A DNA stretch of 64,000 bases. Source: a virus. How positions within the stretch are numbered: position 1 is the first letter of the stretch; every line of letters starts with the position of its first letter. A model generated the notes under the pieces. That model did no database searches. It saw only the letters and a list, made by a program, of their open reading frames with translations, and was not told the origin of the DNA. Shown here piece by piece: positions 1-64,000 of the stretch. The position numbers were made by a program, and so were the translations under genes. The stretch is taken from the IMG/VR virus record IMGVR_UViG_3300044653_000098, positions 77,725 through 141,724 of that record. One strand, given 5' to 3'.

Positions 1-246
1 ACCGGCGGCGCCCCGGCCACGCCTGGCACGATCGCCAACGTCACCTACACCACCGACGACAACGGCGCGATCACCGACGTCACGGTCGCTCCGGTGGCCA
101 CGGGCTCGGTCACGATCACGGTGTCGGACCCGAGCGCGCCGGGCGTGGCCCCGTTCACCAACACCTTCGACGTCGCTGCGGGCGCAACTGCGTCGCTGGT
201 CGGCGCCGTCACGGTCAACGCAGGGGCGAACTCGCCTTCTGCCTGA
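1..246 (+). CDS. 3' end of a Thr/Val/Ala/Gly-rich beta-strand (Ig-like) protein, truncated by the window edge
   Basis: Frame 1 is open from base 1 to TGA at 244-246 (TGGAPATPGTIANVTYTTDDNGAITDVTVAPVATGSVTITVSD...) with high GC3. Confidence 0.6.
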   Translation, partial: TGGAPATPGTIANVTYTTDDNGAITDVTVAPVATGSVTITVSDPSAPGVAPFTNTFDVAAGATASLVGAVTVNAGANSPSA

Positions 247-422
247 TTTACCGGACGATGCCCAGGACGTGAGCCCTGAGGCACGTGCCGGCGCAGCCGG
301 GAACTGGCGGTCCTTTCCTCCTCTGGTCCGCCAGTTCGTCCGGCCGGCGCGCTTTCATGACCCCTGATCTGCTCTCATCTGGGCATAGAGGTGCCCGATA
401 GCAAGCCACCGGTATAAGAGAC

Positions 423-2144
423 GTGATCGCTGACGTCAGAACGTGGGATCCGCGTGTCCGCATGCAGGCTGCCTGGATGGCCCACGAGGCGCCCGACATC
501 ACCGACTACGAGGTGCCAGCCTGCTGGAATGATAGAGTCTGCCTCCAGCACCGGCAGTCTGCCGGCCGCTGCCCGCTGTGCGGCTCGGACCGCAGCCCGC
601 ACCTGTGCCCGCTGTGCGACTACTGCGGGGTCATGCTCCGGCGCCACCAGCGGACTGGTTCGATGTGGCTGTTCCTGGCCGGGGATGCCCTGCTGGCGGA
701 CACGGTCGGCCTGGGCAAGACGCCCTCGGTGACCGGGATGCTCGCCTTCTGCAAGGAATCCGGCGAGCTGAGCCTGCAGAACCGGGCGGTGGTCGTCGCC
801 AAGTCCAGCGCCGTCGGCCAGTGGGCCACGCAGCTGACCCGCATGATTCCGTCGCTGCGGGTGATCGCCACGACCGGCAGCATGCCCAAGCAGCAGCGGA
901 TCAACGCCTACCTGACCCCGTGGGAGGTAGCGGTCATCTCCGAGCGCACGCTGGCCTCGGCCCGCGGGGCGAAGCGGAGCAAGGAAGGCGACCTCACGTA
1001 CCTGTCGCACTTCCCGGTCGGGATCGTCGTTGCCGACGACACCGATGCCATGCGCACCCGCACGACCCGGACGTCGCACGCGGTCCGTGAGCTGGCTGGC
1101 CGGGCGTCCAGGGTGGTCATCGTGCACGGCACGCCACTCCAGAAGAAGATGGATGAGCTTTACAACTTCCTGGAGCCGATCGGCGGCCCGGCCCGCCTCG
1201 GCAGCCAGCGGCAGTTCCATTACCGGTACGTCACCACCTCGACCGACTCCTACTACACCCGTGACAGCACCGGGCAGGTGGTCGAGTGCGAGCGCACCAC
1301 CGACACCGGGGTCAAGAACGAGCAGGAGCTGCAGCGGCTGATCGCCCCGCTGATCCTGCGCCGCCGGCCCGAGCACGTGGACGACATGACCCTGCCCGCG
1401 ATCCAGCCGCACGTGGTCTGGCTCGACCCCTCCCCGGCCCAGGCCCGGCGCTATGCCGAGCTGCAGGACGGGGTGCTGCGTCTGATACGGGAGCAGGGCG
1501 AGACCATCTCCCGGCCGCAGGCGGCCGCGCTGTGGACCCACGGCTGGCAGATCTGCTCCGGGCTGGCCACCCTGGACGAGGGGCCCGGTGACGACAGCAT
1601 CAAGCTCGACTGGATCATGGAGCATGTCGAGCCGCCGAGCGCCATGAGCCTGGGCGGGTTCGCCGGCGATAAGGCCGTGGTCTTCGTCAACTTCAAGCCG
1701 AATGTGGAGGCCCTGTCCCGGAGACTGGACGTCGCGGGCATCCGGCATGTAGTCATGTGGGGGAACGAGACCGGCCAGGCCGAGCGTGACCGCCGGCTGG
1801 CCGCATTCCGCCAGGATCCTGGCTGCCGGATGCTGATCGGGACGACGACTATCGAGATGAGCCTGAACCTTCAGGCCGCGCGCCACCTCGTTGCCGTCGA
1901 TACCATCCCGAACCCCGCGCGCATGACGCAGCTAGCGGGGCGCGTGAGGCGCGCGGGGTCTCCGTTCAGCACGGTGTACTTTCATCAGCTTCTGCTTCGT
2001 GGGACGCAGGAGGAGGGTATTCTCAACCAGCTGTACTCCGAGCAGGAGACCGCGGACACCGTCTGGGGAGAGCAGGGCGATCTGTTCCAGGACAGAACCC
2101 CGCTGGAGATGCTGCGGATGATCGCAGCCCGGAGGGCGGCATAG
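423..2144 (+). CDS. SNF2/SF2 helicase-like ATPase with N-terminal Cys cluster
   Basis: LLADTVGLGKT (motif I), HGTPLQ (motif III), SLNLQAA (V), QLAGRVRRAG (VI); variant Walker B VADDTD; CPLC..CPLCDYC. Confidence 0.85.
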   Translation: MIADVRTWDPRVRMQAAWMAHEAPDITDYEVPACWNDRVCLQHRQSAGRCPLCGSDRSPHLCPLCDYCGVMLRRHQRTGSMWLFLAGDALLADTVGLGKTPSVTGMLAFCKESGELSLQNRAVVVAKSSAVGQWATQLTRMIPSLRVIATTGSMPKQQRINAYLTPWEVAVISERTLASARGAKRSKEGDLTYLSHFPVGIVVADDTDAMRTRTTRTSHAVRELAGRASRVVIVHGTPLQKKMDELYNFLEPIGGPARLGSQRQFHYRYVTTSTDSYYTRDSTGQVVECERTTDTGVKNEQELQRLIAPLILRRRPEHVDDMTLPAIQPHVVWLDPSPAQARRYAELQDGVLRLIREQGETISRPQAAALWTHGWQICSGLATLDEGPGDDSIKLDWIMEHVEPPSAMSLGGFAGDKAVVFVNFKPNVEALSRRLDVAGIRHVVMWGNETGQAERDRRLAAFRQDPGCRMLIGTTTIEMSLNLQAARHLVAVDTIPNPARMTQLAGRVRRAGSPFSTVYFHQLLLRGTQEEGILNQLYSEQETADTVWGEQGDLFQDRTPLEMLRMIAARRAA

Positions 2145-2147
2145 GCC

Positions 2148-2342
2148 ATGGCTGTCACCGATCAGTTCTGGCGAGTGACTTTGAGACTGCCCCACGGAGC
2201 CGTGATGATATTTTCCGTAACGGGCGCTACGCGCCGGGACGCTGCGGCGGCCATGTTCCTGCACCTGCTGCACCATGGCCCAGCCCCTAGCAAGATCAGC
2301 GACATCAAGTTGTGGCAGCAGGCTTCTCGCGTTAAGCCGTGA
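2148..2342 (+). CDS. hypothetical protein
   Basis: Fills the gap between SNF2 and the sigma gene; GTGA overlap with the next gene. Confidence 0.5.
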   Translation: MAVTDQFWRVTLRLPHGAVMIFSVTGATRRDAAAAMFLHLLHHGPAPSKISDIKLWQQASRVKP

Positions 2343-3022
2343 CGCCGGAGATCGAGCGTCTTGTTGCGGAGCTGATGCCCCAGGCCAAGGCCGAGGCGTG
2401 GAAGCTGTTCAACACGGCGCCCCAGCAGCTGAGCCTGGACGAGCTGGTCTCCTGGGCTTATCTCGGGCTGTCCAAGGCCGGGGACCGGTGGCAGGGGTAC
2501 TGCGAGAAGAACAGCTACAGCCCGGATGCCACGCAGTATTTCGCTGCGTATGCGCTGCGCTACATCCGCGGGACGATGGTCGACTCCCTGCGCTCCTCCG
2601 ACCACGTCACCCGTTCGATGCGCCGCCGGGCCAAGGATCTGCGCGACGCCGGCCAGGATCTTGGCGTCGGTGAGAGTGAGCTGGCGGAGAAGACCGGCCT
2701 GACGGTCCAGCAGATCCGGGCCACGGTTGCCGCGGTGGCCCGGCGGCCGGTGTCCATGGATGCCGAGCCCGTCGACATCGCGGATGATGACGACGTGGAG
2801 GGCCAAGCGGTGGTTAACACCGTGCTGGCCGCCGCGGTGCAGGTGCTGCTGGCCCAGCCCCCCGACGTCCAGGCCGTGATCGCGCTGCGCTACCACCAGG
2901 GGATGGACCTGCGGGCGGTGGCTACGCAGCTGGGCTGGCCGGAATCCGAGGTGGGCGACCTGCACACCGCAGGCATCCTCGCCGTGCACGAGGCCATGCT
3001 GTCCGCGGTTGATGAGTCCTAG
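2339..3022 (+). CDS. RNA polymerase sigma factor, FliA/WhiG (sigma-28)-like
   Basis: Region 2 LDELVSWAYLGL..FAAYALRYIRGTMVDSLRSSDHVTRSMR; region 4 VIALRYHQGMDLRAVATQLG. Confidence 0.85.
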   Translation: MTPEIERLVAELMPQAKAEAWKLFNTAPQQLSLDELVSWAYLGLSKAGDRWQGYCEKNSYSPDATQYFAAYALRYIRGTMVDSLRSSDHVTRSMRRRAKDLRDAGQDLGVGESELAEKTGLTVQQIRATVAAVARRPVSMDAEPVDIADDDDVEGQAVVNTVLAAAVQVLLAQPPDVQAVIALRYHQGMDLRAVATQLGWPESEVGDLHTAGILAVHEAMLSAVDES

Positions 3023-3039
3023 GGAGCGGTAACAGCCTC

Positions 3040-3504
3040 ATGCTGGATCGTGCAGAGAAGCTGGCCGGGCGCTGGTTCAAGGCGCAGATGGATGCCTACC
3101 TGGACCGCCTGAACGCCGAGGATCCCCCGAACTTCACGGTGCCTGAGGTGCTGCGCAACCCCCGCCACGACTGCAAGCACCGCGGCGGGATGTCGACGTC
3201 CTTCCGGATGGCGGAGATCTACGTCACCTCGCCGGAGATCTGGATCTGCTATTGCAGCAAGACTGGCCTGATGGGGCCGGACTTCCCTCATGACGACTGC
3301 CAGGGAGGCGTCGTGGCTGCCGTGGAGGCCCGCTTCGGCTTCCTGTACTCCGAGGGCCGGTGCCGCTGCGGGATCCACGGCCGCTCGCCTCATGGCCGCA
3401 TTGTCGATGCCGTAGAGCGTCCTCCGATCGGAAGGGTACGGGCGTGGCAGACGACGGACATGGCGGCAAAGTCCCCGGGAAGTGGAAGGACGCCCTCCCG
3501 GTAG
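3040..3504 (+). CDS. hypothetical Cys-rich protein
   Basis: ORF with GTAACAG-N4-ATG upstream motif. Confidence 0.6.
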   Translation: MLDRAEKLAGRWFKAQMDAYLDRLNAEDPPNFTVPEVLRNPRHDCKHRGGMSTSFRMAEIYVTSPEIWICYCSKTGLMGPDFPHDDCQGGVVAAVEARFGFLYSEGRCRCGIHGRSPHGRIVDAVERPPIGRVRAWQTTDMAAKSPGSGRTPSR

Positions 3505-4058
3505 TCCCCGATAAGGTTGCGGAGCACCTCGATGCGGGCCACGACGTGCCGCTGGAGGCCATGGTCAGCGAGAAGGCCATGGAGCAGTTCGAGGACCATG
3601 TCAGGCGCCAGGCAGAGCCGGTGCACGCTGAGGATCTGATCCCGGTCGCCCGCAACGACCCGCGGATCCAGGGGCCCGCCCCGGGCAACGGCTCGGTGCT
3701 GCCCAAGGTGCCGGTCCGGCGCCGCGTCATCCCCGCCCCGTTCAAGCGGCCGAGCATCCACATCGACCACCACGGCAAGAGCTGGCAGGTTAAGCACGTT
3801 GAGTCGGTGCAGGCCGGCGACATCGTGCCGGACGTCGGCCGGGTGGCCAAGGCTGAGCAGCGGACCCGGTACGTGCGGATGTCGGAAGTGATGAGGCTGG
3901 AGGATCTTCAGCTGCACGCCCTGAACCCGCACAAGCAGGTGGCGGTCGGCCTCGAAGTCGTGCTCACCGGTATAGATGGCCGTGAGCACCTATTTGAGCC
4001 GTCTCAGCGCATACGAGTCTTCACCGCGGAAGAGCACGCGGGTGCCAGCGCCGACTAA
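3444..4058 (+). CDS. hypothetical protein (start uncertain)
   Basis: Phage-like codon usage in the 3360..4058 frame; GTG 3444 or ATG 3561. Confidence 0.55.
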   Translation: MADDGHGGKVPGKWKDALPVVPDKVAEHLDAGHDVPLEAMVSEKAMEQFEDHVRRQAEPVHAEDLIPVARNDPRIQGPAPGNGSVLPKVPVRRRVIPAPFKRPSIHIDHHGKSWQVKHVESVQAGDIVPDVGRVAKAEQRTRYVRMSEVMRLEDLQLHALNPHKQVAVGLEVVLTGIDGREHLFEPSQRIRVFTAEEHAGASAD

Positions 4059-4242
4059 GGCCGAGCTGGGAGCCGTCCCGGCCGGCCTGATCACCGGCCT
4101 GCGCCCGCACGACTGCATCAACTGCACCTGGACCATGGTCCGCGGGGTGTGGACCCTGAAGTTCATCCACTCCGAGTGCCCGGCGCACCGCGGCCTGCCG
4201 CGCGCCACCGACGGCCTGCGCTCCTGGATGCTTACCGGATGA
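4042..4242 (+). CDS. small hypothetical protein (HDCINC..HSECPAH)
   Basis: GTG 4042; ATGA overlap with the methyltransferase. Confidence 0.5.
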   Translation: MPAPTKAELGAVPAGLITGLRPHDCINCTWTMVRGVWTLKFIHSECPAHRGLPRATDGLRSWMLTG

Positions 4243-4847
4243 AGACAGGCAGCCTCTGCACGGGCTACAGCGGCCTGGAGCTGGGCGCTGCCGCCTACTT
4301 CGACATCGACTTGCAGTGGGTGGCTGACAACGACTCTGACGCCGCGGTGGCGCTGGCTGAGCACCATCCTGGGGTGCTGAACCTCGGGGACATCAAAGAG
4401 GTCGACTGGTCCCGCGTCACCCCGGTCGAGCTGCTGCTCCTGGGCTTCCCGTGCCCGGACGTCTCGTCGGCCGGCCGGCGGGCAGGGCTGCAGCCCGGTA
4501 ACAGGAGCGGGATCTGGTCGCACTGCGCTTATGCGATAGGAGTGCTACGACCTCAGCTGATCTTGGTGGAAAATGTAAAGGGGCTGCTCAGTGCTCGTGC
4601 CCACAGCGACGTGGAACCCTGCCCGTGGTGTATGGGAAACGCCACAGATCGCATCCTGCGGGCACTTGGTGCCGTACTCGGTGACCTTGCCACGCTCGGG
4701 TACGATGCGGAATGGGAAACTCTATCCGCCTCTGACGCCGGCTGCTGCCATCCCCGTGATCGGGTCTTCATCGTCGCCTGGCCCCGTGCTGCTGAAGACA
4801 CCGACAGCCCAGCTGGGGATCAACGGCGGGAGCCAGCATCCGTCTAA
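4239..4847 (+). CDS. DNA cytosine-C5 methyltransferase, N-terminal subunit (motifs I-VIII)
   Basis: SLCTGYSG (I), GDI (III), GFPCPDVS (IV, catalytic PC), ENV (VI), RDRVF (VIII). Confidence 0.85.
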   Translation: MKTGSLCTGYSGLELGAAAYFDIDLQWVADNDSDAAVALAEHHPGVLNLGDIKEVDWSRVTPVELLLLGFPCPDVSSAGRRAGLQPGNRSGIWSHCAYAIGVLRPQLILVENVKGLLSARAHSDVEPCPWCMGNATDRILRALGAVLGDLATLGYDAEWETLSASDAGCCHPRDRVFIVAWPRAAEDTDSPAGDQRREPASV

Positions 4848-5313
4848 GCGCAAGGCAGGCGGCCACGGCCCGACCCTGGCCGACGAGGTCGAGCACGAGA
4901 TCCTGCTGAGGGACTGGGATCTGCTGCCAACGCCCGCGGCCCGCGACTTCAAATCAGGCGAGTCGAATCTGCTGGAGCGCAATGCGCGGCCGCTCAACGA
5001 GGTAGCCGTCAACTGGCTGCGTCCGGCCGGCGGGGTGGTCGACTGGGGCAAGTTCGCCCGTGCGGTGTTGCGGTGGGAGCAGGTGTTTGGTCACCTTGTG
5101 CCCTGCCCCCTGGAGCCCGGCCGGTTTGGCAACCTTGTGCTGGCTCCTGTGTTCGTGGAGTGGATGATGGGACTGGAGCCTGGGTGGGTGACGGACCTTC
5201 CCATCTCCCGTAACGCCAAGCTGAAGCTGCTTGGCAATGGTGTGGTTCCCCAGCAGGTGGCGCTTGCGCTGCCCCGGCTGCTGCAGCGGGTACCAGTGTC
5301 ATGGATTCGCTAG
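4591..5313 (+). CDS. DNA cytosine-C5 methyltransferase, C-terminal subunit (TRD, motifs IX-X) in an overlapping frame
   Basis: LLPTPAARD repeats, FVEWMMGL, LKLLGNGVVPQQ (motif X). Confidence 0.8.
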   Translation: MLVPTATWNPARGVWETPQIASCGHLVPYSVTLPRSGTMRNGKLYPPLTPAAAIPVIGSSSSPGPVLLKTPTAQLGINGGSQHPSKRKAGGHGPTLADEVEHEILLRDWDLLPTPAARDFKSGESNLLERNARPLNEVAVNWLRPAGGVVDWGKFARAVLRWEQVFGHLVPCPLEPGRFGNLVLAPVFVEWMMGLEPGWVTDLPISRNAKLKLLGNGVVPQQVALALPRLLQRVPVSWIR

Positions 5314-6782
5314 ATCACGGAAAGCGTGTTCTGGGAACGATACTGGGCCACCAGGACCGGCAGGCTCTCGACTACGCCCTGCGCTGGCTCCAGCCCGAGC
5401 ACTTCACCGACGCCGTCCAGGCCAACATCTGGGTGATGTGCCAGCGGTACCTGGACCAGGCTGGCCACGTGCTTACCCGCAGCGCGCTGGAAGACATCAT
5501 GAGCCACCAGCCGCCCGGCACAGCCCTCATGTATACGGAGATGTTCGACAGCCTCGTGACGTGGAAGGCCGACGCCACCGCGGCCGGCGTCGCTGCGTTT
5601 CAGTGGTCGGTGCAGCAGCTGCGCGATCTGGCCGCCGAGCGGCTGACGGGCGAGGCCCTGACCCGCGGGATGGAAATCCTGCGCCGGGGCTGGACGGAGG
5701 GCCGCCAGTCCTGGTCCGGCCACGACGACGCCCGGCGCTGGCTGATCACCCGTTTCTCCGAGATCGAGCGCCAGATGCGTTACGCCGAGGTGCCCGAGGG
5801 CGACATGCGCACCGAGGGCGCAGCCATGCTGAGCGAGTACGGAAATCGCAAGGCCATGGCTGCCCGAGGCGAGACCGGGAGCATCGCCACTGGCATCCTG
5901 GAGCTGGACAAGCTGCTCGGCGGCGGTCTGGAGCGGGGCGAGCTGGATTTCATCGCCGCCTACACCAGCGTCGGGAAGACCAGCCTGTGCGTCCACCTCG
6001 CCTGGCACGCCGCAGTGATGCAGGGCAAGAACGTCGTCTACTTCACCAGCGAGACGCTGCGCGAGCAGATCAAGATCAAGGTGATCTCCCGGCACTCCCG
6101 GCTGGAGAAGTTTGGGCTGAAGTACGGGCTCAACAGCAAGGACATCAAGGCGGGACAGCTGACCCCGGAGGGCGAACGGTCCTTCGCCGCGGTGAGGGAC
6201 GATTTCGACCGGATCGCCGGGCGGCTGTTCATTGCCCAGGTGCCCAAGGGCGCCACGGTCAGCGTCATCGATGCGAGCCTGGAGCGCATTACCCGGGACT
6301 GGGAGGCCGATCTGGTCATCCTGGACTCGGTAAACCTGCTGCGGCCTGAGGAGACGCGCCGGTCCGGCTGGGAGGAGCACTCCCGCACGATCAAGGCGTC
6401 CAAGGAACTGGCAGCCACCTACCACGATGGCCGTGGGGTGCCTTTGGTTAGCCCGTGGCAGATATCCGAGTCCGGCCAGCGCGCGGCCCGCGAGCGCGGG
6501 CACTACCTAGTCGGGGATTTGGCCGAGTCACACGAGGCGGCCACCAGCTCGGATGTGGCCCTGTCGCTCATGAGTCCCGCGGACTTTGGCGGCGGCCGCA
6601 ACGTCACGCTGGAGATGAGCGTGCTGAAGAACCGCGACGGTGAGTCCCTGCAGGGCGCAAGCTCCACCATCAAGCTGCGCACCGACTACGCCACGAGCTA
6701 CTTCATGGCCCAGGGCGGAGGCTCCGACAGCGTCACCCAGCTGATGCAGTACCAGGCCAACGGGTCCAATGTCTTCGGGTGA
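5301..6782 (+). CDS. dnaB: DnaB-like replicative helicase
   Basis: TGILELDKLLGGGLERGEL, AYTSVGKT, VILDSVNLL, LKNRDG. Confidence 0.85.
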   Translation: MDSLDHGKRVLGTILGHQDRQALDYALRWLQPEHFTDAVQANIWVMCQRYLDQAGHVLTRSALEDIMSHQPPGTALMYTEMFDSLVTWKADATAAGVAAFQWSVQQLRDLAAERLTGEALTRGMEILRRGWTEGRQSWSGHDDARRWLITRFSEIERQMRYAEVPEGDMRTEGAAMLSEYGNRKAMAARGETGSIATGILELDKLLGGGLERGELDFIAAYTSVGKTSLCVHLAWHAAVMQGKNVVYFTSETLREQIKIKVISRHSRLEKFGLKYGLNSKDIKAGQLTPEGERSFAAVRDDFDRIAGRLFIAQVPKGATVSVIDASLERITRDWEADLVILDSVNLLRPEETRRSGWEEHSRTIKASKELAATYHDGRGVPLVSPWQISESGQRAARERGHYLVGDLAESHEAATSSDVALSLMSPADFGGGRNVTLEMSVLKNRDGESLQGASSTIKLRTDYATSYFMAQGGGSDSVTQLMQYQANGSNVFG

Positions 6783-7338
6783 GCTGGCCGGCGGCGAGCT
6801 GATCTCCCTGGCCAACCGGATCGTGCCTTTCCCGCTGGCATGCCGCGAGGCCGGGATGGACAACGTGCCAGAGCCCCGGCAGAGCGGCAGCCGGGCCTAT
6901 TGCCCGTTCGGTGAGTTCAGCCACCCCGATGGTGGCCGGGATCAGGCGCTGCGCGTCTACTACGATCACGGGTTCTGCTTTGCGGAATGGCTGTACCTGT
7001 CCCCGGTCAAGATCCTCGCTCTGGCCCGGGATCTCGCCGCGGAGGAGGCTGCCAGGCACCTGCTCGACTGCGTCGGGTACCAGCCGGCCTCGTGGCAGGA
7101 GCGGTGGGAGGAGCTGCTGGAAGAGCGGCCGGAACCGGATTACGCTGCCCTGGCCCGTGCTCTTCGTTCCCGGCTGGAGGTTAGGTACGCTGACTGGGGG
7201 AATCGCCAACTCGATTCTAATGTTTCGACAATGCTGGCCAGCTGCCTTGGGCTGCTGACACGGGTCCACTCGGAGGCGGACTGCAAGCTTTGGCTGGAGC
7301 GGTCCTCAGAAGTGATGGCGCAGGCACTAGGAGGATGA
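6769..7338 (+). CDS. primase CHC2 zinc-finger-like protein (no TOPRIM domain)
   Basis: YCPFGEFSHPDGG...GFCFA, adjacent to dnaB. Confidence 0.5.
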   Translation: MSSGELAGGELISLANRIVPFPLACREAGMDNVPEPRQSGSRAYCPFGEFSHPDGGRDQALRVYYDHGFCFAEWLYLSPVKILALARDLAAEEAARHLLDCVGYQPASWQERWEELLEERPEPDYAALARALRSRLEVRYADWGNRQLDSNVSTMLASCLGLLTRVHSEADCKLWLERSSEVMAQALGG

Positions 7339-7339
7339 G

Positions 7340-7630
7340 ATGACTGCAAAGACCACGCTGAACGTCCCAAAGCTGCCCGGATGGATCACGCTGAGCGAGG
7401 CGGGAAAGATCCTGGGAGTCTCCCGGTGGGCGGTCCACAAGATGTGCGACCGGGAAGCTCTCAAGCCGGGTGAGAAGCCGGTGCTGAATGCTTTCTACAT
7501 CGGGGATCCGGACCGCCCGGTATACCTTGTGCGCGAGGCGGAAGTCTCGGCCCTCAAGAGGAACCGGGGCCGCCCAGCCCAGCCCTCGGCTAGTTCCGCA
7601 GAGGCAGTGCCCGAGGTGCAGACGGCGTAA
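7340..7630 (+). CDS. helix-turn-helix DNA-binding protein (excisionase/MerR-like)
   Basis: WITLSEAGKILGVSRWAVHKM. Confidence 0.7.
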   Translation: MTAKTTLNVPKLPGWITLSEAGKILGVSRWAVHKMCDREALKPGEKPVLNAFYIGDPDRPVYLVREAEVSALKRNRGRPAQPSASSAEAVPEVQTA

Positions 7631-7637
7631 CAAGAGC

Positions 7638-7677
7638 AGGGCCCTGGGATCCACGGGCGGTGGTCCCAGGGCTCTTC
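7638..7677 (+). terminator. stem-loop, probable terminator
   Basis: GGGCCCTGGGA...TCCCAGGGCTCTT inverted repeat after the HTH gene. Confidence 0.5.
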
Positions 7678-7695
7678 ACGTTGGAGGGTGGGGAT

Positions 7696-8190
7696 ATGGC
7701 GATCTTCGCGGACATGGTGGCCGAGCAGGCGACGGAAGCTGCTGCCACCTATGATGGCCACCGCTGGCGCTGGCTGGTTGAGCAGTGGGGGCGCCCGGTA
7801 CGCAGAAACGGTCTTGTCCTCCCGGAGCAGCAGCTGAGCGACGGCGCGGTTATTGATGTAGCAGGCGCCCTGACCTGTGATGCTGTCATGCGGCGCTGGC
7901 TTGGGCTGCCTGGCGAGGAGAATGCCCCCAGGCGGCGGGCTGCCCTGGAGCTGCAGGAGGCCCTGCACGGCTTCGAGATGGAGCGCGCAGCCCGGCCGCC
8001 GCAGGTGACCTACTCGCTGCCGCTCAGTGCTCCGGTGACGGAGGATCCGTACGGCAGCACCTATCCCATCCCCGCGCCTGCCACCAGCCCGGCAACCATG
8101 CCCGTGCCCGCGGTGCATCCGGCCCGTCCCGGCCTCATCGAGACCACCCATCAGGTCCGGGCGTTTCTCAGAGACCGCCTGCACAGATGA
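7696..8190 (+). CDS. hypothetical protein
   Basis: GGAGG SD, ATG 7696, ATGA overlap with the next gene. Confidence 0.6.
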   Translation: MAIFADMVAEQATEAAATYDGHRWRWLVEQWGRPVRRNGLVLPEQQLSDGAVIDVAGALTCDAVMRRWLGLPGEENAPRRRAALELQEALHGFEMERAARPPQVTYSLPLSAPVTEDPYGSTYPIPAPATSPATMPVPAVHPARPGLIETTHQVRAFLRDRLHR

Positions 8191-8591
8191 AAACCATCCT
8201 CACGTTCCTGGCACCGCGGGAGATGCTGTCTCCCGCACAGCTGTGGTTCCTGGCCGGGCAGGACCCCGCTCGCTATCTGGAGCTGATGCGTGAGTATGGG
8301 TACATCGTGCCCTCCCGTGGCGCTCCCCAGGAGCCACTGCCGTGCGGCTGGCCAGACAATGGGCACCGGGTGCCACTCGAGTATGACGACACCCTGGTCT
8401 GGGAGGAGCCGTCGGACAGCGGCAACGGTGTCTACCTGGTTCGCCAGCTGGCCGATGGGCGCTGGTACTGCCCATGTGAGGACTTCGAGTACCGCGGCAT
8501 GGAGCGGCCTTGCAAGCACATCGTGCGCCGGCAGCGGAAGATCGCAGAGGCTGTCGCAAGCCAGGACGGCAGAGGTAGGGTGACGGCGTGA
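8187..8591 (+). CDS. SWIM zinc-finger protein
   Basis: WYCPCEDFEYRGMERPCKH (CxCx(n)CxH). Confidence 0.75.
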   Translation: MKTILTFLAPREMLSPAQLWFLAGQDPARYLELMREYGYIVPSRGAPQEPLPCGWPDNGHRVPLEYDDTLVWEEPSDSGNGVYLVRQLADGRWYCPCEDFEYRGMERPCKHIVRRQRKIAEAVASQDGRGRVTA

Positions 8592-8839
8592 ATGAGCTGC
8601 TGGAGGAACGCGGGTGGGAAGAGCTTCCTCCAGGGGAGCTGTGCTGGCTGGACTGTGCCGGGCAGGCCCTGCACAAGGAATGGCATCACAGCGAGATAGA
8701 TCTCTGCGAACCGCACGCCCTGGTGCTGGAATCCGGGCGCAAGAACGCCACCTACGCTGGGGCGCTGACCCCGTCCGACTCGGTTGCAATCGAGTGGCCG
8801 TGGCGCCGCATTGCCCGTCAGCTTGTCGACGTCGTATAA
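8588..8839 (+). CDS. hypothetical protein
   Basis: GTGA overlap; CWLDC..LCEPH. Confidence 0.55.
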   Translation: MNELLEERGWEELPPGELCWLDCAGQALHKEWHHSEIDLCEPHALVLESGRKNATYAGALTPSDSVAIEWPWRRIARQLVDVV

Positions 8840-8844
8840 GTCCT

Positions 8845-9111
8845 ATGGCGGCAGGACGATGCGAGGGCTGTGGCAGATCAGACTCTGCGTCCAAGATTGC
8901 GCGTCACATCCAGGCATGCGATGAGTGGCTGAAGCTGTACGCCAGGGATCCGGCGCTGGCGCTGTCTCCCGAGGAGTCGGCCCGGCGGTGGAAAGGCGGG
9001 GGCCGCGCTTCCGAGCGCGCGGCATATCTGCTGGCTGTAACCTCTGACATCGAGGAGCGCCGGGCCGCTGCCCTGGAGCGCTTCCGTCCCGCCGACATCC
9101 TGGCCGATTAG
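8845..9111 (+). CDS. hypothetical zinc-finger protein
   Basis: MAAGRCEGCG..HIQAC; GTATAAG-N4-ATG upstream. Confidence 0.55.
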   Translation: MAAGRCEGCGRSDSASKIARHIQACDEWLKLYARDPALALSPEESARRWKGGGRASERAAYLLAVTSDIEERRAAALERFRPADILAD

Positions 9112-9118
9112 GAGCGCC

Positions 9119-9559
9119 ATGCCCGATGATGCGCAGCCCACGACCAACTCCAAGATCGAGAACATGAAGCGGGCGCGGGAAGCTCAGTTCGCCGGCTGGT
9201 TCGAGAAACGGCACTGGCGGGTGGCCGAGGAGACCAACGGCCTGCGGACGCGCGATGGCATCACCATTCTGTACGACCACGGGGAGTTCTGGGTCCAGCA
9301 TCCCGGTGTGTTCAAGACCCCGCTCGGGCACCGCGGCAAGCGCGGGTTCCTGGTCAGGGAGACCGACGCCAAGGGCAATGACCTTGATCCTGCGTCGGTG
9401 CAAGCCTTCGGCCATCTCACCCTGAAGACGGCCGGGGAGCGCTACGGGACGATCCACGGCCTGCCGGCCGAGCCCCGCAGAGAGCCTCCTGAGGAGCTGC
9501 TGGGACAGCTGGACCCCCCTCACCCGGATTCGGACGACCCTCCTGAGCCGACTGGCTGA
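9119..9559 (+). CDS. hypothetical protein
   Basis: GGAG SD, phage-like codon usage. Confidence 0.6.
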   Translation: MPDDAQPTTNSKIENMKRAREAQFAGWFEKRHWRVAEETNGLRTRDGITILYDHGEFWVQHPGVFKTPLGHRGKRGFLVRETDAKGNDLDPASVQAFGHLTLKTAGERYGTIHGLPAEPRREPPEELLGQLDPPHPDSDDPPEPTG

Positions 9560-9594
9560 GAACTGTCGCCCCTGGGTGGTAGGATTCCCTTCCA

Positions 9595-9624
9595 GTTGAC
9601 ACGGGTCTACCTCCCGGCTAGTCT
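9595..9624 (+). promoter_or_regulatory. host sigma70-type promoter with quasi-palindromic operator (copy 1)
   Basis: TTGACA-17bp-TAGTCT; GTTGACACGGGTCTAC; ATG 5 nt after -10. Confidence 0.75.
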
Positions 9625-9629
9625 GCTAG

Positions 9630-10775
9630 ATGGAAGAGCCCAGCACGCCTGGGCGCGCATTCCAGCTCGGAAGCAGGAGGATGCGCATGCCGCAACCTGT
9701 AAGTGCAGTGCCGTCATCGCCGGAAGAGTTCGTCAGGCTGTACCGCGATTATGTCGTGCATCTGGTCCGCAAGCTCGGGGTTCCGGACCAGGACTGTGAG
9801 GACGTCGCGAACGACATCCTGGAGAAAGAGCTGAGGGCCAGGGACACGCTCGGCCGCGAGGTCGGGGTCCTGGCGCTCTACAACCCCCGGCACGAGGTCG
9901 AGTTCCAGGGCGAGCGCAAGCGGGTAACCTTCCGCGCGTTCCTGTCCGCCCGGGTAGCCCTGAGAGTGCGGGGCAAGCGCGAGACCATTCAGCGCCGCGC
10001 CGGGCGCGAGCTGCTGATCTGCGACTCCGCGGTCAGCGACGGCCAGAGCTGGATCGACCTGTTCGGGGGATCGGTCACCGACGACTACAGCCACCTGGAC
10101 GCCGAGGAGTGGCTGGCCGCCATGCGTGACCGGCTGGCCCGCGTTCCCCGCAGCTCCCCCGGTGACAGCTGCGACCTCATCGCCTTGTTTGATGAGCTGG
10201 TCAGCCAGATCAAGCGGACCGGGGCGATCGACCGGTCCGCGGTGCAGTCCCGCTTCGACGTTGCCGACACCACGGTGACCAACTGGCTGCACCGGCTTCG
10301 CGAAATTATGGGCGCCGTCCCCGGCACCGAGCTGGCCCCGCCGGAGAGCCGCGTCATCGGCGGCGTGACCCTGACCATGGCCGACATCCGGATGGCGCTC
10401 AACGTTCTGCGCAGCGCCCCCGGCATCATGGTCCGGCAGCCGCTGGCCAAGGCCGGGCACCCGCTGGCCAGGGCCGAGGCGGGCTGGTACCACTCTTTCT
10501 CCAAGGAAGAGATCAAGGCTTTCCCCGAGATCGCGGTCGACCCCCAGACCCACCGCAAGCCTGCCGGGCACGTGAAGCTCGCCGTGATCCACCGGCTGGA
10601 GCGGATGCTCGGGCTGCTCATGGCCGAGGCCCCGGCGCCCGAGCCGGAAGAGCCGCTGACCGAGTGGGAGCTGACCGAGGCCCGCCTGTGGTCGGCCGGC
10701 CTGAAGGACACCTCGGTGCTGGATGAGATCCACAAGTGGTGGGAGACCAGCCACTCGGAGGTATCAGTCGCATGA
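9630..10775 (+). CDS. sigma-70 region 2 (ECF-like) containing protein, candidate middle-gene sigma factor
   Basis: FVRLYRDYVVHLVRKLGVPDQDCEDVANDI resembles ECF region 2; TFRAFL; HTH-like RFDVADTTVTNWLHRLR. Confidence 0.55.
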   Translation: MEEPSTPGRAFQLGSRRMRMPQPVSAVPSSPEEFVRLYRDYVVHLVRKLGVPDQDCEDVANDILEKELRARDTLGREVGVLALYNPRHEVEFQGERKRVTFRAFLSARVALRVRGKRETIQRRAGRELLICDSAVSDGQSWIDLFGGSVTDDYSHLDAEEWLAAMRDRLARVPRSSPGDSCDLIALFDELVSQIKRTGAIDRSAVQSRFDVADTTVTNWLHRLREIMGAVPGTELAPPESRVIGGVTLTMADIRMALNVLRSAPGIMVRQPLAKAGHPLARAEAGWYHSFSKEEIKAFPEIAVDPQTHRKPAGHVKLAVIHRLERMLGLLMAEAPAPEPEEPLTEWELTEARLWSAGLKDTSVLDEIHKWWETSHSEVSVA

Positions 10776-10918
10776 TGGCAGAACAGACGGTTGTCGTTCA
10801 GGGTCTGGATGTCCTGGGCATCGTTGCAAGTATCGGGCTGGTGGTACTGATCTTTGGTCTTGTGTGGGTCATCAATCTCCTGGGCGACATCCGCAGAGAG
10901 CTGCGGAGGAATCGGTGA
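10772..10918 (+). CDS. small membrane protein
   Basis: One long hydrophobic segment followed by basic residues. Confidence 0.55.
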   Translation: MMAEQTVVVQGLDVLGIVASIGLVVLIFGLVWVINLLGDIRRELRRNR

Positions 10919-11703
10919 TCGTCGGCCACGACCGCGTCATGACCGAGTTGCTGTGCTGCTCCGAGCCGGCCATGCTTCTGCAGGGCCCCGCCAGCGTCGG
11001 CAAGTTCACCGCAGCCCGTCACGTCGCCTACTCCTGGGAAGTGCAGCAGGCCGACCTGTTCTGCATCGAGAAGCTTTCAGCAAACGATGCTAAGCGGGTG
11101 GCTGACCAGCTGGCTTACATCCCGCCGTTCGGTGAGCTGAAGGCGTTCATCATCCGGACGGACGGATCCACCCCCATCGCCCAGAACATCCTGCTGAAGA
11201 CGCTGGAGGAGCCCACGCCCGGCATCCGGTTCTTCCTGGTGGCTTCGGAGCCTGTGCTGCCCACGATCGCCTCGCGGTGCCGCCTGTTCCAGTTCGGGCT
11301 GCTCAGCGACGGTGAGGTCGAGCAGGTGCTTCGCCAGACCGGGATGAATGCCGAGTCGGCCGCCTTCCACGCACCGCTCGGCGCGGGCCGGGTGCAGGCC
11401 GCCAGGGCCGGGGTCAGTCCCCATGCCCGCGGTCAGGTCGTCTCAGCGCTGCGTGCGCTGGCCGCCAGGGATCCGTCCATGCTGCCCGCCGCCCTGAGGG
11501 AATGGGACGAGGCGGCTCACGAGCTGCTCAAGTTGTGGGCTGCTGAGGCCGCCTCCGGCCGGTGGCGCGTGTTCACTGACGAGAGCGCCCCCGGTGCCAG
11601 TGCGGACATGGCCCGGAAGTTGCTCGGCCGGCTGGGCAGCTACTCCCAGAGCGCTCCCAAGCTGGCGGCTTACGCCGCGCTCGACTCCCTGTGCTGGAGC
11701 TGA
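10915..11703 (+). CDS. holB: DNA polymerase III delta-prime-like clamp loader subunit
   Basis: MIVGHD, LLQGPASVGK, AQNILLKTLEEP, LPTIASRC. Confidence 0.8.
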   Translation: MIVGHDRVMTELLCCSEPAMLLQGPASVGKFTAARHVAYSWEVQQADLFCIEKLSANDAKRVADQLAYIPPFGELKAFIIRTDGSTPIAQNILLKTLEEPTPGIRFFLVASEPVLPTIASRCRLFQFGLLSDGEVEQVLRQTGMNAESAAFHAPLGAGRVQAARAGVSPHARGQVVSALRALAARDPSMLPAALREWDEAAHELLKLWAAEAASGRWRVFTDESAPGASADMARKLLGRLGSYSQSAPKLAAYAALDSLCWS

Positions 11704-11765
11704 TTTCCTGCGCGATACCCCTCCTGTCGTGCAGCATTGCACCGACCACATAGGAGGGGAATACG

Positions 11766-12323
11766 ATGCCTGACGAGATCGGGGCTGTCGACCTCAGCGG
11801 ACTGCCCGGCAGGATGGATGCCGCCCGGCGGCAGAGGAGTGAGCCGCCTCACCCGCAGCGCCCTCCGTCCCGGACCACCGCCAGGGTGCACTCGGCGGTG
11901 ACCAATCCAGATGGATCTGGCGTAGCCCAGATCATGGTCACGGACGACGCTCCTCCGTGGATGACCCCTGAGCTGGAGCAGAGCCACAAAGACCTGCTCG
12001 ACCTGGGTGAGCAGGTGCAGCGGCGCAGTCAGGAGGTGCTGCGCTACGGGGGGAACATCCCCCTGGAGAGCATGTTCTCCCTGCAGCTGTTCACGCTGGT
12101 CGACATGCTCTTCCCGCGGACCACCGAGCGCGGCCAGAGGCAGTTTCTGGAGTATCAGGTCCGGGTGCAGAACCGGCTGCTGGAGATTCTCGACTCCGTT
12201 GAGGCGCAGATCCACCAGGCAGCCCTGGCCGCCGGGAGTCACGTTCCCCCGGAGGCCCTGGCCCGGATGGCTGAGCGCGCCGGGATACCCACCCCGGCGG
12301 CCGAGCAGAGACGAGGTGGATGA
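11766..12323 (+). CDS. hypothetical protein
   Basis: AGGAGG SD, coherent ORF. Confidence 0.6.
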   Translation: MPDEIGAVDLSGLPGRMDAARRQRSEPPHPQRPPSRTTARVHSAVTNPDGSGVAQIMVTDDAPPWMTPELEQSHKDLLDLGEQVQRRSQEVLRYGGNIPLESMFSLQLFTLVDMLFPRTTERGQRQFLEYQVRVQNRLLEILDSVEAQIHQAALAAGSHVPPEALARMAERAGIPTPAAEQRRGG

Positions 12324-13291
12324 TGGCAACTTACGGGCAGTGGGCTAAGAAACGGGAGCTGGGCAGGATCAGCTGGGTCTGCGGCAATGAGCCCGTGCTG
12401 ATCGAGGAGATCGTCGCCACGGCGCTGGCGCAGGCCACGTCCAGCCTCGTCCTTGATGCGGCGGAATGCACTGAGGCCGACGTCTGGTCCGCGGCCGCCT
12501 CACCGCCGGCCGATCCGGACGAGCGCCTGCTGGTTCTCGTCCGCAGCGCCCAGCGGCTGAAACGGTGGGATCAGCTCGCCCCGCTGCTCACCGCCCGCGA
12601 CCTCGGTCAGGTCCGGGTGCTGTTCGTCTCCTCTGAGGAACGGCTGGCCAGGCGCCGCGGTGAGGACGAGGAGAAGGCGGTCCTCGCACCGCATCTGGCC
12701 CTGCTGCGCGACAGCCGGCCGGGGATGGTGGTGGAGTGCCGGGTGCCGGAAGACTGGCGGGACATGCCCGAGTGGCTGCTTGAGTGGGCCAGCACGGCGC
12801 TCGGCGGTGCCGGGCGCGTGGCCGGGGAGATGCTGCTCATGCTGTCCGGCAGCATCACCGAAGCGGCTGCGGTGGCTGCCAAGCTCACCGGAGCCGGGAT
12901 CCCCCCGAGCCGGGAGATGATCACTGCCCTGGCCGACCCGGCCGCTTCCTACACCGAGGCTGTGATAGCTGGACGCACGGCGGAGGCCCTGGCAGCGGCC
13001 GCGGGCATGACCCGCGAGGACACCGGGGCTGCGATCGGGCTGCTTGCCTCCCGGCTCGACCTGCTGCTTGCCCTCCACGAGGCCGCCATGAGGCACTGGG
13101 ACGCCCGTGAGACCGCGGTGAAGGGCAGCGTGCCCAGCTTCCTCCAGCTGCGCTACAGGGCCGCTGCGGCCTCGTACAGCCACGAGCGTGCCCGCTCGCT
13201 CCGGCTGGTCCTGGCGGAAGCTGACGCAGCGTGGCGCTCGGGAGCCCAGGATGGGGTGCCGGAGTTCGTCGCGGTGCTGTGGGCGGCTTAG
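12320..13291 (+). CDS. DNA polymerase III delta-like clamp loader subunit (divergent)
   Basis: N-terminal ISWVCGNEPVLIEE resembles HolA (YLLxGEExxL); RLLVLVRSAQ; size about 320 aa; other loader subunits present. Confidence 0.55.
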   Translation: MMATYGQWAKKRELGRISWVCGNEPVLIEEIVATALAQATSSLVLDAAECTEADVWSAAASPPADPDERLLVLVRSAQRLKRWDQLAPLLTARDLGQVRVLFVSSEERLARRRGEDEEKAVLAPHLALLRDSRPGMVVECRVPEDWRDMPEWLLEWASTALGGAGRVAGEMLLMLSGSITEAAAVAAKLTGAGIPPSREMITALADPAASYTEAVIAGRTAEALAAAAGMTREDTGAAIGLLASRLDLLLALHEAAMRHWDARETAVKGSVPSFLQLRYRAAAASYSHERARSLRLVLAEADAAWRSGAQDGVPEFVAVLWAA

Positions 13292-13305
13292 GAGGTAGCA
13301 GGGAC

Positions 13306-13746
13306 ATGACGACCAAGCCACGCCAGCGCCCTGGCGATCAGCCGCTGCCGGTCCCGAATGAGCGTCCCTCGATTCATGATCTGGCAATCGAGGATCTGAC
13401 GACCGGGCTGTTCAGTGATCCCGCCCCCGGCATCGACCTCATGGGGTCGCGCAAAGACCTTGGACTGGAGCGGTACGGCTCCCTGCTGCAGGCGTTCAAC
13501 GGCCGTGACGCGCACCGGGATTCCCTGGAAGAGATGGCTGATCTAATCGTCTACACCAGGCAGATGATTGAGGAGCACCGGGAGGCTGGAACACCCCCTG
13601 GGCCCATGCTCATTAGGCTGGAGGTTGTCTACCAGACCCTGCTGTTCCTGCTAGTCGATATGTCGACACTCTCGCTTCCTGCGCCAGAGCCGAGCTATGG
13701 TGATGGTGAGCAGGCAGGAGAGCCTGCGGACGGAGCTGGTTCATGA
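13306..13746 (+). CDS. putative all-alpha NTP pyrophosphohydrolase-like protein
   Basis: GLERYG..NGRDAHRDSLEEMADLIVY (EExxD motif). Confidence 0.4.
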   Translation: MTTKPRQRPGDQPLPVPNERPSIHDLAIEDLTTGLFSDPAPGIDLMGSRKDLGLERYGSLLQAFNGRDAHRDSLEEMADLIVYTRQMIEEHREAGTPPGPMLIRLEVVYQTLLFLLVDMSTLSLPAPEPSYGDGEQAGEPADGAGS

Positions 13747-14135
13747 CAGGCGCAGCCCCGCCCAGCTGGCGGGTTTACCAGAAGGAATGGACCGTCGTCT
13801 ACACCAGTGATGCAACGGACAAGGAAGGCGCGGCGGAGACCAGCCGGTTCCTTGCCGAGCATTATGATGGCCGCCTGAACGACGAGGACATCCGGATGAG
13901 TCTTACGGTCCCTGTCCTCGTGAACGGCCAGCGCCCCGAGAACTGCGAGCCAACGCATGCGCGCGGCTCGGTGCGGACCTGGAACCTCCGTGGTGAGTGG
14001 GGCCTGCGCGAGGACGCAGACAACCACGTCGAGAGGATCTGGGCCGCAGAAGGTGTAGTCCCTACCGTGGTGGGGGCAGAAACACCACAGGAGCAGGAGC
14101 TGCTCGATTACGGGAAGAGGATGCTGCCCGCATGA
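13743..14135 (+). CDS. hypothetical protein
   Basis: ATGA overlaps at both ends. Confidence 0.6.
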   Translation: MTGAAPPSWRVYQKEWTVVYTSDATDKEGAAETSRFLAEHYDGRLNDEDIRMSLTVPVLVNGQRPENCEPTHARGSVRTWNLRGEWGLREDADNHVERIWAAEGVVPTVVGAETPQEQELLDYGKRMLPA

Positions 14136-14308
14136 GCCCAGTTGCTGTCGAGGCACTCGAAACCAGGCTGGCGCAGACAGAGCGCGAGCGTGACTTCGCG
14201 AACACGGTGGCCGCGGAGGCCGTCCGCATGCTCAGCGATGATCAGCTTCACGCGCTGCGCCGCCGGCTGGCGGGGTGCGACGAGCCTGCGCTCGTCCGCA
14301 CGGGCTGA
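14132..14308 (+). CDS. small coiled-coil hypothetical protein
   Basis: MSPVAVEALETRLAQTERER; coupled start and stop. Confidence 0.5.
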   Translation: MSPVAVEALETRLAQTERERDFANTVAAEAVRMLSDDQLHALRRRLAGCDEPALVRTG

Positions 14309-14649
14309 TGCGTGTCTACCGGGATCGCTCCGGGCGTGTCGCCGGCACGTCCCAGGGCTGCTTGTCCTACTTTATCGGATGGTCGTTCGGGGTCATCCTC
14401 ACACTTGGGGGAATCGCCCTCATCTTCCTGTGGCCGCTGGCGGTCTTCCAGGGACCTAACGACTGGCAGCCCCGGCTCTTCTGGTTCTTCACCCAGTGGT
14501 TCCTCGTCTCCCTGATCGTCCGCCGGGTCTCCCGCGTCGCCAGGCGCCGCCGGCTCGCCGCGCAGGCCGACCGGGCCATCGCTGAAAAGTACGGGCCCGG
14601 CCCGAGGGACTGGTCGCCCATGACCGACGACGGCCGACGGGCAATCTGA
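14308..14649 (+). CDS. two-TM membrane protein
   Basis: TGATG coupling; two hydrophobic helices and a basic tail. Confidence 0.55.
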   Translation: MRVYRDRSGRVAGTSQGCLSYFIGWSFGVILTLGGIALIFLWPLAVFQGPNDWQPRLFWFFTQWFLVSLIVRRVSRVARRRRLAAQADRAIAEKYGPGPRDWSPMTDDGRRAI

Positions 14650-14671
14650 GCCTCACACGAGTAATACAGGC

Positions 14672-17203
14672 GTGAGCCAACCCACGACTGCGTTTGCGCC
14701 GGACTACGGTCTTATCTCCAGCGACGACGAGTTCGAGCAGCTCTGCCAGAAGCTGGTAGAAGATGGTCTGCCCTTCGGCTTTGACATCGAGACCAGCTAT
14801 GACGGCGAGCCCCGCGAGGAAGCCCAGCTGCACCCGGAGACTAACTTCGTCTGCGGGCTGAGCTTCACCAATGCCACGACCTGGGCCCGGTATGCACCGC
14901 TGCGCCACGACTTCGGGTTCAACCTGGACAACAAGCGCGCCGCCGTCGCCTTCTGGCAGGTGGTGCAGACCCGGCTGGGGATCCCGCACAACGCGAAGTT
15001 CGAGCGTCGCTGCCTGTCCCGCTGGTTCATGGAGTACCTGGGCGATCACCCGCTGCTGGGCGCCGCGGTGCGTGCGGCCTGCGGGTACTTCGACGTCCTG
15101 TCCGACACGATGCTGGAATCCTACGTCGAGGCGGCCAACCAGAAGCACGGGCTAAAGGAAATCACCTTCCTCAACTTCGGCCACAAGATGGCTGAGATCT
15201 TCGACCTGTTCCCGCAGCGCCTGACCAAGGGCGGCAAGCCGCGCAAGCTCACGCAGAAGGAACAGAAGAGCATCCGGTTCAGTGAGCTGGACCAGCACGA
15301 CCCTAAGGTCATCGCGTACGCCTGCGAGGACTCCCTGTGGGCGCTGGTCCACCACTACCGCCGCTACCCGGTGGTCAAGGACAACTGGATCTACCAGCTG
15401 GAGATGGCGATCCTGCCGATCGCCTGCAAGATGGAGGACCGGGGGGTCCAGTACGACTGGAACTTCCTGCGTGAGGGAGCAGTGCGCGCCCGGGCGTTCC
15501 AGGACAAGCTGGCGCGGGTGATCAACGCTGAGCTGACCAAGCTCGTGCGCGGGATGGACCCGGAAGCCGACGAGGTTGACATCAACCTCGCCTCCCCGGC
15601 GCAGATCTCCGCGGTGCTCTACGACAAGCTCGGGTTCACGACCCGGCGCAAGACCAACAGCGGGAAGAACTCGACCGACGAGGTCGCGCTGACCGGGCTG
15701 GCCAAGTCCTATCCGGTGGTCCAGCGGATCCTGGACTGGAAGTCGCTGAATAAGCTCGCAGGCACCTATCTGGAGGTCTACGAGGAGCGGTTCAGCTACG
15801 CACCTGATGGCAGGGCCCACCCCGGCTGGCTCCAGCATGGGGTGCCGGCCGGCCGGTTCGCGGCCGCGGGGCCGCCGGTCCAGCAGAGCCCCAAGCACTA
15901 CCACTACAAGATCACCCGCGAGGAGTGGCAGGAGGCCACCGGCACCGCGGCGGAGCAGGACATTACCTTTGACTTCAACTTCCGCGATGCGATCGTCGCC
16001 CCGCAGGGCTACTACCTGATCGGGTTCGACTACAAGAACATGGAGCTGCGGGTTCTGGCCGGCGAGGCCCAGGAGCCCGCGCTGCTGGAGGCGTTCGGCC
16101 GAGGCGAGGACGTCCACATGCTGACCGCCACGCTCATGCTCGGGCGCCCGGCGGCCCAGATCGCCAAGGACGACCGGGACAAGTTCGGCAAGATCATGAA
16201 CTTCGCCCTGTCCTATCAGATGGGTGTTGACGGCCTGTCCCAGCGTCTCGGTGTCAGCAAGGACGAAGCTCAGGCTTTGTTCGATCAGTATTTTTCTGCC
16301 TACACCCGGATCAAGGCGTACATGGACCAGACCGTGGCCAGCGCCAAGGCGCTCGGCTACATCACCACCCGGTTCGGCCGGAAGGTGAAGATCTGGGAGT
16401 TCCTGAGCAATGAGCGGTGGATCTACGCCGCCGGGGAGCGCCTGGCTGGGAACGCGCCGATCCAGGGCGCCGGGACCGGGGACTACCCGAAGATCGCCAT
16501 GGTGCGCGCTGAGGCGGCTCTGCAGCAGGCTGGGCTGGCGGACTCGGCCGAGCTGGTCATGAACATGCACGACGCCCTGTACTGGTACGTGAAGGCCGAC
16601 GTGGCCCCGGCCGACGTTATTCGCGTCCTGCAGCCCGCGGTTGTCTTCCCGGTTGAGGGCTGGCCGCCTATCGAGGTCGAGTGGTGCGCCGGGTACCGGT
16701 GGGGATCAATGAAGGACTTGGAGGTGCTGCCAGATGGCTCTGTACGGATCGCCGGAGCAGAGGAGCCAGCAGTCGGAGTACGTGAACCGGCTGGAGTACC
16801 TGAGCAAGATGAACCAGCCGCTGAGCCAGTCGGAGCGCGAGTGGCGGTTCCAGAGCCGGCGGTGGCCAGCGCTGCTCCTGCTGTGCTCGCTGGGCCTGCT
16901 CGCAGCCCTGACCCTGGCCTACCTGCTCTGGACACTGCGCCCCGCACTGTGATCGTCACGCTCGAACGTCAGCCCGAGGTCTTGGCCTGGACGGGTTTCT
17001 GCGGCTGGTTGCAGAGCGATGAGATGGCCGGGAGCAACCGGGTGATCGTGCGTGTGCCCGCGGGAGAAGTGGAGCTGGATATGCGGTGCAAGCTCGACCC
17101 GGCGTGGCAGCCTAATGTGTCCCTGCTCTTCGGCGGGGCGGTGGTCAACTACGCTCCTGATAGCGTCGATACAGGAGCCCTGGCCGCCGGACTGAGCCTT
17201 TAG
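14672..17203 (+). CDS. polA: family A DNA polymerase with 3'-5' exonuclease and C-terminal extension
   Basis: FDIET, HNAKFE, YACED (Exo I-III); FDYKNMELRVLA (motif A), KIMNFALSY (B), NMHD (C). Confidence 0.9.
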   Translation: MSQPTTAFAPDYGLISSDDEFEQLCQKLVEDGLPFGFDIETSYDGEPREEAQLHPETNFVCGLSFTNATTWARYAPLRHDFGFNLDNKRAAVAFWQVVQTRLGIPHNAKFERRCLSRWFMEYLGDHPLLGAAVRAACGYFDVLSDTMLESYVEAANQKHGLKEITFLNFGHKMAEIFDLFPQRLTKGGKPRKLTQKEQKSIRFSELDQHDPKVIAYACEDSLWALVHHYRRYPVVKDNWIYQLEMAILPIACKMEDRGVQYDWNFLREGAVRARAFQDKLARVINAELTKLVRGMDPEADEVDINLASPAQISAVLYDKLGFTTRRKTNSGKNSTDEVALTGLAKSYPVVQRILDWKSLNKLAGTYLEVYEERFSYAPDGRAHPGWLQHGVPAGRFAAAGPPVQQSPKHYHYKITREEWQEATGTAAEQDITFDFNFRDAIVAPQGYYLIGFDYKNMELRVLAGEAQEPALLEAFGRGEDVHMLTATLMLGRPAAQIAKDDRDKFGKIMNFALSYQMGVDGLSQRLGVSKDEAQALFDQYFSAYTRIKAYMDQTVASAKALGYITTRFGRKVKIWEFLSNERWIYAAGERLAGNAPIQGAGTGDYPKIAMVRAEAALQQAGLADSAELVMNMHDALYWYVKADVAPADVIRVLQPAVVFPVEGWPPIEVEWCAGYRWGSMKDLEVLPDGSVRIAGAEEPAVGVREPAGVPEQDEPAAEPVGARVAVPEPAVASAAPAVLAGPARSPDPGLPALDTAPRTVIVTLERQPEVLAWTGFCGWLQSDEMAGSNRVIVRVPAGEVELDMRCKLDPAWQPNVSLLFGGAVVNYAPDSVDTGALAAGLSL

Positions 17204-17217
17204 GGAGTAACAGGATC

Positions 17218-17601
17218 ATGGATATCGAATACCACTGGGCGAGTGAGTACGCCCGCCGCAAGTTCGGCGTCACATTGAACGATGGAGACGATCTCTACCG
17301 TCTCCTCCGGGACATCCACCTCCGGGGCAGCGCCCCTGAGATTGCTGCGAAGCTGACGGGCGATCAGGTGTTCAACCTGCTGAGCCTGGAGGCTGAATAC
17401 CGCGCTCTTACCGCATACGGGATCTACGTCGGCGGCCTGTACGAGGCCGGAGGCGAGGCTGCGCTGCCTCCCGATGCACAGGACACCGCCACTAGGCTGC
17501 GTAAGCTGGCGGCGACACGCCAGGAGATGTTCGCTGACCTGCGCTCCAAGTTCGGGGCCGAGGAGCCTGCTATGGCCGGCGCGGCCGGGGCCGGTGTCTA
17601 G
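17218..17601 (+). CDS. hypothetical protein
   Basis: GTAACAG-N4-ATG. Confidence 0.6.
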   Translation: MDIEYHWASEYARRKFGVTLNDGDDLYRLLRDIHLRGSAPEIAAKLTGDQVFNLLSLEAEYRALTAYGIYVGGLYEAGGEAALPPDAQDTATRLRKLAATRQEMFADLRSKFGAEEPAMAGAAGAGV

Positions 17602-18106
17602 CCCGGACCCATCCGCTAACCTCCGCGCTGCGATACTCAGCTGGCTTCAGGAGGCACAGCGCCTGCGCGCTCAGGTGTCGGCCGCTGTGCCTCCTCTGGG
17701 CTCTCACCCGGACCGCTTCGCTGAGGCGCTGCTGGTGGCCCGCGGGTGCCAGGACCGGGTCGAGCAGATCCTCGGTGAGGCGGAGAGCCTGCGGCACATG
17801 TCCCGTCGGTGGGCCTGGGATCTGGAAGCCACCGCCGACGACGCCTACGATGCCCAGGTGGCTGCGAACCGCCAGATGGGTCGCGGCGGTGAAGGCGACT
17901 ACCGCACCGGCCGCGAGCGCCAGGCGGAGATCAATCTTTCGATACTTACCCAGCTTCAGGCTCACCGGAGCGCCCGTCGTTTCTACGATGAAGTGGACGA
18001 GCTGGTCGAGCGGCTGCGGATCCTGCATCGCGGGATTGATGGAACGCGCCAGGATCTCGGCAACTACCTGCGTCACGTGCAGTGGGAAAAGAGCATGGAA
18101 CGATGA
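17594..18106 (+). CDS. helical/coiled-coil hypothetical protein (UvsY-like size and position)
   Basis: GTG 17594; amphipathic helices; function is inference only. Confidence 0.5.
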   Translation: MSSPDPSANLRAAILSWLQEAQRLRAQVSAAVPPLGSHPDRFAEALLVARGCQDRVEQILGEAESLRHMSRRWAWDLEATADDAYDAQVAANRQMGRGGEGDYRTGRERQAEINLSILTQLQAHRSARRFYDEVDELVERLRILHRGIDGTRQDLGNYLRHVQWEKSMER

Positions 18107-18333
18107 GATGCCACAGGTGCCATAAAATGATAGGCCCTGGCGTCGCATGGGCTAAGCACGTGGAGTGTCGCCGGGTAGATGGAGTGCTGAAGGTCTTCGG
18201 CAAAGACATGCCGGACGGGAAACTGGCCGACGCCCGCGGCGAGCTGGTGTGGGCCAAGGACTCCAAGTGCTACTGGATTGATGCAAAGCATGAAAAGCGA
18301 TCTGGAACTCCTGCGTCAGCGGCTGCGAGCTAA
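18103..18333 (+). CDS. hypothetical protein (CxxC)
   Basis: MRCHRCHK; ATGA overlap. Confidence 0.5.
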   Translation: MRCHRCHKMIGPGVAWAKHVECRRVDGVLKVFGKDMPDGKLADARGELVWAKDSKCYWIDAKHEKRSGTPASAAAS

Positions 18334-18472
18334 GCAGGCCGAGCGCGCCGCTGACCCCGGCTACCGGGAACGGCCGTCATCCGATTGGCGTCCCCAGGAT
18401 GTAGCCGACGTGGAGGAGCTGCTCAGTGCTGGCCAGCAAGATGAGAGACGAGCTGGACGAGAAGATCAATGA
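18290..18472 (+). CDS. small hypothetical protein
   Basis: ORF track; overlaps its neighbours. Confidence 0.4.
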   Translation: MKSDLELLRQRLRAKQAERAADPGYRERPSSDWRPQDVADVEELLSAGQQDERRAGREDQ

Positions 18473-18590
18473 GTTCGGGGACTTTGATGTCTGCATGGTC
18501 GACACTCTGCAGCCGGAGTGGCGCATTCCGGTGGCCGACATAGTTGTAGAGCTGGGCGATGCAGATAGATTCACGCTCGTCTCCGAGTAA
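18426..18590 (+). CDS. small acidic hypothetical protein (not in ORF track)
   Basis: GGAGG SD then GTG; MLASKMRDELDEKINEFGDFDVC...LVSE*. Confidence 0.45.
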   Translation: MLASKMRDELDEKINEFGDFDVCMVDTLQPEWRIPVADIVVELGDADRFTLVSE

Positions 18591-18654
18591 GTGGCTTTGT
18601 CAGAGCCCTCGGGTGTAATAGCTGTAACGATGACCCAAGCGCGAGGAGCGTGGC

Positions 18655-20106
18655 ATGGGACGAGTTCCATACAACGAAGAGTTCGGCGGCGGTACCGGCG
18701 GCCCCAAGTTCCCCAGGGTGTCTCTGGTCAAGGATCAGAAGATGCGTCTGATCTGCCCGGAGCAGCCTTACATGGAGTGGGTGCACAGGCTGGAGGCTCC
18801 CGAGTTCCAGAATGGCGAGCCCCTGAAAAAGAAGAGGGAGGGCCGTAACGGCGAACCGGACACCCTGGTCTGGTCGCTGGAGTGGATGGGCAACCCCATC
18901 TGCGCGGGCGTCCACGAGACGCTCAGGGCCAACGCTGGTCTGGACCCGCAGAACTGCCCGATCTGCGCTGTTTCCGTGCAGATGAACGGCAGGGGAGTTC
19001 GCGCGGCGCAGTGCCGGTACGCGATGAACGTGCTGGAATACCCGATGCTGCCGAACGGTCAGCTGGTCAGCCCGTTCAGCCTCCGGGTCCTGCTCTGGGC
19101 GTTCACGTCCAGGATGTACGACAAGCTCGTCGCGCTGCGGAACGAGCACGGCAGCTTCCAGGACCACGACATCATCATCGGCCCGGTCGAAGGCCCGATC
19201 AATTTCCAGAAGTACCCGATCGAGATTGGGCGGCAGGCGTACTGGCAGCAGATCCCGAACGGCGAGCAGGTGGTCCGGGGCACCTACACCCCTGCCAATC
19301 TGGCCACCGAGATTCAGCTGCGTGACGCTTGCGGGCGGCCGCCGTCGCAGTACCTGACCCAGGATCTGGAGCGGGTGCAGCAGCGGTGGCAGATGGCTGA
19401 CGCCGCGGAAGCTCAGGCCAACGGCAGCGCGGCGCCGCAGTTCAGCGGCCAGCTGCAGGCTCCGGCGCAGCAGAGCCTGCAGGCGGGGTTCGAGAACGTC
19501 CTTTCCGGAGGGCAGCAGGGCGGCCCGGCTCAGCCCATGTACGCCGGGCAGCAGCAGGCTCCGGGACAGTCCCAGTTCGGCGGGTTCCCGGCCCAGCCGC
19601 AGAACGGCCAGGCACCCCAGCCCGCGGCGGTCGCCGCGCCTGTGGGTAACCCGTTCGAGCAGCAGGCTGCTGCTCCCCAGGGCAACCCGTTCCCCGTGCA
19701 GGAGCAGCCCTCGGCTCAGCAGCCGGACTTCGCTGGGCAGGGGTACGGTCAGGGCTTCGGTCAGCAGCCACCTGCCACTCCTCAGGGCAACCCGTTCGCC
19801 CCGCAGCAGGCAGCCGCGCCGCAGCAGCCCGCCCCTCAGGGCAACCCGTTCGCGCCGCAGCAGGGTGCTCCGGCCCAGGCCCAGCAGCCGTTCGCCGGCG
19901 TCCAGCCGGCGCAGCCTGCCCCGGGCCAGCAGCTGCCTCCGGGTCTGGCGATGTTCCAGCCCATGACCCAGGGTCAGCAGGCGCCTGTTCAGCCGTCGCT
20001 CGAAGCTCCGCCCGCTCAGGCTGCCCCGCAGGCTGGCCAGTCGGTGGCTTTCGGAGATCTCATGAACATGGGCGGCCAGCCACAGCAGGGCCCGCCGAGC
20101 CAGTGA
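18655..20106 (+). CDS. putative ssDNA-binding protein (gp32-like N-domain) with long Q/P/A-rich tail
   Basis: C..CPIC Zn motif, RYAMNV, acidic/aromatic OB-like region; lies before ruvC and recA. Confidence 0.55.
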   Translation: MGRVPYNEEFGGGTGGPKFPRVSLVKDQKMRLICPEQPYMEWVHRLEAPEFQNGEPLKKKREGRNGEPDTLVWSLEWMGNPICAGVHETLRANAGLDPQNCPICAVSVQMNGRGVRAAQCRYAMNVLEYPMLPNGQLVSPFSLRVLLWAFTSRMYDKLVALRNEHGSFQDHDIIIGPVEGPINFQKYPIEIGRQAYWQQIPNGEQVVRGTYTPANLATEIQLRDACGRPPSQYLTQDLERVQQRWQMADAAEAQANGSAAPQFSGQLQAPAQQSLQAGFENVLSGGQQGGPAQPMYAGQQQAPGQSQFGGFPAQPQNGQAPQPAAVAAPVGNPFEQQAAAPQGNPFPVQEQPSAQQPDFAGQGYGQGFGQQPPATPQGNPFAPQQAAAPQQPAPQGNPFAPQQGAPAQAQQPFAGVQPAQPAPGQQLPPGLAMFQPMTQGQQAPVQPSLEAPPAQAAPQAGQSVAFGDLMNMGGQPQQGPPSQ

Positions 20107-20633
20107 GCGACCTGCGCATCGCCGGGCTGGATCTGAGCCTCACCAGCACAGGTGTCGCTCTCATCCAGCCCGGCGGTCCCGTCTCTGTGTACCGGATCCA
20201 GCCGCCGTCCGCGGCCAAGGCCACTGTGCACGAGCGCCTGAAATTCCTCTACACCGAGGTCCGGCAGCTCGTGGCTGGCGCTACCCACATCACCGTCGAG
20301 GGGCCCGCATTCAACCAGAATGCGGCCGCCCACAAAATGGGCGGCGTGTGGTGGAACGTGATGCATGTTCTCTGGCTCGATAACCCCGATGCTGAGGTCG
20401 TGGTGGTGTCCCCGACCACGCTCAAGGTCTACGCCACCGGCCGGGGTAACAAGCTGGAAAAGGACGAGGTGGCCATCAAGGTGGTCCGCCGCTACCCGGC
20501 CGTCGACATCCGTAATAACGACATGGCCGACGCGTGGGTCCTGGCGGCTATGACCGCCGATCAGCTCGGCTGCCCGGTGGTCGAGGTTCCCAAGGATCAC
20601 CGCCGGGCCCTGAAGGACTGGCCCTACAAATAG
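20103..20633 (+). CDS. ruvC: RuvC-like Holliday junction resolvase
   Basis: IAGLDLSLTSTGVA, VEG, PTTLKVYATGRGN, NDMADA. Confidence 0.85.
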   Translation: MSDLRIAGLDLSLTSTGVALIQPGGPVSVYRIQPPSAAKATVHERLKFLYTEVRQLVAGATHITVEGPAFNQNAAAHKMGGVWWNVMHVLWLDNPDAEVVVVSPTTLKVYATGRGNKLEKDEVAIKVVRRYPAVDIRNNDMADAWVLAAMTADQLGCPVVEVPKDHRRALKDWPYK

Positions 20634-20642
20634 GAGCGCTAC

Positions 20643-21716
20643 ATGGCAGGTAAGACCAAGCAGGACGGTGCTGAGGTTGCCGACCCGCTGGCTGCGTTCA
20701 TGGCCAAGGTCAACAAGGAACACGGTGAGGGGTCCATGCTGACCCTGAATGACAGCGCCATCGAGGTCGAGCGCATCACCACCGGCTCGATCGGCCTGGA
20801 TGACGCGCTCGGTGGCGGACTGCCCCGCGGCCGGATCGTGGAGATCTACGGCCCGGAGAGCTGCGGGAAGACGACCGTGGCCCTGCAGGCGGCCTACCGG
20901 GTGCAGCAGGCTGGCGGGCGGGTGTTCTTTGTCGACGCCGAGTATGCGCTGGACCCGGACCTGTGCCGGGGGATCGGGATCGACACCGACCAGCTGTATT
21001 TCCTTCAGCCTGACACCGGGGAGCAGGGGCTGAACGTCACCCAGGACGCGATTGAGTGCGGGCTGTTCGACCTGATCATCGTGGACTCGGTCGCGGCCCT
21101 GGTGCCCAAGGCGGAGATCCAGGGGGAGATCGGGGACTCGTTCGTGGGGCTTCAGGCCCGGCTTATGTCACAGGCCATGCGAAAGCTGGTCGGGGCGTTC
21201 CCGGGCCCAGGTGAGCCCGGTCGCCGCGCGGTCGTCATTTTCATCAACCAGCTGCGCATGAAGATCGGTGTGCAGTTCGGCAGCCCGGAGGACACGCCTG
21301 GCGGCAAGGCGCTGAAGTATTACTCCTCGGTCCGGCTCGACGTCCGGCGCATCGAGACCCTTGGCGGCCACGCCGCTGCCTACGGCAACAAGCTGAGGAT
21401 CAAGGTCACCAAGAACAAGGTCGCGCCGCCGTTCAAGACGGCTGAGGTGGACCTGCTGTTCGGCCGCGGGATCAGCCGTGAGGGCGAGCTGGTCGACCTG
21501 GGTGTGGAGCGGGGTGTCATCCGCAAGTCCGGCTCCTGGTACATCTACGGGGATCTCCAGATCGGGCAGGGCAAGGCCAACGCCGTCGACTGGCTTGCTG
21601 CTAACCCGGACATCGCTGGGGAGATCGACGTCCAGATCCGGGCGCTGCTGGCCAGTAGCGCTCCGGCCCCCGTCCCGGTGGTGGCTGAGGTGGGGAATCC
21701 GTTCGCCACCACCTGA
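20643..21716 (+). CDS. recA: RecA recombinase
   Basis: [50 protein letters not shown]. Confidence 0.97.
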
Positions 21717-21775
21717 TGGTGCTTCCTGTCCCCTGATGCGTAATAGCGTCAGAAGCTCATGTCCGAGGAGGCACT

Positions 21776-22954
21776 ATGGCAACCGTTACCTTCGAGCAGA
21801 TGCGTGACAAGCTCCTGACCGTCGACCAGACTCTGGAGTCGCTGCGCTCGACCGAGCCCCTGACCGAGGTGGTCTTCCATCCGGCCGAGACCGTCACGTT
21901 CCGGATCGCGCCCGGCTGGCAGGAGGGGAACAAGAACGACAACTACGCCGCGGTCGACGCCCACATCCAGATCCCCAGTGGCGAGGAGTACCAGCTGAGC
22001 CGGCTGGCGCTGCTGGAGGCCGGGGCTCTCGCTGGCATCCCGCGGCACAAGCAGGAGGAGTGGCCGGCCTCGTTCATGGAGACCCTGCTCAACTGGTGGT
22101 TCCAGGAGAAGGCCGAGCGTGACCACAAGCTGCTCATCCGCGCAGCCAACGGCGGCAACCCCTCGCTGGCTCTGGCCGCCTGCCGCTCGACCATCACGCC
22201 GTTCTCAAACGTCCGGCTGATGGAGATCATGATCGACCGGGTCCGCCACAAGCTCGGTGCCGACGCCGAGGTGCTGGTCGACTACAAGTTCAGCCACAGC
22301 CTGGAATGGACGACCCTGCGGCTGGTCGTGCCGGACCTCAACCGGGTCATCACCGGCACCCGCGACGAGAACGACACGTGGTGCGGCGGGATTGACCTGT
22401 CCAACTCGCTGGTCGGCATCCACCCAAGCCGCCTGCAGGGTTACGCCTTCCGGTGGTGGTGCACCAATGGCGAGACCACCGACCTCGCCCAGACCACCCA
22501 GTTCTCCCGCAAGGGCTCCTACGACCCTGCCGACGTGTGGGCGTGGGCCCGGACCTCGGTAGATGAGATCCTGGGCGGTCTGAGTGGCGTGTTCGATAGC
22601 GTCCAGCAGCTTACCGCGGCGCCGGTTACCGGAGACTCCGCGAGCGTGACCGCGATCCTGCACGACCTGTTCGCCCGGTACAACGTCCCCGTCCGCGAGC
22701 GCAACCGGATCATCGCCGGGCTGGCTGACCTGGGTGGGGATATCACCATGTACGACCTCATGCAGGAGGTCACCCGCGCAGCCAACATGGATGGCCTGCC
22801 TCCGCGGGCGGTCGCCCAGCTCATGGCGCTCGGCGGTCACATGGCCGAGGCGGGCACCGAGCGGTGCACCGAGGAGCACCCGTGCCGTCGGCTGCTGCCG
22901 CCCGACTTCCAGATCCCGCGCTCGCGCGTCCGGCAGAACCCCGCCACCAACTAG
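21776..22954 (+). CDS. DUF932-like protein
   Basis: GIDLSNSLVG...FRWWCTNG motif. Confidence 0.55.
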   Translation: MATVTFEQMRDKLLTVDQTLESLRSTEPLTEVVFHPAETVTFRIAPGWQEGNKNDNYAAVDAHIQIPSGEEYQLSRLALLEAGALAGIPRHKQEEWPASFMETLLNWWFQEKAERDHKLLIRAANGGNPSLALAACRSTITPFSNVRLMEIMIDRVRHKLGADAEVLVDYKFSHSLEWTTLRLVVPDLNRVITGTRDENDTWCGGIDLSNSLVGIHPSRLQGYAFRWWCTNGETTDLAQTTQFSRKGSYDPADVWAWARTSVDEILGGLSGVFDSVQQLTAAPVTGDSASVTAILHDLFARYNVPVRERNRIIAGLADLGGDITMYDLMQEVTRAANMDGLPPRAVAQLMALGGHMAEAGTERCTEEHPCRRLLPPDFQIPRSRVRQNPATN

Positions 22955-22956
22955 CC

Positions 22957-23202
22957 ATGCCACACGGAGACTCAGACGAGCAGGCCCGCTCCGGCGGGCC
23001 TCTCGTTCTGACCGCCCTGGTCGACTGCGCCATGGACGAGGGCGGCTGCGGGACGACCTTTCAGGCCATCTGGACGGACGACTCCCTCTCGGTCGAGGAC
23101 ATGGCCGAGCCCCCGGTGGCCAGCATCACCTGCCCGGAATGCGGCCACGTCCACGTGGCCATGGAATGGCCGGGCTGGACCTTCTACAGTGAAGCCGGGT
23201 GA
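22957..23202 (+). CDS. small zinc-ribbon protein
   Basis: CAMDEGGCG...CPECGH. Confidence 0.55.
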   Translation: MPHGDSDEQARSGGPLVLTALVDCAMDEGGCGTTFQAIWTDDSLSVEDMAEPPVASITCPECGHVHVAMEWPGWTFYSEAG

Positions 23203-23211
23203 TAGAGCAGG

Positions 23212-24138
23212 ATGATTGACACCCTGGAGATAGAGAACTACCAGTCGCTGCGGAAGGTCCGGCTGCGCCTTGGCCGGTTCACCGTTATCACCGGGCCGAC
23301 CGGCTCGGGCAAGACCGCGATCTTCCGGGCCGCCCGGCATCTGGTCTTCAACTCCCGCGGGGACTCCTACATCACCCGCGGGCAGAAGAGCTGCAAGGTG
23401 ATCGCCAGCGTCCAGGAGGAAGGCTGGTCGGCCGGGATCGAGCGCGGCAAGACCAGCTGCTACCGGATCTCCAAGCTCGCAGGTGAGCCCGAGACGGCAA
23501 CCTTCACCAAGCTCGCCGGGGGCGTCCCTGACGCGGTTACCGGGTTGCTGCGGCTGGGCAAGCTGAACTTTGCCTCCCAGTTCGACGGCCCGTTCCTGCT
23601 GGAGGAGTCGGCCGGCGAGGTCGCGCGGGTGCTCGGCGCGCTCACCAACGTCACCGTGGTCTTCGAGGCCGCCCGCGAGGCGACCCGGCGCAAGCAGAGG
23701 CTGGGCGACCAGCTGAAGGACCGCCAGGCAGAGCTGGCCCGGCTCCAGGAGGAGGCGCAGGGCTTCGCTGGCCTCCCGGGCCGCCTGCAGGCTGTCCAGG
23801 CGGCTGAGGCCGCTCAGGAGCGTCTGGAGGGTACCCAGGCCAGGGGGCAGCGCCTGCAGCAGCTTCTGGCGCAGCGCGCGGCCGCTCACGAAGCGCTCCA
23901 GCGAGCGGCCGCCGCGGTGCGGCCGGTGCCAGATCTTGATAAAGCTGAGGCCGCGTACTCACGCTGGAGGCGTCTGGCGGACCTACTTACTGAGCGCGAA
24001 TCGCTGCGGGTGCGGTACATGGGAGCCGACTCCGACGTGGCGCTTGCTACCGAGCGGATCCTCGGCCTGGAGAGAGAACACCACGAGATGCTCACGCAGG
24101 CCGGGGTCTGCCCGGTGTGCGGGCAGGCGGTCGGGTAG
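23212..24138 (+). CDS. SbcC/Rad50-like ATPase, N-terminal half (Walker A, coiled coil, zinc hook)
   Basis: LEIENYQS, ITGPTGSGKT, Q-loop FASQ, terminal CPVCGQ. Confidence 0.8.
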   Translation: MIDTLEIENYQSLRKVRLRLGRFTVITGPTGSGKTAIFRAARHLVFNSRGDSYITRGQKSCKVIASVQEEGWSAGIERGKTSCYRISKLAGEPETATFTKLAGGVPDAVTGLLRLGKLNFASQFDGPFLLEESAGEVARVLGALTNVTVVFEAAREATRRKQRLGDQLKDRQAELARLQEEAQGFAGLPGRLQAVQAAEAAQERLEGTQARGQRLQQLLAQRAAAHEALQRAAAAVRPVPDLDKAEAAYSRWRRLADLLTERESLRVRYMGADSDVALATERILGLEREHHEMLTQAGVCPVCGQAVG

Positions 24139-24174
24139 GGTCGATTGGCCGGGTGTGCCTAGCCGGGAGGATCC

Positions 24175-25239
24175 GTGAGCGCAGAGGGCCAGGACCGCAG
24201 CAACTGGCAGCGTGTCGGGCCCTGGACCGGCCTCGGGTTCGGATTCTGCAAGGCCACCGAGAGCACCAACTACGTCGACCCGACCTTCGCCTCGAACTGG
24301 GCGAACATGCGCAGCGAGGGTGTGCCCCGCGGCGCCTACCATTTCTTCCACCCTTCCGTGGACGCGGCCGCGCAGGCTGAGTTCTTCGTCGCCCGCGTGC
24401 GCGACGAGGGGCTGGCCGACGGGGACATGCTCGTCTCCGATACCGAGATCACCGTGGGCACCGACGGCACGCTCCGGATGAGCCCGCACGCTGCCCGCCG
24501 CTCGGCCCTGTTCGACACCGACGAGGACAGCCGGCTTGTGCCGCTGGCCACCGACACCGGGGCCATCCCGCTCACGGCGGACGCAGCGGCGTTCCCCGGC
24601 TCGGTCAAGACGTTCCTGGACAGGGTGCACGAGCTGGCCCCGCACAGCCCGGTGCTGATCTACACCAACCTGTCGGTGGGGCGCCAGCTGGCCAGCTGCT
24701 CCGGCTACCTGCTGTGGATCGCCTGGCCAGAGGACACCCCGCCGCCGGACGTGGCCCCGTGGAAGAGCTGGAAGTTCTGGCAGTGGTCGTGGAGCGGAGG
24801 GTTCGATAACTGCGACCGGGACGCCTACAACGGCACGGTCGCTGAGCTGCACGACTGGCTGGGCAAATACAGGCGGGCGGATCCTGCCCCTGCGCCAAAG
24901 CCGGCGCCTGCTGTTCACCTGATGGAGGAAGACGTGCCGGTACTCAACACCGGGATCAACGCCCAGACGGAAATCTCGGTCCAGAAGGGCCAGGCCAAGG
25001 CCATCCAGTTCATCAACGACTGCGAGGGAGCTGGCGACCCGGCGCCCCATCTGCGCGTCGCGATCCTGTCCGAGGAGCACGGCTGGAGCCAGATCGAGGG
25101 CGCGCAGGAGGGCACGTTCGTGCTGAAGCCCTCGGGCGCCACCCAGGTCAACTTCACGGCCGGCGACGTCGTAGGGGTCAGCGTGAGCCGGTACGCCCAG
25201 GGCGCGCAGGTGCAGGTGGCGTACGCGCTTTTGACGTAG
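24175..25239 (+). CDS. GH25 muramidase (endolysin)
   Basis: GQDRSNWQ, KATES, RGAYHF, DTE, LWIA, FWQWS, DRD; P-rich linker and C-terminal domain. Confidence 0.85.
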   Translation: MSAEGQDRSNWQRVGPWTGLGFGFCKATESTNYVDPTFASNWANMRSEGVPRGAYHFFHPSVDAAAQAEFFVARVRDEGLADGDMLVSDTEITVGTDGTLRMSPHAARRSALFDTDEDSRLVPLATDTGAIPLTADAAAFPGSVKTFLDRVHELAPHSPVLIYTNLSVGRQLASCSGYLLWIAWPEDTPPPDVAPWKSWKFWQWSWSGGFDNCDRDAYNGTVAELHDWLGKYRRADPAPAPKPAPAVHLMEEDVPVLNTGINAQTEISVQKGQAKAIQFINDCEGAGDPAPHLRVAILSEEHGWSQIEGAQEGTFVLKPSGATQVNFTAGDVVGVSVSRYAQGAQVQVAYALLT

Positions 25240-25246
25240 TAGAGGT

Positions 25247-26275
25247 GTGGCCAAATACCTCATCTTCGGTGACGTCCATCTCGGGCCGACGCCGAGCAGC
25301 TGCACCGGCACCTACGTAGATGATCTGTTCGATCTGCTGGAGCAGTGCATCTACCTAGCGCGTTCCCGGAACGTGGCTGCCGTGGTGATCGCCGGGGATC
25401 TGTTCCACTCGAAGGCACCGACGCGCACCAGCCACGCGCTGGTGACCCGGCTGATCAAGCTGCTGCGGCGGTTCGGGGTCACGGTCTGGTTCGTGCCCGG
25501 CAACCACGACATGCAGCACGACCGGATCGAGTCACTCGATGAGACTCAGCCTGCCGGGGAACTCCTGGCCTCCGGCGTGGTCAAGCTGCTGGACGGCTGG
25601 GACGACGAGTACAAGCACCTTTACGGCGTGCCCTGGCAGCAGCTCTGGGAAGACGAGATCGTCTTTGGCGCGCTGGCGGACTACCGGTCTCTGCACGAGA
25701 CCCGGCCGCCGGAGCATTCTCTGGTCGTGACCCATGCCCCGCTGTACCCGCCTGGCCTGGAGCTGGCATACGAGTTCTACCCGCCTGGGAGATGGGCTTA
25801 CGCCATGGGCCCGGGCCAGCACAGCTGCTACTACGGGCATGTGCACGAGCGCGCGGGCATCTGGCAGGTCCAGCCGCCCGACCTTCGTCCCGGGCACGAT
25901 GTTGTCTATGCCGGGGATCCTCCGGGTGCAAGCGTTGTCACCTTCTGCAACCCCGGCGCCCTGTCCCGCGGCAGCCTGCACGAGCACAACCTGACCCGGA
26001 TGCCCGCGGTCGCGATCTGGGACTCCGCCGACGGCCAGTTCACCGAGATCACCCTGAATGCCAAGCCGCCGGAGGAGGTCTTCCGGCTCCAGGAGAACCG
26101 CCAGACCACCGACATGACCGGCCGGCTGGAGGAGTTCCTGGTCTCGGTCGGCAGCACCCAGCTGGAAGTGATGAGCGTGGAATCCGTGGCGGCGCATGTC
26201 CGCGGCCTCGGATTGTCAGAGGCCGACACTACTTTGGCCATAGAACTATTGATGGAGGCTGCCAATGTCCGCTGA
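25247..26275 (+). CDS. SbcD/Mre11-like metallophosphoesterase nuclease
   Basis: GDVHLG, AGDLFH, PGNHD, GHVH, NPGAL. Confidence 0.85.
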   Translation: MAKYLIFGDVHLGPTPSSCTGTYVDDLFDLLEQCIYLARSRNVAAVVIAGDLFHSKAPTRTSHALVTRLIKLLRRFGVTVWFVPGNHDMQHDRIESLDETQPAGELLASGVVKLLDGWDDEYKHLYGVPWQQLWEDEIVFGALADYRSLHETRPPEHSLVVTHAPLYPPGLELAYEFYPPGRWAYAMGPGQHSCYYGHVHERAGIWQVQPPDLRPGHDVVYAGDPPGASVVTFCNPGALSRGSLHEHNLTRMPAVAIWDSADGQFTEITLNAKPPEEVFRLQENRQTTDMTGRLEEFLVSVGSTQLEVMSVESVAAHVRGLGLSEADTTLAIELLMEAANVR

Positions 26276-26834
26276 CGCCAGGACCGCGGTGCTGTTCGAC
26301 CTGGATTCGACGCTGCGCAACTCCCGCCAGCGCCACCACCTGTCCCCGGTCCGTCTGGCCAACGGCCAGCCTCCGGATAACGGGGGCCTGACCCCTCGGG
26401 ACTGGCACGATTATGCGATGGCGGGAATCACTGACGTGCCTATGATGGGCCCGATCACCGCGCTGCGGCTGTTCTGGCCACACCATCAGATCCACATCGT
26501 CTCCGGCAGCAACGAGTCAGCCCGCGGAAACACCCTGCAGTGGCTGGACCGGCATGTCGGCCTGAACTGGATCGACGGCGTCCACCTTCGCGCCGACGAC
26601 GACTTCACCGAGAACGGTCCGTACAAGGTCGCCCACGTCCTCGCGCTGCGCGAGCAGGGGATCGAGACCGTGCTGTTCTTCGAGGACTGGGCGCCCGCCG
26701 CGCAGCATATCGAGGCTGTGGGCCTGGTGCCGGTCGTCTGCGTGAACCCCTGCTACCCGTGCAAGACGTGCGGCGTCGACCCGCTGGCGGATGCGCTGGC
26801 CGGGCAGATCGACAACCGTGGCGGGGGGCTGTGA
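26265..26834 (+). CDS. HAD-family phosphatase (PNKP 3'-phosphatase-like)
   Basis: FDLDSTL, IVSG, K, FFED. Confidence 0.75.
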   Translation: MSADARTAVLFDLDSTLRNSRQRHHLSPVRLANGQPPDNGGLTPRDWHDYAMAGITDVPMMGPITALRLFWPHHQIHIVSGSNESARGNTLQWLDRHVGLNWIDGVHLRADDDFTENGPYKVAHVLALREQGIETVLFFEDWAPAAQHIEAVGLVPVVCVNPCYPCKTCGVDPLADALAGQIDNRGGGL

Positions 26835-27673
26835 GCGTCCTCGCCGGCGCAGAGGAGCGTGCACTCAGGGTCAGCTGGAGCCTGATGCGCGTGAACTTCG
26901 AGTGCAAGCAGAAGCGCCATCTCAAGCAGACCACCAAGAAACCTACCAACATGGACATCCGGAACTTCTTCCCCGGAACCGTGGTGGACATCTGCATGCG
27001 CCGCTGGCTGGAGCTGGACGACCCCCCGGCCGGCGGCATGCAGGCCATGCTGGATGAGGTGCTGGAGTTCGCTGAGACCAACGCCCGCGAGACAGGCGAT
27101 GGGATCGTTCAGTGGCGCGACCTGCACGATAAAAAGCGCGTCCGGGCGGACTGCTGGGAGCTGCTCGGCCGGCTGGAGCCGATCCTGCACCGGTATGCGC
27201 TGTCCGTCGACTACTCCCCCGCGGTGCGGTTCAAAGAGCCGTTCATCCTGCCGTACCTGGACGGCACTCCGCAGCAGATCTGGCTCGTGGGGGAGATGGA
27301 CCTGTTCACCCGCACCCAGCCAGTGCCTGACCTGCGCGTCTGGGACCTGAAGAACACCAAGAACGCCCAGTACTGGCGCAAGACCGTCGGCCAGCTGCTG
27401 TTCTATGACCTCGCGGTGTGGGCACAGCACAAGCAGTGGACCGTCGAGTGCGGCCTGATCCAGCCCATGTGCCCTGAGCAGGTGCTGTCGTTCCAGTTCA
27501 CCGACCAGAACCGGCGTGAGCTGATGATGCACCTCGCTGCCTTCTGCCGGGATGTCTGGATCAAGGACGTCACCCCAAAAGCCGGGACTGAGGGCTGCTC
27601 GTACTGCGAGATGCGCACCGCCTGCGTCCGGTATGCGGGCAACCGCGGCCGCGTCGCGTGGCCCGCGGCGTAA
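26831..27673 (+). CDS. PD-(D/E)xK RecB/Cas4-like exonuclease
   Basis: SWS..C, GEMD..WDLK, QLLFY, CSYC..C. Confidence 0.75.
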   Translation: MSVLAGAEERALRVSWSLMRVNFECKQKRHLKQTTKKPTNMDIRNFFPGTVVDICMRRWLELDDPPAGGMQAMLDEVLEFAETNARETGDGIVQWRDLHDKKRVRADCWELLGRLEPILHRYALSVDYSPAVRFKEPFILPYLDGTPQQIWLVGEMDLFTRTQPVPDLRVWDLKNTKNAQYWRKTVGQLLFYDLAVWAQHKQWTVECGLIQPMCPEQVLSFQFTDQNRRELMMHLAAFCRDVWIKDVTPKAGTEGCSYCEMRTACVRYAGNRGRVAWPAA

Positions 27674-27680
27674 TAGAGCC

Positions 27681-27935
27681 ATGGACGATCTCGAACAGCG
27701 GCTGGCCGGCGTGCGCGCCCAGGCTGAGCAGGCGCGTCAGCGCCAGGCGCGGGCGGAAGCTGAGCGCCACCAGGCCCAGGGCTCCCTGGCTGCCGCAGAC
27801 CAGACGCTCCGGGACGAGTTCCCTGAGCTGGTGAGCCAGAATCCGGAGAGCCTGCTGGCCGCGCTCCGCCAGCAGGCCGAGGCCGAAGTCAGCAACGTAC
27901 TGACGGCCCTGGCGGCCGCGGAGGGAGCGTCATGA
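27681..27935 (+). CDS. short coiled-coil protein (possible middle piece of split SbcC)
   Basis: GTAATAG-N4-ATG; heptad-rich sequence. Confidence 0.55.
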   Translation: MDDLEQRLAGVRAQAEQARQRQARAEAERHQAQGSLAAADQTLRDEFPELVSQNPESLLAALRQQAEAEVSNVLTALAAAEGAS

Positions 27936-29188
27936 CGGCAATCAGTGAAGTGCTCGGGGCGCCGGAAGACAGCCCGTTCGCGGCAGCGACACCGCCGGTC
28001 TCGGCCAGCCACCAGGAGTTCAGCTTCACCTGCCCCCGGTTCCAGCTGGCCCTCATGGCCACCCGCGCCGGGAACGTGGTGCCTGCCCGCGAGGGCCACC
28101 AGATGGTTCTCAACAACTTCGCCATCCAGGTCACGGCTGATCCGCCCCGGCTGGAGGTCACCGGCACCGACCTGGAGCTGCGCGTCATCGCCGCTACCCC
28201 CGCAGTGCAGGTGACCCGCTCGGCCGACCAGGACTCGCTGCCGCTGCTCATGCTGCCGGCCAAGCGCCTGCAGGCGATCCTGTCCGAGGCGCCCGATGGC
28301 GACGTAACGGTCAGCGTCAAGGGGGACAAGGCTGTCATCACCGCCGGGTCGGTGAGCTGGGAGCTGCAGGTGCCTTCGGATGGCTCGGACTACCCGCGCC
28401 CGCCCGCCCTGGACGAGGTGGACTGGCAGGAGACCGCGCGGGTGCCGCTGCTGTCGGCGTTGCGCACGGTCCGGCACGCGGTCAGCAAGTCCGGCACTAA
28501 GCCGAACCTCTCCCAGGTCGACATCCGCTCCCGCGACACCGACGGCGTGCCGTGCATGACCGCGGCCGATGGCACCCGGTTTGCGCAGATCCCGCTGCCC
28601 GGGTTCCCGGTCGAGATGCGGATCCCCGCTGCGGGCTCCCCGGCCGCCACCGACGAGCTGATCCGCCTCCTGATAGCTTCCGAGGCGGACACCGTGCGGG
28701 TGGGAAAGCAGGGGAAAAGCTTGTTCTTCGGTGTGGATTCGACGGTTTTCCGGGTTTTTCAGCTGCCGCTGGAGTACCCGGACATCTGGAAGCTGCTGCT
28801 GGAGCCCACCCTGGCCAACACCGACCTGCTCACGGTCAGCCGCGACGAGCTGAAGCGCGCGATCAGCCGGGTGCGGATCAACGCCGACGACGGCACGCAC
28901 GCCATCGGCCTGCAGCTGTGCGCCGGCCGGCTGACCGTCTTCACCCGCGACACCCGCGGCAATCAGGCTGAGCAGACGATCGAGGCAACCTGGGATCAGC
29001 CGGAGCGCTCGCTGCTGGTCAACCACCTGTTCCTGGCCGAGATGCTGGGCGTCCACCCCAGCGGCGAGTGCATCTTCCGGCTCGGCAGGGACTCCGGGAA
29101 AAAGCGCTCGGTGGTGCTGCTCCGCGACGATGCGAGCGGGATCACCGGCATCATCAACCAGATGTCCGGGTCGCTGGCCGGGGCGTAG
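27932..29188 (+). CDS. dnaN: DNA polymerase III beta sliding clamp
   Basis: LEVTGTDLEL, DYP, AADGTRFA, EYPD, three-domain size. Confidence 0.85.
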   Translation: MTAISEVLGAPEDSPFAAATPPVSASHQEFSFTCPRFQLALMATRAGNVVPAREGHQMVLNNFAIQVTADPPRLEVTGTDLELRVIAATPAVQVTRSADQDSLPLLMLPAKRLQAILSEAPDGDVTVSVKGDKAVITAGSVSWELQVPSDGSDYPRPPALDEVDWQETARVPLLSALRTVRHAVSKSGTKPNLSQVDIRSRDTDGVPCMTAADGTRFAQIPLPGFPVEMRIPAAGSPAATDELIRLLIASEADTVRVGKQGKSLFFGVDSTVFRVFQLPLEYPDIWKLLLEPTLANTDLLTVSRDELKRAISRVRINADDGTHAIGLQLCAGRLTVFTRDTRGNQAEQTIEATWDQPERSLLVNHLFLAEMLGVHPSGECIFRLGRDSGKKRSVVLLRDDASGITGIINQMSGSLAGA

Positions 29189-29195
29189 CAGGGAC

Positions 29196-29867
29196 ATGAG
29201 CACCGAGCTGGCACAGCGGGTCAGGGCGGCACGCAGCCGCACCGACATGGACATCGGCCGCGCCCGCGAGGTGGGCCGGGCCGGGCAGCTGGCCGAGTCC
29301 GCCGTAGCCCGGCTACAGGAGGAGATCGAGCGCCACGAGCGCACGGCGAAGCTGTTCACCACCATTGGCGAGACGCGCCAGGAGCTGGCCCGCCAGCAGA
29401 TCGAGGGTCTCGTCACCCGCGGGCTGCAGACCATCTTCGATGAGGATCTGAGCTTCCACCTCGTGCCGTCGGTGCGGGGGAACAACGCCCAGGTCGACTT
29501 CATGATCCGGTCGGTGCACGACGTGCCGCCAGATCCTGAGAGGCAGACCTACGGGCCGGTCCAGGTCGACACCCCGGTGCTGGAGGCGCGCGGCGGGGGC
29601 ATGGCTGTGGTTGTGGCCTTCATGCTGCGGCTGGTCGTGCTCCTGCTTACGCCAGGCACCCGCAAGGTGCTGTTCCTCGATGAGAGCTTCGCTCACGTCT
29701 CGCGTGGCTACGAGCCGAGAGTGGCCGAGTTCCTGAGAATGGTGAGCGAGAATGCTGGGGTGCAGATAGTTCTGATCACCCACTCTGACGCGTTCTCCGA
29801 CCTTGCCGACGCCCTCTACCGGCTGGAGCTGGAAGGCGGCGTGACCGTGGTGCGCCAGGAGGGCTAA
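29196..29867 (+). CDS. SbcC/Rad50-like ATPase, C-terminal half
   Basis: Signature-like RGGG, Walker B LFLDESF, H-loop LITHS. Confidence 0.8.
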   Translation: MSTELAQRVRAARSRTDMDIGRAREVGRAGQLAESAVARLQEEIERHERTAKLFTTIGETRQELARQQIEGLVTRGLQTIFDEDLSFHLVPSVRGNNAQVDFMIRSVHDVPPDPERQTYGPVQVDTPVLEARGGGMAVVVAFMLRLVVLLLTPGTRKVLFLDESFAHVSRGYEPRVAEFLRMVSENAGVQIVLITHSDAFSDLADALYRLELEGGVTVVRQEG

Positions 29868-30505
29868 TGCGGCCTCTCCTGAGCATTCTCATCGCGACGC
29901 TGGGCAGTCGGCAGGACAAGTTCTTCGAGCTGCTCGATATGCTGCTGCCGCAGGCAGAGGAAAGCGGCGAGGTGGAGGTCACCGGCCTCTACAACCACGG
30001 CGAGCACCGGCTGGCGGTCGTCCGGCAAAGGCTGCTGGAAAGTGCCAGCGGCACGTACCTGTGCTTCGTGGATGACGACGACATGGTCAGTCCGGACTAT
30101 GTGGAGACCCTCCTGGCCGTCCTTCGGGACCACACCCCTGACTCGGTTGGGTTCAAGGTGTTCCTGAGTCACCGTGCCCAGGTCTCCACCTGCAGCCGCG
30201 TCCGCTTTGGCCAGAAGGTTTACGGCCACACCTGGGACTGGGGCATCATGACCCCGGTCCGGACTGAGATCGCCCAGAAGTGCCGGTTCGACACCTACAC
30301 GGGCGGCCGCGTCGGTGAGGACGGCTGGTTCAAGGCCCAGCTGTTGTCCCTGCTCGGCCCCGAGGAGTTCATAGATAAAGTGCTCTATGAGTACCGGTGG
30401 GACGCTGAGGACTCGACGCAGACCCACCTCGCCCGGCAGCCTCGCCTCCCGCGGCCCTACGTTGGGTCACTGGCGTTCCGGTGGCATGAATGGAGCAGCA
30501 GATGA
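29867..30505 (+). CDS. GT-A fold glycosyltransferase (GT2-like)
   Basis: LSILIAT, GTYLCFVDDDD, GED. Confidence 0.75.
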   Translation: MRPLLSILIATLGSRQDKFFELLDMLLPQAEESGEVEVTGLYNHGEHRLAVVRQRLLESASGTYLCFVDDDDMVSPDYVETLLAVLRDHTPDSVGFKVFLSHRAQVSTCSRVRFGQKVYGHTWDWGIMTPVRTEIAQKCRFDTYTGGRVGEDGWFKAQLLSLLGPEEFIDKVLYEYRWDAEDSTQTHLARQPRLPRPYVGSLAFRWHEWSSR

Positions 30506-30693
30506 AAGACCGCAGCAAGATTGTCTACTGCACCATGGACAGCTCTCAGTGGCTGATCCTGATCCCGCCCGCAGGCTTGGTGTCCCCTCCGGTGATAACC
30601 CTGCATCAGTCATTTGTCGGGCCCGTGGAGTTCTACCACGCCTCGGCCTACAACATCCCGGTGCCCGACGACGCTAAGGCGGCCGCGAAATGA
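30502..30693 (+). CDS. small hypothetical protein
   Basis: ATGA overlaps at both ends. Confidence 0.5.
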   Translation: MKDRSKIVYCTMDSSQWLILIPPAGLVSPPVITLHQSFVGPVEFYHASAYNIPVPDDAKAAAK

Positions 30694-33641
30694 CCAGTCC
30701 TGCGTCCGTCCAGAGCTGGCTCGACCAGACCGCCTACAAGATGGACCTGAGCTGCCAGTACCTCGGGGATGAGCCGAACACCCTGAACCGGGACTGGGAC
30801 TCCGCCACGCTGCGGTGGCTCATGTGCGCGAGCTGGCCCTATGAGCATGCGGCCGGCAACCAGTCGATCCCCTACGTCGCCAAGGCGGTCACTGATGCTT
30901 CCCCGCATTATCTGTGCGACCGGTTCTACCTGCCTGCGACGCCACGCGATATGCGACTTCTGGAGCGCGGGGGCGTGCCCGTATTCGGTATCGAATCAAA
31001 GCACCAGCTCAGTGACTTTGACGTGGTGGGAACCTCTATCTCCTACCTTGTTCTGCTGATGAACTTCGCCAAGATGCTGACCATGAGCGGGATTCCGCTG
31101 CGGTGGCGCGAGCGGGAGGACGACCCCGGCGCCTACCCCATGGTCATCATCGGCGGCCAGGCGTTCAGCGCCCCTGCTGCGATGGAGCCGATCGCGGATT
31201 GCATCTGGCTGGGCGAGGCCGACACCGAGCCCGGCAACGGCGGGATGGCCGCGGTGTGCCGGAGGATCGAGGAGTTCAAGGCCGACGGCTCCTGGCGGCA
31301 GGACCGGATCGGGTGCTACCGCGAGCTGGCGCTGGAGTTCGGGTACCTGCACTTCCCGCGGTTCGTGAAGACGCACTACCGGTACGAGGACCGCGGCCTG
31401 CCGCAGCCCTCGAAGGTGGTTGCGGGCTATGAGTCCCTGCTGCCGGGCATGACCTTCCCCCGGCGCTCGCGCCGGGTCCGCGACATGAACGCCATCTCCC
31501 CGCTGACCGCCGCGCCGCTGCTGTACTCCGACCCCGCGCTCGGCGCCGGGGACATGGAAGTCGCCCGCGGCTGCCCGGCGTGGTGCAGCTTCTGCCGGCT
31601 GAGCTGGCTGACCAAGCCGTACCGCCAGCGGGACGTCGCCTTGTCCGTCGAGCACGCTGCTCAGTGGCACCGCGCCATGGGTGCGGTCGAGCTGAGCCCG
31701 TTCGCCCCGGACTTCCCGATGCACACGCAGCGCCAGCTGCTGATCAAGCAGTTGCTGGAGCAGGTCAACGACGAGGCCGACGCGGTGGCCATGCGCATTG
31801 ACGACGCCATCGCGGACAAGGGCGTTTACATCCAGCTCCAGGCCCTCGGCGGGATGGACGCGATCACCCTCGGCCTGGAGGGCAACTCCCAGCGCATGCG
31901 TGACCTCGTCGGCAAGGGCACCTCCGACAACGAGGTGATCGAGGCGGTCCGGCAGGGGATCCAGGCTGGCCTGCGCAAGTTCAAGCTCTTCATGATCACC
32001 AACCTGCCCGGCGAGGAGAAGGGCGACGTCCTGCGGATCGTCCGGCTGGGCGAGCAGCTGGCCGCGGTCCGCGACGAGCTGGGGCAGCCAAACGTCCAGA
32101 TCCAGTTCAGCTGGACTCCGCTGCTCATCGAGATGGGCACGCCGTTCCAGTGGTTCGCCGTGACCCACGCCGACCACACGCTGATCAAGATCGCTGAGTT
32201 CTTCCGCGACCTGAAGATCGCCTTCAAGATCGGGACCAAGGCCGAGCCCAACAAGGTGGCATTCTTCCAGCTGTGCCAGCGAGCCTCCGCCGAGGTGGGC
32301 GAGGCGATCGTGGACGTCATGGAGGAGATGGACATCGCCTGCTGGGGTGGTGTGCCCCGCGGCGATCCAGGCAAGCGCAACGGGATGAAGGACCGGCTGG
32401 AGGACGCCCTGATCGCCCACGGCTTCCTCAACGGTTTCGATGACTGCTTTGACGAGCGTCGCCTGCGTGACCTGTTCGGCGCCGAGTACATCGACACCGG
32501 GGTGCCCCGCCGGCTGCTGTGGAGCACCTATCTCCAGATGGTGGAGTTCCTGGAGCAGACGGACGCCGACACCTACGACGACCTGCTCGACCCGGCCTAC
32601 CGCGGCAACGAGTGGGTCGGCCGGTGCGACACCGCCTGCCAGGGCAATTCCTGCGGAGTGTGCTCACGCAGTGACTTGGAGTTGCGACGGGACTACATCA
32701 GTGCTGCGAAGAATGAGCTGACCACCGGCCTAGCGGGGGTCCGGCCGATCGACCAGTCTTCGGTGGTCATGCGCATCCGGCTCCGGCTGGTCCGGAGCGA
32801 GAAGTACCGCTTCGTCGGCAACGACCACTGGCGGTTCGCGGTCCGGCGCGCGGCCTACCAGGCCGCCTACGCCATGGCCAACACGCTGCCTTCCGGCTTC
32901 TCGATAGCCAAGCGCACCATCCGCTTCGCCAGCGATAGGTTCGGCAGCCAGGGGCTGGCGGGCACCGACTACGTCGAGTTCGGGATCACCCGCGAGCTGG
33001 ATGACTGGCAGCTGCACGCGTTCGTTGCCGGGATGTCAGCTCTTCTGGACCGGTGGGTGTCGGTGATCGAGGAGAGCCGGACCCAGCTGCCCCCGGTGGC
33101 CGGGGAGCTGCGCAAGGACGCGGATGTCAGCTTCTGCTCTATGACCCTGGCAGCGAGCCCTGACGTGGCCGCTGCGCGCCTCGCAGCCTGGGGCCGGGCA
33201 GAGACCGTGCCCATGATCCTGCGCCATCCTGGGGTCTACTTCGGGCTCGCCGCCGAGGAGGTCGACGCCCGCGAGTTCGTGGACGACATGTGGGTGGCTG
33301 CCACCGGCAACAAGCTCGAACTCAAGATGTTCACCCGCGGGGAGCCGGGGCCCTACCAGCTGATGTCGACGCTCATGGGCAAAAAGAGCTGGATCGAGGC
33401 CATGGCTCACCCGGCGTGGCGGCATGACTTCTTCCTGCCTGGCGCGACCGGGCTGGCTGCCATCCAGGGCGACATGCTGGCGGCCGCCTGCACGGAGTGC
33501 GGGCTGCCAGTGCCATACGGCGCCGACGGCCAGCCGTGGCTGCGCGCAGACCTCAGCGACTCCCTCGACATCTGCCCGCGGTGTCTCGATGAGCGCCATG
33601 GCCGGGTGCTCGCGGGCCTGCCCCGCCTCGCGGCCGTATAA
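30690..33641 (+). CDS. large radical SAM protein (B12-binding-like N-domain, rSAM core, C-terminal accessory domain)
   Basis: EVARGCPAWCSFC (CxxxCxxC), EGNSQRMR, KLFMITNLPGE, CQGNSCGVC. Confidence 0.8.
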   Translation: MTSPASVQSWLDQTAYKMDLSCQYLGDEPNTLNRDWDSATLRWLMCASWPYEHAAGNQSIPYVAKAVTDASPHYLCDRFYLPATPRDMRLLERGGVPVFGIESKHQLSDFDVVGTSISYLVLLMNFAKMLTMSGIPLRWREREDDPGAYPMVIIGGQAFSAPAAMEPIADCIWLGEADTEPGNGGMAAVCRRIEEFKADGSWRQDRIGCYRELALEFGYLHFPRFVKTHYRYEDRGLPQPSKVVAGYESLLPGMTFPRRSRRVRDMNAISPLTAAPLLYSDPALGAGDMEVARGCPAWCSFCRLSWLTKPYRQRDVALSVEHAAQWHRAMGAVELSPFAPDFPMHTQRQLLIKQLLEQVNDEADAVAMRIDDAIADKGVYIQLQALGGMDAITLGLEGNSQRMRDLVGKGTSDNEVIEAVRQGIQAGLRKFKLFMITNLPGEEKGDVLRIVRLGEQLAAVRDELGQPNVQIQFSWTPLLIEMGTPFQWFAVTHADHTLIKIAEFFRDLKIAFKIGTKAEPNKVAFFQLCQRASAEVGEAIVDVMEEMDIACWGGVPRGDPGKRNGMKDRLEDALIAHGFLNGFDDCFDERRLRDLFGAEYIDTGVPRRLLWSTYLQMVEFLEQTDADTYDDLLDPAYRGNEWVGRCDTACQGNSCGVCSRSDLELRRDYISAAKNELTTGLAGVRPIDQSSVVMRIRLRLVRSEKYRFVGNDHWRFAVRRAAYQAAYAMANTLPSGFSIAKRTIRFASDRFGSQGLAGTDYVEFGITRELDDWQLHAFVAGMSALLDRWVSVIEESRTQLPPVAGELRKDADVSFCSMTLAASPDVAAARLAAWGRAETVPMILRHPGVYFGLAAEEVDAREFVDDMWVAATGNKLELKMFTRGEPGPYQLMSTLMGKKSWIEAMAHPAWRHDFFLPGATGLAAIQGDMLAAACTECGLPVPYGADGQPWLRADLSDSLDICPRCLDERHGRVLAGLPRLAAV

Positions 33642-33770
33642 GGCACCAAGCAGCACTCCCTAACCGAGCTGGGGAGCGCAGCAGGCGCGGAGGGCGCCGG
33701 TATCCAAGTATGGCTACTGGGATCGCACGTCGCCCTCCGCGCCGAATAGCCCAGGAGTCTGGAGGGCGCG

Positions 33771-34019
33771 GTGGCCGAGGTGTGGGTTGACGGGGCGGTG
33801 TCCTGTTATGACCCTGAGTGCTCCGGCCACGCCGAGCCCGAGAGTGACGGCGAGACGCGCTGGTACGAGTGCACGAAGTGCGGCTACCAGTTCGAGTTCC
33901 GGGTGGTCCGCCAGGCGGACTCCGGAACCTGCGCCATCGGTGTGAGCGCCGAGACCCGGCGTGCCGCTCCTGGACCGGTCCTACTGCAGATCGGGAGGCG
34001 GCCAGATGACCGACACTGA
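33771..34019 (+). CDS. small zinc-ribbon protein
   Basis: CYDPEC..YECTKCG. Confidence 0.55.
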   Translation: MAEVWVDGAVSCYDPECSGHAEPESDGETRWYECTKCGYQFEFRVVRQADSGTCAIGVSAETRRAAPGPVLLQIGRRPDDRH

Positions 34020-34578
34020 GACAGCACAGCAGCCCAAGTCCCTGAGCGCGATGGCTGACGAGGTTCTGGCATGGTGCCAGGACAAGGGCTGGTACGACAC
34101 CCCGGTCAGCTTCGCGGAGGCCATGGCCCTGCTGCACAGCGAGGTGGCCGAGGTCTCCGAAGCGTGGCGGCAGTGGGGGCTGGCTGACAACACTGCCGTG
34201 CTCACGTATACCGACCAGGCCACCGGACAGTACGCACTGGCAAAACCCGAGGGCGTCGGCAGCGAGTTCGGAGACATCCTGATCCGGTGGCTGGACGACT
34301 CCCGGCGCTTTGGCGTCGACCCCGACCTCAAGGTCAACTCGCTGCCCAAGATCTCCAGCTCGTTCCTGGAGAACATGAACGCGCTGCACACGCTGATCGC
34401 CTCGTCGTCCGAGGCGTTCTACGAGAACGACGCTTGGTGGTACCGCAAGCACGCCCGGATCGTCACGTTCCTGCTCCAGCTCTGCGCGCACTACGAGATC
34501 GATCTGCAGGCGGAGTACGAGCGGAAGATGGCCTACAACCGCACCCGTGCCTACCGGCACGGCGGTAAGCGCCAGTAA
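34006..34578 (+). CDS. MazG-like nucleotide pyrophosphohydrolase
   Basis: ALLHSEVAEVSEAWR, SEFGDILIR, KMAYNRTRAYRHGGK. Confidence 0.8.
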   Translation: MTDTETAQQPKSLSAMADEVLAWCQDKGWYDTPVSFAEAMALLHSEVAEVSEAWRQWGLADNTAVLTYTDQATGQYALAKPEGVGSEFGDILIRWLDDSRRFGVDPDLKVNSLPKISSSFLENMNALHTLIASSSEAFYENDAWWYRKHARIVTFLLQLCAHYEIDLQAEYERKMAYNRTRAYRHGGKRQ

Positions 34579-34784
34579 TGGCTGGCGGAAGGCCCCAGAA
34601 GTACCCGTGGGATGAGTGGGCGGACGGCCGTGAGCATGTGATCTCCCGCGGCACGCACTTCCAGGTGCCGGTGGAGACCATGCGGGTCAATCTGCACAAG
34701 TTCGCTGTCGGCCAGCGGCTGAAGGTGAGCACGCGCCGCCGGCAGGACAGCCTGAAGTTCACGTTCTCGGAGGCAGCTACATGA
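34578..34784 (+). CDS. small DNA-binding-like hypothetical protein
   Basis: GRPQKYPWDEWADG; coupled. Confidence 0.55.
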   Translation: MAGGRPQKYPWDEWADGREHVISRGTHFQVPVETMRVNLHKFAVGQRLKVSTRRRQDSLKFTFSEAAT

Positions 34785-35944
34785 TCGGTGACGACCTGGA
34801 ATCCCTGGCTCTGCGCTACCGCCCGCGGCGGTTCGCTGACGTGGCCGGCCAGCTTGCTTCGGTGGCGGTGCTCTACCAGATGTCTATCCGCGGGAAGATC
34901 CCGGGCGCCTCGATCCTCTATGGCAACCGGGGGTCAGGCAAGACCACCTCAGCCCGGATCGTCGCGGCCGCTCTCAACTGCAAGGCAGGCCCCGGGCAGC
35001 CGGACGCCTACCCGTGCCTGGACTGCCCGTCCTGCCGGGCGGTGTGGAACAACACCAGCCTGGACTACATGGAAATCGACGCCGCGAGCAACGGCTCGGC
35101 CGAGAAGGTGCGCACGCTTCGTGAGGAGCTGGCCTACTCCAGCTCGACCGGGCAGCGGGTTGTGGTCCTGGACGAGGCGCACTCGATGTCCGTGGTGGCG
35201 TTCAATGCCATCCTCAAGCTGCTGGAGGAGCCACCTCCCGGTGTGTCGTTCATCCTGTGCACCACCGAGCTGGCCAAGATTCTGGCCACGGTGCGCAGCC
35301 GGTGTGTCCCGTTCCGGTTCGCCCGGCTGGGGATCGACGTCATCGCCTCCCGGCTGGCCTGGATCTGCCAGCAGGAGAGCATCCCGGCCGAGCCAGCGCT
35401 GCTGGCTGCCATCGCTGAGCAGGCTGACGGCGCTATGCGCGACGCGGTCATGACGCTGGACCAGCTGCAGAGCGTGGGGATCTACGACCTCGCCCGCTTC
35501 CAGGCCATGACCGGCTGGGCCGACTACGCTCCGGGCCTCATCTCCGCCATGCTGGCCGGGGACGACGCCTCGATGTTCACCCAGCTCGACACGGTGCTTC
35601 AGCAGAACGGCGACTACGCCGAGGTGAGCACCAAGCTGACGGGCTGCCTGCGGGACATTCTGGTGCTGCTCGGCGGCGGCCAGATCACCGCTCAGGGAGC
35701 TGCCCTGGAGGCCCGCACGTCACTGGCTAGCCGGCTGGACGCCCCGCGTGTTGCCCGCGCCATGCGGGTGATGTGGGAGCTGAAGACCCGGGTGGCCAAG
35801 ACTGAGCCCAAGGCCACCCTGGAGCTGGCGTGCTCGGTGATCTCCGCCGAGCTGCGCCCGCCGCAGGCCGCCCCGTCGCTGTCCGCGGTGCCGCAGCCGC
35901 TGACCCTCGCTCAGATGGGGAACGGGCACCGCGTTTCTGCCTGA
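34781..35944 (+). CDS. dnaX: DNA polymerase III gamma/tau clamp loader subunit
   Basis: LALRYRP, GNRGSGKTT, C4 Zn motif, EIDAASN, DEAHSM, SRC, GAMRDA. Confidence 0.92.
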   Translation: MIGDDLESLALRYRPRRFADVAGQLASVAVLYQMSIRGKIPGASILYGNRGSGKTTSARIVAAALNCKAGPGQPDAYPCLDCPSCRAVWNNTSLDYMEIDAASNGSAEKVRTLREELAYSSSTGQRVVVLDEAHSMSVVAFNAILKLLEEPPPGVSFILCTTELAKILATVRSRCVPFRFARLGIDVIASRLAWICQQESIPAEPALLAAIAEQADGAMRDAVMTLDQLQSVGIYDLARFQAMTGWADYAPGLISAMLAGDDASMFTQLDTVLQQNGDYAEVSTKLTGCLRDILVLLGGGQITAQGAALEARTSLASRLDAPRVARAMRVMWELKTRVAKTEPKATLELACSVISAELRPPQAAPSLSAVPQPLTLAQMGNGHRVSA

Positions 35945-35980
35945 GGCTGCCGCCGGTCACCGGGTGGCGATAGCTCGTGC

Positions 35981-36937
35981 ATGAGAATCCTGGTGACCGG
36001 CGGGGCCGGCTTTATCGGGTCGGCCCTGGTTCGCCGGCTGGCAGGGGAAGATCATGAGGTCGTCGCGCTGGACGACTGCTCCCGCGGGCAGTTCGAGCGC
36101 CTGACGGGGGTGCCCTGCCGCCGGATTCCCGGGGATGTCCGGGATGAGGACGCGGTCCTGGAGGGTATGCAGGGCTGCGATGCTGTGATTCACGCCGCGT
36201 ACTTGCAGGGCACTCAGACGTTTTACGCCGAGCCCAGGCAGGTTCTCGACGTCGCACTGCGCGGGATCCTGAACGTCCTGTCGGCCTGTGAGAAGCGCGG
36301 GACTCCTGACCTGCTGCTCATCTCCAGCTCCGAGGCATACCAGGTTGCTCCCACGGTGCCGACGCCTGAGGAGATCCCGCTCGTCGTCCCCGATGTGCAG
36401 AACCCGCGGTACAGCTACGGGGGCGGGAAGATCTCCTCCGAGCTGGCTACTCTCGCCTGGCATCACGCCGGGGTGCTCGACCGCGCCATCATCGCCCGGC
36501 CGCACAACGTCGTTGGCCCGGACATGGGCCGCGAGCATGTGATCCCGGAGTTCGCCATCCGGATGGGCAAGCTCGTGCGCGAGTACCGCAGCGGGATCAT
36601 CCCGTTCCCGATCCAGGGCACGGGCGAGGAGACGCGCAGCTTCTGCTACATAGATGACTGCGTGGAGCAGCTGTACCGGCTGCTCATGCGTGCGCCGGAG
36701 GGCCCGAGCGTCTGGCACGTCGGGAACATGGACGAGCGCACGATAGCTGACGTCGCGCACGCTGTGGCTGCCTGCTACGGCCGGGAGATCAAGGTCGTCC
36801 CCGGCAAGCTTCCCAAGGGCTCGCCCCCGCGGCGCCTGCCGGACACGGCCAAGATCGAGGCTCTCGGATATAAGGCCGTGGTTCCCTTTGATGAGGCTGT
36901 GCGGCGTTCCGTGGAGTGGTACCAGCACAATGGGTGA
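35981..36937 (+). CDS. NAD-dependent nucleotide-sugar epimerase/dehydratase
   Basis: ILVTGGAGFIGS, ISSSEAY, YGGGK, TRSFCYIDD. Confidence 0.9.
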   Translation: MRILVTGGAGFIGSALVRRLAGEDHEVVALDDCSRGQFERLTGVPCRRIPGDVRDEDAVLEGMQGCDAVIHAAYLQGTQTFYAEPRQVLDVALRGILNVLSACEKRGTPDLLLISSSEAYQVAPTVPTPEEIPLVVPDVQNPRYSYGGGKISSELATLAWHHAGVLDRAIIARPHNVVGPDMGREHVIPEFAIRMGKLVREYRSGIIPFPIQGTGEETRSFCYIDDCVEQLYRLLMRAPEGPSVWHVGNMDERTIADVAHAVAACYGREIKVVPGKLPKGSPPRRLPDTAKIEALGYKAVVPFDEAVRRSVEWYQHNG

Positions 36938-38060
36938 GGTAACCGAGTGCGGGATCTGCGGCAGCCCGGAGCTGGACCGCATCCTGGACATGGGTTTGCA
37001 GCCGCTGGCCGAGCGCGAGAGTGATCTGTACCCGCTGGCTCTGCTGAAGTGCTCGAACTGCACGCTGGTGCAGCTCAGTTACATCGTGGATCAGCAGGAG
37101 GTGTTCCCGCTCAACCACCCGTACGCCACCGGCAACACCAGGTTCCTGCGGGAGCACTTCGCTAAGCTGGCCGCCGAGCTGGCGGACCAGAGGCTGAAGC
37201 CCGGCGATCTGGCGGTCGACATAGGCGCCAACGACGGCACCCTGCTGGCTGCGATCGGGCTGGCAGCGCCGGGCGTGCGTCTGGCCGCGGTCGAGCCCAC
37301 CAACCAGGCCCGCAAGTGCCGTGAGCGCGGCATCAGCACCTACCAGAAGTTCTTCACGCCCGCGGTGGCCGGCGAGATCCTGCACGACCTCGGATGGGCC
37401 AAGGTCGTCATCGCCAGCAATGTGCTGGCTCACGTCCCGGACCCGCACGGGTTCGTGCACGGGGTCACCACGCTGCTGGACCCCGCTGGCGGGGTGTTCA
37501 TTACCGAGAACCATGATTGGGCCAGCATCCTCAATGGTCTGCAGGTAGACACCATCTACCACGAGCATCTGAGGTACTACTCTGTCGCGGCTCTGTCGCA
37601 TCTGCTGGCCGTGCACGGCCTTGAGGTGGCCGGTGTCGAGCCGGTGCCGACACACGGGGGATCCCTGCGGGTGACCGCCCGCAAGACCAGAGGCTCGCTC
37701 AGGGACCGCTCCCGGGACGCCATGTACCGGCTGCGTAACCTGCTGGCCCAGGCAGCGGCTCGTGGCGCGGTCTACGGCATCGGAGCGGCGACCCGCGCGA
37801 CGCCGCTGATCCACTATGCGGATATCGCCGGCTTTATCGACTGCGTCTGCGAGGTCTCCACCAGCGAGAAGATAGGAACGTGCATGCCGGGCACCTCTAT
37901 CCCGGTGGTGGACGAGGCCAAGCTGGTGGCTGACCAGCCGCCGCACGCTCTGCTGTTCTCCTGGCACATCGCGGACAGTCTGGTCCCCAAGCTCCGTGAG
38001 ATGGGTTACCGTGGCAGGCTGATCGTCCCCCTCCCAGAGCCGAGGATCATAGATGGCTGA
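36930..38060 (+). CDS. NDP-sugar C-methyltransferase
   Basis: CGICG..CSNCTLVQL Zn domain, DIGANDG, NVLAHV, DTIYHEH, HGGSLR, YGIGA. Confidence 0.85.
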   Translation: MGEVTECGICGSPELDRILDMGLQPLAERESDLYPLALLKCSNCTLVQLSYIVDQQEVFPLNHPYATGNTRFLREHFAKLAAELADQRLKPGDLAVDIGANDGTLLAAIGLAAPGVRLAAVEPTNQARKCRERGISTYQKFFTPAVAGEILHDLGWAKVVIASNVLAHVPDPHGFVHGVTTLLDPAGGVFITENHDWASILNGLQVDTIYHEHLRYYSVAALSHLLAVHGLEVAGVEPVPTHGGSLRVTARKTRGSLRDRSRDAMYRLRNLLAQAAARGAVYGIGAATRATPLIHYADIAGFIDCVCEVSTSEKIGTCMPGTSIPVVDEAKLVADQPPHALLFSWHIADSLVPKLREMGYRGRLIVPLPEPRIIDG

Positions 38061-38415
38061 CCGGTTCGAGGATCACCGTGGCGTGATCCAGGACATCCTG
38101 CCCGGCCCGATCGACTGCGTCACCCGGATCTTCACCCGGGCCGGGATGGTTCGCGGGAACCATATTCACCGCGAGACCCACCAGTGGACCTACATCATCA
38201 GCGGGACCATGGAGACGGTCCTGTCGGATGATGTAGGGCGTGTGCACACGGATACCCGCATGACGGGCGACCTGTTCCACGAGCCTCCGGGGATGGCGCA
38301 CGCCTGGAGAGCTGTGTCCGATGTCTGGGTGCTGGTTTTTACCCGTGGGCCGCGCTCGGGCGAGAACTACGAGAGCGACGTCCAGCGCCTGGCACCGGAG
38401 GAACACCTGCTGTGA
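38053..38415 (+). CDS. cupin-fold sugar isomerase/epimerase
   Basis: EDHRG, RGNHIH..Q, PPGMAHA. Confidence 0.75.
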   Translation: MADRFEDHRGVIQDILPGPIDCVTRIFTRAGMVRGNHIHRETHQWTYIISGTMETVLSDDVGRVHTDTRMTGDLFHEPPGMAHAWRAVSDVWVLVFTRGPRSGENYESDVQRLAPEEHLL

Positions 38416-39236
38416 GCGACTTCAAGGACATGTGCGTCATCGTGATGGCGTGGCGCAGGCCCTACTACCTGAAGCAGACCCTGGAGTCCTGGGCAGCGGC
38501 CGACGGCATCAAGGACATCCGCAGCTTCATCGTCGGGCTCGGAGAGCACCCGCGCAAAGGCGAGAACCTGGCTGTCATAGCCGAGGCTGAGCAGGCGATG
38601 GGGCGCCCGATCTGGATCCTGGAGGACAGCGACCGGGCCAAGGCCAGCCCGGCCATGCACCGCCCTATGGCCGAGGCGTGCAACGCCGCCTGGGGCAGCC
38701 ACGTCGAGGGCGTGCCGGACGCCGGGTGGGTGATCCTGTCGGAGGAGGACAACACCGTCGCTGATGACGTTCTGCACTACAACAGCTGGTGCCGCGATAC
38801 CTTCCAGGACCGTAAGGATGTGCTGCTGGTCTGCTCCCACGACATCCCCTGGGTGGAGGGCTGGTTCGGGCCCGCGCCGGCTGAGCGTGAGCCGCTGCGC
38901 GCCGACGGCGACCCCAACCCCGAGATCGTCCGGCTCAAGCTCGGGTTCGACTCCCACGCCTGGGGCACGTGGCGCGACCGGTGGGAGCAGATCCTGGAGC
39001 CCACCTGGGACTATGAGTGTAACTCCGGCGGCCCCGACAACTCCGGGTGCGACTGGAACATCGCCACCCGGGTCATGCCCAACGGCGGGTATCTAGCGGC
39101 CTGCCCCGATGCCTCCCGCTCGTGCAACATCGGCCGCGATGAGGGCGTCTACATGCGCCCGGAGAACTGGCACGTCAATGAGGCGTTCAAGCCGGTTTAC
39201 GGGCAGCAGAAGTACCGGCTGGTCGAGGGCTCCTGA
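38412..39236 (+). CDS. glycosyltransferase (GT-A, GT13-like)
   Basis: VMAWRRPYYLKQTLES, ILSEED, WGTWRDRW, NIG. Confidence 0.7.
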   Translation: MSDFKDMCVIVMAWRRPYYLKQTLESWAAADGIKDIRSFIVGLGEHPRKGENLAVIAEAEQAMGRPIWILEDSDRAKASPAMHRPMAEACNAAWGSHVEGVPDAGWVILSEEDNTVADDVLHYNSWCRDTFQDRKDVLLVCSHDIPWVEGWFGPAPAEREPLRADGDPNPEIVRLKLGFDSHAWGTWRDRWEQILEPTWDYECNSGGPDNSGCDWNIATRVMPNGGYLAACPDASRSCNIGRDEGVYMRPENWHVNEAFKPVYGQQKYRLVEGS

Positions 39237-39859
39237 TGGCTGACATCTCCGTCCTGCTGCCGACACGCAACCGGCCAGAGCTGCTGTGCCGCAGCCTCAA
39301 CTCACTGTTTAACCTGGCAGATGAGCCGGACCAGATTGAGGTCTTGCTGGCGGAGGACCCGGATGCGATCTACGACCCCAAGTACGGCAACGTCCTCATC
39401 TGGGTGGCTCCGGAGCGCTACGGCAGCGCCCGGATGCACGAGTATTACAACGCCCTGGCCCGGCTGGCTCACGCTCCGCGCCTTATGATCTGGAATGATG
39501 ATGCGCTTATGTGCTCCTGGGGGTGGGACACTGCTGTGCGCAGTGCGCCCCCGGACGGCTGCCTGTGGCTGGACCACATGGGCACCGGTCCTGATCACTG
39601 CAACATGTTCCCGGTCTGGCCCAAAGCCTGGACTGACCTGCTGGGTCACATCGCTGACGGCTCTCCCCGCGTGGATACCTGGATCCAGGAAGTGGCCGAG
39701 ATCATGGGCCGGCAGGTGAAGGTGCCGGTCCAGCTCCGGCACATCAGCCCGGACGATCAAACGTGGCGAGAGGGGCGGGAGTATTTCCTGCCCGAGTTCC
39801 ATGCGCTGCGGCATCTGCGCGAGCGTGACGCCGAAATCCTGCTGGCTAGCGGATTCTAG
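39236..39859 (+). CDS. glycosyltransferase (GT2-like)
   Basis: ISVLLPTRNRP, WNDD, GWD. Confidence 0.7.
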   Translation: MADISVLLPTRNRPELLCRSLNSLFNLADEPDQIEVLLAEDPDAIYDPKYGNVLIWVAPERYGSARMHEYYNALARLAHAPRLMIWNDDALMCSWGWDTAVRSAPPDGCLWLDHMGTGPDHCNMFPVWPKAWTDLLGHIADGSPRVDTWIQEVAEIMGRQVKVPVQLRHISPDDQTWREGREYFLPEFHALRHLRERDAEILLASGF

Positions 39860-39867
39860 GAGCTGAG

Positions 39868-40650
39868 ATGGCCCGGCGCTGGCATCCCATGATGTTCTAT
39901 AACGAGCTGGACTGGCTGGAATGCCAGCTCTGGGAGACCTACGAGGTGATGTACCGCTACATCATTGTCGAGGCCACCCTGGATCACCAGGGCCATCCCA
40001 AGCCGCTGTACTACGACGACAGCAAATCGCGCTTCGATCAGTGGCGAGACAAGATAATTCACGTCATTGTGCGCGACCTGCCGACGGCGCAGACGACGGC
40101 CAACCACTGGGAGAGGGAACGGCCGCAGCGCGACGCGGCTATGCCCGTCCTCTTCGAGCAGGGCAAGCCGGAAGACCTGATCTTCAACCTGGATGTGGAC
40201 GAGATCCCGAGCCAGACCGCTCTGGCTGCCGAGACCCCGGAGATCAAGGGCCTGCAGCTGAGCAACCACCTGTTCGCGGTCGACTGGTACTCCGAGATGA
40301 ACGTCATGGGATCGCTCGTGCCGGTGAACTGCCTGGAGCGGTCCATGCAGCCCTCCGAGTTGCCAGGCGCGGTCCGCGGCGGTCTGTCCTGGATCCGGGA
40401 GCACCGCTACGGCTACCCGGTCATCCACAACGCCGGCTGGCACTTCAGCTGGGTCGGCGGGGTGGACGAGTACATCTCCAAGGACCAGCGCACCCCGCAC
40501 ACCGAGCACCACGATGAGCGAATGCGCCCCGGCGGACCGGAATACTCCTACTATGAGGGAGCCGGGCAGACGCCTGTCGATGTTGGCCCGGACTGGCCGC
40601 GGTACATCCGGGAGCGCCGTTGCCCTGCCAGCTGGTTCCGGCCCCGGTAG
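39868..40650 (+). CDS. glycosyltransferase (GT17/MGAT3-like)
   Basis: FYNELDWLE, IVEA..HQGHPKPLY, LDVDEIP, GWHFSW. Confidence 0.75.
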   Translation: MARRWHPMMFYNELDWLECQLWETYEVMYRYIIVEATLDHQGHPKPLYYDDSKSRFDQWRDKIIHVIVRDLPTAQTTANHWERERPQRDAAMPVLFEQGKPEDLIFNLDVDEIPSQTALAAETPEIKGLQLSNHLFAVDWYSEMNVMGSLVPVNCLERSMQPSELPGAVRGGLSWIREHRYGYPVIHNAGWHFSWVGGVDEYISKDQRTPHTEHHDERMRPGGPEYSYYEGAGQTPVDVGPDWPRYIRERRCPASWFRPR

Positions 40651-40658
40651 GAGTCCTC

Positions 40659-41324
40659 TTGCTGATCGCGATGCCGGTAGACAGCCACTCCCCCGGTGAT
40701 CTCGCTCACTCCCTAGATAGCTGGAGCCGGGTGCGGCCGCCGGGCGGCGAGCCTCTGGAGTTCATCTTCGCGGTCGAGCCTGACCCCGACATCGTCCCGG
40801 AGGTCATCAACCGCTACGCCGGGACGTTCAGCTGGAAGGTGGACATCTTCCAGAACGAGAACCGGCTGGGCCCGGACCTCAACCCCGCCCACGTGCTGGA
40901 GCTGGCGTTCCGGCGCTCGCCTCAGGTGGTGTTCGCTGACGCCAGCGCGATCGTGTCCACCGACGTTGCCGAGTACCTGAGCTGGGCCCTGGAGTGGTTC
41001 GAGCACGATGCTCAGTGCCTGGCGGTCTGCACCTTCGAGGAGCACGGCACCTCGCTCAACCCGTCTCTCGCGCGCACCGACTTCGCGTTCACCCCGGCCT
41101 GCTTCGGGATGTGGGGAAACCGGTGGGACCGGATGCGGCACTGGGATTTCAAGGCCACGGATGACTTCCGGTGGACCGACTACGTCCAGCAGCGCCACCT
41201 CATGCCCACCGGCCGGTATGTGATCAAGCCCTGGCAGTCCCGCTCGCAGCCGATCCGCGGACCGCGGTCCGCCAGCTTCGAGCAGGAGGTCGAGCCTCAG
41301 CCGACCTACAGCCTGACGGCCTGA
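40659..41324 (+). CDS. glycosyltransferase-like protein, divergent paralog of 38412..39236 (start uncertain)
   Basis: FIFAVEP, CLAVC, FGMWGNRWD, SRSQ. Confidence 0.55.
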   Translation: MLIAMPVDSHSPGDLAHSLDSWSRVRPPGGEPLEFIFAVEPDPDIVPEVINRYAGTFSWKVDIFQNENRLGPDLNPAHVLELAFRRSPQVVFADASAIVSTDVAEYLSWALEWFEHDAQCLAVCTFEEHGTSLNPSLARTDFAFTPACFGMWGNRWDRMRHWDFKATDDFRWTDYVQQRHLMPTGRYVIKPWQSRSQPIRGPRSASFEQEVEPQPTYSLTA

Positions 41325-41349
41325 TGAAGCCCTGCACCGTAACAGGTGC

Positions 41350-41586
41350 ATGCCAAGAGGATGGGATCCCGCGTACGACCCGTTCGGCGGGTACCGGGCA
41401 ACCCGGTCGTTCCTGGGTGTCCGGATCAGCGACAAGACTTTCTCAGACGACTCGATCGACAAGATCCTGAAGGACGGCAAGGACCCGAAGAAGGTGCTCG
41501 GCAAAAAGATGAAAGAGCTGAGCATCAAGGACAAGCAGAAGCTGATCAGGCGTATCGAGGCCCGTGAGAAAAAGAGAAACCAGTGA
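41350..41586 (+). CDS. small Lys-rich protein
   Basis: GTAACAG-N4-ATG; 78 aa. Confidence 0.6.
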   Translation: MPRGWDPAYDPFGGYRATRSFLGVRISDKTFSDDSIDKILKDGKDPKKVLGKKMKELSIKDKQKLIRRIEAREKKRNQ

Positions 41587-41593
41587 GGAAGAG

Positions 41594-41662
41594 ATGATCT
41601 TACGCAGGGGGAGACCCAGCCCCCGTAGCCCAAAACACCAAGAGGCAGAGGCGCCGCTTTAA
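41594..41662 (+). CDS. putative regulatory mini-ORF (ATG ATC TTA...) overlapping tRNA-Leu(UAA)
   Basis: GAGGAAG SD-like sequence, 22 codons; TTA at codon 3; its TAA stop is the tRNA anticodon. Confidence 0.35.
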   Translation: MILRRGRPSPRSPKHQEAEAPL

Positions 41663-41702
41663 AACCGGTCGAGTGTGGGTTCGAGCCCCACCGGGGGCAC
41701 CA
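41619..41702 (+). tRNA. tRNA-Leu(UAA), bldA-type anticodon, atypical
   Basis: Acceptor GCCCCCG/CGGGGGC, loop TT-TAA-AA, GTGGG-TTCGAGC-CCCAC, encoded CCA; enlarged D-loop and C.C mismatch closing the anticodon stem. Confidence 0.75.
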
Positions 41703-41735
41703 GATGGAAGTTCTGCAAGATGGTCCGGAAAAAGA

Positions 41736-41765
41736 GTTGACACGGGTCTACCGGCATCGTAAGGT
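41736..41765 (+). promoter_or_regulatory. host sigma70-type promoter with operator (copy 2), drives leader and tRNA array
   Basis: TTGACA-17bp-TAAGGT; GTTGACACGGGTCTAC. Confidence 0.75.
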
Positions 41766-41771
41766 GGGTAC

Positions 41772-41870
41772 ATGATGCAACGCAGGTACTCAGAGCAGCG
41801 GAATCAGGATGGGCATTTTGCCATCCCGTGCCCCGCCATGCTGGGGACCAGCGAGGTGGCTTCTGGGTAG
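41772..41870 (+). CDS. putative leader peptide (32 aa) of the tRNA array
   Basis: ATG 6 nt after -10; MMQRRYSEQRNQDGHFAIPCPAMLGTSEVASG*. Confidence 0.5.
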   Translation: MMQRRYSEQRNQDGHFAIPCPAMLGTSEVASG

Positions 41871-41887
41871 AGGAAGATCAAGCTCGG

Positions 41888-41930
41888 AAGCCGCCCGCAG
41901 GGACAGAAGCCCTCGCGGGCGGTTTGCGTT
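41888..41930 (+). terminator. intrinsic terminator/attenuator hairpin
   Basis: AAGCCGCCCGC-AGGG...CCCT-C-GCGGGCGGTTT followed by GCGTT. Confidence 0.65.
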
Positions 41931-41942
41931 ACAGCTGAACAT

Positions 41943-42013
41943 GGGGAGCAGGCGACGGCTGCCGGCGGGATTCCAAACCCCGCGACGAGTGGGTTCGACT
42001 CCTACGCACCCTG
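41943..42013 (+). tRNA. tRNA-Trp(CCA)
   Basis: Loop TTCCAAA; T-arm GGTTCGACTCC. Confidence 0.6.
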
Positions 42014-42172
42014 CGGAGCACCACCCTGAAGGCTGGGGTGAACGTGCCAGCAGATTGATAACTCAACAGCGTGAGCATCGCCCAGGGCGCCATCCCTGGG
42101 CACAAGCTCCCCCGTCCGCGCCTGCGCTCAGGTCTTCCTGGGTCACCATCGGGCACGGCCGGGGGAGATCAT

Positions 42173-42244
42173 GGGGATGAGAAGCTGAGGTAGCGACCGC
42201 GCCCTGCAAGCGTTGGTGACTCGGTTCGATTCCGAGCATCTCCA
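42173..42244 (+). tRNA. tRNA-Ala(UGC), C33
   Basis: G3.U70 acceptor pair; loop CCTGCAA. Confidence 0.65.
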
Positions 42245-42323
42245 CGAGACCGCCGCTTGGGGAACAGCTGGGATGGCCTGGTACCGGGCGTTACCCCCAG
42301 ACCTGAAACGGAGCGGCGGCAGA

Positions 42324-42398
42324 CTGGGTATAGCTCAGGTTGGTCAGAGCGCGCGGTCCGGGGCCGCGAGGCCGCTGGTTCAAATCCAGCTACTCAGA
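42324..42398 (+). tRNA. tRNA-Pro(CGG), C33
   Basis: CGCGG-TCCGGGG-CCGCG. Confidence 0.8.
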
Positions 42399-42400
42399 CC

Positions 42401-42530
42401 GGGGGGAGATGCGGGTTCGAGTCCCGCCCTGTCCGTGAAAACTCTCCGCGGTGGCCGATCTGCAGGCGGCTGGCCGGCCAGGGCCCTGGTCAGGAGAGGG
42501 ACAGGTAGTCCAATTGGCAGGACGCCCCCT
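42401..42530 (+). ncRNA. circularly permuted tRNA-like RNA (YrlA-like)
   Basis: 3' half (GGGGG, T-arm, CCTGTCC) precedes 5' half (GGACAGG, D-arm GTCC/GGAC, CCCCC). Confidence 0.65.
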
Positions 42531-42658
42531 ACATTTTCTGGTGCGGCTTACCACGATCCGGCTGGGGTTCGGGAGAAGAACGTCCGGGAGGTCGAGCGCA
42601 ATACGCGGGCGCAGTTCCGCGCAAACGGCGGCCGGATGCTGTGGGAGCACCAGAACAA

Positions 42659-42733
42659 CGGGATGTCGCGTAAGGGTTAGCGCGCCTGGTTTGGGACCAG
42701 GCAGTCAAGGTTCGAGTCCTTGTATCCCGACCA
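42659..42733 (+). tRNA. tRNA-Pro(UGG)
   Basis: CCTGG-TTTGGGA-CCAGG; CCA. Confidence 0.85.
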
Positions 42734-42800
42734 GCGGCCAGGATGTTCACCGTGTCCTGGTGCAGCGGAGGCTCGTTAGGGAGCACCCAACGGTGACGGC

Positions 42801-42873
42801 GGGTCTGTAGCTCAGACGGGAGAGCGGTCCCCTGAAAAGGGACAGGTGGAGGATTCGATCGCCTCCGGGCCCA
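42801..42873 (+). tRNA. tRNA-Phe(GAA)
   Basis: GTCCC-CTGAAAA-GGGAC. Confidence 0.8.
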
Positions 42874-42891
42874 CGCTGTAGCAGGTAGCCC

Positions 42892-42963
42892 GCCGCACTA
42901 ACACAATGGCTAGTGTGTCTGTCTTCCAAGCAGAGAATGCGAGTTCGATTCTCGCGTGCGGCT
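42892..42963 (+). tRNA. tRNA-Gly(UCC)
   Basis: TCTGT-CTTCCAA-GCAGA. Confidence 0.85.
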
Positions 42964-43068
42964 CGGTGACGAGCAGAGCTGAAACCTCTGTGATCGCGCA
43001 AGTGGCTGGCAGGCCACGGCCGGGCAGGCTCTGGGGGACTGCCATCTCGCAGGGGTGCCCGGTTCTGA

Positions 43069-43141
43069 GTGCCGCTAGCACAACGGTTACTGCACCTGAC
43101 TCTTAATCAGGGGGTTCTCGGTTCGAGTCCGAGGCGGCGCA
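43069..43141 (+). tRNA. tRNA-Lys(CUU)
   Basis: CCTGA-CTCTTAA-TCAGG. Confidence 0.85.
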
Positions 43142-43142
43142 C

Positions 43143-43218
43143 GGGCGAGTACGTCCAACTGGCAGAGCGGCCGGCCTCAAAATCCGCGCGGTTGCGGGTT
43201 CGACTCCCGCCTCGCCTA
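43143..43218 (+). tRNA. tRNA-Leu(CAA)
   Basis: Loop CTCAAAA; short variable arm. Confidence 0.7.
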
Positions 43219-43223
43219 CACGA

Positions 43224-43297
43224 TGGAGCATGGTGGTAATTCGGTATCCCACTGGGCCCTGAACCCAGGGATCCAGGTTCGAGTCCTGGTGCTCCAG
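43224..43297 (+). tRNA. tRNA-Gln(CUG), C33
   Basis: CTGGG-CCCTGAA-CCCAG. Confidence 0.8.
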
Positions 43298-43396
43298 CTA
43301 GTCCTGGCCCGGCTTTCCCTGAATTGACAGGCGACCCCGAAGCGTGACGGCGCATAAGGGGACGGGCACGACGGTGCGGTCCGGCCGGGACTTCAT

Positions 43397-43471
43397 GCCT
43401 CCGTAGCTCAATGGTGGAGCAGTGCCCCCGTAAGGCACAGGCCGCAGGGTCAGTACCTGCCGGAGGCTCCA
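43397..43471 (+). tRNA. tRNA-Thr(CGU), C33
   Basis: GTGCC-CCCGTAA-GGCAC; CCA; variant T-loop. Confidence 0.75.
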
Positions 43472-43472
43472 T

Positions 43473-43561
43473 GCGCTCGTGGCGGAATAGGTATACGCGC
43501 TAGCCCGAGATGCTAGTGCTCCGCGAGGGGCGTGCGGGTTCGACTCCCGCCGAGCGCACCA
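43473..43561 (+). tRNA. tRNA-Leu(GAG), C33
   Basis: CTAGC-CCGAGAT-GCTAG; long variable arm; CCA. Confidence 0.85.
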
Positions 43562-43562
43562 C

Positions 43563-43631
43563 GCCGCCGCGCACGGCTTGCGGCCCGGCTCCTGTAAAGC
43601 TGGAGGTCCGGATCGGCACCGGACGGCGGCT
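43563..43631 (+). tRNA. tRNA-Thr(UGU), C33, degenerate D/T loops
   Basis: CGGCT-CCTGTAA-AGCTG; acceptor GCCGCCG/CGGCGGC. Confidence 0.55.
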
Positions 43632-43635
43632 CTGC

Positions 43636-43709
43636 TCCGGGATCGGGTTGCCGGCATCCCGACGCGGCTTTGGACCGCGGTCACGCTGGTTCGAGTCCAG
43701 CTCCCGGAA
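43636..43709 (+). tRNA. tRNA-Gln(UUG)
   Basis: CGCGG-CTTTGGA-CCGCG. Confidence 0.8.
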
Positions 43710-43713
43710 CGAT

Positions 43714-43785
43714 GCCTGCCTAGTGATAACGGCAGCACGCGTCCTTGGTAAGGACGTAGACGGAGTTCAATTCTCCGGGCAGGCT
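43714..43785 (+). tRNA. tRNA-Thr(GGU)
   Basis: CGTCC-TTGGTAA-GGACG. Confidence 0.85.
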
Positions 43786-43789
43786 CTGT

Positions 43790-43862
43790 GTGGACGTGGC
43801 GAAGCTGGTATCGCATCTGCTTGCCAAGCAGAAGATCGCGGGTTCGATCCCCGTCGTCCACT
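43790..43862 (+). tRNA. tRNA-Gly(GCC)
   Basis: TCTGC-TTGCCAA-GCAGA. Confidence 0.85.
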
Positions 43863-43959
43863 CTCCGGCTGCGGTGTTCACCGTGCCAATGCGAAGGGCC
43901 CGACAGGTTCGGTAACCCGGATGGATAAGTCTGCTAGGCCAGCAGGCAAACGGTTGAAT

Positions 43960-44043
43960 GTCCCGGTGGCGTAATTGGTAGCCGCGCACGGCTCAGACCC
44001 GTGTGCCTTAACGGGCGTGAGGGTTCGACCCCCTCCTGGGACA
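43960..44043 (+). tRNA. tRNA-Leu(CAG)
   Basis: CACGG-CTCAGAC-CCGTG; long variable arm. Confidence 0.85.
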
Positions 44044-44153
44044 CGATCGGAACTCCCTCCCGCCGCGGTTCGCGAACGCGGTGATCAGGAGAGCTAAGGG
44101 TCTGGCCCCGCGCCCGGCCGGAGGAGTTCACAGTCAATGCGCATGGCAAGCGG

Positions 44154-44237
44154 GGCGTGACATGGTCTGCGACCAGCTGGAGGTTGGAGGCGGCCTGCAA
44201 AGCCGTCAGCAGCGGGGTTCGATTCCCCGGCGGGCCT
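44154..44237 (+). tRNA. tRNA-Cys(GCA), 5' half irregular
   Basis: GCGGC-CTGCAAA-GCCGT and a clear T-arm; acceptor and D-arm hard to resolve. Confidence 0.45.
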
Positions 44238-44440
44238 CTAACAGGCTCCGTCTGCGTGGATTTCGCAGTTCGGGCCGTTCCCCGGCGGGATGGCATTGGC
44301 GGAGGCTGCGGCCGCGCTCAGGAGGGTGCCGAGTGCAATACCCGCGGCGAGAAGGGCTGCTAGAAGTCGGTAGCGCATGGTCTTCACCTTTCTGCTGGTA
44401 GCTGTCACGGTACGCCTAAGTGATTGTTCTGCACAGGCAT

Positions 44441-44525
44441 GGAGCGGTGGCCGAGCGGCCTATGGCGGTGTCCTGCTAAGGCACTCACCGGAAACGGTGC
44501 GCGGGTTCAAATCCCGCTCGCTCCT
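44441..44525 (+). tRNA. tRNA-Ser(GCU)
   Basis: GTGTC-CTGCTAA-GGCAC; long variable arm. Confidence 0.85.
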
Positions 44526-44528
44526 CTT

Positions 44529-44613
44529 GGAAGGTAGCGCCGAGGATGGCGAACTGGTCCCGAAAACCAGGCCGGGGTGAGTAGCCCCGAGGGTTCGATT
44601 CCTTTACCTTCCT
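44529..44613 (+). tRNA. tRNA-Ser(CGA), C33
   Basis: CTGGT-CCCGAAA-ACCAG. Confidence 0.8.
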
Positions 44614-44617
44614 CTGA

Positions 44618-44691
44618 CCGCCCCGGCTCAGCCGGTGAAGAGGCCCGTCTGATAAGCGGGTAGTCGCATGGTTCAACTCCATGGGGGCGGA
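44618..44691 (+). tRNA. tRNA-Ile(GAU)
   Basis: CCCGT-CTGATAA-GCGGG. Confidence 0.75.
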
Positions 44692-44692
44692 C

Positions 44693-44767
44693 TGGCCAGT
44701 AGCACAAAGGTAAGTGCACCCGTCTTATAAGCGGGCGATACGGAGTCAAGACCCGGCTGGCCTACCA
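44693..44767 (+). tRNA. tRNA-Ile(UAU)
   Basis: CCCGT-CTTATAA-GCGGG; CCA; variant T-loop. Confidence 0.65.
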
Positions 44768-44840
44768 GCTCCCCGCGCCCGACTGGACGGGCACCGGACT
44801 TTTAATCCGGACTGACTGGGTTCGATTCCTTGGGGGAGCA
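44768..44840 (+). tRNA. tRNA-Lys(UUU)
   Basis: CCGGA-CTTTTAA-TCCGG. Confidence 0.75.
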
Positions 44841-44845
44841 CGCAA

Positions 44846-44917
44846 GCGTCGCTGGTGTAAAGGAAGCGCGCTCGCCTTCTAAGCGAGATGGTCTCAGTTC
44901 GATTCTGGGGCGACGCA
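44846..44917 (+). tRNA. tRNA-Arg(UCU)
   Basis: CTCGC-CTTCTAA-GCGAG. Confidence 0.8.
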
Positions 44918-44918
44918 C

Positions 44919-44989
44919 GGCTCGTTAGGTTAACGGCAGACCGCCTGGTTCTCAGCCAGGGAGCAGGGGTTCAATTCCCCTACGAGCTA
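44919..44989 (+). tRNA. tRNA-Glu(CUC)
   Basis: CCTGG-TTCTCAG-CCAGG. Confidence 0.85.
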
Positions 44990-44993
44990 CTTT

Positions 44994-45071
44994 GCCGCTG
45001 TTACTCTGATGGTAAGGGGTAGCCGGGTTTTCACCCCGGACACGACGCGGGTTCGAGTCCCGTCAGCGGCT
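44994..45071 (+). tRNA. tRNA-Glu(UUC)
   Basis: CCGGG-TTTTCAC-CCCGG. Confidence 0.8.
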
Positions 45072-45072
45072 C

Positions 45073-45146
45073 TGCGGACAGCAGCACCGGTCGTGCTGAA
45101 CGGTCTCATAAGCCGAGATAGCTGGGTTCGACTCCCAGGTCCGCAA
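45073..45146 (+). tRNA. tRNA-Met(CAU)
   Basis: CGGT-CTCATAA-GCCG. Confidence 0.7.
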
Positions 45147-45159
45147 CTGTTCAATCTGA

Positions 45160-45233
45160 TCCGGCGTAGCTCAGTCTGGTAGAGCAGCCGCCCGTTAAGC
45201 GGAAGCGCGCAGGTTCGAGCCCTGCCGCCGGAG
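45160..45233 (+). tRNA. tRNA-Asn(GUU), C33
   Basis: CCGC-CCGTTAA-GCGG. Confidence 0.85.
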
Positions 45234-45245
45234 CGCAGTAATCAT

Positions 45246-45318
45246 GGTTCTGTAGCTCAGTGGTCAGAGCGTCCGCCTGTCGAGCGGAGGGCCGCGGGTT
45301 CGACTCCCGTCAGGACCG
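45246..45318 (+). tRNA. tRNA-Asp(GUC)
   Basis: TCCGC-CTGTCGA-GCGGA. Confidence 0.85.
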
Positions 45319-45329
45319 CGCATGATAAA

Positions 45330-45404
45330 GGGTGCTTAGCTCAGCGGAAGAGCAGCAGCACGACACGCTGAAGGCCGCAGGTTCGATCCCTGCAGCGCCC
45401 ACCA
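45330..45404 (+). tRNA. tRNA-Val(GAC), C33
   Basis: CAGC-ACGACAC-GCTG; CCA. Confidence 0.8.
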
Positions 45405-45492
45405 TGCGCGTTACGCCGGAGAACGGCCGCCCAATACGCGCAGCAGGGGACTGTCGTACAGGCGGAGGAAGTCGGCTTGGCGGTCCCAACTA

Positions 45493-45564
45493 GCGTCCAT
45501 CGTTCAACGGATAGGACGGCAGGCTACGGACCTGCTGATGGGAGTTCGAGTCTTCCTGGACGCA
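45493..45564 (+). tRNA. tRNA-Arg(ACG)
   Basis: GCAGG-CTACGGA-CCTGC. Confidence 0.85.
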
Positions 45565-45565
45565 C

Positions 45566-45637
45566 GGGCCGTTAGCTCAGCGGCAGAGCGGCGCCCCCAC
45601 ACGGCGCGCAGCGGAGGTTCGAGTCCTCCATGGCCCA
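45566..45637 (+). tRNA. tRNA-Val(CAC), C33
   Basis: GCGCC-CCCACAC-GGCGC. Confidence 0.8.
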
Positions 45638-45639
45638 CT

Positions 45640-45710
45640 GAGGGCGAACCGCATGGCGCGGAGGCTGGTTGTGAGCCAGTCAGCAGCGGGTTCGAATCCC
45701 GTCGTCCTCC
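45640..45710 (+). tRNA. tRNA-His(GUG)
   Basis: GCTGG-TTGTGAG-CCAGT. Confidence 0.75.
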
Positions 45711-45796
45711 CTTTCCCCCGGTCGTAGGGCCGCACCCGGCAGGGTGATCCGGAGAGCCTGTGTCCATCAGGGCGGGGATCAAAAACTCCGGGCTAT

Positions 45797-45877
45797 GGCG
45801 GAGTGACCCGAGATGGCATGGGAGCGGTCTGTAAAACCGTCGCTTCGGCACGGCTGGTTCGATTCCAGCGTCCGCCA
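45797..45877 (+). tRNA. tRNA-Tyr(GUA)
   Basis: GCGGT-CTGTAAA-ACCGT; long variable arm. Confidence 0.8.
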
Positions 45878-45932
45878 CTCTCCGGGTGCAGGAGCCACAC
45901 GGCTTGGCCGCCGTGCCTGCCCCGGAGCGTAA

Positions 45933-46004
45933 GCGCCTATCGTTCAGTGGATAGGATCGCGGCCCCCGAAGCCGCAGACGCTGGTTCGAGTCCAGCTGGG
46001 CGCA
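45933..46004 (+). tRNA. tRNA-Arg(CCG), C33
   Basis: GCGGC-CCCCGAA-GCCGC. Confidence 0.85.
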
Positions 46005-46005
46005 C

Positions 46006-46077
46006 TGGCCTGAAGCTCAATGGACGAGCGGTCGCCCCCTAAGCGAACGGCTGCGGGTTCGAGTCCCGTCAGGCCGG
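46006..46077 (+). tRNA. tRNA-Arg(CCU), C33
   Basis: TCGC-CCCCTAA-GCGA. Confidence 0.75.
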
Positions 46078-46292
46078 CCACATCGATGCTCACGCTGCGA
46101 GTTGTCCTGGTATCCGGTTCGGCGTTTCTTGCCCGTCGTCCTATCCGGCCCGGCCCCGTCCAAGCGCTCCCGCGGAGATAGCTGTTGTGGCGGGGCCCGG
46201 TCGTATGATAGAGTTGCTTTCGTAACCGCCCGGACCTGCCTATCAGTGCGACGCAGCCGGGCGGACCGCTTTTCCGGGCCGATGAGCCGGCC

Positions 46293-46787
46293 ATGGACCT
46301 GTCCGGCGCCACCCTGGCTGAGCTGAACGCCGAGCTGATCACGCGCACCGCCCCGGTCGAGTCGCTCGACCGGCTGTTTGCGTTGCCTGATTGGGTGACC
46401 GACCCGGATCTGTGCAACTCCTACGAGGTGCTGGTCGCCCGGCTCCGGAGAGAGACCGACCACCTGCCCCTGAACACGCTCCAGCAGATGAGGATCGAGC
46501 GGATCGTCTTCAACTACATCGTGCTGAAGTTCAGGGAGTCTCACGCGGGCAGCGACCACCAGTTCACGGACCACCTCAAGGACTGGAACACCTACTGGGC
46601 CTCGATCACCCGGGAGTTCGACGCGGTGCTGCGCGCCTGGCAGCCCAAAGAGCAGGACGCGATCATGCACATGGTGAAGCTGGCCGTCGAAGAGGTGATC
46701 GCGACGATCGAGGACACCGGGGTGCGCAATGACCTCGTGCGGAGGTTCCCCGACACCTTCAAGCGCATGGGCCTGATCAGCGCCTGA
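46293..46787 (+). CDS. hypothetical protein, candidate terminase small subunit
   Basis: First gene of the late block (CCGAT-N9-ATG); helical; function inferred from position. Confidence 0.5.
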   Translation: MDLSGATLAELNAELITRTAPVESLDRLFALPDWVTDPDLCNSYEVLVARLRRETDHLPLNTLQQMRIERIVFNYIVLKFRESHAGSDHQFTDHLKDWNTYWASITREFDAVLRAWQPKEQDAIMHMVKLAVEEVIATIEDTGVRNDLVRRFPDTFKRMGLISA

Positions 46788-46800
46788 CGAAGTATCGTGC

Positions 46801-47379
46801 GTGGCTGGCTACCTGGACAAGCTCCTGGGACTCGCCGCGGTGCGGGTGCCGGAGTACCAGCGCCGGAGCGCGAAGGGCGGCGCGGTAAGCGTCTCCAGCT
46901 ATACCCGCATGGGCCGCGACGCGATGCAGTCCCACCTGACCTCCTCGCACGGGATGGACGCCCGCGGGCTGGGAAAGGACTTCAGCCACCCGACCAGCCT
47001 CGCCGCTTGGCACGGCGCCGACCACGTCGCCCGCGGCGACGGGCTGGACCACCAGCACCCCGAGGGCATCGCGGCGCACGCCGACCACGCCGTGGCTCAT
47101 GAGAGCGAGCATGGCCACGGGCTCGGGGCTGTGGCCGGCCACATGGCGGTCTGGGAGGCCCCTGCTATCGCCCACCGTGAGGTGCGCCGGACCGTCGACC
47201 GCCAGACGCGCCGCCGGCTCTACCGGCTGGACAAGCACCGCGGTGGCTCGAAGAAGCGCCCAGGAGGCGGCTTCGCGTCCGGTGTGGCGTCAGGAGCGTC
47301 GGGCTCCTCCTCCGGTGGGGGCGGAGGATCGGGTGGCTCAGGGAGCAGCTCAGGCTCGTCTGGAGGCAACAGCCAGTGA
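46801..47379 (+). CDS. His-rich hypothetical protein with Gly/Ser tail
   Basis: VRVPEYQR..VSVSSYTR motif; His clusters. Confidence 0.6.
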   Translation: MAGYLDKLLGLAAVRVPEYQRRSAKGGAVSVSSYTRMGRDAMQSHLTSSHGMDARGLGKDFSHPTSLAAWHGADHVARGDGLDHQHPEGIAAHADHAVAHESEHGHGLGAVAGHMAVWEAPAIAHREVRRTVDRQTRRRLYRLDKHRGGSKKRPGGGFASGVASGASGSSSGGGGGSGGSGSSSGSSGGNSQ

Positions 47380-48380
47380 CGTACCTGGAGAGGCTCCTCG
47401 CGCTCACGCCGCAGACGCCCGAGGCGTCGACCGTGCCCAAGCCCATCCACCCTGGTGGCCCTGGTCTCTGGCACCATAAGAAATGGATGGCGCCACCCTA
47501 CGTGGAGCACGTCGCCCAGGCTCTGATGCGCCGGGGCAAGTCCGAGTCCGAGGCGTACCACCTGGCGGTCGGATTGATGCACTCATGGAGTGCAGGTCAC
47601 GACGGTCATGGACACCACGTGCACGCCGACGTCAAGGCGGCGGCCGCCGCCAACCTCGCCAAGTGGGAGGAGCTGCGCGGCCGCGCCCACGCCAGCCACT
47701 TGGCCAAGAAGGCAAAGGGGCACAGCAAGAGCCATCACGATCTCGCGGCGAGCGCTGCGTGGGACGAGATCGGTGAGCTGATGGTGGAGTTCGCCCGGAC
47801 CGCCCCGCTCGACATCATGGAGCTGGCCTCGGGCCCGACCTACTTCTACGACGCTTCGATGCTCAAGGGAGGATCGGAGGCCAGCGCGCCGGGCGCCAAG
47901 CGGATCACCAGCAACCAGCTGCGCCAGAATCCGAGCCAGACAGTTGCCGCCAACCCCCCGCTACCGCCCGGCGTCACGCTGCCCACCCCGGCCGAGCTGA
48001 ACCAGCTCGCCGCGAATATCTCCTCGGCCGGCCTGCCCGAGAGCGACCTCATCCGTGGCGCCCGCGATCACGCCAGGGCAGCAGCCATGAAGATGCAGGC
48101 TAACCAGCCGGTCGACGCGCTGCACATGCTGCGCGCGTGCCAGGCGGGGATCGTCTCAGCCCACCGGGAGTACAACGGCAGTCTCATCCCGGTGGCCAAT
48201 GTGTTCAGCGCGCGGCTGGCGCCTGCTGAAGCAGCCTCGGCGCGGGCCGAGATGTTCGAGGGACTGAAGACCCGCGACACCTTCCGCCAGCTGGCTACGC
48301 AGTGTGCGCAGTTCATCGACCGGATCCGCCGTCACATCTTCCATGGTTTGTATAACCACATGGCCGAGGCAAGGTTCTAG
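47376..48380 (+). CDS. hypothetical protein (probable head-associated)
   Basis: PPYVEHVAQALMRRGKSESEAYHLAV..WEEL. Confidence 0.6.
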   Translation: MTYLERLLALTPQTPEASTVPKPIHPGGPGLWHHKKWMAPPYVEHVAQALMRRGKSESEAYHLAVGLMHSWSAGHDGHGHHVHADVKAAAAANLAKWEELRGRAHASHLAKKAKGHSKSHHDLAASAAWDEIGELMVEFARTAPLDIMELASGPTYFYDASMLKGGSEASAPGAKRITSNQLRQNPSQTVAANPPLPPGVTLPTPAELNQLAANISSAGLPESDLIRGARDHARAAAMKMQANQPVDALHMLRACQAGIVSAHREYNGSLIPVANVFSARLAPAEAASARAEMFEGLKTRDTFRQLATQCAQFIDRIRRHIFHGLYNHMAEARF

Positions 48381-48997
48381 TGGACAAGGTCACCCGCCTG
48401 CTGCAGCTCGCTGCACAGGACATCAGCCCGTCGAGCACCATGATCTACCTGCAGGCCCCGCCAGCGCTGTTTCCTGGTGAGGTGATCGATAAGCCCGGCC
48501 ACCTCACCGTGGTGTATCTGGGCAAGGTCGGGCAGGCCGAGTTCACCACCGCCTGCGAGCGGGCGAAGTCCGCGGCCGGCGCGGTGCCGCCGATCCACGC
48601 CACGGTTGGCGGCCTTGGCTCGTTCGAGCCGACGGAGAACTCCGACGGCAAGAAGGTCTACTACTGCCCCGTCTACGGCGACGGCATTCACTGGCTGCGT
48701 GCGCTGCTGGCCGACCTCGCCGCGCCGAACGCGCTGCCGTTCGTCCCGCACATCACCCTGGCCTACGCGGACGAGGGCGATGACCCCCCGCCTCCGGTCA
48801 CCAGCGGCCGGCTGTGCTTCACCCAGCTGTACGTCGCCCGCGGCGCGCAGATCTGCGCCTACCCGCTGAAAGGCGGCCACGAGCCGCACGGTTCCGGTCA
48901 GCACATGCGGGACCGGCGGCCGGGCGAGGCTCCGCTGAGCCGGATCGACGCTGTGGTGGAGCTGGCCGACAAGGTGGCGCCGGGATGGCGTACCTAA
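48380..48997 (+). CDS. 2H phosphoesterase (2'-5' RNA ligase family)
   Basis: Two HxT motifs: HLTVVYLG and FVPHITLAY. Confidence 0.8.
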   Translation: MDKVTRLLQLAAQDISPSSTMIYLQAPPALFPGEVIDKPGHLTVVYLGKVGQAEFTTACERAKSAAGAVPPIHATVGGLGSFEPTENSDGKKVYYCPVYGDGIHWLRALLADLAAPNALPFVPHITLAYADEGDDPPPPVTSGRLCFTQLYVARGAQICAYPLKGGHEPHGSGQHMRDRRPGEAPLSRIDAVVELADKVAPGWRT

Positions 48998-49104
48998 TAC
49001 TGAGGTGGCGTGCAGCCGGTCCTCTTGCGGTCTTGCCCGGCGTCTGGCAGCAAAGCCGGACCGCGTCAGCTGCCAGGCACGCCACCTCGCAGTACGATGG
49101 ACGT

Positions 49105-49284
49105 ATGACTGTTCCCGAAGCTCGCAAGCACATCGGCCACCGGGTGCGCTACCAGATCGGCGCCTGGGTGCAGTTCGGCCACATCACCTGGGCTGGCCAG
49201 GGGCAGGTGCTGGCCCTGTTCGACGGCGCGTGCCATCCGCGGTCTGTCTGCCCTGGGGCGCTCAAGCTGGCGCCCAGCCTGTAG
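49105..49284 (+). CDS. small SH3-like hypothetical protein
   Basis: TACGAT -10 element 6 nt upstream of ATG; IGHRVRY. Confidence 0.45.
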   Translation: MTVPEARKHIGHRVRYQIGAWVQFGHITWAGQGQVLALFDGACHPRSVCPGALKLAPSL

Positions 49285-49305
49285 CGGGCGCCGATGTAGC
49301 AGGGC

Positions 49306-50142
49306 ATGACGACTGCCCTGGACAAGGTGCTCGCCGCGACTGCGGAGCTGACCTCCCCTGCGCCGCTCAGTGACGAGGAAGAGGCCATCCGCACCACGGT
49401 GCTGGTCGAGGCCGCCGGCTCCGCGGTGGCCGAGGCGTGCCGCCTGCTCGGCGGGGTGTCTCTGGACGCCTGCCCCTCGGCCGTGGTCGAGGCCGCCGCC
49501 AGCCTGCTCGGCGCCAGCCTCGCCTTTGAAGGGCTGGAACTGGCTCCGGACGACGACTGGGTCGAAGCCACCGCGCTCGACGTCACCGCGCTGGCCCTGG
49601 CCGGGGCTTCTGGTTCCTCGAAGCCGTACGGAGACGTATCGTACGCAGACCCCGGCTACCAGCAAGATGGCAAGAAGCGCTATCCGCTGGACAGCAAGCA
49701 CCTGCGGGCAGCGATCTCCTATTTCAGCCAGTCCGACAACCGTGAGCCGTACACCTCGGAGCAGATCAAGGCCATCTGGGGCAGGATCAAGTCGGCCGCG
49801 AGCAAGGCGGGTATCAACCTGTCGCCCTCCACGGGCAAGGTCGCTGCGTCTGCGCCCCTGGACATGGCCGGCCTGCTGGAGCTGGCCGCCAAGGGCCAGC
49901 AGTTCCCCGAGCGCGTCATCAAGAACCACCCCCGATTCCACGGCGGCCACGAGCACGACCACATGCACCTGAACGACAACCGGCACGGGCCGTCGGTGGC
50001 CGGGTTCGCCGCGGGCGGGAACAACTCGATCACCGCCTACAACCACCCGCCCATGACCGGGATGCACGCCCACGCTCACGTGCACGCCAACGACGCCACT
50101 CACGGCCCCATGCGGGCGCACGATGACGACGACTGGGGCTGA
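49306..50142 (+). CDS. hypothetical head-associated protein (DUF6582-like domain, His-rich C-terminus)
   Basis: KPYGDVSYADPGYQQDGKKRYPLDSKHLRAAISYF..RIKSAA. Confidence 0.6.
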   Translation: MTTALDKVLAATAELTSPAPLSDEEEAIRTTVLVEAAGSAVAEACRLLGGVSLDACPSAVVEAAASLLGASLAFEGLELAPDDDWVEATALDVTALALAGASGSSKPYGDVSYADPGYQQDGKKRYPLDSKHLRAAISYFSQSDNREPYTSEQIKAIWGRIKSAASKAGINLSPSTGKVAASAPLDMAGLLELAAKGQQFPERVIKNHPRFHGGHEHDHMHLNDNRHGPSVAGFAAGGNNSITAYNHPPMTGMHAHAHVHANDATHGPMRAHDDDDWG

Positions 50143-50259
50143 GCGCGTAGTAGCTTCAGGGCGGCCCGGCGGGAAGGTGTGGTCCGGAGCAAATCTCCGG
50201 CACGGCATCAATGAGGGCCAGCATGAATCACACCCGCCGGGCCGCCCGATCACTTCTGC

Positions 50260-52266
50260 GTGACAGCCTGGGATCTGTCCGGCGCTGTCGAGCGCCGGGT
50301 AACGGCAGCCGCCGCCTCTCTCGATGACTTCGAGCACGAGCTGCCGGTCCCGCTTGATGTCTTCGTGCAGGACACCCGCTACCTGGGCAACCCGCCGCTG
50401 AGCCCGGAGCAGTACGAGGCGGTCCGGCACGCCGAGCGCATCTACATGGCCGAGACCTACCCGATCCTGGCCTCGGTGGATGACCCGGCCATCGCCTCCT
50501 ACTGGGCGCAGCCCTGCCGGATGGTCAACTTCCTGGACCTGGAGTGGGGCAAGGGCTCGGGCAAGGACCACTCCAGCCGGATCATGAACCTGAGAGTGGT
50601 CTACCTGCTGCTGTGCCTGAAGAGCCCGCAGCAGTATTTCCAGATGCCTGAGCAGGACACCATCCACACCCTCAACGTCGCGACCTCCTCGGCCCAGGCC
50701 GGCCGCGCGTTCTTCGCTCCCATGCGCCGGGCTGTGTCCCGGCCTGGCAACTGGTTCGCCCACGTCTCCGAGGCGGTGGAGGCAGGCGGCGGGGCCCGGC
50801 GGGAGACCCGTGCGCTGCTCAACCTCATCCGCTTTGATAAGAACATCGAGGCGATCTCCGGCCACTCCGACGCCGACAGCCAGGAGGGCCTGAACCTGCT
50901 CTTCGGTGTGGCGGACGAGGTCGATGGCTTCAAGAGCCAGGCCGAGCTGGAGAAGGAACGTGGTGCCAGGGCCCGGGAGAGCGCCAGCTCGGCCGAGGCC
51001 ATCCTCAACATGCTGCGCACGTCGGCGGCCACCCGGTTCCCGCACACCTACAAGAACGTCCGGATCAGCTACCCGCGCTATCTCGGGTCCACGATCCAGA
51101 AGCTGGTCGAGAGGGCCAAGCTCGACAACCAGGTCCGCGGCGCACGCTCGCGCTACTACGTCTCCGGGCCCAAGTGCACCTGGGAGGTCAACCCGCGCAT
51201 CACCCGCGAGTCGCTGCAGCCGGACTACGACGACGACGCGGCGCTGGCCCGGGCCAAGTACGAGTGCCGCCCCGGCCGGGCGGTCAACCCCTACTTCGGC
51301 AACGAGATGGCAATCCGGGCCGCCTGCTTCCAGGTGGCCAAGGACCCGGTTACGGTCGTGGATTACGTGCGCGATGCCGGGGCGTGGGCGCCGTTCTACG
51401 ACTACGCGGACTACTTCCTGCCGATCCGCGGTGCCCGGTATGCGATGCACGCTGACCTGTCCGTCCGGGGCGACCGCGCGGGCGTGGCCATGAGCCACAT
51501 TGTCCGGTGGGACGAGCGCCAGGCGATCGGCCGCGGTCCCATGGGCGAGAACGTCTACCTGACGGAGAAGCGCCCGATCGTCAAGACCGACTTCGTGATC
51601 AGCTACGAGGCCGACGCCGGCCGTGAGCCGCCGCTGGAGATCCAGCTCCGGTGGTTCCGCCAGCTGGTGCTCGACCTGCGCACCCGCGGGTTCAACATCG
51701 TCCAGGCGTCCGCCGACGGCTACCAGAGCACCGACACCGCCCAGATCCTGCAGGCCCACGGCATCGAGTTCGTGATCCGCTCGACCGACCGCACCGAGGA
51801 GCACTGGTCGTCCCTGCGCGACGTGGCTTACGAAGGCCGGTGGACCATGCCGCTGCGCGAGCTGGCCATCACCGAGCTGCTGGGCCTGTCCCGGCTGCCG
51901 AACGGCAAGATCGACCACCTGGGCGACGGCTCCAAGGACGAGGCCGACGCCATCGCCTGCTCGATCTCCGGCGCGCTGGAGGTGCTGGGCGAGGAGGACC
52001 CGGACGGCCTGCAGGCGTGGCCCGCTGGCGTGATGGAGAACTGGGGCGGAACGCCACTGTTCAATCTGCCCATTGGCTTTGTGCCACCTAGCGTGTTCCG
52101 CCCGGACGAGGTCATGCCCACGCTGGTGGCTGTCGACGGCCGCGGGATGCCCATGTGGCTGCCCGATGCCACCGAGCCCGGATCGGACCAGTGCCCGTGC
52201 CGCGGGCAGGATGGCGTGGCCCGGTGCATGGAGTGCCGGATGGCCGTGACGCCCCGTCAGCAGTAG
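50260..52266 (+). CDS. terminase large subunit
   Basis: WGKGSGKD (Walker A), GVADE (Walker B), MHADLS, DGYQS, KIDH..GSKDEADA nuclease motifs. Confidence 0.9.
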   Translation: MTAWDLSGAVERRVTAAAASLDDFEHELPVPLDVFVQDTRYLGNPPLSPEQYEAVRHAERIYMAETYPILASVDDPAIASYWAQPCRMVNFLDLEWGKGSGKDHSSRIMNLRVVYLLLCLKSPQQYFQMPEQDTIHTLNVATSSAQAGRAFFAPMRRAVSRPGNWFAHVSEAVEAGGGARRETRALLNLIRFDKNIEAISGHSDADSQEGLNLLFGVADEVDGFKSQAELEKERGARARESASSAEAILNMLRTSAATRFPHTYKNVRISYPRYLGSTIQKLVERAKLDNQVRGARSRYYVSGPKCTWEVNPRITRESLQPDYDDDAALARAKYECRPGRAVNPYFGNEMAIRAACFQVAKDPVTVVDYVRDAGAWAPFYDYADYFLPIRGARYAMHADLSVRGDRAGVAMSHIVRWDERQAIGRGPMGENVYLTEKRPIVKTDFVISYEADAGREPPLEIQLRWFRQLVLDLRTRGFNIVQASADGYQSTDTAQILQAHGIEFVIRSTDRTEEHWSSLRDVAYEGRWTMPLRELAITELLGLSRLPNGKIDHLGDGSKDEADAIACSISGALEVLGEEDPDGLQAWPAGVMENWGGTPLFNLPIGFVPPSVFRPDEVMPTLVAVDGRGMPMWLPDATEPGSDQCPCRGQDGVARCMECRMAVTPRQQ

Positions 52267-52273
52267 GAGAGGT

Positions 52274-53251
52274 ATGTCAGAGATTCTTGCGACCGTGTCT
52301 TACGGTGGCGGTGTGCAGAGCACCGCGCTGCTGGTGCTGGCCGCCCAGGGGAAGCTGCCGATCAAGACGTTCCTGTTCGCGAACGTCGGGGACGACTCTG
52401 AATCGCCCTACACCACGGTCTACGTGAACGAGATAGCTGTTCCCTATGCCCAGGCGTACGGAGTCGAGCTGCATCAGCTGAAGCGCCATAAGCGCGACGG
52501 CAGTGTGGAGACGCTGTTCGGGCGTTTGACCAAGCCTGGGTCGCGCTCGCTGCCCATCCCGGTCCGGATGCCCGACACCGGGGCGCCTGGGACTCGCTCG
52601 TGCACACAGGATTTCAAGATCGAAGTCATCGGGAAGTGGCTGAAGGCCCACGGGGCGAGTGCAGAGAATCCTGCCGTCGTTGCGGTGGGGATCTCTTCAG
52701 ACGAGATCCACCGGATCAACGCGCGCAAGGTCCAAGGCTATGAGCGGCTGGCCTACCCGCTGGTGGGAGTGCTCGACGGCCGGTTCAGTGCAAAGGCATT
52801 TGACCAGATTGATACTCCGATGAGCCGCCTCGACTGCGAGGCGCTGACCCGTGAGCAGCCACTTCCCGGTGGCCCGGACGGGCCGCTGGCGGCACGGCTG
52901 CGTGAGATTTTCACGGAGCTGGCCCCGGTGACGCGGGCCGACCTGCTGAACTCGGGCTTCACTCAGCTTCCGCGCCCGGACAAGAGTGCCTGTTTTTTCT
53001 GCCCGTTCCACCGGCCCAAGGAATGGCTGCGGCAGCGTCGCCAGTCCCCGGAGCAGTTCCAGCGCGCGGTCGAGCTGGAGGATCTGCTGAACGAGCGTCG
53101 TGACGAGCTGGGCCGTGATCATGTCTACTTCACCAGGTTCGGCAAGCGGCTGGAGGATGCGATCCCTGACGTGGTTGACCCGGCCGACGTGTGGAAGTTC
53201 CCTGGGTTCGATGACGACGCGCATTGTGACAACGGCTATTGCATGACCTGA
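52274..53251 (+). CDS. PAPS-reductase-like (PP-loop) protein
   Basis: SYGGGVQST, RSCTQDFK, GISSDE, YPL, KSACFFCPF. Confidence 0.75.
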   Translation: MSEILATVSYGGGVQSTALLVLAAQGKLPIKTFLFANVGDDSESPYTTVYVNEIAVPYAQAYGVELHQLKRHKRDGSVETLFGRLTKPGSRSLPIPVRMPDTGAPGTRSCTQDFKIEVIGKWLKAHGASAENPAVVAVGISSDEIHRINARKVQGYERLAYPLVGVLDGRFSAKAFDQIDTPMSRLDCEALTREQPLPGGPDGPLAARLREIFTELAPVTRADLLNSGFTQLPRPDKSACFFCPFHRPKEWLRQRRQSPEQFQRAVELEDLLNERRDELGRDHVYFTRFGKRLEDAIPDVVDPADVWKFPGFDDDAHCDNGYCMT

Positions 53252-53266
53252 GCAGTAATAGCTGAC

Positions 53267-53626
53267 ATGATGACAGTTCTGAACTTCACTGCTGAGTGGG
53301 CCTGGGAGAACGCTGACCCGGAGCCGGAGAGCTACGGCTACGTGACCTTGCGGGCGCACGGTTTCGAGATCGCCCGGATCCCCATGGGTTTCTGGCACCG
53401 GGTGCGGCAGGACGAGCCCTCGGATGCTCAGGTCGAGGAGGTTGTCGGCGAGTGGCTGACCGACCGGCTGGCTGCCGGGCCGGTGGTGCGGGCGCTGGCG
53501 GCCGAGGCTGAGAGCCAGCGCGCTGAGGGCGAGGCCCGGCACTACGATGATGACCCGTCGAGCGAGTTGCACCTTTTTCTCGCGGAAGTGCTGGGCCGGA
53601 TCTCGGTCAGAGCATCTCTGGGCTGA
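53267..53626 (+). CDS. hypothetical protein
   Basis: GTAATAG-N5-ATG. Confidence 0.55.
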   Translation: MMTVLNFTAEWAWENADPEPESYGYVTLRAHGFEIARIPMGFWHRVRQDEPSDAQVEEVVGEWLTDRLAAGPVVRALAAEAESQRAEGEARHYDDDPSSELHLFLAEVLGRISVRASLG

Positions 53627-53737
53627 GATCCCCTCCTGGGTAGAGGATCAGCTTGCCCTGGAGCACGCGCCGATGGCGTAGGTGTGTCTGGAGGGCCCTT
53701 CATCATGCCTCCCTACCGCTTGGGGAGGTGATGCCTG

Positions 53738-55379
53738 ATGCCGTCTGAGGAACCGATTTTTGCTGATTATGTCGAGCTGGCCGGGCCGTCTGTGCCCGGA
53801 GCTGGCCTTGGTGTAATGCCTCCGGGCGGCATGTTACCTGGGGGTCACCACCCAGGGATTCGGACAAGAGGGATATGTCCTCTCAGACGATGACGTAGGC
53901 CCGCAGCCTCCCCCGCAGGAAGCCGACCTCTCGTTCGCCACGGGTGTCCCGTACTTCCTGCCGTTCGCCACGCCTTACCGCGACAGCTGGGAGGTGTTCC
54001 GGGAGGACCCGGTCACCATCAGCCAGCTGGTGTCCATGCGCCGCCAGGACGGCCAGGCACGTGCGCTGTACCGGCTGCTGACCATGCCGCTGCTCGCCGC
54101 GCTGAAGAACTGCGACGTGGTGCCGGTCGACGGCCAGCTCGGCGGGTCGGAGGAAGCAGCTTTCTGCAAGGATCTGCTCACGCTGCCCGCCTCCAGCGGG
54201 GGCATGACCCACAGCTTCGGCCGGTTCATCCGCCAGATGCTGCTCGCGCTGTTCAACGGCTTCAGCGCCTGGGAGATGGTCTACTGGGTGCCCACCACCG
54301 GGCCGCAGAAGGGCAAGATCACCCTTCGCAAGATCGACTGGCGCCCGGCCGAGACGCTGACCTTCCTGCTCGACGGCCAGGGCGAGTTCAACGGCTTCCG
54401 GCAGCGCACGTTCTTTCAGGGCCGCACGATCGACGTCAAGATCCCCAAGAACACCGCGGTCTACTATGCGCACGAGGAGGCAGAGCGCCCGTTTTATGGT
54501 GTTTCGATGTTCGAGAGCGCCTTCTACCACTACGACAAGAAGGTAAAGCTTTACTACATCGCCCACCTCGCGGCGCAGCGCTCCGCCGTCGGCATGCGCG
54601 TCGGCACGATGCCCCCGAACCCGGCCGCCCAGGACAAGAACAACTTCGTCCGCGGGCTGGCCGACCTGGGGCTGGCGCAGTACATGGTGGTGCCGAGCGC
54701 TGACTGGATCGTGCAGAGCCTCAAGGAAGATTCGAGCTTCGACTTCCTCGGCCTGATCAACCACCACAACAGCGAGATGAGCAAGTCCATCCTCGCCCAG
54801 TGGTTCGACCAGCAGCAGGGCGGCGGCCAGGGCGACAGCTCGCTGGTCGACTTCGGCAAGCAGTCCGACGTCACCTTCATGATGATGCTGGACGGCATCC
54901 TGGAGGAGATGGCCGAGGTCATCACCCAGCACATCTTCCCGCGGTTCGTGGACTGGAACTTCGGCTCGGGCAAGTACCCGCAGTTCAAGTGGGGGCCGCT
55001 GACCGGTGAGCAGAAGGCCGCGATCCAGGACACGTTCGACAAGCTCGCGCTGGCCGGCCAGAACGCCAACTGCACTCCCCAGTTCATGATGGAGCTGGAG
55101 AAGAAGATGGCCGGGGAGTTCGGGTTCGACATCGACTACGACACGATCGAGAAAGAGCAGGAAGCCCAGCACCAGCTCCAGCTCAAGATGGATCAGGCTC
55201 AGGCCAAGGCCCAGATCCAGGCCCTGCAGAACCCGGAGCAGCAGGCCGCGGGAGGCAGCGCCGGAACTACGGCTGGCGGCAGTGCAGGAGGCTCCTCGAA
55301 TGGCGGCAGCCAGGGCGGGGCGATGAGTACGCCAGGCAACCTGCTGCCCTCGGGCTTCCAGGCGAAGTCTGCTGCTTAG
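53738..55379 (+). CDS. portal protein (Mu gp29/DUF935-like), discontinuous reading frame at TTA 53834
   Basis: ALFNGFSAWEMVY, PFYGVSMF, HHNSEMSKSILAQ, FVDWNFG; GGAGGTG SD precedes ATG 53738 in a different frame from the body. Confidence 0.8.
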
Positions 55380-55381
55380 CT

Positions 55382-55693
55382 GTGTGCGACTCCTATCGCC
55401 TGCGGCCCGATGTCCTCAGCGGTTCGCGGCTGCCAGAGGGTTCAGCCTGGTTTGCTCCGGGAGGGATAATCATGCGGGCTCCGCGCGTGATCGGTGAAGA
55501 TGGAAAGATGCTGGGCTGTGAGAAGGAAGCTGAGTGTCCGTGGCCTGCTACGGGGATCGAGGTCACCGAGGACGGAGAGATCCGTCACTGCGAGCTGCAT
55601 GCCCCTCACGGGGTCCGGGTCACGGGCTGCACCTCCGAGCCGGACGCCTCTGGAGGGTTCGGTGTGCGAATCCTGGAGCCCGGAAGTGGCTGA
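55382..55693 (+). CDS. hypothetical protein
   Basis: CEKEAECPWPA..CELH. Confidence 0.45.
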   Translation: MCDSYRLRPDVLSGSRLPEGSAWFAPGGIIMRAPRVIGEDGKMLGCEKEAECPWPATGIEVTEDGEIRHCELHAPHGVRVTGCTSEPDASGGFGVRILEPGSG

Positions 55694-56036
55694 CGACCCG
55701 GTGCGCGATGCTCAGGACGCCCTCGTCGGGCTCGCCCGGGAGCTGGTGGACGAGCTGGCCGGAGCCCGGCTGCTGGAGATCGCGCTAGCACGCAAGCCCG
55801 AGCCTGCGGACAGCGCCCATGACGTCGGCGCCACGATCGGCGGCCGTAAGGTGCAGGCGGTGCTGTCCCACCCGCAGAGCCAGACGCTGATCTACGACCT
55901 CGGCGGAGGCCACTTCGCTGAGGAAATGGGCGGTAAGGTGGGCGGCGTCCTGCACAGCGATCAGTTCCGCCACGACCACATGCTGAAAAAAGGCTGGCGT
56001 GTGCGCGTAGCAGCGGGGAAGCCTGCGGAGTCCTGA
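55686..56036 (+). CDS. hypothetical protein
   Basis: GTG 55686; LLEIALA motif shared with other late proteins. Confidence 0.55.
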   Translation: MADDPVRDAQDALVGLARELVDELAGARLLEIALARKPEPADSAHDVGATIGGRKVQAVLSHPQSQTLIYDLGGGHFAEEMGGKVGGVLHSDQFRHDHMLKKGWRVRVAAGKPAES

Positions 56037-56038
56037 AC

Positions 56039-56070
56039 GTCTCCACAGGATGTGGACAACCTGTGGACGG
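56039..56070. promoter_or_regulatory. cluster of DnaA-box-like 9-mers
   Basis: TGTGGACAA (reverse complement of TTGTCCACA) flanked by GTCTCCACA and TGTGGACGG. Confidence 0.45.
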
Positions 56071-56076
56071 ATGCAG

Positions 56077-57051
56077 ATGGCTATGAGCCCGGAAGCCTCG
56101 GCGGCGGCCGCACACCGCCTGGCGGCCCAGCTTGGCGTGTCGGTAGCGGCCTCGTTCGGCTCCTACATCCGCCACCTCAGCGACCTGCTGCGCAACAATC
56201 CCCGCCCGGCAAATGAGATCTTCAGCTCTCCTGGCCTGTCCGATGCTCTGACCCGCAGCATCTCCATCGCGCATGCTCAGGCCAGCGCGCTGGTCACCCG
56301 CGCCTGGACCAGCGCCGGAGGCGGCCCGGAGGACTCTCCTGCCCTGGATGTGCTGAGGGGTGAGGTCGCCGTCATGATTGGGGATCTGCGCGGGCAGATC
56401 GAGGGGATCGTGCGCGAGCAGCTGGGCACCCCGGCAGCCGACCCGGTCACCCGGATTACCGACGCCGTCGGGGACGCGGTGCAGTCGGTGGTCACCCGTG
56501 CCCGGATGAGCGTGGAGATGGCGGCCTCTGTCAGCCGGACCGAGGCTGTGATCGCTGAGGGACACCAGCTGCAGCGGCAAGGCCAGCATGTGATGAAGGT
56601 GTGGCGCTCGCGGCTGTCGCGGCGCACCTGCCGGTGGTGCCGCGAGCTGGACGGGGTCATGGTCCCGCTCGATGACGACTTCCCGCACGGCGACCCCGTG
56701 GCGCTGGAGCAGGAGCGGACCCGGAGGGTGGCTACGCCCGCCGGAGCACGCCGCTACCGCCGCAGCATGGGCCAGCCGATCATCTTCACCCACCCGCCGC
56801 GGGTGTGGCTCGGCCGGCTGCCAGGCCCTAAGCGCCACCCGCGGTGTGAGTGCTGGCTGGAGCTGCACATCCTCACCGAGGCCGGGACGCCTCCTCAGCC
56901 GCTGCGCAGTGAGGAGGCGTCCGAGCGCATGTATGTGCGGGCTTCCGACATCGCGGAGCTGCCCGAGCCTCAGTACCTGAGTCTCATGGCGTTCCTGCGT
57001 GCGGCTACGCACGAGCTGGGGCAGGTACTGCGGAGGCTGAAGGGCCTGTGA
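56077..57051 (+). CDS. MuF/SPP1 gp7-like minor head protein (start uncertain)
   Basis: KVWRSR..RTCRWCRELDG..PKRHPRCEC. Confidence 0.75.
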   Translation: MAMSPEASAAAAHRLAAQLGVSVAASFGSYIRHLSDLLRNNPRPANEIFSSPGLSDALTRSISIAHAQASALVTRAWTSAGGGPEDSPALDVLRGEVAVMIGDLRGQIEGIVREQLGTPAADPVTRITDAVGDAVQSVVTRARMSVEMAASVSRTEAVIAEGHQLQRQGQHVMKVWRSRLSRRTCRWCRELDGVMVPLDDDFPHGDPVALEQERTRRVATPAGARRYRRSMGQPIIFTHPPRVWLGRLPGPKRHPRCECWLELHILTEAGTPPQPLRSEEASERMYVRASDIAELPEPQYLSLMAFLRAATHELGQVLRRLKGL

Positions 57052-57269
57052 TGACGCTGCGCTACCGGGCCCATACCCGGCTGCCGTACGCCATGGCGCT
57101 GAGGGATCTGGCCGAGTACGCCCACACTCACCCGGACCCTGACTTCACGTTTGGGCCCATGACGCTGGAGCGCGTGGAGAGCGAAGGCTTGGTCATTTCC
57201 GGACTCGATCTGGAGGGCGTCAAGGCCCTCCTGAGCAGCATTCCTGGTCTGGTCGAGTCGGGAGCCTAG
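57048..57269 (+). CDS. hypothetical protein
   Basis: Coupled to the upstream stop codon. Confidence 0.5.
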   Translation: MMTLRYRAHTRLPYAMALRDLAEYAHTHPDPDFTFGPMTLERVESEGLVISGLDLEGVKALLSSIPGLVESGA

Positions 57270-57300
57270 GTTGACACGTGTCTACCTCACGTGTTAGGTT
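57270..57300 (+). promoter_or_regulatory. host sigma70-type promoter with operator (copy 3)
   Basis: TTGACA-18bp-TAGGTT; GTTGACACGTGTCTAC; ATG 6 nt after -10. Confidence 0.75.
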
Positions 57301-57306
57301 TCTCCC

Positions 57307-58404
57307 ATGACCACGATGCAGAGGCTTCGGCCTAGTCAGGTGCTGGGTGTCCAGGCAGAGCTGCGTGAGCGCCTTGCCCGGCCGAATCCTGCCATGGTCG
57401 AGTGGGTGCAGGGCATGGCTACCGCTATGGGCCGCACTAGCAACGAGCTACGCCAGAGCCTGATGTTCTACCCCTTCGAGCCGTGGCGCGGCGACGAGGA
57501 GGCCGCCCAGTTCCTGCGCTCGCTTGCCCGGGGCCTGTTCTCAGCGCAGACCTACCAGATCACCGAGAAGATGGTTGGGGTCCTGGACAGCGTCTACTGG
57601 AACACTCTCAAGGAAGGCGCGGAGGCAGTAGAGGAAGAGCTGCTGCCGAGCGTGGCCGGGTTCATGTGGTACGACCGTCCAGCCGTCTTGCATGAGCGCA
57701 CAGGCGGGGAGATCAGTCTCCGGGCGATCAGCTGGAGCCCGCAGGTCTTCGTCTATCCCAGGACCGACGCCTACGGGCGGGAGACCGGGCGCACGCTCCG
57801 AGACGGAATCCGGATTCAGTTCTGGGCGCACGCTGACGACCCCACGGACTACCCGGAGGTCATGCAGCAGAACCGTCCCCAGCTTGGTGAGCTGCAGCTC
57901 GACCATTCCGTCTCCCTCGCCTTTGGGGAACGCTACCCCGTCAAGATGACCAGGGATGAAGATGGTGTGCCGGTCGTGGGTGACTCGGTGCTGCACTGGG
58001 CCATGGTCACCTGGATGCTGCTGGACACCGAGATCGCCGGGGAGCACCGGCAGCGGCCCGAGCGCGGCACCCGGATAGCCAAGCAGGTAGCCCGCTCGCT
58101 CAAGCACAATGAGGTCCGGGTCATCACACTGCGCCGGTCCAGCAAGCCCCAGGACTCCGATCACGTGGTGCAGCACCGCGACGTCGACTGGACGTGCTGC
58201 TGGGTGGTGGACGGCTTCTGGCGCCACATCGAGTCTTATGATGAAGACCTGTTCAAGAAAGGCCATCAGGCCAGGACCGACAAGGGCACCCCGGCGCGGT
58301 GCACGGTCTGCGGTGCGAAGATTACCCGGGTGAAATCCCACATCCGCGGCCCGGACTGGAAGCCGTTGCGTAACCCGGACCGGCTGTACCTGCTCAAGCG
58401 GTAA
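57307..58404 (+). CDS. hypothetical protein (moron-like, own promoter)
   Basis: VRVITLRR..WVVDGFWR..SHIRGPDWKPL C-terminal motif. Confidence 0.65.
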   Translation: MTTMQRLRPSQVLGVQAELRERLARPNPAMVEWVQGMATAMGRTSNELRQSLMFYPFEPWRGDEEAAQFLRSLARGLFSAQTYQITEKMVGVLDSVYWNTLKEGAEAVEEELLPSVAGFMWYDRPAVLHERTGGEISLRAISWSPQVFVYPRTDAYGRETGRTLRDGIRIQFWAHADDPTDYPEVMQQNRPQLGELQLDHSVSLAFGERYPVKMTRDEDGVPVVGDSVLHWAMVTWMLLDTEIAGEHRQRPERGTRIAKQVARSLKHNEVRVITLRRSSKPQDSDHVVQHRDVDWTCCWVVDGFWRHIESYDEDLFKKGHQARTDKGTPARCTVCGAKITRVKSHIRGPDWKPLRNPDRLYLLKR

Positions 58405-58555
58405 GCCGGTGCTAGCCTGATAGCTGGTCCCCTGGCTTAGAACCCCAGCGACCGGCACCGAATGCACAGGCAGAGGCCCCAAGTACGCGCCACATAACCC
58501 ACCGGCCGGGCGGCGACCGAAAACGGGGCCTTTGCTGTTTCCCGATGATCTGCGC

Positions 58556-59797
58556 ATGGACCAGGTCATCATCCCGTGCCCGGTTGGCGACGACTACGCC
58601 GAGATCGAGCTGACGCGCGACCGCCGGGCTACCGGCACGGTCTTCCGCAAGCATCTGCTGAACCTCGGCACCCTGCATCACCCGAAGACCGGTGAGCAGC
58701 TGAAGCTGGACGACTCCTGGTACAACCAGCTCAAGACCAACTTCGACAACCAGGTCTGCGACATCGTCCAGGTCCCGCTCGCTGACGCCCAGAACAAGCA
58801 CTCTGAGTACCCCAGAGACAACGTGGGCGAGGTCATCGGGATCGAGCGCGAGGGCGACAAGATCTACAGCCTGGTCGACGTGCGTGATCCTGACGCGGTC
58901 AAGGGCCTGCGGAACAGGACTCTGCTTGGCGCGAGTGCCTTCCTGCACCTGGACTACAAGGACACGCGCACGAACAAGAACGTCGGCCCGACGCTGCTGC
59001 ACCACTGCATCACCAACCGCCCGTACGTCACTGGCCTGGAGGACTACCAGGAGGTCGTGGCTGCCACCGCCGCGGACGACGGTGAGGTGGTCGTGCTGGC
59101 CTCGGCGCCCGATGTCAATTCTGACCCCCCAGCCGATAAGGCACACGACGCAGCGACCCAGGAGGAGCTGTCCATGACCAAGGAAGAGATGCTGGCCGCT
59201 CTCAAGGCCGAGCACGGCATCGACGTTGAGGCTCTCCAGGTCCAGGCGTCCCAGCCCGCTCCCCCGGCAGCACCCCTCGATGAGGGCAAGCTCGTCGCTG
59301 CGTTCACCGCGGCGCTGCAGCAGGCAGCCCCGACGCTGAGCCTGAGCACCACCCAGACCGAGGACGGCGCGCTTCAGCTGTCCGACGTCGTCGGGGCCGT
59401 GGCCGAGCTGGCTGGCCAGCACCGCGTGTTCGGGGACCGGATCGTCGGCCTGGAGCGCGAGCGCGCCGAGCAGGAGATCGACATCTACATCTCCGAGGGG
59501 CGCGTGCTGCCCAAGCAGCGCGAGGCGTACGTGACCATGGCGCTGACCAACCGCGACCAGCTTGAGGTCATGCTCCCGGACAAGGCGATCGTGGCGCTCA
59601 ACGCCCAGAAGGGCACGGGCGGCCGCCCGCAGGGCGAGCAGAAGCAGCAGCTGGACATCGACCAGGAGATCCTGCGCCTGACCGCCGAGAACGCCCAGAT
59701 CTTCGACCCGGAGGCTGCGCGCGACCCGCGCGCCCGCGTGATCGCCGCGAACGCGGCTGCTCAGGCAGCCCAGCTCGCGCTGACCAGCGGCAGCTGA
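58556..59797 (+). CDS. capsid maturation protease/scaffold (Mu gpI-like)
   Basis: NKHSE..NVGEV, GASA, GPTLLHHCITNRPYV, coiled-coil scaffold; CCGAT-N9-ATG. Confidence 0.75.
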   Translation: MDQVIIPCPVGDDYAEIELTRDRRATGTVFRKHLLNLGTLHHPKTGEQLKLDDSWYNQLKTNFDNQVCDIVQVPLADAQNKHSEYPRDNVGEVIGIEREGDKIYSLVDVRDPDAVKGLRNRTLLGASAFLHLDYKDTRTNKNVGPTLLHHCITNRPYVTGLEDYQEVVAATAADDGEVVVLASAPDVNSDPPADKAHDAATQEELSMTKEEMLAALKAEHGIDVEALQVQASQPAPPAAPLDEGKLVAAFTAALQQAAPTLSLSTTQTEDGALQLSDVVGAVAELAGQHRVFGDRIVGLERERAEQEIDIYISEGRVLPKQREAYVTMALTNRDQLEVMLPDKAIVALNAQKGTGGRPQGEQKQQLDIDQEILRLTAENAQIFDPEAARDPRARVIAANAAAQAAQLALTSGS

Positions 59798-59850
59798 GCC
59801 CGTTCCGCCCGACCCGCCCGGCCAACTACGTCTGAGGGAGAGAACTCCAG

Positions 59851-60381
59851 GTGGCCACATACGACAGCTTTGAGTTCGACTACATCCCGGCGTATACGAA
59901 GCCGACGCACGAGTACGGCCAGGAGCTGGGCACCGCCCCGTACGCCAGCCAGTTCCTGGCTCCGGTCGTCCGGGAGCTGCTCAAGAGCTACGCGGCCTTC
60001 ACCCAGAAGGGCGTCACGCTCGCCGGCGGCAACGGCATCCTGCCGACCGGCTGTGTGCTGGCGATGCAGACGGCGAACCAGCTGTACTACCCGTACAACG
60101 CGACGGCCAGCGACGGCACGCAGACCGCGCTGGGCGTGCTGCGCGATGCCCGCGACACCGGCACCTCCTCGGGCTCGGGCACCGGTCAGGTCTCGACGGC
60201 ATGCCTCGGCAACCTGGTCTACCGCGGCATCCTGGACCTCACCCTGGTCTCCGGCACCGACACCACCTCGCTGGTCACCGCAGGAACCGGGACGGGCGGC
60301 GGCATTGGCTCGGGCACCACGGGCGTGGTCACTCAGCTCAAGGCCCGCACCGACACGGTTAATGGCTTGTTCATTTTCTAG
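59851..60381 (+). CDS. head decoration protein (lambda gpD-like)
   Basis: GVTLAGG.GILPTGCVL..YYPYNATASDGTQTALGVL; lies between protease and MCP. Confidence 0.7.
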   Translation: MATYDSFEFDYIPAYTKPTHEYGQELGTAPYASQFLAPVVRELLKSYAAFTQKGVTLAGGNGILPTGCVLAMQTANQLYYPYNATASDGTQTALGVLRDARDTGTSSGSGTGQVSTACLGNLVYRGILDLTLVSGTDTTSLVTAGTGTGGGIGSGTTGVVTQLKARTDTVNGLFIF

Positions 60382-60404
60382 TGTTTTGTCCGTTTTCTCC
60401 GGTT

Positions 60405-60437
60405 GACGGCGGCTCGTGGTTTGCGGGCCGCCGTTTC
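60405..60437 (+). terminator. stem-loop after the decoration gene
   Basis: ACGGCGGCTCGT...GCGGGCCGCCGTTT. Confidence 0.45.
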
Positions 60438-60489
60438 CCGTATAAGAGGGCATGGGGGAAACGAAGTTCTGACTGGGCACCCACCGCAT

Positions 60490-60647
60490 CTACTCCGATA
60501 TGTGGCGGTTGTAATCGCGGAATCATCTGTAAGAACTGCAACGCCATGCTCGGGTTGGCTAATGATGACCCGGACGTTCTGGCCTCGGCTCTTGCCTATC
60601 TCCAGGAGTGGGCTACGGTGATGGCGGACAGGCAGTTGGCTACCTAG
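60490..60647 (+). pseudogene. remnant of an endonuclease VII-type HNH homing endonuclease
   Basis: CNRGIICKNCNAMLGLANDDPDVLASALAYL; N-terminal part absent; lower GC. Confidence 0.6.
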
Positions 60648-60671
60648 CTGTCGGGTCCGAATATGGCAGAG

Positions 60672-60710
60672 CGGGCGCTCCTCCTCGCCGGGGAGGCGCC
60701 CGTTTTGTTG
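60672..60710 (+). terminator. intrinsic terminator
   Basis: CGGGCG-CTCC...GGAG-GCGCCCG-TTTTGTT. Confidence 0.6.
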
Positions 60711-60733
60711 TCTGCGCACGTGGCCCCCGCTGA

Positions 60734-60741
60734 GCCGATAA
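60734..60741 (+). promoter_or_regulatory. sigma-28-type -10 element upstream of the major capsid gene
   Basis: Exact GCCGATAA. Confidence 0.65.
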
Positions 60742-60843
60742 GAGAGATCAGGTCGCGCTCCCCGGAGTCGCTGACGGAAAACTCGACAGCAACTTGAGAG
60801 AGGTCCCGCTGGCGGGGCCGCCCCGAGGAGGTGACGCCCAAAA

Positions 60844-62113
60844 ATGCCCAATATCAGCCTTCTTGAACCGATGGTCCTGAGAGGGGTAGTTTTACCGGGT
60901 TGAGAAATTTACAGTCCCGGAATCTCTCGTAATGCTCAACCGGCTCGACCAGACCCCGTGGCCGTGGCCGTACGCGACGTGGGACGTGATCAAGGGCTCG
61001 CGCATGATGGCAGCGCCCAACGTCCCGAACGCCGAGGCGCACATCGTCTCCCGTCTCGGCCGCAGCCAGGAGACCGCGAGCTTCGTCTACCTGCGCGAGA
61101 AGAAGATCTTCGAGCCGACCACGCTGCACTGGCTGCGCGTGCCTGGCGAGCTGGCCCGGGTCAACGCCGAGCAGAGCGTGCTGCGCGAGGTCAACGACCT
61201 CAACCAGCGCTTTGATAACTTTGCCGAATGGCTGATCTGGCAGGCTATGGGCGGCTCGATCGTCTTCCAGAGCGGCCAGGGCTTCGCTGGCACCTCCGGC
61301 CCGACGGGCCCGAGCGGGATCAGTTCTGGAGCCGGTGACGTTCAGGCGACGGTCGACTTCAAGTTCCCGTCCAGCCACTTCGTCCAGCCCGCGGTCCCGT
61401 GGCTGGCCAACAGCGCGCTGACGTGGGGCACGACCGGCATCGGCGCCAACACGACGCTGAACCAGGCCAACACCAACCTGCAGGCCGGCGGCGGCTCGAT
61501 CTCCTACGCGACTCCCATGGAGATCGTGGAGGACATCCGGTCCTGGAAGCGGATCGTCCAGATCCACGGCCGCGTCCCGGCCACGGAGGTCTTCGCCACC
61601 TCGGTCACCCTCGCTGCGATGTTCGAGGCGTGGGTCCAGGCTGGTCAGGGTTCTACCGTCAACATCCCGGCCACGATGCTCAGCGACCGGATGAAGGATG
61701 AGTATTACTCGTCCGGCACGCTCTCGGGCTTCATGGGCCTGACCTGGAACACCGTCGAGGAAGTCTTCGAGAACACCTCGGGCGTCCTGACGTTCTTCGT
61801 CCCCGACGGCATGCTCTACATGGGCAACTACAGCGACCAGCGGCCGCTGGAGCTGCTGATCGGCCCGACCGCGGACGACGAGGCGCCAGATGGATTCACC
61901 GGCAAGTACGCCAAGACGTGGAAGGAAAAGGACCCGTCGGCGCGGCAGTACCTGCTGGAGTGGAACCTCCTGCCGATCGTGACCCGGCCCGAGCAGATGC
62001 TCGTGGTCGACGGCATCATCGCCAACAACACGACCACGGCTACCTACGCCGGCGGCTCGGGTGGCAGCCTCCAGACCTACCCGTACTACTTCAACCAGAA
62101 CCCGACCGATTGA
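60844..62113 (+). CDS. major capsid protein (lambda gpE-like), requires a 10-nt hop at 60892-60901
   Basis: GAGGAGG SD, ATG 60844 MPNISLLEPMVLRGVV|EKFTVPESLVMLNR...; downstream EWLIWQAM, VDFKFP, WKEKDPS..LP. Confidence 0.85.
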
Positions 62114-62138
62114 CCCAGCATCCGCTGAGCTGCTGGAC

Positions 62139-62176
62139 AAAGGACCCCGGTGTGCAGGGAGGCGCCGGGGTCCTTG
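62139..62176 (+). terminator. terminator after the major capsid gene
   Basis: AAGGACCCCGG...CCGGGGTCCTT. Confidence 0.7.
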
Positions 62177-62191
62177 CGTTGAGGAGGACCC

Positions 62192-62443
62192 GTGCAGGCA
62201 GGCCACACCGACCGGCTGCTGGCGCAGCTCCAGAGCATTGAGGGCCGCCAGCTGATGGTGGGTACCATGCCCGCGAGCGGGCTGGTGGTGCCGCCTGGCG
62301 GGGACATCAGCGTCTCCCCGGACGGCATGATCCTCACCGACGCTGCTGGTGCTCCGCAGTATTACGTCCACTCCAGCGGGATCGTGGTCGGGTACGCCCG
62401 CGCCAAGACCGACGGGAACGGCGACAGCGACAGCCCGGCTTGA
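62192..62443 (+). CDS. hypothetical protein
   Basis: GAGGAGG SD. Confidence 0.5.
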   Translation: MQAGHTDRLLAQLQSIEGRQLMVGTMPASGLVVPPGGDISVSPDGMILTDAAGAPQYYVHSSGIVVGYARAKTDGNGDSDSPA

Positions 62444-62456
62444 CGATGCTCTCCGC

Positions 62457-63170
62457 ATGAGCGGTGTGAGTAAGCGCGGTCAGCTGGTCGACCCGGTCGC
62501 GGTGGCCGGAAAACCTTCAGCTCAGCTGAAGGTTCCTCCCGAGGCTGAGCCGGAACCTTCAGTCCTGGCCTGTGGCTATGGCCACCCGGTCGCTGAGGGC
62601 TCCAAGTTCTGCGGTGAGTGCGGACAGCCGCTCGCCGCCCCCCGCCCGGCGGCTCCGCCTCATGAGCTGCCTATGCACAGTCTCGCCCAGCCGCCCGACC
62701 CCCGGCCCAAGCCAGAGGCCGAGCTGACCGACGAGGAGCGCGCGGAGCGCCAGCGGCAGCACCTGCTGGCCATGGAGGCCGGCCGGCGCGACCCCGGCGT
62801 CCAGTTCGCCAGCCCGCCGCCCAACCGCGAGACGGTGCTCATTCACATGGTGGAGGACGGCCTGACCGCGTTCGGGGTCGTCTGGTTCCGCGGCCAGGAG
62901 CTGGAGATCGAGGTCAACGGGCCGCGGTGGAGCGAGGCCCGCAAGTGGATCCTGCTGGACGACGCACAGCAGATGCTGCGGTGGAAGAAGATCATGTTCC
63001 GCCGGGGGCCGTGGCCCGGCCTCCGCTCCTACCGTGGTGCTCAGTTCATGCCGCTGCGCGCCATGTCCGGCGACGGGGCCCTCGCACCGATCACTCCCGA
63101 TGCGCTCATGCAGGCGGACGCGGCCGAGGCCCGGCGCGGGCGCGGGATTCCCGTGCTGCCGCGGGCGTGA
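62457..63170 (+). CDS. hypothetical late protein with zinc ribbon
   Basis: ACGAT-N9-ATG; CGYGH..KFCGECG; LIHMVEDGLTAFG. Confidence 0.6.
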   Translation: MSGVSKRGQLVDPVAVAGKPSAQLKVPPEAEPEPSVLACGYGHPVAEGSKFCGECGQPLAAPRPAAPPHELPMHSLAQPPDPRPKPEAELTDEERAERQRQHLLAMEAGRRDPGVQFASPPPNRETVLIHMVEDGLTAFGVVWFRGQELEIEVNGPRWSEARKWILLDDAQQMLRWKKIMFRRGPWPGLRSYRGAQFMPLRAMSGDGALAPITPDALMQADAAEARRGRGIPVLPRA

Positions 63171-63187
63171 GTGGGTAATCTCGTACC

Positions 63188-63388
63188 GTGACCGAAGTCG
63201 ATGTTGACGCCGCTGAGGCCAATGCCCGGCAGGTCCGCGGCCGGTCGGTAGCGTGCCCGCCCTGGGATGCTGTTCCGCCCGGATGCGGGCAGCCGGCCGG
63301 AGAGCCGTGCCGGACCCGCAAGGGGGTCGTCACCGCGACGCACGGCTCCCGCTGGGCTGCGTACTACCAGGAGCACCCCGACAGCTGA
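63188..63388 (+). CDS. small zinc-finger protein
   Basis: VACP..CGQPAGEPCRT..H. Confidence 0.5.
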   Translation: MTEVDVDAAEANARQVRGRSVACPPWDAVPPGCGQPAGEPCRTRKGVVTATHGSRWAAYYQEHPDS

Positions 63389-63404
63389 GCCCGATAGTCT
63401 GGGT

Positions 63405-64000
63405 GTGTATGAGGTCCCGACGCTAGATGAGCTGTCCCAGTTTTCCGGGCGCCCGTCGTCGTCCTATACCAGCTTCGCCACCAATGCCCTGATACAGTCC
63501 ACCATCATCTGGACTGCGCTGACCCAGATCACCGACTCCTCGCTGCTGTGCAGCACCGATGACCAGAACCTGGCCCAGTGGGGGATCTGCGCGTACGCCG
63601 ACTACCTCTACCTGCGCCAGCCCTACCAGCAGGTGATCGCGAACCCGCTGCAGAACGAGTCGATCGGGTCGTACTCCTACAGCAAGCCCATGGCAGAGAT
63701 GGCTCGCAACGCCCAGGCCATGGAGGTCCAGAGCGAGACCACGGGCGTCTACCTGTTCGACCTGAGCGTGCGCCTGCTCGCCGTCCGCACCCGCGCCGGC
63801 GGGGTCTTCCACGGCGGGGTCACGCTCTTCGAGCGCACCAGCACCGGGCACCCGGAAGGCTGGAGCGACGGCGACGGGCAGATGGCTGTGCGGTTCGACG
63901 GCGCCGGGATGTTCGTGGACCGCTACGACGGCCGGTGGGTGGTCCGCGGGCCGGACGAGTTCAACCTGGTCGACTGGAACATGATCGACATCAACGCCGA
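63405..64000 (+). CDS. head-to-tail adaptor, truncated by the window edge (not in ORF track)
   Basis: CCGAT-N9-GTG; MYEVPTLDELSQFSGR...NESIGSYSYSK (SPP1 gp15-like motif). Confidence 0.65.
   Translation, partial: MYEVPTLDELSQFSGRPSSSYTSFATNALIQSTIIWTALTQITDSSLLCSTDDQNLAQWGICAYADYLYLRQPYQQVIANPLQNESIGSYSYSKPMAEMARNAQAMEVQSETTGVYLFDLSVRLLAVRTRAGGVFHGGVTLFERTSTGHPEGWSDGDGQMAVRFDGAGMFVDRYDGRWVVRGPDEFNLVDWNMIDINA

Follow-up and report, generated by a model that had tools for sequence, protein, structure and literature searches.

An uncultured soil phage carries, directly upstream of its tRNA array, an unusual tRNA gene whose anticodon UAA would read the rare leucine codon UUA, and in the same genome the portal and major capsid genes are each interrupted by a short insert that starts with an in-frame TTA. 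We give about even odds (a probability of roughly 0.5) to the reading that this gene encodes a functional, lineage-specific, non-canonical tRNA derived from type I tRNA-Leu, which would act as a weak or time-limited brake on ribosome hopping over these inserts. The stretch of DNA analyzed, referred to here as the window, is the final 64 kb of a 141.7-kb IMG/VR record (labelled G000; 67% G+C), and the UAA tRNA, its leader, the 78-aa ORF before it, the array promoter and the two coding gaps discussed below lie on its plus strand.

An aberrant UAA tRNA beside the tRNA array

The gene spans 84 nt (41619..41702) and was delimited from the sequence, a homology-guided parse and sister versions in related phages. 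The acceptor stem pairs at seven of seven positions (GCCCCCG at 41619-25 with CGGGGGC at 41692-98), the T arm at 41675-91 reads GTGGG-TTCGAGC-CCCAC, and the 3' end consists of A73 (41699) and an encoded CCA (41700-02); with Watson-Crick pairs throughout both stems, the UUCGA motif and the discriminator, this part of the molecule is that of a canonical tRNA. U8 and A9 stand between the acceptor and D stems, and the leucyl-tRNA synthetase (LeuRS) identity elements U8-A14 and C74 are present (T 41626, A 41632, C 41700). The other two arms depart from the canon. The D arm (41628..41652, 25 nt, placed by alignment) has a GCC/GGC stem and a loop of 19 nt, where about 7-11 nt with G18-G19 would be canonical; the loop keeps the motif GGCAGA, holding the equivalent of G18-G19, with the GG displaced. 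In the anticodon arm (41653..41669, GCCGC-TTTAAAA-CCGGT) a G.U pair and three Watson-Crick pairs (C-G, C-G and G-C) lead to a C31.C39 mismatch, where a canonical arm has 5 bp, closed at 31-39, and a 7-nt loop; the loop UUUAAAA contains the anticodon TAA at 41660..41662, which would read UUA. The variable loop has 5 nt. The anticodon, the encoded CCA, the enlarged D loop and the C.C mismatch, all pointed out by an earlier sequence-only reading of this DNA, are thereby confirmed.

Standard finders, whose scores that reading had proposed as a check, reject the window copy. ARAGORN does not call it at default settings, and against Rfam RF00005 it scores 17.9 bits (E = 1.5), below the gathering score of 29. 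At lowered thresholds ARAGORN reports either '???(gagg)' or a Leu(taa) with a pseudo-intron in the D loop, the folds being ambiguous. That the locus is a genuine tRNA-derived UAA gene, as had been claimed, is borne out by the sister versions, which score 34-37 bits and show compensatory stem changes. A check for an attP site or host tRNA fragment returned the pattern of the 3' half in seven unrelated viral contigs, as various tRNAs or partial tRNAs. A Logan assembly made independently from the source sample contains the same sequence, a second soil study has a contig that carries the region with two differences in 558 nt, and in a 139-kb contig from a third sample the region is identical to that of the window.

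The tRNA array, as called by default ARAGORN, covers 42.3-46.1 kb of the window. As had been expected, the UAA gene is not under the array promoter: the promoter-like TTGACA-N17-TAAGGT site that heads the array lies downstream of this gene (41737..41765) and is kept in all relatives. In a strict promoter and terminator scan of 41200-42050 nothing passed the criteria, this site included. The UAA tRNA is most probably transcribed with the operon upstream of it and not with the array.

Judged by its sequence, the gene is a structurally aberrant phage tRNA of the type I Leu lineage. Its best match in blastn is gene 221 of Streptomyces phage Wofford (E = 6e-4), and its 3' two-thirds match short-armed phage tRNA-Leu(CAA) genes, namely this gene and gene 142 of Gordonia phage GodonK. 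Like type I tRNA-Leu(CAA), it has a short fixed variable loop of 5 nt, a 3-bp D stem, the GGCAGA motif, U8-A14, A73 and the T arm GTGGG-TTCGAG-CCCAC. In contrast to type I tRNA-Leu(CAA), the anticodon is UAA, the D loop is 7 nt longer and CCA is encoded, and compared to the Wofford gene the anticodon arm is 2 nt shorter and closed by C.C. Orthology with the first tRNA of Microbacterium phage Magritte, a Leu(CAA), was considered and rejected, as the two are not alignable as orthologues. In S. coelicolor, a type I tRNA-Leu(CAA) and the type II bldA tRNA-Leu(UAA) are charged by one LeuRS, for which U8-A14, C74 and the length of the variable loop are identity elements, and the type I CAA tRNA can replace bldA when given a UAA anticodon (PMC6614811). 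The phage tRNA shares its anticodon with Streptomyces bldA, the sole reader of the rare UUA codon; unlike bldA, the window version has no long variable arm, is phage-encoded and has no known developmental regulation.

Related loci were retrieved using a neighbouring gene of 234 aa as handle. They show one locus with four structural versions, all directly 5' of the same array promoter, TTGACA-N17-TA(A/T)GGT. Version W (window and L029) has 84 nt, the 19-nt D loop and a 7-nt anticodon loop. Version Q (L032/L033) has the same length and the same 19-nt D loop, with the anticodon loop CUUAAAG (7 nt), and its variable loop is CAAGC where that of W is CGAGT. Version P (L030/L031) has 78 nt, an 11-nt D loop and a 4-bp anticodon stem with the 8-nt loop CUCUAAAA. 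Version G, found in G001, the closest complete relative, and in L034 and L026, has 93 nt, a 10-nt D loop and the 8-nt loop AGUUAAAC; it carries a long variable hairpin as in type II bldA, so that a long paired variable arm is present in G, L026 included, and absent from W, Q and P. Beyond these loci, a W+Q covariance model run over 1.4 Mb of relatives found nothing other than ordinary tRNAs, among the best of which were the Leu(CAA) genes of L030 (51.6 bits) and G009 (47.0 bits), and a pattern search of 36 related IMG/VR records for the UAA tRNA returned only tRNA-Thr genes or coding matches.

The array has odd members of its own. The genes for tRNA-Trp(CCA) at 41943-42014 and tRNA-Ala(UGC) at 42173-42245 are found only at lowered ARAGORN thresholds and score 23.5 and 18.9 bits with Rfam; G001 has an ordinary Trp gene at the site of the former, and the P-type contig shares the odd Trp of the window. 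At 42401-42540 (and at 7735-7870 of L003) a tRNA 3' half (GGGGG-AGAT-GCGGG-TTCGAGT-CCCGC-CCTGTCC-G) stands about 65 nt upstream of the matching 5' half (GGACAGG-TA-GTCC...GGAC-G-CCCCC), as in a circularly permuted tRNA gene; this arrangement is kept in G001. In the relative G011 a similar 3' half follows a TTGACA site, and the array is headed by an odd 67-nt tRNA-like sequence (G011:C1:89320-89386) with a 4-bp stem and a 5-nt loop, UUAGC; this loop may contain UAG as the anticodon for a further rare Leu codon, and it recalls the constricted UUAAA loop, closed by 32-38, of W and Q. Between the array promoter and the first array tRNA of the window, a 32-codon ORF is followed by a G+C-rich hairpin with a T-rich tail (41772-41930), and this whole block is kept in G001, L026, L030 and L032.

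The TTA-containing leader

Upstream of the tRNA, and running into its 5' half, lies a mini-ORF of 22 codons (41594..41662; M I L R ...) with TTA as codon 3 (41600-02), an SD-like GAGGA 5 nt upstream of the ATG at 41594 and a stop codon, TAA at 41660-62, that coincides with the anticodon. For the window sequence, this agrees with what had been described; the same frame is also open from GTG 41564. The conservation of the mini-ORF, on which the proposed regulation would depend, is divided. Its start stood: the first 12 nt, ATGATCTTACGC (ATG ATC TTA CGC), are identical in W, Q and P, as is the longer motif ATGATCTTACGC(A/G)GGG, and the 12-mer is unique within the window. Its end did not, as the stop falls on the anticodon in W only, Q having it at tRNA positions 8-10 and P downstream of the tRNA, and in version G the leader is absent altogether.

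The mini-ORF adjoins, on its upstream side, a 78-aa ORF (41350..41586) that is present in W, Q and P and absent from G. Pfam and PHROGs searches with this ORF and the 234-aa neighbour found no family for either. The 78-aa ORF and its homologues form a lysine-rich family of 78-82 aa (41350-41586 in the window, 3190-3435 in L030, 872-1120 in L032), which accompanies the leader-bearing tRNA versions and is missing wherever the leader is missing. The adjacent ORF (78-81 aa) shares about 84% identity between W and Q, and its W and P forms can hardly be aligned, unlike the start of the leader, which is the same in all three; something in the leader is constrained. The upstream ORF of Q and P ends in a stop codon that overlaps the start of the mini-ORF (ATGA), suggesting translational coupling. 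A G-run in the leader (41610..41614) is complementary to the 5' strand of the acceptor (41620-24) and could form an anti-acceptor hairpin; the minimum free energy folds of W, Q and P all pair this G-run with the acceptor C-run, with z-scores that are not significant for these three sequences.

These observations bear on the proposal that the mini-ORF senses UUA decoding: a ribosome stalled at UUA would cover the G-run and free the acceptor, allowing the tRNA to fold and be processed, and the resulting negative feedback on the tRNA would set the efficiency of hopping. The invariant start with its UUA codon, the SD-like sequence in W and stop-start overlap in Q and P, and the recurrent pairing speak for such a sensor, and a UUA-bearing uORF is known for adpA (PMC10732093). 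As in the trp and his attenuators and in the adpA uORF, there is a short ORF with the regulatory codon, here UUA at codon 3, and it stands just upstream of the RNA that it might sense; in contrast to these systems, the target of the regulation would be the very tRNA that is sensed, the alternative structure is a predicted one and the end of the ORF is not conserved. Frame, length and stop of the mini-ORF vary, the G version does without a leader, the folds are not significant and the leader is represented by three distinct sequences only. We regard a UUA-sensing feedback loop through the leader as unlikely. Slightly less probable again is a combined scheme, in which a weakened UUA tRNA whose maturation is gated by the UUA leader ORF would jointly with it set the timing or the frequency of portal and capsid hopping.

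Selection on the cloverleaf

The four versions allow the tRNA to be compared arm by arm. In all four the acceptor, D and T stems are fully paired, and U8, A14, the GG of the D loop, UUCGA, A73 and CCA are present; the Rfam scores of Q (34.1 bits), P (36.6) and G (35.4) exceed the cut-off of 29. Compensatory double changes occur at 6-67 in the acceptor, at 50-64 in the T stem and at 29-41 and 30-40 in the anticodon stem, and a fifth distinguishes the variable-arm hairpins of G and L026 (C-G to U-A). Pairs were counted by script, as the 150-row covariance-model alignment was too mixed for the purpose. Between W and Q, 14 of the 84 positions differ, about the same proportion as in the flanks (84-92% identity), and none of these differences hits the 38 stem nucleotides (hypergeometric P = 7.6e-5). 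In the loop, positions 32-38 covary (U-A in W, C-G in Q), and U33/Y33, U34-A35-A36 and A37 are retained amid changing surroundings; U-A-A-A, the anticodon with A37, is the only loop motif common to the four versions. Compensatory evolution has thus kept the acceptor, D and T stems and the core of the anticodon stem, and the UAA anticodon has not changed, which argues that the RNA is under purifying selection as a cloverleaf with this anticodon and is not a relic. The anticodon arm is abnormal in every version: it has three or four Watson-Crick pairs, and its loop is either 8 nt long or closed by C.C.

The latter finding leaves room for a tRNA-like RNA that acts outside decoding, either as the decoy or substrate of a host enzyme directed at the anticodon, such as an anticodon nuclease or the enzymes that modify the UUA tRNA, or as a processing or stability element that terminates the upstream transcript at its 3' side. 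The parts that are conserved, the acceptor-T minihelix, CCA and the UAA-A37 loop, would suit such a role, and the D loop, the variable region and the strength of the anticodon stem have been free to vary. The complete cloverleaf, including the D stem, U8-A14 and the GG, has been kept nevertheless and would be superfluous for a minihelix, and no defence gene or target was identified. We judge this alternative improbable, about on a par with the leader sensor.

A decaying relic of an ordinary phage tRNA-Leu(UAA) is less probable still. According to this explanation the phage would have given up UUA as a sense codon and have no more use for the tRNA, and the rapid turnover of loop indels, the sub-threshold Rfam score of the window copy, the near absence of UUA and the loss of the gene from relatives could all be read in this way. 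Decay does not, however, account for the pattern of change described above: none of the four versions has a change that disrupts its acceptor, D or T stem, five double changes are compensatory, the anticodon is invariant and the W-Q differences lie, 14 of 14, outside the stems.

TTA-led gaps in portal and capsid and their relation to the tRNA

The claim that the capsid and portal genes are broken at TTA codons holds. The portal gene has a 7-nt coding gap at 53834..53840, GGC ATG[TTACCTG]GGG, absent from G001; its landing codon CTG matches the take-off codon ATG at two of three positions. The major capsid gene has a 10-nt gap at 60892..60901, GTA GTT[TTACCGGGTT]GAG, in which both take-off and landing codon are GTT, and which is absent from G001, Magritte and about 60 relatives. 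Removal of both inserts yields the G001 protein exactly, and the Magritte capsid protein aligns across the gap site without three extra residues. The Logan assembly of the source sample, which is independent, also has both inserts; a Logan contig and a diverged strain sampled by another study share the capsid insert, and a 139-kb contig from another sample has the capsid gap together with an identical W-type tRNA. In either gap TTA is followed by 1 or 4 nt and then by a landing codon equal or similar to the take-off codon.

The same geometry can be read from the two 10-nt gaps in the terminase gene of phiHau3. UUA-led coding gaps have been described for the terminase of this Streptomyces phage and for two prophages (PMC10732093), and those of phiHau3 have been ascribed to bypassing that UUA triggers in the absence of a functional bldA tRNA (Smith et al., 2013; Antonov et al., 2023; PMC10732093). 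Similar to phiHau3, the window inserts are frame-breaking, 7 or 10 nt long, start with an in-frame TTA, end in a codon like the take-off codon and are absent from homologues. By analogy, ribosomes would skip the TTA-led gaps in capsid and portal. In contrast to phiHau3, the gaps are in capsid and portal genes, and the phage is one of about 140 kb with more than 30 tRNAs and a UAA tRNA of its own, where the model for phiHau3 has no regulator other than the bldA tRNA of the host.

In a crude gene set of G000, with overlaps resolved, TTA occurs 4 times among 39,922 codons; a second census without overlap resolution was discarded, as it was inflated by false ORFs. Further TTA-gap candidates from a frame scan of G000 and G001 were rejected as ordinary gene junctions or antisense frames, and an indel comparison of the two genomes showed no gaps beyond those in capsid and portal. 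One gene of G000, 19.9 kb before the window (G000:C1:57815), starts with ATG CAG TTA and keeps its TTA at codon 3 in G001; G001 likewise retains the remaining three TTA codons of the crude set, and TTA close to gene starts recalls the mini-ORF.

It had been suggested that the tRNA should co-occur with TTA-broken genes in related phages, and here the outcome is negative. We compared nine larger relatives (G005, G008-G012, G020, G021 and G030; capsid identity 64-72%). Seven of them (about 125-152 kb) have 34-38 tRNAs each, with Leu CAA and CAG and, except in G011, Leu GAG; G005 and G030 have similar capsids and almost no tRNAs. A Leu UAA tRNA was found in none of the nine, using ARAGORN at two thresholds, a regular-expression search and the covariance model. 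Leu UAG is likewise absent from the arrays of the seven tRNA-rich relatives. Three of these genomes nevertheless have TTA gaps: the G020 capsid gene is broken at exactly the codon boundary where the window has its capsid gap and reads GTT[TTAAGTT]GAG (L077 about 596; G020:C1:71694), G021 has ACC[TTAAGCC]ACG in a gene for a protein that matches the N-terminus of the portal (G021:C1:149804, minus strand), and G011 has GGT[TTACCCAGGT]GAC in a gene of unassigned product (G011:C1:120049). Among the 53 scorable of 63 IMG/VR loci, the capsid site is broken only in G020, beside the window's own. Conversely, G001 has the UAA tRNA and no gap was detected in it. With gaps occurring without the tRNA and the tRNA without gaps, the tRNA is not needed for hopping; this distribution of sequences excludes it as a requirement for bypassing and leaves it, at most, the part of a modulator. 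The link between tRNA and hopping is drawn from two genome types, one with gaps and one without.

An 8-nt anticodon loop is a hallmark of suf-type frameshift suppressors. That the tRNA promotes recoding needed by the broken genes, either by +1 frameshifting at a quadruplet UUAN or by stimulating the hop, is nonetheless the least probable reading: both gaps shift the frame by +1, TTAC read as one step opens both genes, and P and G have 8 unpaired nt around UAA, recalling the 8-nt loops of sufD, sufJ and SufB2, but none of the four loops is complementary to UUAC (checked by hand), the W loop itself has 7 nt, the 8-nt version in G001 occurs without gaps, homologues do not have the 2-3 residues that a +1 shift would add, removal of the gaps gives exactly the protein of the relatives, and the gaps of G020, G021 and G011 in genomes without the tRNA speak strongly against a frameshift- or hop-promoting role. 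Membership of the +1 frameshift-suppressor class was rejected on the W loop and on these gaps.

The lack of UAA readers in the arrays of the relatives fits the hungry-codon model. As these arrays omit the UAA tRNA and three of the genomes have TTA gaps, a UUA reader in the gap-bearing W genome is paradoxical. The paradox would be eased if the tRNA were weak, time-limited or not a decoder, and its weak anticodon arm points in that direction.

The reading we prefer, a functional type I-derived tRNA(UAA) that brakes hopping weakly or for a limited time, accommodates these points. The tRNA would descend from the short-armed type I tRNA-Leu family found in actinobacteria and actinophages, and since type I tRNA-Leu is a substrate of actinobacterial LeuRS, it would be charged with leucine. 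It would read UUA, though poorly, because of its weak anticodon arm and oversized D loop; to our knowledge, a 19-nt D loop together with an anticodon stem of three Watson-Crick pairs and a C.C mismatch is far from any tRNA that is known to decode. In-frame UUA appears to be almost confined in this phage to the heads of the portal and capsid gaps, so that reading of UUA by the tRNA would come at the expense of ribosome hopping and yield truncated portal and capsid proteins. The tRNA would be a brake on hopping and not its engine. That it controls hopping is an inference.

Scarcity of the host UUA tRNA has been the sole explanation offered to date for UUA-triggered hopping, and the published evidence for such hopping concerns one phage terminase gene, tested mostly in E. 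coli. The present phage combines two such gaps in essential virion genes with an unusual UUA tRNA of its own. Its four fast-evolving versions form a natural series of the distortion in the D loop and anticodon arm that is tolerated under selection. If the combined scheme of weakened tRNA and leader ORF were true, the virus would own a dial on translational bypassing that is independent of a bldA-like tRNA of the host. As the tRNA resides in one genome with phiHau3-type gaps, and close relatives offer the tRNA without gaps and gaps without the tRNA, the hungry-codon model becomes directly testable.

Follow-up and report, generated by a model that had tools for sequence, protein, structure and literature searches.

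The locus described here raises the question of how transcription of a phage tRNA array might be controlled, and specifically what is done by the short leader that separates its promoter from the first tRNA gene behind it. Why phages carry tRNA genes, and how these genes are controlled, has been debated for decades. The stretch of DNA analysed, which we refer to as the window, covers the final 64 kb of an IMG/VR virus record of 141.7 kb (67% G+C), and the genes carried include those for DNA polymerase, helicase, terminase and portal. The sequencing runs containing most of the stretch are soil metagenomes, and a search of a cultured phage collection returned tRNA-level matches only and no cultured relative. 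An earlier note on this DNA had described a promoter, a leaderless 32-aa ORF using 18 of the 20 amino acids (no K or W) and a GC-rich hairpin with a U-rich tail before the first tRNA, and had read them as an attenuator in front of a 35-tRNA array. All three elements lie where that note placed them, and the predicted terminator is kept in all homologues; the array behind the leader is one element smaller than the note had it. In our judgement there is an even chance that the leader is a ribosome-mediated transcription attenuator of the tRNA array, one that works without regulatory codon runs.

To reach the total of 35, one has to add 2 Rfam-only calls and 3 tRNA-like elements to 30 ARAGORN calls; all lie, like the other features discussed, on the + strand. 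The tRNA genes downstream of the leader promoter number 34. The remaining one, a tRNA-Leu(UAA)-like element with encoded CCA (41621-41703), stands upstream of the promoter and would be outside any leader control; ARAGORN did not call it in the window, and its homologue is a tRNA-Leu(taa) in the related phage L066 and an odd 93-nt tRNA in relatives L002 and L004. The first gene behind the leader is tRNA-Trp(CCA)-like (41944-42011), degenerate here with a weak Rfam match, and a proper tRNA-Trp(cca) occupies the equivalent place in L002, L004, L006 and L066. The rest of the array, about 33 genes found with ARAGORN and Rfam, follows at 42172-46080 behind the same promoter. The conserved block 41944-42250 was also considered as a tmRNA or permuted tmRNA and rejected, having no ARAGORN or Rfam support beyond a 23-bit sub-threshold match.

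The leader promoter (41737-41765) consists of a -35 element TTGACA (41737-42) and a -10 element TAAGGT (41760-65) across a 17-nt spacer, and from these positions the expected +1 is A41772, the A of the leader ORF ATG. Its extended -35 motif, TTGACACGGGTCTACC (41737-52), is a copy of a 16-nt phage motif, TTGACACG(T/G)GTCTACC, that the genome contains at about 20 sites, nearly always with a TANNNT hexamer at the right distance; to judge by its sequence, the leader promoter is genuine in kind. Downstream of many copies lies a common 5′ UTR that includes the ribosome-binding site GGAGG. In two further cases the predicted +1 coincides with the ATG of a long ORF (381 and 365 aa; window 9630 and 57307), and because of these, leaderless genes seem normal for this phage. 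The motif promoter is kept in all homologues. A motif scan between window positions 9596 and 57271 found no copy besides the one at 41737; as this is the sole copy near the array, the 34 tRNAs would be transcribed only through the hairpin, barring unseen promoters. A consensus scan tool flagged neither the leader promoter nor the hairpin, because the -10 element matches at only 3/6 positions and the stem is bulged.

The intrinsic terminator predicted from folding and alignment (41891-41930, segments 3:4) comprises a 13-bp hairpin at 41891-41922 and the tail TTTGCGTT at 41923-30. The energy of the hairpin is -24.2 kcal/mol in the window and -21 to -24 kcal/mol across the homologues, with tails in relatives that read TTTGTTTTT, TTTGCTTTT and TTTTTCAAC, and on the alignment 97% of cells are paired. 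On this modelling the hairpin (41891-41922) probably ends transcription before tRNA-Trp. GC-rich hairpins with TTTG after the stem, the format of the leader terminator, recur in the genome: some are found at unit boundaries next to promoter motifs, one of them immediately ahead of the promoter at genome position 53880, and others fall within ORFs. In the leader the order is the opposite of that at the unit boundaries, since the terminator follows the promoter by about 155 nt, a predicted layout shared by attenuators and small RNA genes.

Two alternatives to the attenuator meet the evidence at this point. The first is a constitutive leaky terminator without regulation, whose hairpin damps or shapes transcription or stabilizes or processes the 5′ leader, with the ORF and the alternative helix described below as by-products of a GC-rich, structured leader. 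Its U-tract is short, and termination may therefore simply be weak and constitutive; overall we find this reading rather unlikely, for reasons that emerge from the conservation of the ORF and of the alternative helix. The second is an untranslated RNA with an incidental ORF. It would be either a small RNA gene of about 155 nt, with a promoter and terminator of its own, or a switch that responds not to the ribosome but to another factor such as a protein, a tRNA or a metabolite. Such an RNA would be in keeping with the strong structure of the leader, which as a whole folds better than 200/200 shuffles (z = -3.6), but no Rfam family matches 41772-41931 at E<=1 with permissive filters, a result that includes the T-box and led us to reject T-box identity.

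A comparison was possible across nine distinct leaders (the window, L070, L002, L087, L004, L085, L090, L066 and L006), gathered through searches with neighbouring proteins and all from soil-metagenome phages. The order of elements is the same in all nine: motif promoter, 32-codon ORF, spacer, hairpin with T-rich tail, short conserved linker and tRNA-Trp. Eight of the leaders are fairly close to each other and L006 is much more diverged (its neighbouring protein is 52% identical, and its ORF aligns with the others only with gaps and few invariant columns), so the nine amount to two to three effective independent comparisons. In one further relative, L068, the tRNA array is absent and so is the leader, and L072 shows no leader because it begins inside the array. 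Among the distant relatives of the 164-aa neighbour (L073-L084) there is no tRNA array at this place, except for one lone tRNA in L080, downstream of the match. Only one relative emerged from IMG/VR when it was scanned with two DNA patterns and two protein queries, a metagenome pattern scan gave 57 chance matches and none that was related, and exact look-up of eight leader peptides gave no additional variants.

The ORF (41772-41870) is kept in ways that speak against its being incidental. It has 32 codons in 9/9 distinct homologues and ends in TAG (41868-70) in the window and in TAG or TAA only across the set. The ATG lies exactly at the predicted +1 in eight homologues, as it does in the two long ORFs behind the same type of promoter; in L006, a -10-like TAAAGT is retained seven bases before the ATG, but initiation signals there are weak, which counts against translation: measured from the motif promoter, the 5′ UTR would be 53 nt long and lack a good Shine-Dalgarno sequence. 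Indels among the close relatives fall in the spacer and never within the ORF. The window peptide contains 18 different amino acids, with K and W absent, and this breadth is specific to the frame: 17-19 different amino acids in frame 0 in every lineage, compared with 11-15 in the other two frames. By comparison, 32-residue windows of the phage proteome contain 13.7 +/- 2.1 different amino acids, with a probability of 0.017 for at least 18 and of 0.003 for at least 19, and against nucleotide shuffles that stay open the breadth has p = 0.013 in the window, 0.015 in L066 and 0.0002 in L006. The L006 value thus replicates the window's amino-acid breadth in a diverged sequence. No codon run or amino-acid run was found in the 32-codon leaders.

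With its length, start, stop position and frame-specific breadth kept, the leader ORF is probably translated. These same features weigh against an untranslated RNA, which we consider unlikely although several observations fit it: the 3′ half of the leader is invariant at the nucleotide level with variation placed in loops and spacers, third-position changes are not in excess, and the similarity between the window and L006 lacks frame specificity. The leaky terminator, for its part, can draw on the calculation from composition that an open 32-codon frame is about 50% likely at this GC content; it does not account for the retention of ORF length, start and stop position in L006, or for a breadth confined to frame 0.

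Whatever the ORF does, it does not appear to act through the sequence of its peptide. Variable ORF sites are distributed 11:9:11 by codon position, without a third-position excess, and each pair of homologues shows more non-synonymous than synonymous codon changes; the peptide sequence is under no purifying selection. Across seven homologues, no codon position varies at ORF sites 51-90, whereas 19 of the first 50 sites vary, and because this invariance extends to synonymous positions it points to a constraint at the RNA level, located exactly at segments 1 and 2 of the structures considered below. Homology between the window and L006 peptides was tried as evidence for coding and set aside, because the frame 0 score is no better than that of other frames; the two peptides share few residues. 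Peptides not conserved as proteins argue against a functional micro-protein and fit either a leader peptide, for which the act of translation counts and the product does not, or a non-coding RNA. We therefore regard as very improbable a stand-alone micro-protein gene with an ordinary terminator, the tRNAs being transcribed by read-through or from unseen promoters, even though JGI gene callers predict the 32-aa ORF in L070, L087 and L088 and the C-terminal half of the peptide is identical in seven homologues. Furthermore, no second promoter motif serves the array, which also counts against that arrangement.

If the leader is an attenuator, the constrained region should contain a structure that competes with the terminator. 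The earlier note had proposed a mutually exclusive antiterminator made by pairing the last leader codons with two downstream complements. The first pairing, GGCTTCTGGG (41858-67) with CTCGGAAGCC (41883-92), forms 10 bp including two G.U pairs; in the second, GGCTTCTG is perfectly complementary to CAGAAGCC (41904-11) in the top of the hairpin. These pairings do not suffice by themselves. Only 2 nt of the terminator arm are taken by the 10-bp helix, which in the MFE stands next to the terminator; competition comes solely from its 8-bp extension. The second pairing (41858-65 with 41904-11), which does exist in the window, is not conserved: it is disrupted in L004 and in L066, and L006 lacks it. 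What stands of the proposal is a longer predicted helix, supported by folding and covariation: the antiterminator (41851-41898, segments 2:3) pairs 41851-41868 with 41882-41898 in 17 bp with A41854 bulged. It takes the first 8 nt of the terminator 5′ arm, the final six codons of the leader ORF supply its 5′ strand, and the stop codon lies at its loop.

Thermodynamic folding of nascent transcripts gives an order of events with the antiterminator first and the terminator later. Specifically, the antiterminator is present in the MFE of the nascent RNA truncated before the 3′ arm in 6/6 folded homologues, and in stepwise folding it holds the arm until the 3′ arm is complete. From then on the MFE passes to the terminator in the window, L066 and L006, while in L070 there is little between the two states. 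Read-through, if it occurs, would therefore be a matter of kinetics, as it is in known attenuators. Strand displacement could nucleate from the top 5 bp of the terminator, which the antiterminator does not cover. That the complete terminator is thermodynamically favoured in the window, L066 and L006 is also what a leaky terminator without regulation would give.

Covariation in related phages, a check that the note had named, yielded five compensatory pairs for the antiterminator and two for the terminator; all come from L006, so that they constitute essentially one deep comparison. For the antiterminator, 90% of alignment cells are paired compared with 35-49% in slid controls, and 0/500 shuffles score as high, which argues against the helix being a by-product of a GC-rich leader. 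Likewise, where L070, L002 and L087 have U in place of C in the arm, a G.U pair is retained in the terminator, a further point against the leaky terminator; by our reading of the modelled L070 antiterminator fold, the changed base pairs with the otherwise bulged A.

Two further hairpins complete the set of alternative structures. A long hairpin, P1 (41785-41849), with H2 (41807-41826) at its tip, is found in the MFE of truncated transcripts of the window, L070, L002, L004 and L066, and two L066 changes in its 5′ strand preserve pairing. The hairpin H3 (41833-41859, segments 1:2), seen in the full-leader MFE, is a candidate anti-antiterminator that sequesters the 5′ strand needed for the outer antiterminator helix. 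P1 and H3 compete because both use 41841-49, whereas P1 and the antiterminator can form together. H3 is invariant in the seven close homologues; 3/11 of its pairs are broken in L066, which has a shifted helix instead, and it is not clearly homologous in L006. In nascent-RNA folds, P1 beats H3.

It is informative to examine these structures with a ribosome placed on the ORF. We masked a 28-nt footprint at each codon and calculated how much energy the terminator arm gains by pairing upstream. Counting paired arm bases in the nascent MFE had been tried as a measure and was replaced by energy differences and shuffles as too unspecific, 5-7/8 bases still pairing with the ribosome at the stop; GC-rich arms find pairing partners easily. 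For naked RNA the arm-pairing energy is -9 to -14 kcal/mol in six homologues. With the A site at codon 20 it rises in strength to -15 to -20 kcal/mol because the competing H3 is then blocked, and with the ribosome at codons 26-33 it falls to -3 to -8 kcal/mol. The antiterminator is thus strongest with the modelled ribosome at codons 20-22 and collapses at codons 26-33; in four homologues, a stall at codons 20-22 flips the full-length MFE to the antiterminator. Shuffled leaders give -7 to -8 +/- 2.5 kcal/mol, a value that the leaky terminator can claim in its favour, and the corresponding p for naked RNA is 0.015-0.055 in 5/6 homologues and 0.185 in L002; the comparison with shuffles is suggestive, and modest rather than strong. 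The core architecture is supported by folding and by the relatives, and in outline the logic predicted from it agrees with that of the earlier note, with details corrected as described: a ribosome at the stop codon would free the terminator, and an earlier stall or the absence of a ribosome would favour read-through.

An attenuator of this kind would operate as follows. Host RNA polymerase would start at A41772, and the transcript would open with the AUG of the 32-codon ORF as a leaderless mRNA. The read-through fold would combine P1 with the 17-bp antiterminator holding the first 8 nt of the terminator 5′ arm, and the termination fold would combine H3 with the terminator at 41891-41922 and its U-rich tail. 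A ribosome at codon 26 or further, or at the stop, would cover the antiterminator strand, permitting the terminator to form and transcription to stop before tRNA-Trp. If the ribosome were absent or delayed, the antiterminator would form first and the polymerase would enter the 34 tRNA genes, an effect that should be greatest with the ribosome on segment 1 (codons 18-24). Because the ORF contains no single-codon run and uses 17-19 amino acids, the switch would report general decoding speed, and the result would be a feedback in which poor decoding leads to more phage tRNA synthesis. That the position of the ribosome would decide the fold of the leader is our inference, and so is the physiological trigger of the switch.

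It is also worth considering how such a leader would relate to known regulators. The classical leader-peptide attenuators of amino-acid operons are typified by trpL, hisL, leuL, thrL, pheL and ilvL of E. coli and Salmonella. Like the trpL/hisL type, the phage leader has a promoter-proximal mini-ORF, a predicted intrinsic terminator before the genes that would be regulated, a candidate for the competing third hairpin (1:2) and an overlapping predicted antiterminator whose 5′ strand would be under the ribosome at the stop codon. Unlike that type, it has no regulatory codon run but 17-19 different amino acids, its targets would be tRNAs and not biosynthetic enzymes, and its predicted mRNA is leaderless and phage-borne. 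In addition, the trp leader terminates when untranslated, whereas the naked phage RNA forms the antiterminator first in our models, so that the default may be read-through.

Drug-responsive attenuators of resistance genes (erm, vmlR and msrD type), which pair a uORF with a terminator and antiterminator, report general ribosome slowing; they need particular stalling peptides and drugs to work, and the genes under their control encode proteins. The phage leader would similarly report general slowing and not the supply of one amino acid, but no stalling motif was identified in it. Like the T-box riboswitch (RF00230), it would couple the state of tRNA to a choice between terminator and antiterminator; it differs in having no Stem I, specifier or 7-nt T-box bulge, and the sensing would take place via the ribosome. 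Leaderless short ORFs with polycysteine serve as attenuators in mycobacteria (Canestrari et al., bioRxiv 10.1101/834739). The phage leader resembles them in being an actinobacterial-style leaderless short ORF heading an operon, in which ribosome pausing would alter the downstream RNA structure, and differs in having one Cys codon, untranslated downstream tRNA genes and a terminator structure; the Cys-responsive mycobacterial ORFs act on translation through masking of the ribosome-binding site and not on termination.

A bolder version of the attenuator takes the leader to be a universal decoding-speed sensor, with a 32-codon test message selected to contain nearly every amino acid. We advance this tentatively, as something possible rather than probable. 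Almost any tRNA shortage or cleavage, or a block of translation, would delay the ribosome and switch on a near-complete set of phage tRNAs, and once decoding was restored the set would be switched off again. Phage tRNAs have been linked to escape from tRNA-cleaving defences (eLife 2023 PMC10264068; Nature 2024 PMC11464382; Nat Commun 2024 PMC11555353), and we hypothesize that the leader is connected with anticodon-nuclease defence; if the sensor exists, it would represent a built-in answer of the phage to tRNA-targeting defences. In the literature we found no description of a phage tRNA array whose expression is regulated, nor of leader-peptide attenuation of any tRNA operon.

Should the switch work as modelled, it would constitute a compact feedback tying decoding speed to tRNA supply, would extend attenuation from one amino acid to all, and would show that leaderless attenuators occur in phages; at about 190 bp, the leader is moreover a small, portable part. 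With regard to expression of the locus, one soil RNA run (X16) yielded contigs, which cannot show transcript ends, on 42373-42643 and 42979-43159 of the array and none on the leader. Matching of leader codons to the anticodons of the array proved uninformative because the array is nearly complete. The codon adaptation of the leader is low yet unremarkable, lying between the 11th and the 31st percentile.

The tRNA-like genes on either side of the leader (the promoter, 32-codon ORF and terminator hairpin that head the tRNA array) depart from canonical form, and the departures are only partly shared with related soil-metagenome phages. The first tRNA behind the leader, tRNA-Trp(CCA) (41944–42011), is degenerate in the window, where ARAGORN does not call it, and in the relative L070, but is canonical in L002, L004, L006 and L066. 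A tRNA-Ala(UGC)-like gene (42172–42246) has a G3:U70 pair, although its D and anticodon stems are weak and it is not called by ARAGORN; the only Rfam match nearby is a 23-bit permuted-tmRNA match adjoining the gene. This element is 100% conserved in L002, and at its position L006 and L066 carry a normal tRNA-Ala(tgc). Between these two genes, directly 3′ of tRNA-Trp, lies a conserved stretch of about 95 nucleotides (42012–42106), identical in L002 and near-identical in L004, L085 and L090, that includes TGATAA and a GC hairpin (GCCCAGGGCGCCATCCCTGGGC) lacking a T-tail and matches no Rfam family.

Upstream of the leader promoter, a tRNA-Leu(UAA)-like gene that encodes its own CCA (41621–41703) has an oversized anticodon loop in both the window and L070, and again ARAGORN makes no call in the window. 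The L002 and L004 versions are 93 nucleotides long and are assigned a 4-base anticodon by that program, and L066 has a normal tRNA-Leu(taa) at this position. Because the gene represents a phage-borne tRNA for the rare codon TTA, it hints at an actinomycete host.

The sequence at the start of the leader promoter belongs to a family of sites. Across the whole 141.7-kb phage genome there are about 20 sites with the 16-nucleotide near-palindrome TTGACACG(T/G)GTCTACC, concentrated at genome 46–65 kb, with copies in the window at 9596, 41737 and 57271. Both orientations are often present at a site, and downstream there is usually TANNNT followed by a common 5′ UTR (AGCCCA..AAACGGAGGC). The motif probably defines the promoter class of this phage, and it is perhaps a regulator binding site as well.

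At the other end of the array, the region 3′ of the last tRNA (46226–46275) contains CCGCCCGG/CCGGGCGG as the arms of an 8-bp GC stem closing a long loop, then ACCGCTTTTCC; this stem-loop may end the array transcript ahead of the next gene at 46293. In a soil metatranscriptome run, short contigs match the array at 42373–42643 and 42979–43159 with 0–3 differences, covering spacer and parts of tRNAs, with none over the leader; these matches suggest that some part of the array may exist as RNA in nature.

The relatives also differ in gene content. Directly 3′ of the tRNA array, L066 (7693–10034) and, in the same layout, L072 encode a flavohaemoglobin-like protein with globin, FAD and NAD domains as well as a nitric-oxide synthase; neither gene is present in the phage of the window. 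Inteins (Pfam Intein_splicing, HNH and LAGLIDADG) are found in terminase-like, portal and large B12-type radical SAM genes of the relatives, in L066 (15675–18674), L070 (14359–20495) and L068 (1–563), the last a relative without the tRNA array.

Follow-up and report, generated by a model that had tools for sequence, protein, structure and literature searches.

Introduction

Several described tRNAs depart from the cellular norm in the anticodon stem-loop. The tRNA-Lys of phage T5, whose anticodon stem-loop is changed, resists AriB of the PARIS system (PMC11464382), and nuclease-insensitive tRNAs have been hypothesised for cluster C1 mycobacteriophages (van den Berg et al. 2023, PMC10264068), where Val-GAC and Val-CAC carry C33 in 88–89% of 161 phages and are flagged as mutated (supplement of PMC10264068). 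In eukaryotic initiator tRNA-Met, C33 alters the acceptance of the tRNA by modification enzymes (PMC5041475, PMC8887486). C33 also blocks t6A formation by E. coli TsaBCDE in vitro (PMC8887486), and so does change the range of enzymes that act on a tRNA. At the neighbouring position 32, the tRNA-Tyr of Vibrio cholerae undergoes C-to-U-to-pseudouridine editing by TrcP (PMC9553926). Here we describe a phage tRNA array unusually rich in C33.

Results

The window analysed (64,000 nt; positions 77,725–141,724 of IMG/VR record IMGVR_UViG_3300044653_000098) comes from an uncultured phage with a genome of 141.7 kb and 67% GC (G000), which has one sister contig (G001) and, as nearest cultured relative, Microbacterium phage Magritte (35% DNA polymerase identity); its host is probably an actinobacterium. 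ARAGORN at default settings detected 30 tRNAs at 42324–46080 on the + strand. U33, the U-turn nucleotide and almost universal in tRNAs (RF00005), was replaced by C in 10/30 of these and in Ala-UGC, giving 11 C33 genes among about 33 tRNAs (Table 1). Ala-UGC, which has a weak D arm and retains G3:U70, was counted despite its poor score because it forms an island of complete identity (73/73) in the sister contig, with badly diverged flanks on either side. For the five genes shown in the Infernal/Rfam alignment (Asn-GUU, Val-GAC, Val-CAC, Arg-CCG and Arg-CCU), the C independently fell in the U33 column of the consensus, at the highest posterior probability. The initial annotation had listed twelve C33 tRNAs, mostly with intact stems: eleven were recovered (ten by default, with intact cloverleaves, and Ala-UGC at relaxed settings), while the twelfth, Thr(UGU), was rejected, being tRNA-Tyr(GUA) read one base out of frame. 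The array contains no Thr(UGU); TGT lies in an anticodon loop only at 45797–45877.

Table 1. The tRNA array and its C33 genes, with two U33 genes discussed in the text (coordinates within the window).
Feature	Coordinates	Strand	Anticodon loop	Position of C33	Evidence
tRNA array, co-oriented, about 33 genes	41943..46080	+			30 ARAGORN default, plus Trp-CCA, Ala-UGC, Ile-UAU, Tyr-GUA
tRNA-Ala(UGC)	42173..42245	+	CCTGCAA	42204	ARAGORN -ps90 only
tRNA-Pro(CGG)	42324..42400	+	TCCGGGG	42358	ARAGORN; Rfam 53.6 bits
tRNA-Gln(CUG)	43224..43298	+	CCCTGAA	43258	ARAGORN; G001 100% identical
tRNA-Thr(CGU)	43397..43471	+	CCCGTAA	43428	ARAGORN; G001 98.7% identical
tRNA-Leu(GAG), class II	43473..43561	+	CCGAGAT	43506	ARAGORN; G001 94% identical, loop unchanged
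tRNA-Ser(CGA), class II	44529..44614	+	CCCGAAA	44560	ARAGORN
tRNA-Ile(UAU)	44693..44764	+	CTTATAA	U33	Rfam 43.7 bits; sequence; missed by ARAGORN
tRNA-Asn(GUU)	45160..45234	+	CCGTTAA	45193	ARAGORN; Infernal
tRNA-Val(GAC)	45330..45404	+	ACGACAC	45361	ARAGORN; Infernal
tRNA-Val(CAC)	45566..45638	+	CCCACAC	45597	ARAGORN; Infernal
tRNA-Tyr(GUA), class II	45797..45877	+	CTGTAAA	U33	Rfam 35 bits; sequence; G001 counterpart Tyr (ARAGORN)
tRNA-Arg(CCG)	45933..46005	+	CCCCGAA	45965	ARAGORN; Infernal
tRNA-Arg(CCU)	46006..46080	+	CCCCTAA	46037	ARAGORN; Infernal

The sister contig retained nine of the C33s. The Pro-CGG loop was the same in G001, and CcrColossus has a similar U32–C33 loop; Arg-CCU kept its loop in G001, where two of its stem pairs show compensatory change; and the G001 allele of Ser-CGA, at 63% identity and with another anticodon stem, had an unchanged C33 loop. 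C33 in Val-GAC was common to G001, G002, G008, Bxz1, ScoobyDoobyDoo and cellular Val(GAC) genes, and in Val-CAC it was found too in G001 and Bxz1. The G001 allele of Asn-GUU (60% identity) has U33, the counterpart of Ile-UAU has C33 (loop CCTATAA), and a search of G001 for Arg-CCG found no counterpart.

The C33 genes are otherwise well preserved. Among the 30 default genes, T55, C56 and G18G19 were present in 30/30, T54 and A58 in 29/30, and G53:C61, like other positions of tertiary interaction, in 29–30/30, the single exception being the aberrant T loop of Thr-CGU (GTCAGTA). Nine of the 11 C33 genes scored 32.7–58.4 bits (Rfam RF00005, gathering threshold 29 bits), and C33 tRNAs (about 33–58 bits) scored no lower than U33 tRNAs; Ser-CGA was matched in Rfam by the Sec model alone, at 31 bits. 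U8 was absent in 6–7 of the 30 tRNAs, and losses of U8 and T54 were equally or more common in relatives lacking C33. The Ala, Gln and Thr genes were islands of 99–100% identity in G001 within diverged spacers, and stem changes between G000 and G001 in C33-bearing pairs comprised four double compensatory changes, five of G–U type and one break. These patterns show purifying selection on the structure of C33 tRNA genes in these relatives, and the original impression that the array is not undergoing simple decay is borne out by the intact invariant positions, the conservation of C33 genes in the sister and the compensatory stem changes.

C33 was present in 10/30 tRNAs of this phage and 11/31 of its sister, whereas eleven further phage arrays together had 12/316 and a bacterial genome rich in GC had 1/50. 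The 10/30 here is an excess far greater than chance would give, both over ten of the other phage arrays (9/292; Fisher p = 6e-7) and over the bacterial genome (p = 1.5e-4). The C33-rich set is real and specific to this phage lineage. Cultured phages had C33 at low level (Bxz1 2/26, ScoobyDoobyDoo 1/27, CcrColossus 3/24, Pumpernickel 1/42), and in a complete Acidimicrobiia tRNA set it was confined to Val-GAC (1/50). In a sample of bacterial genomes, 32 Val(GAC) genes had a common anticodon stem, and 18 of these carried C33, the carriers including Planctomycetota, Spirochaetes and Acidimicrobiia; the C33 form is the native tRNA-Val(GAC) of several bacterial phyla. Whole bacterial lineages have a C33 elongator tRNA as their fixed form, so bacterial ribosomes accept C33. 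The anticodon arm of Bxz1 Val-GAC is identical to that of the cellular C33 type, and Val-GAC of the window fits the pattern N-C-G-A-C-A-C (ACGACAC, versus TCGACAC in the cellular and Bxz1 genes), a match that concerns only 1/11 C33 genes.

Across 12 phage arrays, uncorrected for phylogeny, the C33 fraction correlated both with tRNA GC (rho 0.71) and with the share of C at position 32, which varies freely (rho 0.74). GC drift of the same extent at other invariant positions, which the initial annotation named as a refutation, was not seen: U33 was replaced by C in 10/30 tRNAs, and T54 and T55 together in 0/60 (p = 5e-6). About 21 gene pairs of G000 and G001 are closely related; position 33 differed in two of these and in two further pairs <65% identical, and C/T differences at four-fold sites stood at 8–11%. 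Position 33 thus turns over at about the synonymous C/T rate, an estimate drawn from two to four events. Outgroups polarised all four differences as U-to-C gains, with no losses. The gains in Phe and Ile-UAU are point mutations in the phage lineage that followed the G000/G001 split, and more distant relatives have U33 in the same isoacceptors. Only pyrimidines occupied position 33 in G000 and G001. By position 34, C33 in G000 was distributed as 7/12 for C34, 3/11 for G34 and 0/6 for U34, and C made up ~83% of synonymous C/T sites (tally from codon counts). Over the two genomes C33 spans 14 isoacceptors, and the C33 tRNAs decode common codons (CAG, CCG, GUC, GUG and CGG).

Discussion

C33 rises with GC, turns over at close to the synonymous rate and shows four gains with no losses, and we therefore favour, with moderate confidence, the reading that these are working tRNAs that tolerate a change of U33 to C, a change that GC pressure drives. 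Mutation pressure towards GC, acting on a permissive position, accounts for C33 no less well than any role in defence evasion. Position 33 in this lineage would admit either pyrimidine and not U alone; strong GC mutation pressure would favour U-to-C transitions, and these would build up at position 33, where they cost little, above all when position 34 is C or G and the anticodon is rich in G/C. The U and A positions that are truly indispensable (T54, T55, A58) remain fixed. The anticodon turn of C33 tRNAs would be a C-turn instead of a U-turn, as is likewise presumed for the eukaryotic initiator tRNA and, in several bacterial phyla, for the native C33 tRNA-Val(GAC). Host enzymes reading U33 would, as a likely side effect, stop acting on C33 tRNAs; an example would be the synthesis of t6A37 in bacteria, on Thr-CGU, Asn-GUU and Arg-CCU. 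The observations cover the integrity, conservation and lineage specificity of the genes, their link with GC and the rate of turnover at position 33; from these we infer expression, charging and decoding of the C33 tRNAs and the size of their fitness cost.

GC alone is insufficient: GC-matched arrays had 7/138 (G007 0/24, Magritte 0/25, Bxz1 2/26, ScoobyDoobyDoo 1/27, G002 4/36), compared with 10/30 here (p = 7e-5), and 49/50 tRNAs of the GC-rich cell had U33. The jump to one third therefore needs a lineage-specific relaxation. Full neutrality, moreover, would predict ~80% C at position 33, whereas ~35% was seen. Against tolerance itself stand the service of C33 tRNAs to common, rather than dispensable, codons, the occurrence of C33 in both very different Ser-CGA alleles and the lack of any reversion.

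These last observations, together with the persistence of C33 in nine shared genes, fit an adaptation in which C33 removes the U needed by a host anticodon-loop nuclease or by a U33-dependent modification enzyme, so that phage tRNAs for its common codons would survive attack on, or marking of, host tRNAs. Such evasion is possible, although we consider it rather unlikely. It has published precedent in phage tRNAs with anticodon stem-loop changes set against host nucleases (demonstrated for T5, hypothesised for cluster C1), and is consistent with the prevalence of C33 in mycobacteriophage Val-GAC and Val-CAC, with the block of TsaBCDE and with a gene for a LigT-like 2H phosphoesterase that lies 2.3 kb downstream of the tRNAs. 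However, AriB cleaves at 40/41, with no U33 requirement placed there (PMC11464382), and van den Berg et al. are silent on position 33 (PMC10264068); the C33 tRNAs differ from those of relatives and a cellular set at a position to which neither paper maps a requirement for U. The anticodon nucleases of PMC10264068 are each tRNA-specific, whereas 14 isoacceptors carry C33 here; RtcB was not found in the phage genome, nor was an RNA ligase recognised among the ORFs adjoining the array; and synonymous-rate turnover and the GC correlation require no selection. The selection put forward in the initial annotation, by nuclease evasion or editing, was thus not demonstrated, since C33 follows tRNA GC, turnover is near synonymous and, within the family searched (below), no deaminase domain is encoded. 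More broadly, C33 as a deliberate device, for counter-defence or for recoding, whether evading a U33-dependent nuclease or modifier or serving as substrate for C-to-U/pseudouridine editing at position 33, is a tentative proposal that we doubt. Either version, if true, would be a general, undescribed route for phage tRNA tuning, and evasion would hide one third of the phage tRNA set from a U33-dependent host enzyme.

Inheritance from, or mimicry of, a host with C33 in its own tRNAs would agree with the native chromosomal C33 tRNA-Val(GAC) of several bacterial lineages and with the cellular type of anticodon arm in Bxz1 Val-GAC, but it is improbable, given that the sole complete cellular set looked at has C33 in Val-GAC only, that the Phe and Ile-UAU gains arose within the phage lineage and that the same isoacceptors have U33 in more distant relatives.

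Post-transcriptional editing of C33 to U or pseudouridine, which would make C and T equivalent in the gene and leave the choice to GC pressure, predicts exactly the neutral C/T turnover, pyrimidine-only pattern and GC correlation observed, and TrcP acts one position away. It is nevertheless very improbable. The CDA-type deaminase domain PF00383, the one family searched, had zero matches in the whole 141.7-kb phage genome at E <= 0.1, a result that bears on phage-encoded enzymes only, and unrelated phages, as well as the cells of many phyla with C33 Val-GAC, would each need such an enzyme. Editing at tRNA position 33 is not known to have been reported, and literature searches brought up no case.

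Decay into pseudo-tRNAs, which the odd members might suggest (the Ala D arm, the Thr-CGU T loop, the low score of Ser-CGA and the U8 gaps), is largely refuted and scarcely credible in view of the otherwise intact invariants, the compensatory changes, the conserved islands, the equal Rfam scores and the losses of U8 and T54 that occur as often or oftener where C33 is lacking.

Compared with known systems, the tRNAs described here share with T5 tRNA-Lys and those discussed by van den Berg et al. an anticodon stem-loop that differs from the cellular one; in those cases, however, the change lies where the cleavage or recognition site of a known nuclease has been mapped, and resistance has been demonstrated for T5, whereas here it is always at position 33, in many isoacceptors. 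The gene of the TrcP-edited bacterial tRNA-Tyr likewise has C instead of the usual U in the 5′ half of the anticodon loop, but at position 32 of one tRNA and with a dedicated enzyme, in contrast to position 33 and a phage genome in which PF00383 was not found. Eukaryotic initiator tRNA-Met is the textbook exception to U33 and shares C33 with these phage tRNAs (PMC5041475, PMC8887486), although it is a single, eukaryotic initiator species and the phage genes are elongators. Native cellular Val(GAC) is chromosomal and, within a genome, alone among isoacceptors in having C33 (1/50 in the set examined), whereas here there are many, and they are viral. In the cluster C mycobacteriophages Bxz1 and ScoobyDoobyDoo, Val(GAC) and Val(CAC) also carry C33 in otherwise normal cloverleaves within actinobacterial-phage arrays, and their loops TCGACAC, ACGACAC and TCCACAC (PMC10264068 supplement) closely resemble ACGACAC and CCCACAC of the window. 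In those phages, however, C33 occurs in one or two of 26–27 tRNAs; here it occurs in a third of one phage tRNA set, across 11 anticodons.

C33 tRNAs in the array

Among the nucleotides of elongator tRNAs, U33 is regarded as the least variable. ARAGORN recovered 30 co-oriented tRNAs at 42324-46080, ten of which (Pro-CGG, Gln-CUG, Thr-CGU, Leu-GAG, Ser-CGA, Asn-GUU, Val-GAC, Val-CAC, Arg-CCG and Arg-CCU) carried C directly 5' of the anticodon; independently, in the five tRNAs displayed, Infernal aligned this C with the consensus U33 at the highest posterior probability. Ala-UGC is an island, 73/73 identical in the sister contig where the sequence on either side has diverged badly, and so is treated as a maintained RNA and counted among the C33 genes. 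Eleven of the twelve C33 tRNAs listed in the initial annotation therefore stand (the ten ARAGORN calls plus Ala-UGC), while the other, Thr(UGU), does not exist, a class II tRNA-Tyr(GUA) having been read one base off-frame. The unusual T loop of Thr(CGU) reads GTCGGTA in the sister, where the rest of the gene is 98.7% identical.

Features in and around the tRNA array (window coordinates)
Feature	Position	Strand	Remarks
Sugar-modifying genes	36888-40650		just upstream of array; C-methyltransferase with zinc-binding N-terminus and two glycosyltransferase-like ORFs (one a Pfam family 17 match, the other a weak PHROG match)
tRNA-Ala(UGC)	42173-42245		C33; poor D arm; ARAGORN at relaxed threshold only
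Weak Rfam match to permuted tmRNA	42220-42286		23 bits, sub-threshold
Structured gap, 258 nt	42401-42658		between Pro-CGG and Pro-UGG; dubious low-threshold ARAGORN call
tRNA-Thr(CGU)	43397-43471		aberrant T loop GTCAGTA, without T54 and A58
tRNA-Ile(UAU)	44693-44764		U33
tRNA-Tyr(GUA), class II	45797-45877		loop CTGTAAA
334-aa ORF, no detectable family	47376-48380	+	upstream of LigT-like ORF
LigT-like 2H phosphoesterase / 2'-5' RNA ligase family ORF	48380-48997	+	starts at last base of 334-aa ORF

The 334-aa and LigT-like ORFs, 1.3-2.3 kb downstream of the array, may form a pair with a putative RNA-end-healing function; a search of the whole viral record for RtcB (PF01139) was negative. Searches of the array-flanking ORFs against Pfam, PHROGs, NCBIfam and the ESM Atlas returned nothing beyond the LigT-like phosphoesterase and the sugar-modifying enzymes.

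C33 genes are maintained tRNAs

General decay of the C33 genes, already doubted in the initial annotation, was rejected on the retention of invariant positions: across the 30 tRNAs, T55, C56 and G18G19 were kept in all 30, and T54, A58 and G53:C61 in 29. Rfam scores of C33 genes were on a par with those of U33 genes. GC drift acting equally at invariant positions was likewise rejected: C replaced U33 in 10/30 cases and T54 or T55 in 0/60 (p = 5e-6). U8 was absent in up to 7/30 tRNAs but never replaced by C, and losses of U8 and T54 were equally or more frequent in relatives without C33. Judged by their sequences, the C33 genes are maintained tRNAs, and are presumed to be charged and to decode.

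C33 excess is lineage-specific

The window spans bases 77725-141724 of a 141.7-kb IMG/VR virus record (66.8% GC) and encodes a replisome, terminase and portal. Among cultured phages the closest relative is Microbacterium phage Magritte (35% DNA polymerase identity). TTA accounted for 0/2779 Leu codons in 108 high-GC3 ORFs, CTA and TTG being very rare. The relationship to Magritte, high GC content and absence of TTA together suggest an actinobacterial host.

The sole close relative in the collections searched was an IMG/VR contig, G001 (DNA polymerase 94.5% amino-acid identity), which was also the only match to the polymerase used alone as query. The 334-aa neighbour retrieved a single sister contig from IMG/VR and nothing from metagenomes, and the array-adjoining glycosyltransferase no relatives in IMG/VR. 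Seven more distant genomes were reached by a polymerase alignment that took in Magritte's polymerase. Against cultured phages, the array gave no megablast match and only scattered single-tRNA matches by distant blastn. A search with the Gln-CUG arm pattern, allowing Y33, added one small array, with U33 in Gln and C33 in Glu-CUC, other matches being non-tRNA.

Distant relatives, cultured phages and one bacterial genome were surveyed with one ARAGORN parse.

tRNA genes with C33 in the window, its sister and the surveyed genomes
Genome	C33/total
G000 (window)	10/30
G001 (sister)	11/31
G002	4/36
G003	0/24
G005	0/44
G006	0/14
G007	0/24
G008	1/30
Magritte	0/25
Pumpernickel	1/42
Bxz1	2/26
ScoobyDoobyDoo	1/27
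CcrColossus	3/24
Acidimicrobiia genome, complete tRNA set	1/50

The window's genome exceeded the pooled other phages (9/292 in ten arrays, without CcrColossus; p = 6e-7), and the excess persisted against GC-matched arrays (7/138; p = 7e-5). Arrays with higher tRNA GC had a higher C33 fraction (rho 0.71), as did those with a larger share of C at position 32 (rho 0.74), kinship among arrays being ignored in both correlations. On these comparisons the excess is specific to position 33 and to the lineage of the window and its sister. In Microbacterium phage Pumpernickel, ARAGORN called a tRNA-Gln(CUG) with C33 loop CCCTGAA, directly following a small annotated CDS and absent from the GenBank annotation (L009:30867, record about 95866).

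Turnover at position 33

C33 was common to both sister genomes in Ala, Pro-CGG, Gln-CUG, Thr-CGU, Leu-GAG, Ser-CGA, Val-GAC, Val-CAC and Arg-CCU, and stem changes in C33-bearing pairs comprised four double compensatory changes, five of G-U type and one break. The two arrays are mosaic, with gene-pair identity ranging from 57% to 100%. Between 42173-46080 and the sister array (L001:3200-7700), some tRNA pairs were 97-100% identical; those at only 57-66% (Gly-UCC, Gln-UUG, Cys, Asn, Asp, Ser-CGA and Trp) are suggestive of the replacement of individual genes by foreign alleles.

Position 33 differed in four genes, with C in the sister for Phe, Ile-UAU and Asp, and in the window for Asn; outgroup comparison made all four U-to-C gains, with no losses. 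Among about 21 closely related pairs, two differed at position 33. In two flanking proteins, divergence was 12-20% at four-fold sites, and at pyrimidine sites C/T differences amounted to 8-11%, so that turnover at position 33 would be about the synonymous rate, as estimated from very few events.

A tolerated transition or an adaptation

U33-to-C in this lineage is best read as a tolerated transition driven by GC pressure. Such a transition fits the GC correlation, the exclusive use of pyrimidines at position 33 in both sister genomes, the absence of any loss alongside the gains, a turnover close to that of synonymous sites, and the preference of C33 for tRNAs with C34 or G34 in the window (C33 in 7/12 tRNAs with C34, 3/11 with G34 and 0/6 with U34). 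Simple neutrality, however, does not fit the leap in C33 from 0-12% to about 35% for approximately 2 points of extra GC, the retention of U33 in the cellular control, the keeping of C33 in both of two divergent Ser-CGA alleles, and a C33 level far under the approximately 80% C at synonymous sites. These misfits lend some credence to C33 as an adaptation, namely escape from a host enzyme that reads U33, and of the selective explanations in the initial annotation this one, which takes in nuclease evasion, is kept as a possible, if rather doubtful, reading. The other, editing of C33 after transcription, is unsupported, the CDA domain (PF00383, the only family searched) not being found in the viral genome; C-to-U-to-pseudouridine editing in bacteria is known at position 32 (PMC9553926). 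The C33 tRNAs decode common G/C-ending codons, a usage that suits equally tRNAs that are needed and protected and tRNAs that are redundant with host supply and hence relaxed.

If the adaptive reading is true, it would suggest an unrecognised class of U33-reading host enzymes; if the transition is neutral, it cautions against calling every change in a phage tRNA anticodon loop counter-defence. Phe, Asn, Asp and Ile-UAU, as natural C33/U33 pairs between sister genomes, could reveal whether the true role of U33 lies in decoding, in t6A or other modifications, or in anticodon nuclease recognition.

C33 in known tRNAs

Published accounts treat U33 as nearly invariant and name eukaryotic initiators, which carry C33, as the exception (PMC5041475). 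With C at this position, E. coli TsaBCDE is prevented from forming t6A (PMC8887486). Resistance to host nucleases has been proposed or shown for phage tRNAs with anticodon stem-loop changes, in two papers whose text leaves position 33 unmentioned (PMC10264068, PMC11464382). The literature searched yielded no account of C33 in phage tRNAs and no published description of a C33-rich phage set; in the eLife supplement of PMC10264068, 88-89% of the 161 cluster C1 phages are listed with C33 Val tRNAs.

A scan for the Val-GAC anticodon arm with Y33, one genome per species, found 18 C33 and 14 U33 genes with the common stem among sampled matches. Cellular Val(GAC) has C33 as its native form in lineages that include Planctomycetota, Acidimicrobiia and Spirochaetes, the chromosomal loop being TCGACAC (loci L045, L050, L056, L069, L081, L083, L085, L097, L108 and L111), and Val-GAC was the only C33 tRNA among the 50 of the Acidimicrobiia set. 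At least one bacterial elongator tRNA thus carries C33 natively and works with it. Both this tRNA, found across bacterial phyla, and a conserved phage set with one third C33 make the U33 rule softer than its textbook version. In Caulobacter phage CcrColossus, where Pro-GGG and one Ile-GAU also carry C33, a gene annotated as "tRNA-OTHER" (L217:9001-9078, record 61499-61576) is a tRNA-Pro(CGG) with the U32-C33 loop TCCGGAG, 82% identical to the Pro-CGG of the window.

Follow-up and report, generated by a model that had tools for sequence, protein, structure and literature searches.

Organization of the portal gene

The window, that is, the whole stretch of 64,000 nucleotides analyzed here, is the final 64 kb of a 141,724-bp phage genome with a GC content of 66.8% and 31 tRNA genes. 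The portal gene of this phage lies in two segments that are read in different frames and are separated by a short insert (Table 1). The 0 frame from ATG 53738 reads MPSEEPIFADYVELAGPSVPGAGLGVMPPGGM (...GVMPPGGM) and then enters a TTA codon at 53834 to 53836. An earlier note on this DNA had described a GGAGG motif before ATG 53738, a reading frame that runs through PPGGM into TTA 53834, and a stop 18 codons later, and all of these elements were read in the sequence as claimed. An open +1 frame extends from 53817, after a TAA at 53814 to 53816, as far as 55379, and its first ATG, GTG, or TTG codon is GTG 53994; the same note had reported this open frame and its lack of start codons before 53994, and both were confirmed in the sequence. 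The product of the +1 frame is a Mu-type portal protein (Portal_Mu, PF06074, E 2.5e-31; PHROG 113). Segment 1 matches residues 1 to 31 of the homologous portal proteins P0001 and P0002, and the two segments joined together encode 544 amino acids.

The insert is made up of the in-frame TTA (53834 to 53836), which forms part of a 4-nt gap, TTAC (53834 to 53837), and a CTG codon (53838 to 53840). This CTG is the candidate landing codon for a ribosome that would take off from the ATG preceding the insert. The two codons match at two of three bases, with the mismatch at the first base.

Table 1. Features of the portal and capsid loci in the window and portal breaks in related phage loci
Feature	Position	Strand	Details
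Shine-Dalgarno motif GGAGG	53724-53728	+	9 nt before portal ATG 53738; read in sequence
Portal segment 1, 32 codons	53738-53833	+	ATG 53738 to take-off ATG (Met32, 53831-53833); translation
7-nt insert TTACCTG	53834-53840	+	Absent from L001, L002, L003, and L008
Predicted portal hairpin CCUGGGGG...CCCAGG	53837-53856	+	Over landing and resume codons; minimum-energy fold
Portal segment 2	53841-55379	+	Resume codon GGG 53841 (GVTTQGFGQEGY...) to stop TAG 55377-55379; translation; Portal_Mu
0-frame stop TGA	53891-53893	+	18 codons past TTA; normal TTA decoding would give a 51-aa dead-end peptide
Truncated Endonuclease VII (HNH-type) remnant	60507-60605	+	PF02945, E 1.1e-7, 32.1 bits (cut-off 23.6)
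Major capsid TTA site	60844-60901	+	10-nt insert relative to L003 and L008, common to L001
L005 portal break			TTC-TTACCCTAA-TTC
L007 portal break			CCG-TTAGGAA-CCG
L024 portal break			ACC-TTAG-ACC
L049 portal break			CGA-TTAATCAAAT-CGA
L055 portal breaks			CAA-TTAC-CAA, CTT-TTACA-CTT, and TTC-TTAA-TTC
L057 portal breaks			GGT-TTAGTTGCTTAG-GGT and TAC-T-TAC

Conservation of the portal flanks in close relatives

A search of 5.8 billion proteins yielded 667 relatives of the portal protein. The nearest isolate was Microbacterium phage Magritte, with 51% portal identity, and no portal relatives were found in a prophage scan of 185,579 species genomes. In three close relatives (P0001 to P0003, 89 to 98% identical), the protein starts with VPEEPVFADYVELAGPSVPGAGLGVMPPGGM and is directly continued by GVTTQGFGQEGY, so that the alignment of the portal N termini runs from PPGGM into this sequence unbroken in all three. 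The product that the earlier note had predicted from a 7-nt skip, ...PPGGMGVTTQGFGQEGY, is identical letter for letter to the sequence encoded in P0001 and P0002 (97 to 98% identical). At the DNA level, alignment with the related loci L001, L002, L003, and L008 showed a single clean insertion of TTACCTG between ATG and GGG in the window, and in the comparison with L008 this was the sole indel in the 1.6-kb gene. Because relatives that are 97 to 98% identical do not have it, the portal insert is recent.

The sequences on either side of the insert were then compared codon by codon with those of L001. Among the 29 comparable codons 5' of the insert, 16 synonymous differences and one nonsynonymous difference were counted, and among the 51 codons that separate the insert from GTG 53994 the corresponding counts were 14 and one; these counts span the whole divergence and cannot prove that the copy in the window still works. 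As judged from them, both flanks are under purifying selection, each in its own frame. The earlier note had named a lack of conservation of the upstream peptide and a portal start at GTG 53994 as findings that would speak against a recoded gene. Since both flanks are kept as protein, an unconserved leader and a start at GTG 53994 are ruled out. Across the family, PPGG directly 5' of the Met is nearly invariant, and PPGGMGVT is highly conserved among homologs. About 35 of 120 homolog gene calls start at the equivalent Met (MGVT...), and approximately one-quarter of the homologous portal gene calls begin 3' of the break positions described below.

Recurrent TTA breaks in related phages

Breaks in portal genes were sought by tblastn with full-length portal proteins against 61 loci, of which 7 came from exact-protein look-ups and 53 from IMG/VR, the remaining one being the window; about 55 of the loci are distinct, and the scan relied on homology and not on TTA. 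A total of 21 breaks were detected in 12 of the approximately 55 distinct phage loci, all within the first ~90 codons of the gene. At every one of the 21 sites, a codon X is followed by an in-frame TTA and a gap of 1 to 15 nt, after which X or a near-match of it recurs and the conserved protein resumes (for examples, see Table 1). The in-frame TTA directly after X was also present at two capsid sites. When the portal and capsid sites were combined, the landing codon was an exact copy at 16 of 23 sites, synonymous at 2, and different by one base at 5. The inserts in the relatives are 4 to 18 nt long and start with UUA, and up to three such sites occur per gene in the clade.

The position of the break in the window is also used by L045 and L046, whose portal proteins have 75% identity with that of the window. 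Both have ATG-TTAG-CTG-GGA at this site and therefore the ATG/CTG pair again. An exact-pattern scan of metagenome and viral contigs for the ATG-TTAN-CTG junction returned only the lineage of L045, L046, and L069 together with chance matches. The exact portal allele of the window was not found in other assemblies by exact-pattern scans of the same two kinds of contigs.

The inserts of the relatives differ in phase and in stop codon content. Five inserts contain a stop and keep the frame (L005, L006 twice, L052, and L057), two are 3n+2 nt long, and UAA or UAG is present in the +1 frame at the TTA at 10 of the 23 portal and capsid sites, including that of L045. Given these in-frame stop inserts, 3n+2 inserts, and +1-frame stops, a simple +1 shift at TTA falls short as an explanation for all of the sites, whereas the conserved protein is recovered at every portal and capsid site if the peptidyl-tRNA hops from one X to the next.

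The only other well-supported internal breaks in the neighborhoods were one in-frame TAG (L027) and two frame changes without TTA in a terminase gene (L060), as found by an all-against-all tblastn that was limited to the plus strand, antisense shadow ORFs having swamped the unrestricted scan. In genome-wide GC3 and matched-codon scans, raw hits for TTA were no higher than those for control triplets, and manual frame checks left only the portal and capsid sites in the 142-kb genome. The earlier note had proposed a scan of this phage and its relatives for TTA at frame junctions; such junctions are seen at 21 portal breaks in 12 distinct loci, and in the phage's own genome at portal and capsid only.

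The site in the major capsid gene

The second site of the window interrupts the major capsid gene, to which Phage_cap_E was assigned on the proteins of its relatives. The gene starts at ATG 60844, and the break comprises a take-off GTT (60889 to 60891), a TTA (60892 to 60894) that opens the 7-nt gap TTACCGG, and a landing GTT (60899 to 60901) that matches the take-off codon exactly; reading resumes at GAG 60902, and the gene ends at 62113. The distantly related L019 has GTT-TTAA-GTT-GAG at the same capsid codon. The portal and capsid sites are of the same kind, as the earlier note had proposed, in that both follow the order X, TTA, gap, and X or a near-match of it. The window carries both inserts, L001 has only that of the capsid, and L008 has none, though these phages are near-identical.

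The earlier note had also pointed to a mirrored sequence context with a hairpin at the two sites. The motif itself is present at both, as TTACCTGG in the portal gene (53834) and TTACCGGG in the capsid gene (60892), and so are predicted hairpins. However, the 8-mer common to the two sites was found 4 times against 1.26 expected, a count that was reached in 6 of 100 shuffles and is not significant. The portal hairpin (-13.1 kcal/mol) was not significant relative to shuffled sequences (z = -0.99), and the capsid hairpin was not exceptional (z = -1.35). By the same shuffle test, the folds at the phiHau3 terminase sites gave z values of -2.2 (g6/7) and +0.4 (g7/8).

Codon supply and upstream signals

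No sense codon of the phage is rarer than TTA (11 of 37,178 codons), and no TTA was counted in filter-passing plus-strand ORFs. The 31 tRNAs of the phage include no canonical tRNA-Leu(UAA), and the leucine set consists of Leu-CAA, Leu-GAG, and Leu-CAG. The rarity of TTA and the lack of a canonical Leu-UAA fit a hungry codon in the A site. A candidate tRNA-Leu(UAA) at 41619 to 41702 was called, ambiguously, only under relaxed settings; neither ARAGORN at its default settings nor the Rfam tRNA model at E <= 1 called it, and no exact copy of its 3' half was found in viral contigs. No Shine-Dalgarno-like motif was present in the 24 nt 5' of the portal TTA site of the window. Some of the sites in relatives have an upstream Shine-Dalgarno-like GGGAGG, which comes from W-E-V codons.

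Proposed bypassing and alternative explanations

The portal gene of the window is one intact gene with a 7-nt insert, and UUA-triggered translational bypassing is its most likely mode of expression. After initiation at AUG 53738, a ribosome would come to have Met32 (AUG 53831) in its P site and UUA in its A site and would pause there, presumably because the host tRNA-Leu(UAA) is scarce, which is an assumption. During the pause, peptidyl-tRNA-Met would unpair and the mRNA would slide by 7 nt. The tRNA would then re-pair at CUG 53838 through two of three bases, and decoding would restart at GGG 53841. The outcome would be a seamless 544-aa portal protein (...PPGGM-GVTTQGF...) with the junction peptide ...PPGGMGVTTQGF..., while normal decoding of UUA would give a 51-aa peptide ending at UGA 53891. 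We infer the hop, its efficiency, and its dependence on the tRNA supply from sequence comparison.

A programmed +1 frameshift could also connect the two frames of the window, by either of two routes, and the earlier note had named it beside the 7-nt hop. In the first route, tRNA-Tyr would read UAC at the hungry UUA in a Ty3-like manner and give ...GGM-YL-GVTT.... In the second, UUA and CCU would both be decoded, and tRNA-Gly would slip by +1 on a run of five G residues (53840 to 53844) to give ...GGM-LP-GVTT.... The window by itself is compatible with such a shift, as the insert can be read through in the +1 frame (TAC CTG GGG), the five-G run follows CCT, and two extra residues could be tolerated in a variable N-terminal region. 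However, PPGGMGVT is strongly conserved among homologs, and tRNA-Met would have no re-pairing at +1 (AUG to UGU). At the same position in L045 and L046, the +1 frame meets TAG at once and the G run has only three residues, and the stop-bearing in-frame inserts and 3n+2 inserts of other relatives are beyond rescue by a simple shift at TTA. In phiHau3, recoding was not reduced by a +1-frame stop in the gap (PMC10732093). A +1 shift is therefore unlikely at the portal site. Of the two mechanisms originally named, the hop fits the comparative data, and the simple +1 shift cannot account for all sites of the relatives.

It is improbable that the insert is a recent mutation that killed the portal gene of a defective genome, or that it is an assembly artefact. 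Either explanation would agree with the absence of the insert from the nearest relatives (97 to 98% identical) and with the failure to find the exact allele in an independent assembly. Against both, a 7-nt insertion is atypical of sequencing error. Its first codon is an in-frame TTA, and its last three bases nearly repeat the codon before the insert, an arrangement found at about 20 other sites. An insert at the same position is found in an unrelated lineage in three assemblies. Moreover, the capsid gene, a second essential gene of the same genome, has the same design, and its insert allele is represented at 99% identity in a 139-kb metagenome contig. The remainder of the portal gene is intact.

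A still smaller probability is assigned to two separate products, that is, a 51-aa leader from ATG 53738 and a portal that starts on its own at CTG 53838 or GTG 53994. The homolog calls that begin with MGVT... indicate that a portal without the N-terminal extension may be viable. However, neither CTG 53838 nor GTG 53994 is preceded by a Shine-Dalgarno motif, and the codons on both sides of the insert, including PPGG before the Met, are conserved as protein. The deeper breaks of the relatives (after QGF, GVP, and EVF(R)) are beyond re-initiation.

Least probable of all is removal of the insert from the mRNA before translation, by an endonuclease and an RNA ligase or by editing: RNA-repair-type proteins (LigT/2',5' RNA ligase family and TROVE/Ro) are encoded near the head genes and the direct repeat of codon X would blur the excision point, but the inserts have no common structure or sequence apart from TTA, and the repeat is always an in-frame codon and the TTA always in the upstream frame, which are features at the level of the ribosome.

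Association with homing endonucleases and origin of the inserts

Under the preferred explanation, translational bypassing at UUA, the source of the inserts can be considered from the genes beside them. The Endonuclease VII remnant of the window covers positions 49 to 81 of the 82 positions of the profile and lies ~240 nt 5' of the capsid start, and L001 has an intact 174-aa ORF in its place. An Endonuclease VII-type gene is located just 5' of the capsid gene in 7 of 24 loci, including all three loci that bear a capsid insert. In six insert-bearing loci (L024, L036, L045, L050, L055, and L057), the portal start is immediately adjoined by a gene of one family, whose members have HTH repeats and an HNH domain at the C terminus. 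The Pfam HNH profile (PF01844) scored above its cut-off in four of these six genes and below it in L050, and it gave no call in L036, whose nuclease gene is degenerate and was recognized by motif and by eye. The portal neighbor in L007 is a PD-(D/E)XK nuclease, and that in L006 is a weak HNH_3 match. Nuclease genes were found beside the portal in none of 10 insert-free control loci. Fisher's exact tests gave p = 0.017 for the capsid insert against the nuclease gene (0.06 with the window and L001 taken as one event) and p = 6e-4 for the portal insert against an adjoining nuclease (45 loci), values that are rough because the loci are phylogenetically related.

The window's own portal gene has no nuclease gene 5' of it. 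The identity of the window to L008 is 97% in the 3' part, then 95%, and 86% around the insert, with none upstream, and this gradient looks like a recombination tract that brought the insert in. It is likely that the portal insert originated or was spread together with a homing-endonuclease cassette and entered this genome by recombination. Selfish elements may thus have left the TTA inserts behind as scars, which would then not be a designed regulon.

The earlier note had suggested that two essential head genes broken at the rarest codon point to a coordinated UUA-gated late regulon. This suggestion was not supported: there are only two sites in 142 kb, close relatives carry none, one, or both of them, and the nuclease association in the relatives points to independent selfish-element events. 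Such events, tolerated by means of bypassing, explain both sites at least as well as a regulon does.

A combined role, in which the TTA inserts serve homing-endonuclease cassettes as both an immunity determinant and an expression gate, is conceivable but doubtful. If it were true, the insert would destroy the nuclease target in an essential head gene, and, as a UUA-stalled hop would be the only way to read it, the output of portal and capsid would vary inversely with the UUA-decoding capacity of the cell. In this way, host physiology would set the timing of head assembly or lead the phage to abort it, and the odd tRNA-like element at 41619 to 41702, with its possible UAA anticodon, might modulate this gating.

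Comparison with known systems

Translational bypassing is among the rarest modes of reading a gene; the two natural systems that have been studied well are T4 gene 60 and the mitochondria of Magnusiomyces, and one UUA case, the phiHau3 terminase, has been partly tested. The window would add portal and major capsid genes from an unrelated large lineage of uncultured actinophages. We found no mention of UUA-bypass sites in portal or capsid genes in the literature searched. The approximately 23 sites form a natural mutational series in gap length (1 to 15 nt), phase, +1 stops, and exact or near-cognate landing, and this series opens the rules of short-range hopping to direct tests. Because gene callers split or truncate such genes, the annotation of high-GC phages is systematically wrong at such sites. 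The link with homing endonucleases points to a general mechanism for the creation of recoding sites by selfish elements.

The MobA homing-endonuclease cassette at gene 60 of phage T4 was reportedly studied by Bonocora et al. in 2011. As in gene 60 (PMC5462505; bioRxiv 10.1101/2022.08.31.505936), the window's sites would lead from a take-off codon to a matching landing codon and turn two ORFs into one essential protein, and as with gene 60 and the MobA cassette, the inserts of the relatives are associated with a neighboring homing-endonuclease gene. Gene 60 has identical GGA codons, a 50-nt gap, a stop after the take-off codon, a stem-loop at the take-off site, and a signal in the nascent peptide. 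In contrast, the gaps in the window are 4 to 7 nt, a rare sense codon would provide the pause, and strong structure was not detected.

The many short inserts per genome or gene, the matched codons, and the hungry or nondecodable codon after take-off recall the byp elements in the mitochondria of Magnusiomyces capitatus. These elements are attributed to Lang et al. (2014, as cited in PMC10732093). Patchy presence among relatives, suggesting mobility, is a further likeness. The byps are 27 to 55 nt long and occur in an organelle with a changed code, whereas the inserts described here are 4 to 18 nt long, lie in phage genes, and are always led by UUA. With +1 frameshifting at hungry or stop codons, as in prfB and yeast Ty3 (PMC5009743), the window has in common that a slow A-site codon would trigger the frame change and that the net change is +1; it differs in its P-site AUG without +1 re-pairing and in its relatives with +1 stops or in-frame inserts.

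The closest parallel is the large terminase of Streptomyces phage phiHau3, for which UUA bypass has been proposed at two 10-nt UUA-led inserts (Smith et al. 2013, as cited in PMC10732093); the same kind of bypass is attributed to the terminases of the StrepC.1 and S. catenulae prophages. Such inserts are present in only 3 of 100 terminase genes (Antonov et al. 2023, PMC10732093), and mass spectrometry detected the junction peptide of bypass at the first phiHau3 site in E. coli, with UAA replacing UUA (PMC10732093). The phiHau3 sites, as read here, are GGC-TTACTCC-GGT-AAG and TCT-TTAACGG-TCC-ACG, a geometry that is the same as that of the capsid site of the window, GTT-TTACCGG-GTT. In both phages, a short insert of 7 or 10 nt that is absent from orthologues places an in-frame UUA straight after a sense codon, and the interrupted gene is a late gene that is essential to a high-GC actinophage. 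The take-off codon recurs at the end of the insert in identical or synonymous form, although the portal pair of the window (ATG/CTG) is only near-cognate. The genes differ, being portal and major capsid here and terminase in phiHau3, and so do the phages: that of the window has 142 kb, 31 tRNAs, and no prophage relatives in the 185,579 species genomes, and the sites of its clade are far more numerous and are linked to homing-endonuclease genes. The lytic/lysogeny logic that was proposed for the temperate phiHau3 may not apply to it. By analogy, the sites of the window are best described as phiHau3-type bypass that affects other genes in another lineage, a phenomenon that is not new in kind.

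Elements in and beside the head genes

The portal and large terminase genes are hot spots for selfish elements of several types. In L001, a relative that is 98% identical, both the portal (891 amino acids) and the large terminase (996 amino acids) contain inteins, and neither intein is present in the window.

The 5' region of the portal gene in the window (53738 to 53930) contains many A/T-ending codons, with a GC3 of about 0.62 to 0.72 compared with about 0.9 elsewhere, and shows the greatest divergence within the gene against close relatives. Both features fit the import of this region from a donor with lower GC.

Directly 5' of the portal gene, the related contigs L024, L036, L045, L050, L055, and L057, and also L017 and L029, carry one ORF family of 226 to 287 amino acids. 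Its members contain two to four repeats of a helix-turn-helix unit (WTEAELALLRD...EVA..TGR) and a C-terminal HNH motif, and abut the portal start codon in every case. The zinc-binding motif is degenerate in the copies of L017/L029 and L036, and the portal genes of L017/L029 carry no TTA-led insert.

Immediately 5' of the capsid gene, the window carries a truncated Endonuclease VII/HNH remnant, of which L001 has an intact version. The identity between the window and L001 is 99% from this remnant through the capsid gene and 88 to 96% in the flanks. In L001, the end of the window, which is the genome end, runs on into the genome start (positions 1 to 561 of the whole genome against L001 22116 to 22676), so that the assembly shows circular permutation or terminal redundancy and does not end naturally here.

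Coordinates of features in the window and related contigs
Feature	Contig	Position	Details
Intein-bearing portal gene	L001	10001-12676	Intein_splicing
Intein-bearing large terminase gene	L001	6210-9200	Intein_splicing, HNH_3
Endonuclease VII/HNH remnant, truncated	Window	60363-60647	Endonuclease_7 match 60507-60605
Endonuclease VII/HNH gene, intact	L001	17875-18396	174 aa
tRNA-like element	Window	41619-41702	Perfect 7-bp acceptor stem, perfect T arm, encoded CCA
Terminase frame change 1	L060	7342-7381	GGCCCATG
Terminase frame change 2	L060	7770-7785	GAC-CGT-TAA-TC-CCG
Single in-frame TAG	L027	3085-3087	Portal C-terminal coiled part, DRE*LQKQ; 23 query proteins support

Frame changes, in-frame inserts and UUA decoding

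The large terminase gene of the related contig L060 is spread over three frames. The first has the appearance of a -1 change or of a C run that has lost 1 nt. Neither change is of the in-frame TTA type, so they could reflect errors in sequencing or another form of recoding. The portal TAG of L027 could be a truncation, a read-through site, or an error.

The tRNA-like element has aberrant D and anticodon arms, with a possible UAA anticodon within a 9-nt loop, and was called neither by ARAGORN at default settings nor by the Rfam tRNA model (E <= 1). If functional, it would matter for UUA decoding.

In L007 (at 9962) and in the proteins P0067 and P0070, a 6-nt in-frame insert, CGA-TTA-CGT, adds 'LR' after a conserved Arg. 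These inserts have the take-off and landing design of the frame-breaking sites and keep the frame; therefore, gene callers read straight through them. Both CGA and CGT can be read by tRNA-Arg ACG/ICG. The protein made by a hop would differ from the one made by normal decoding.
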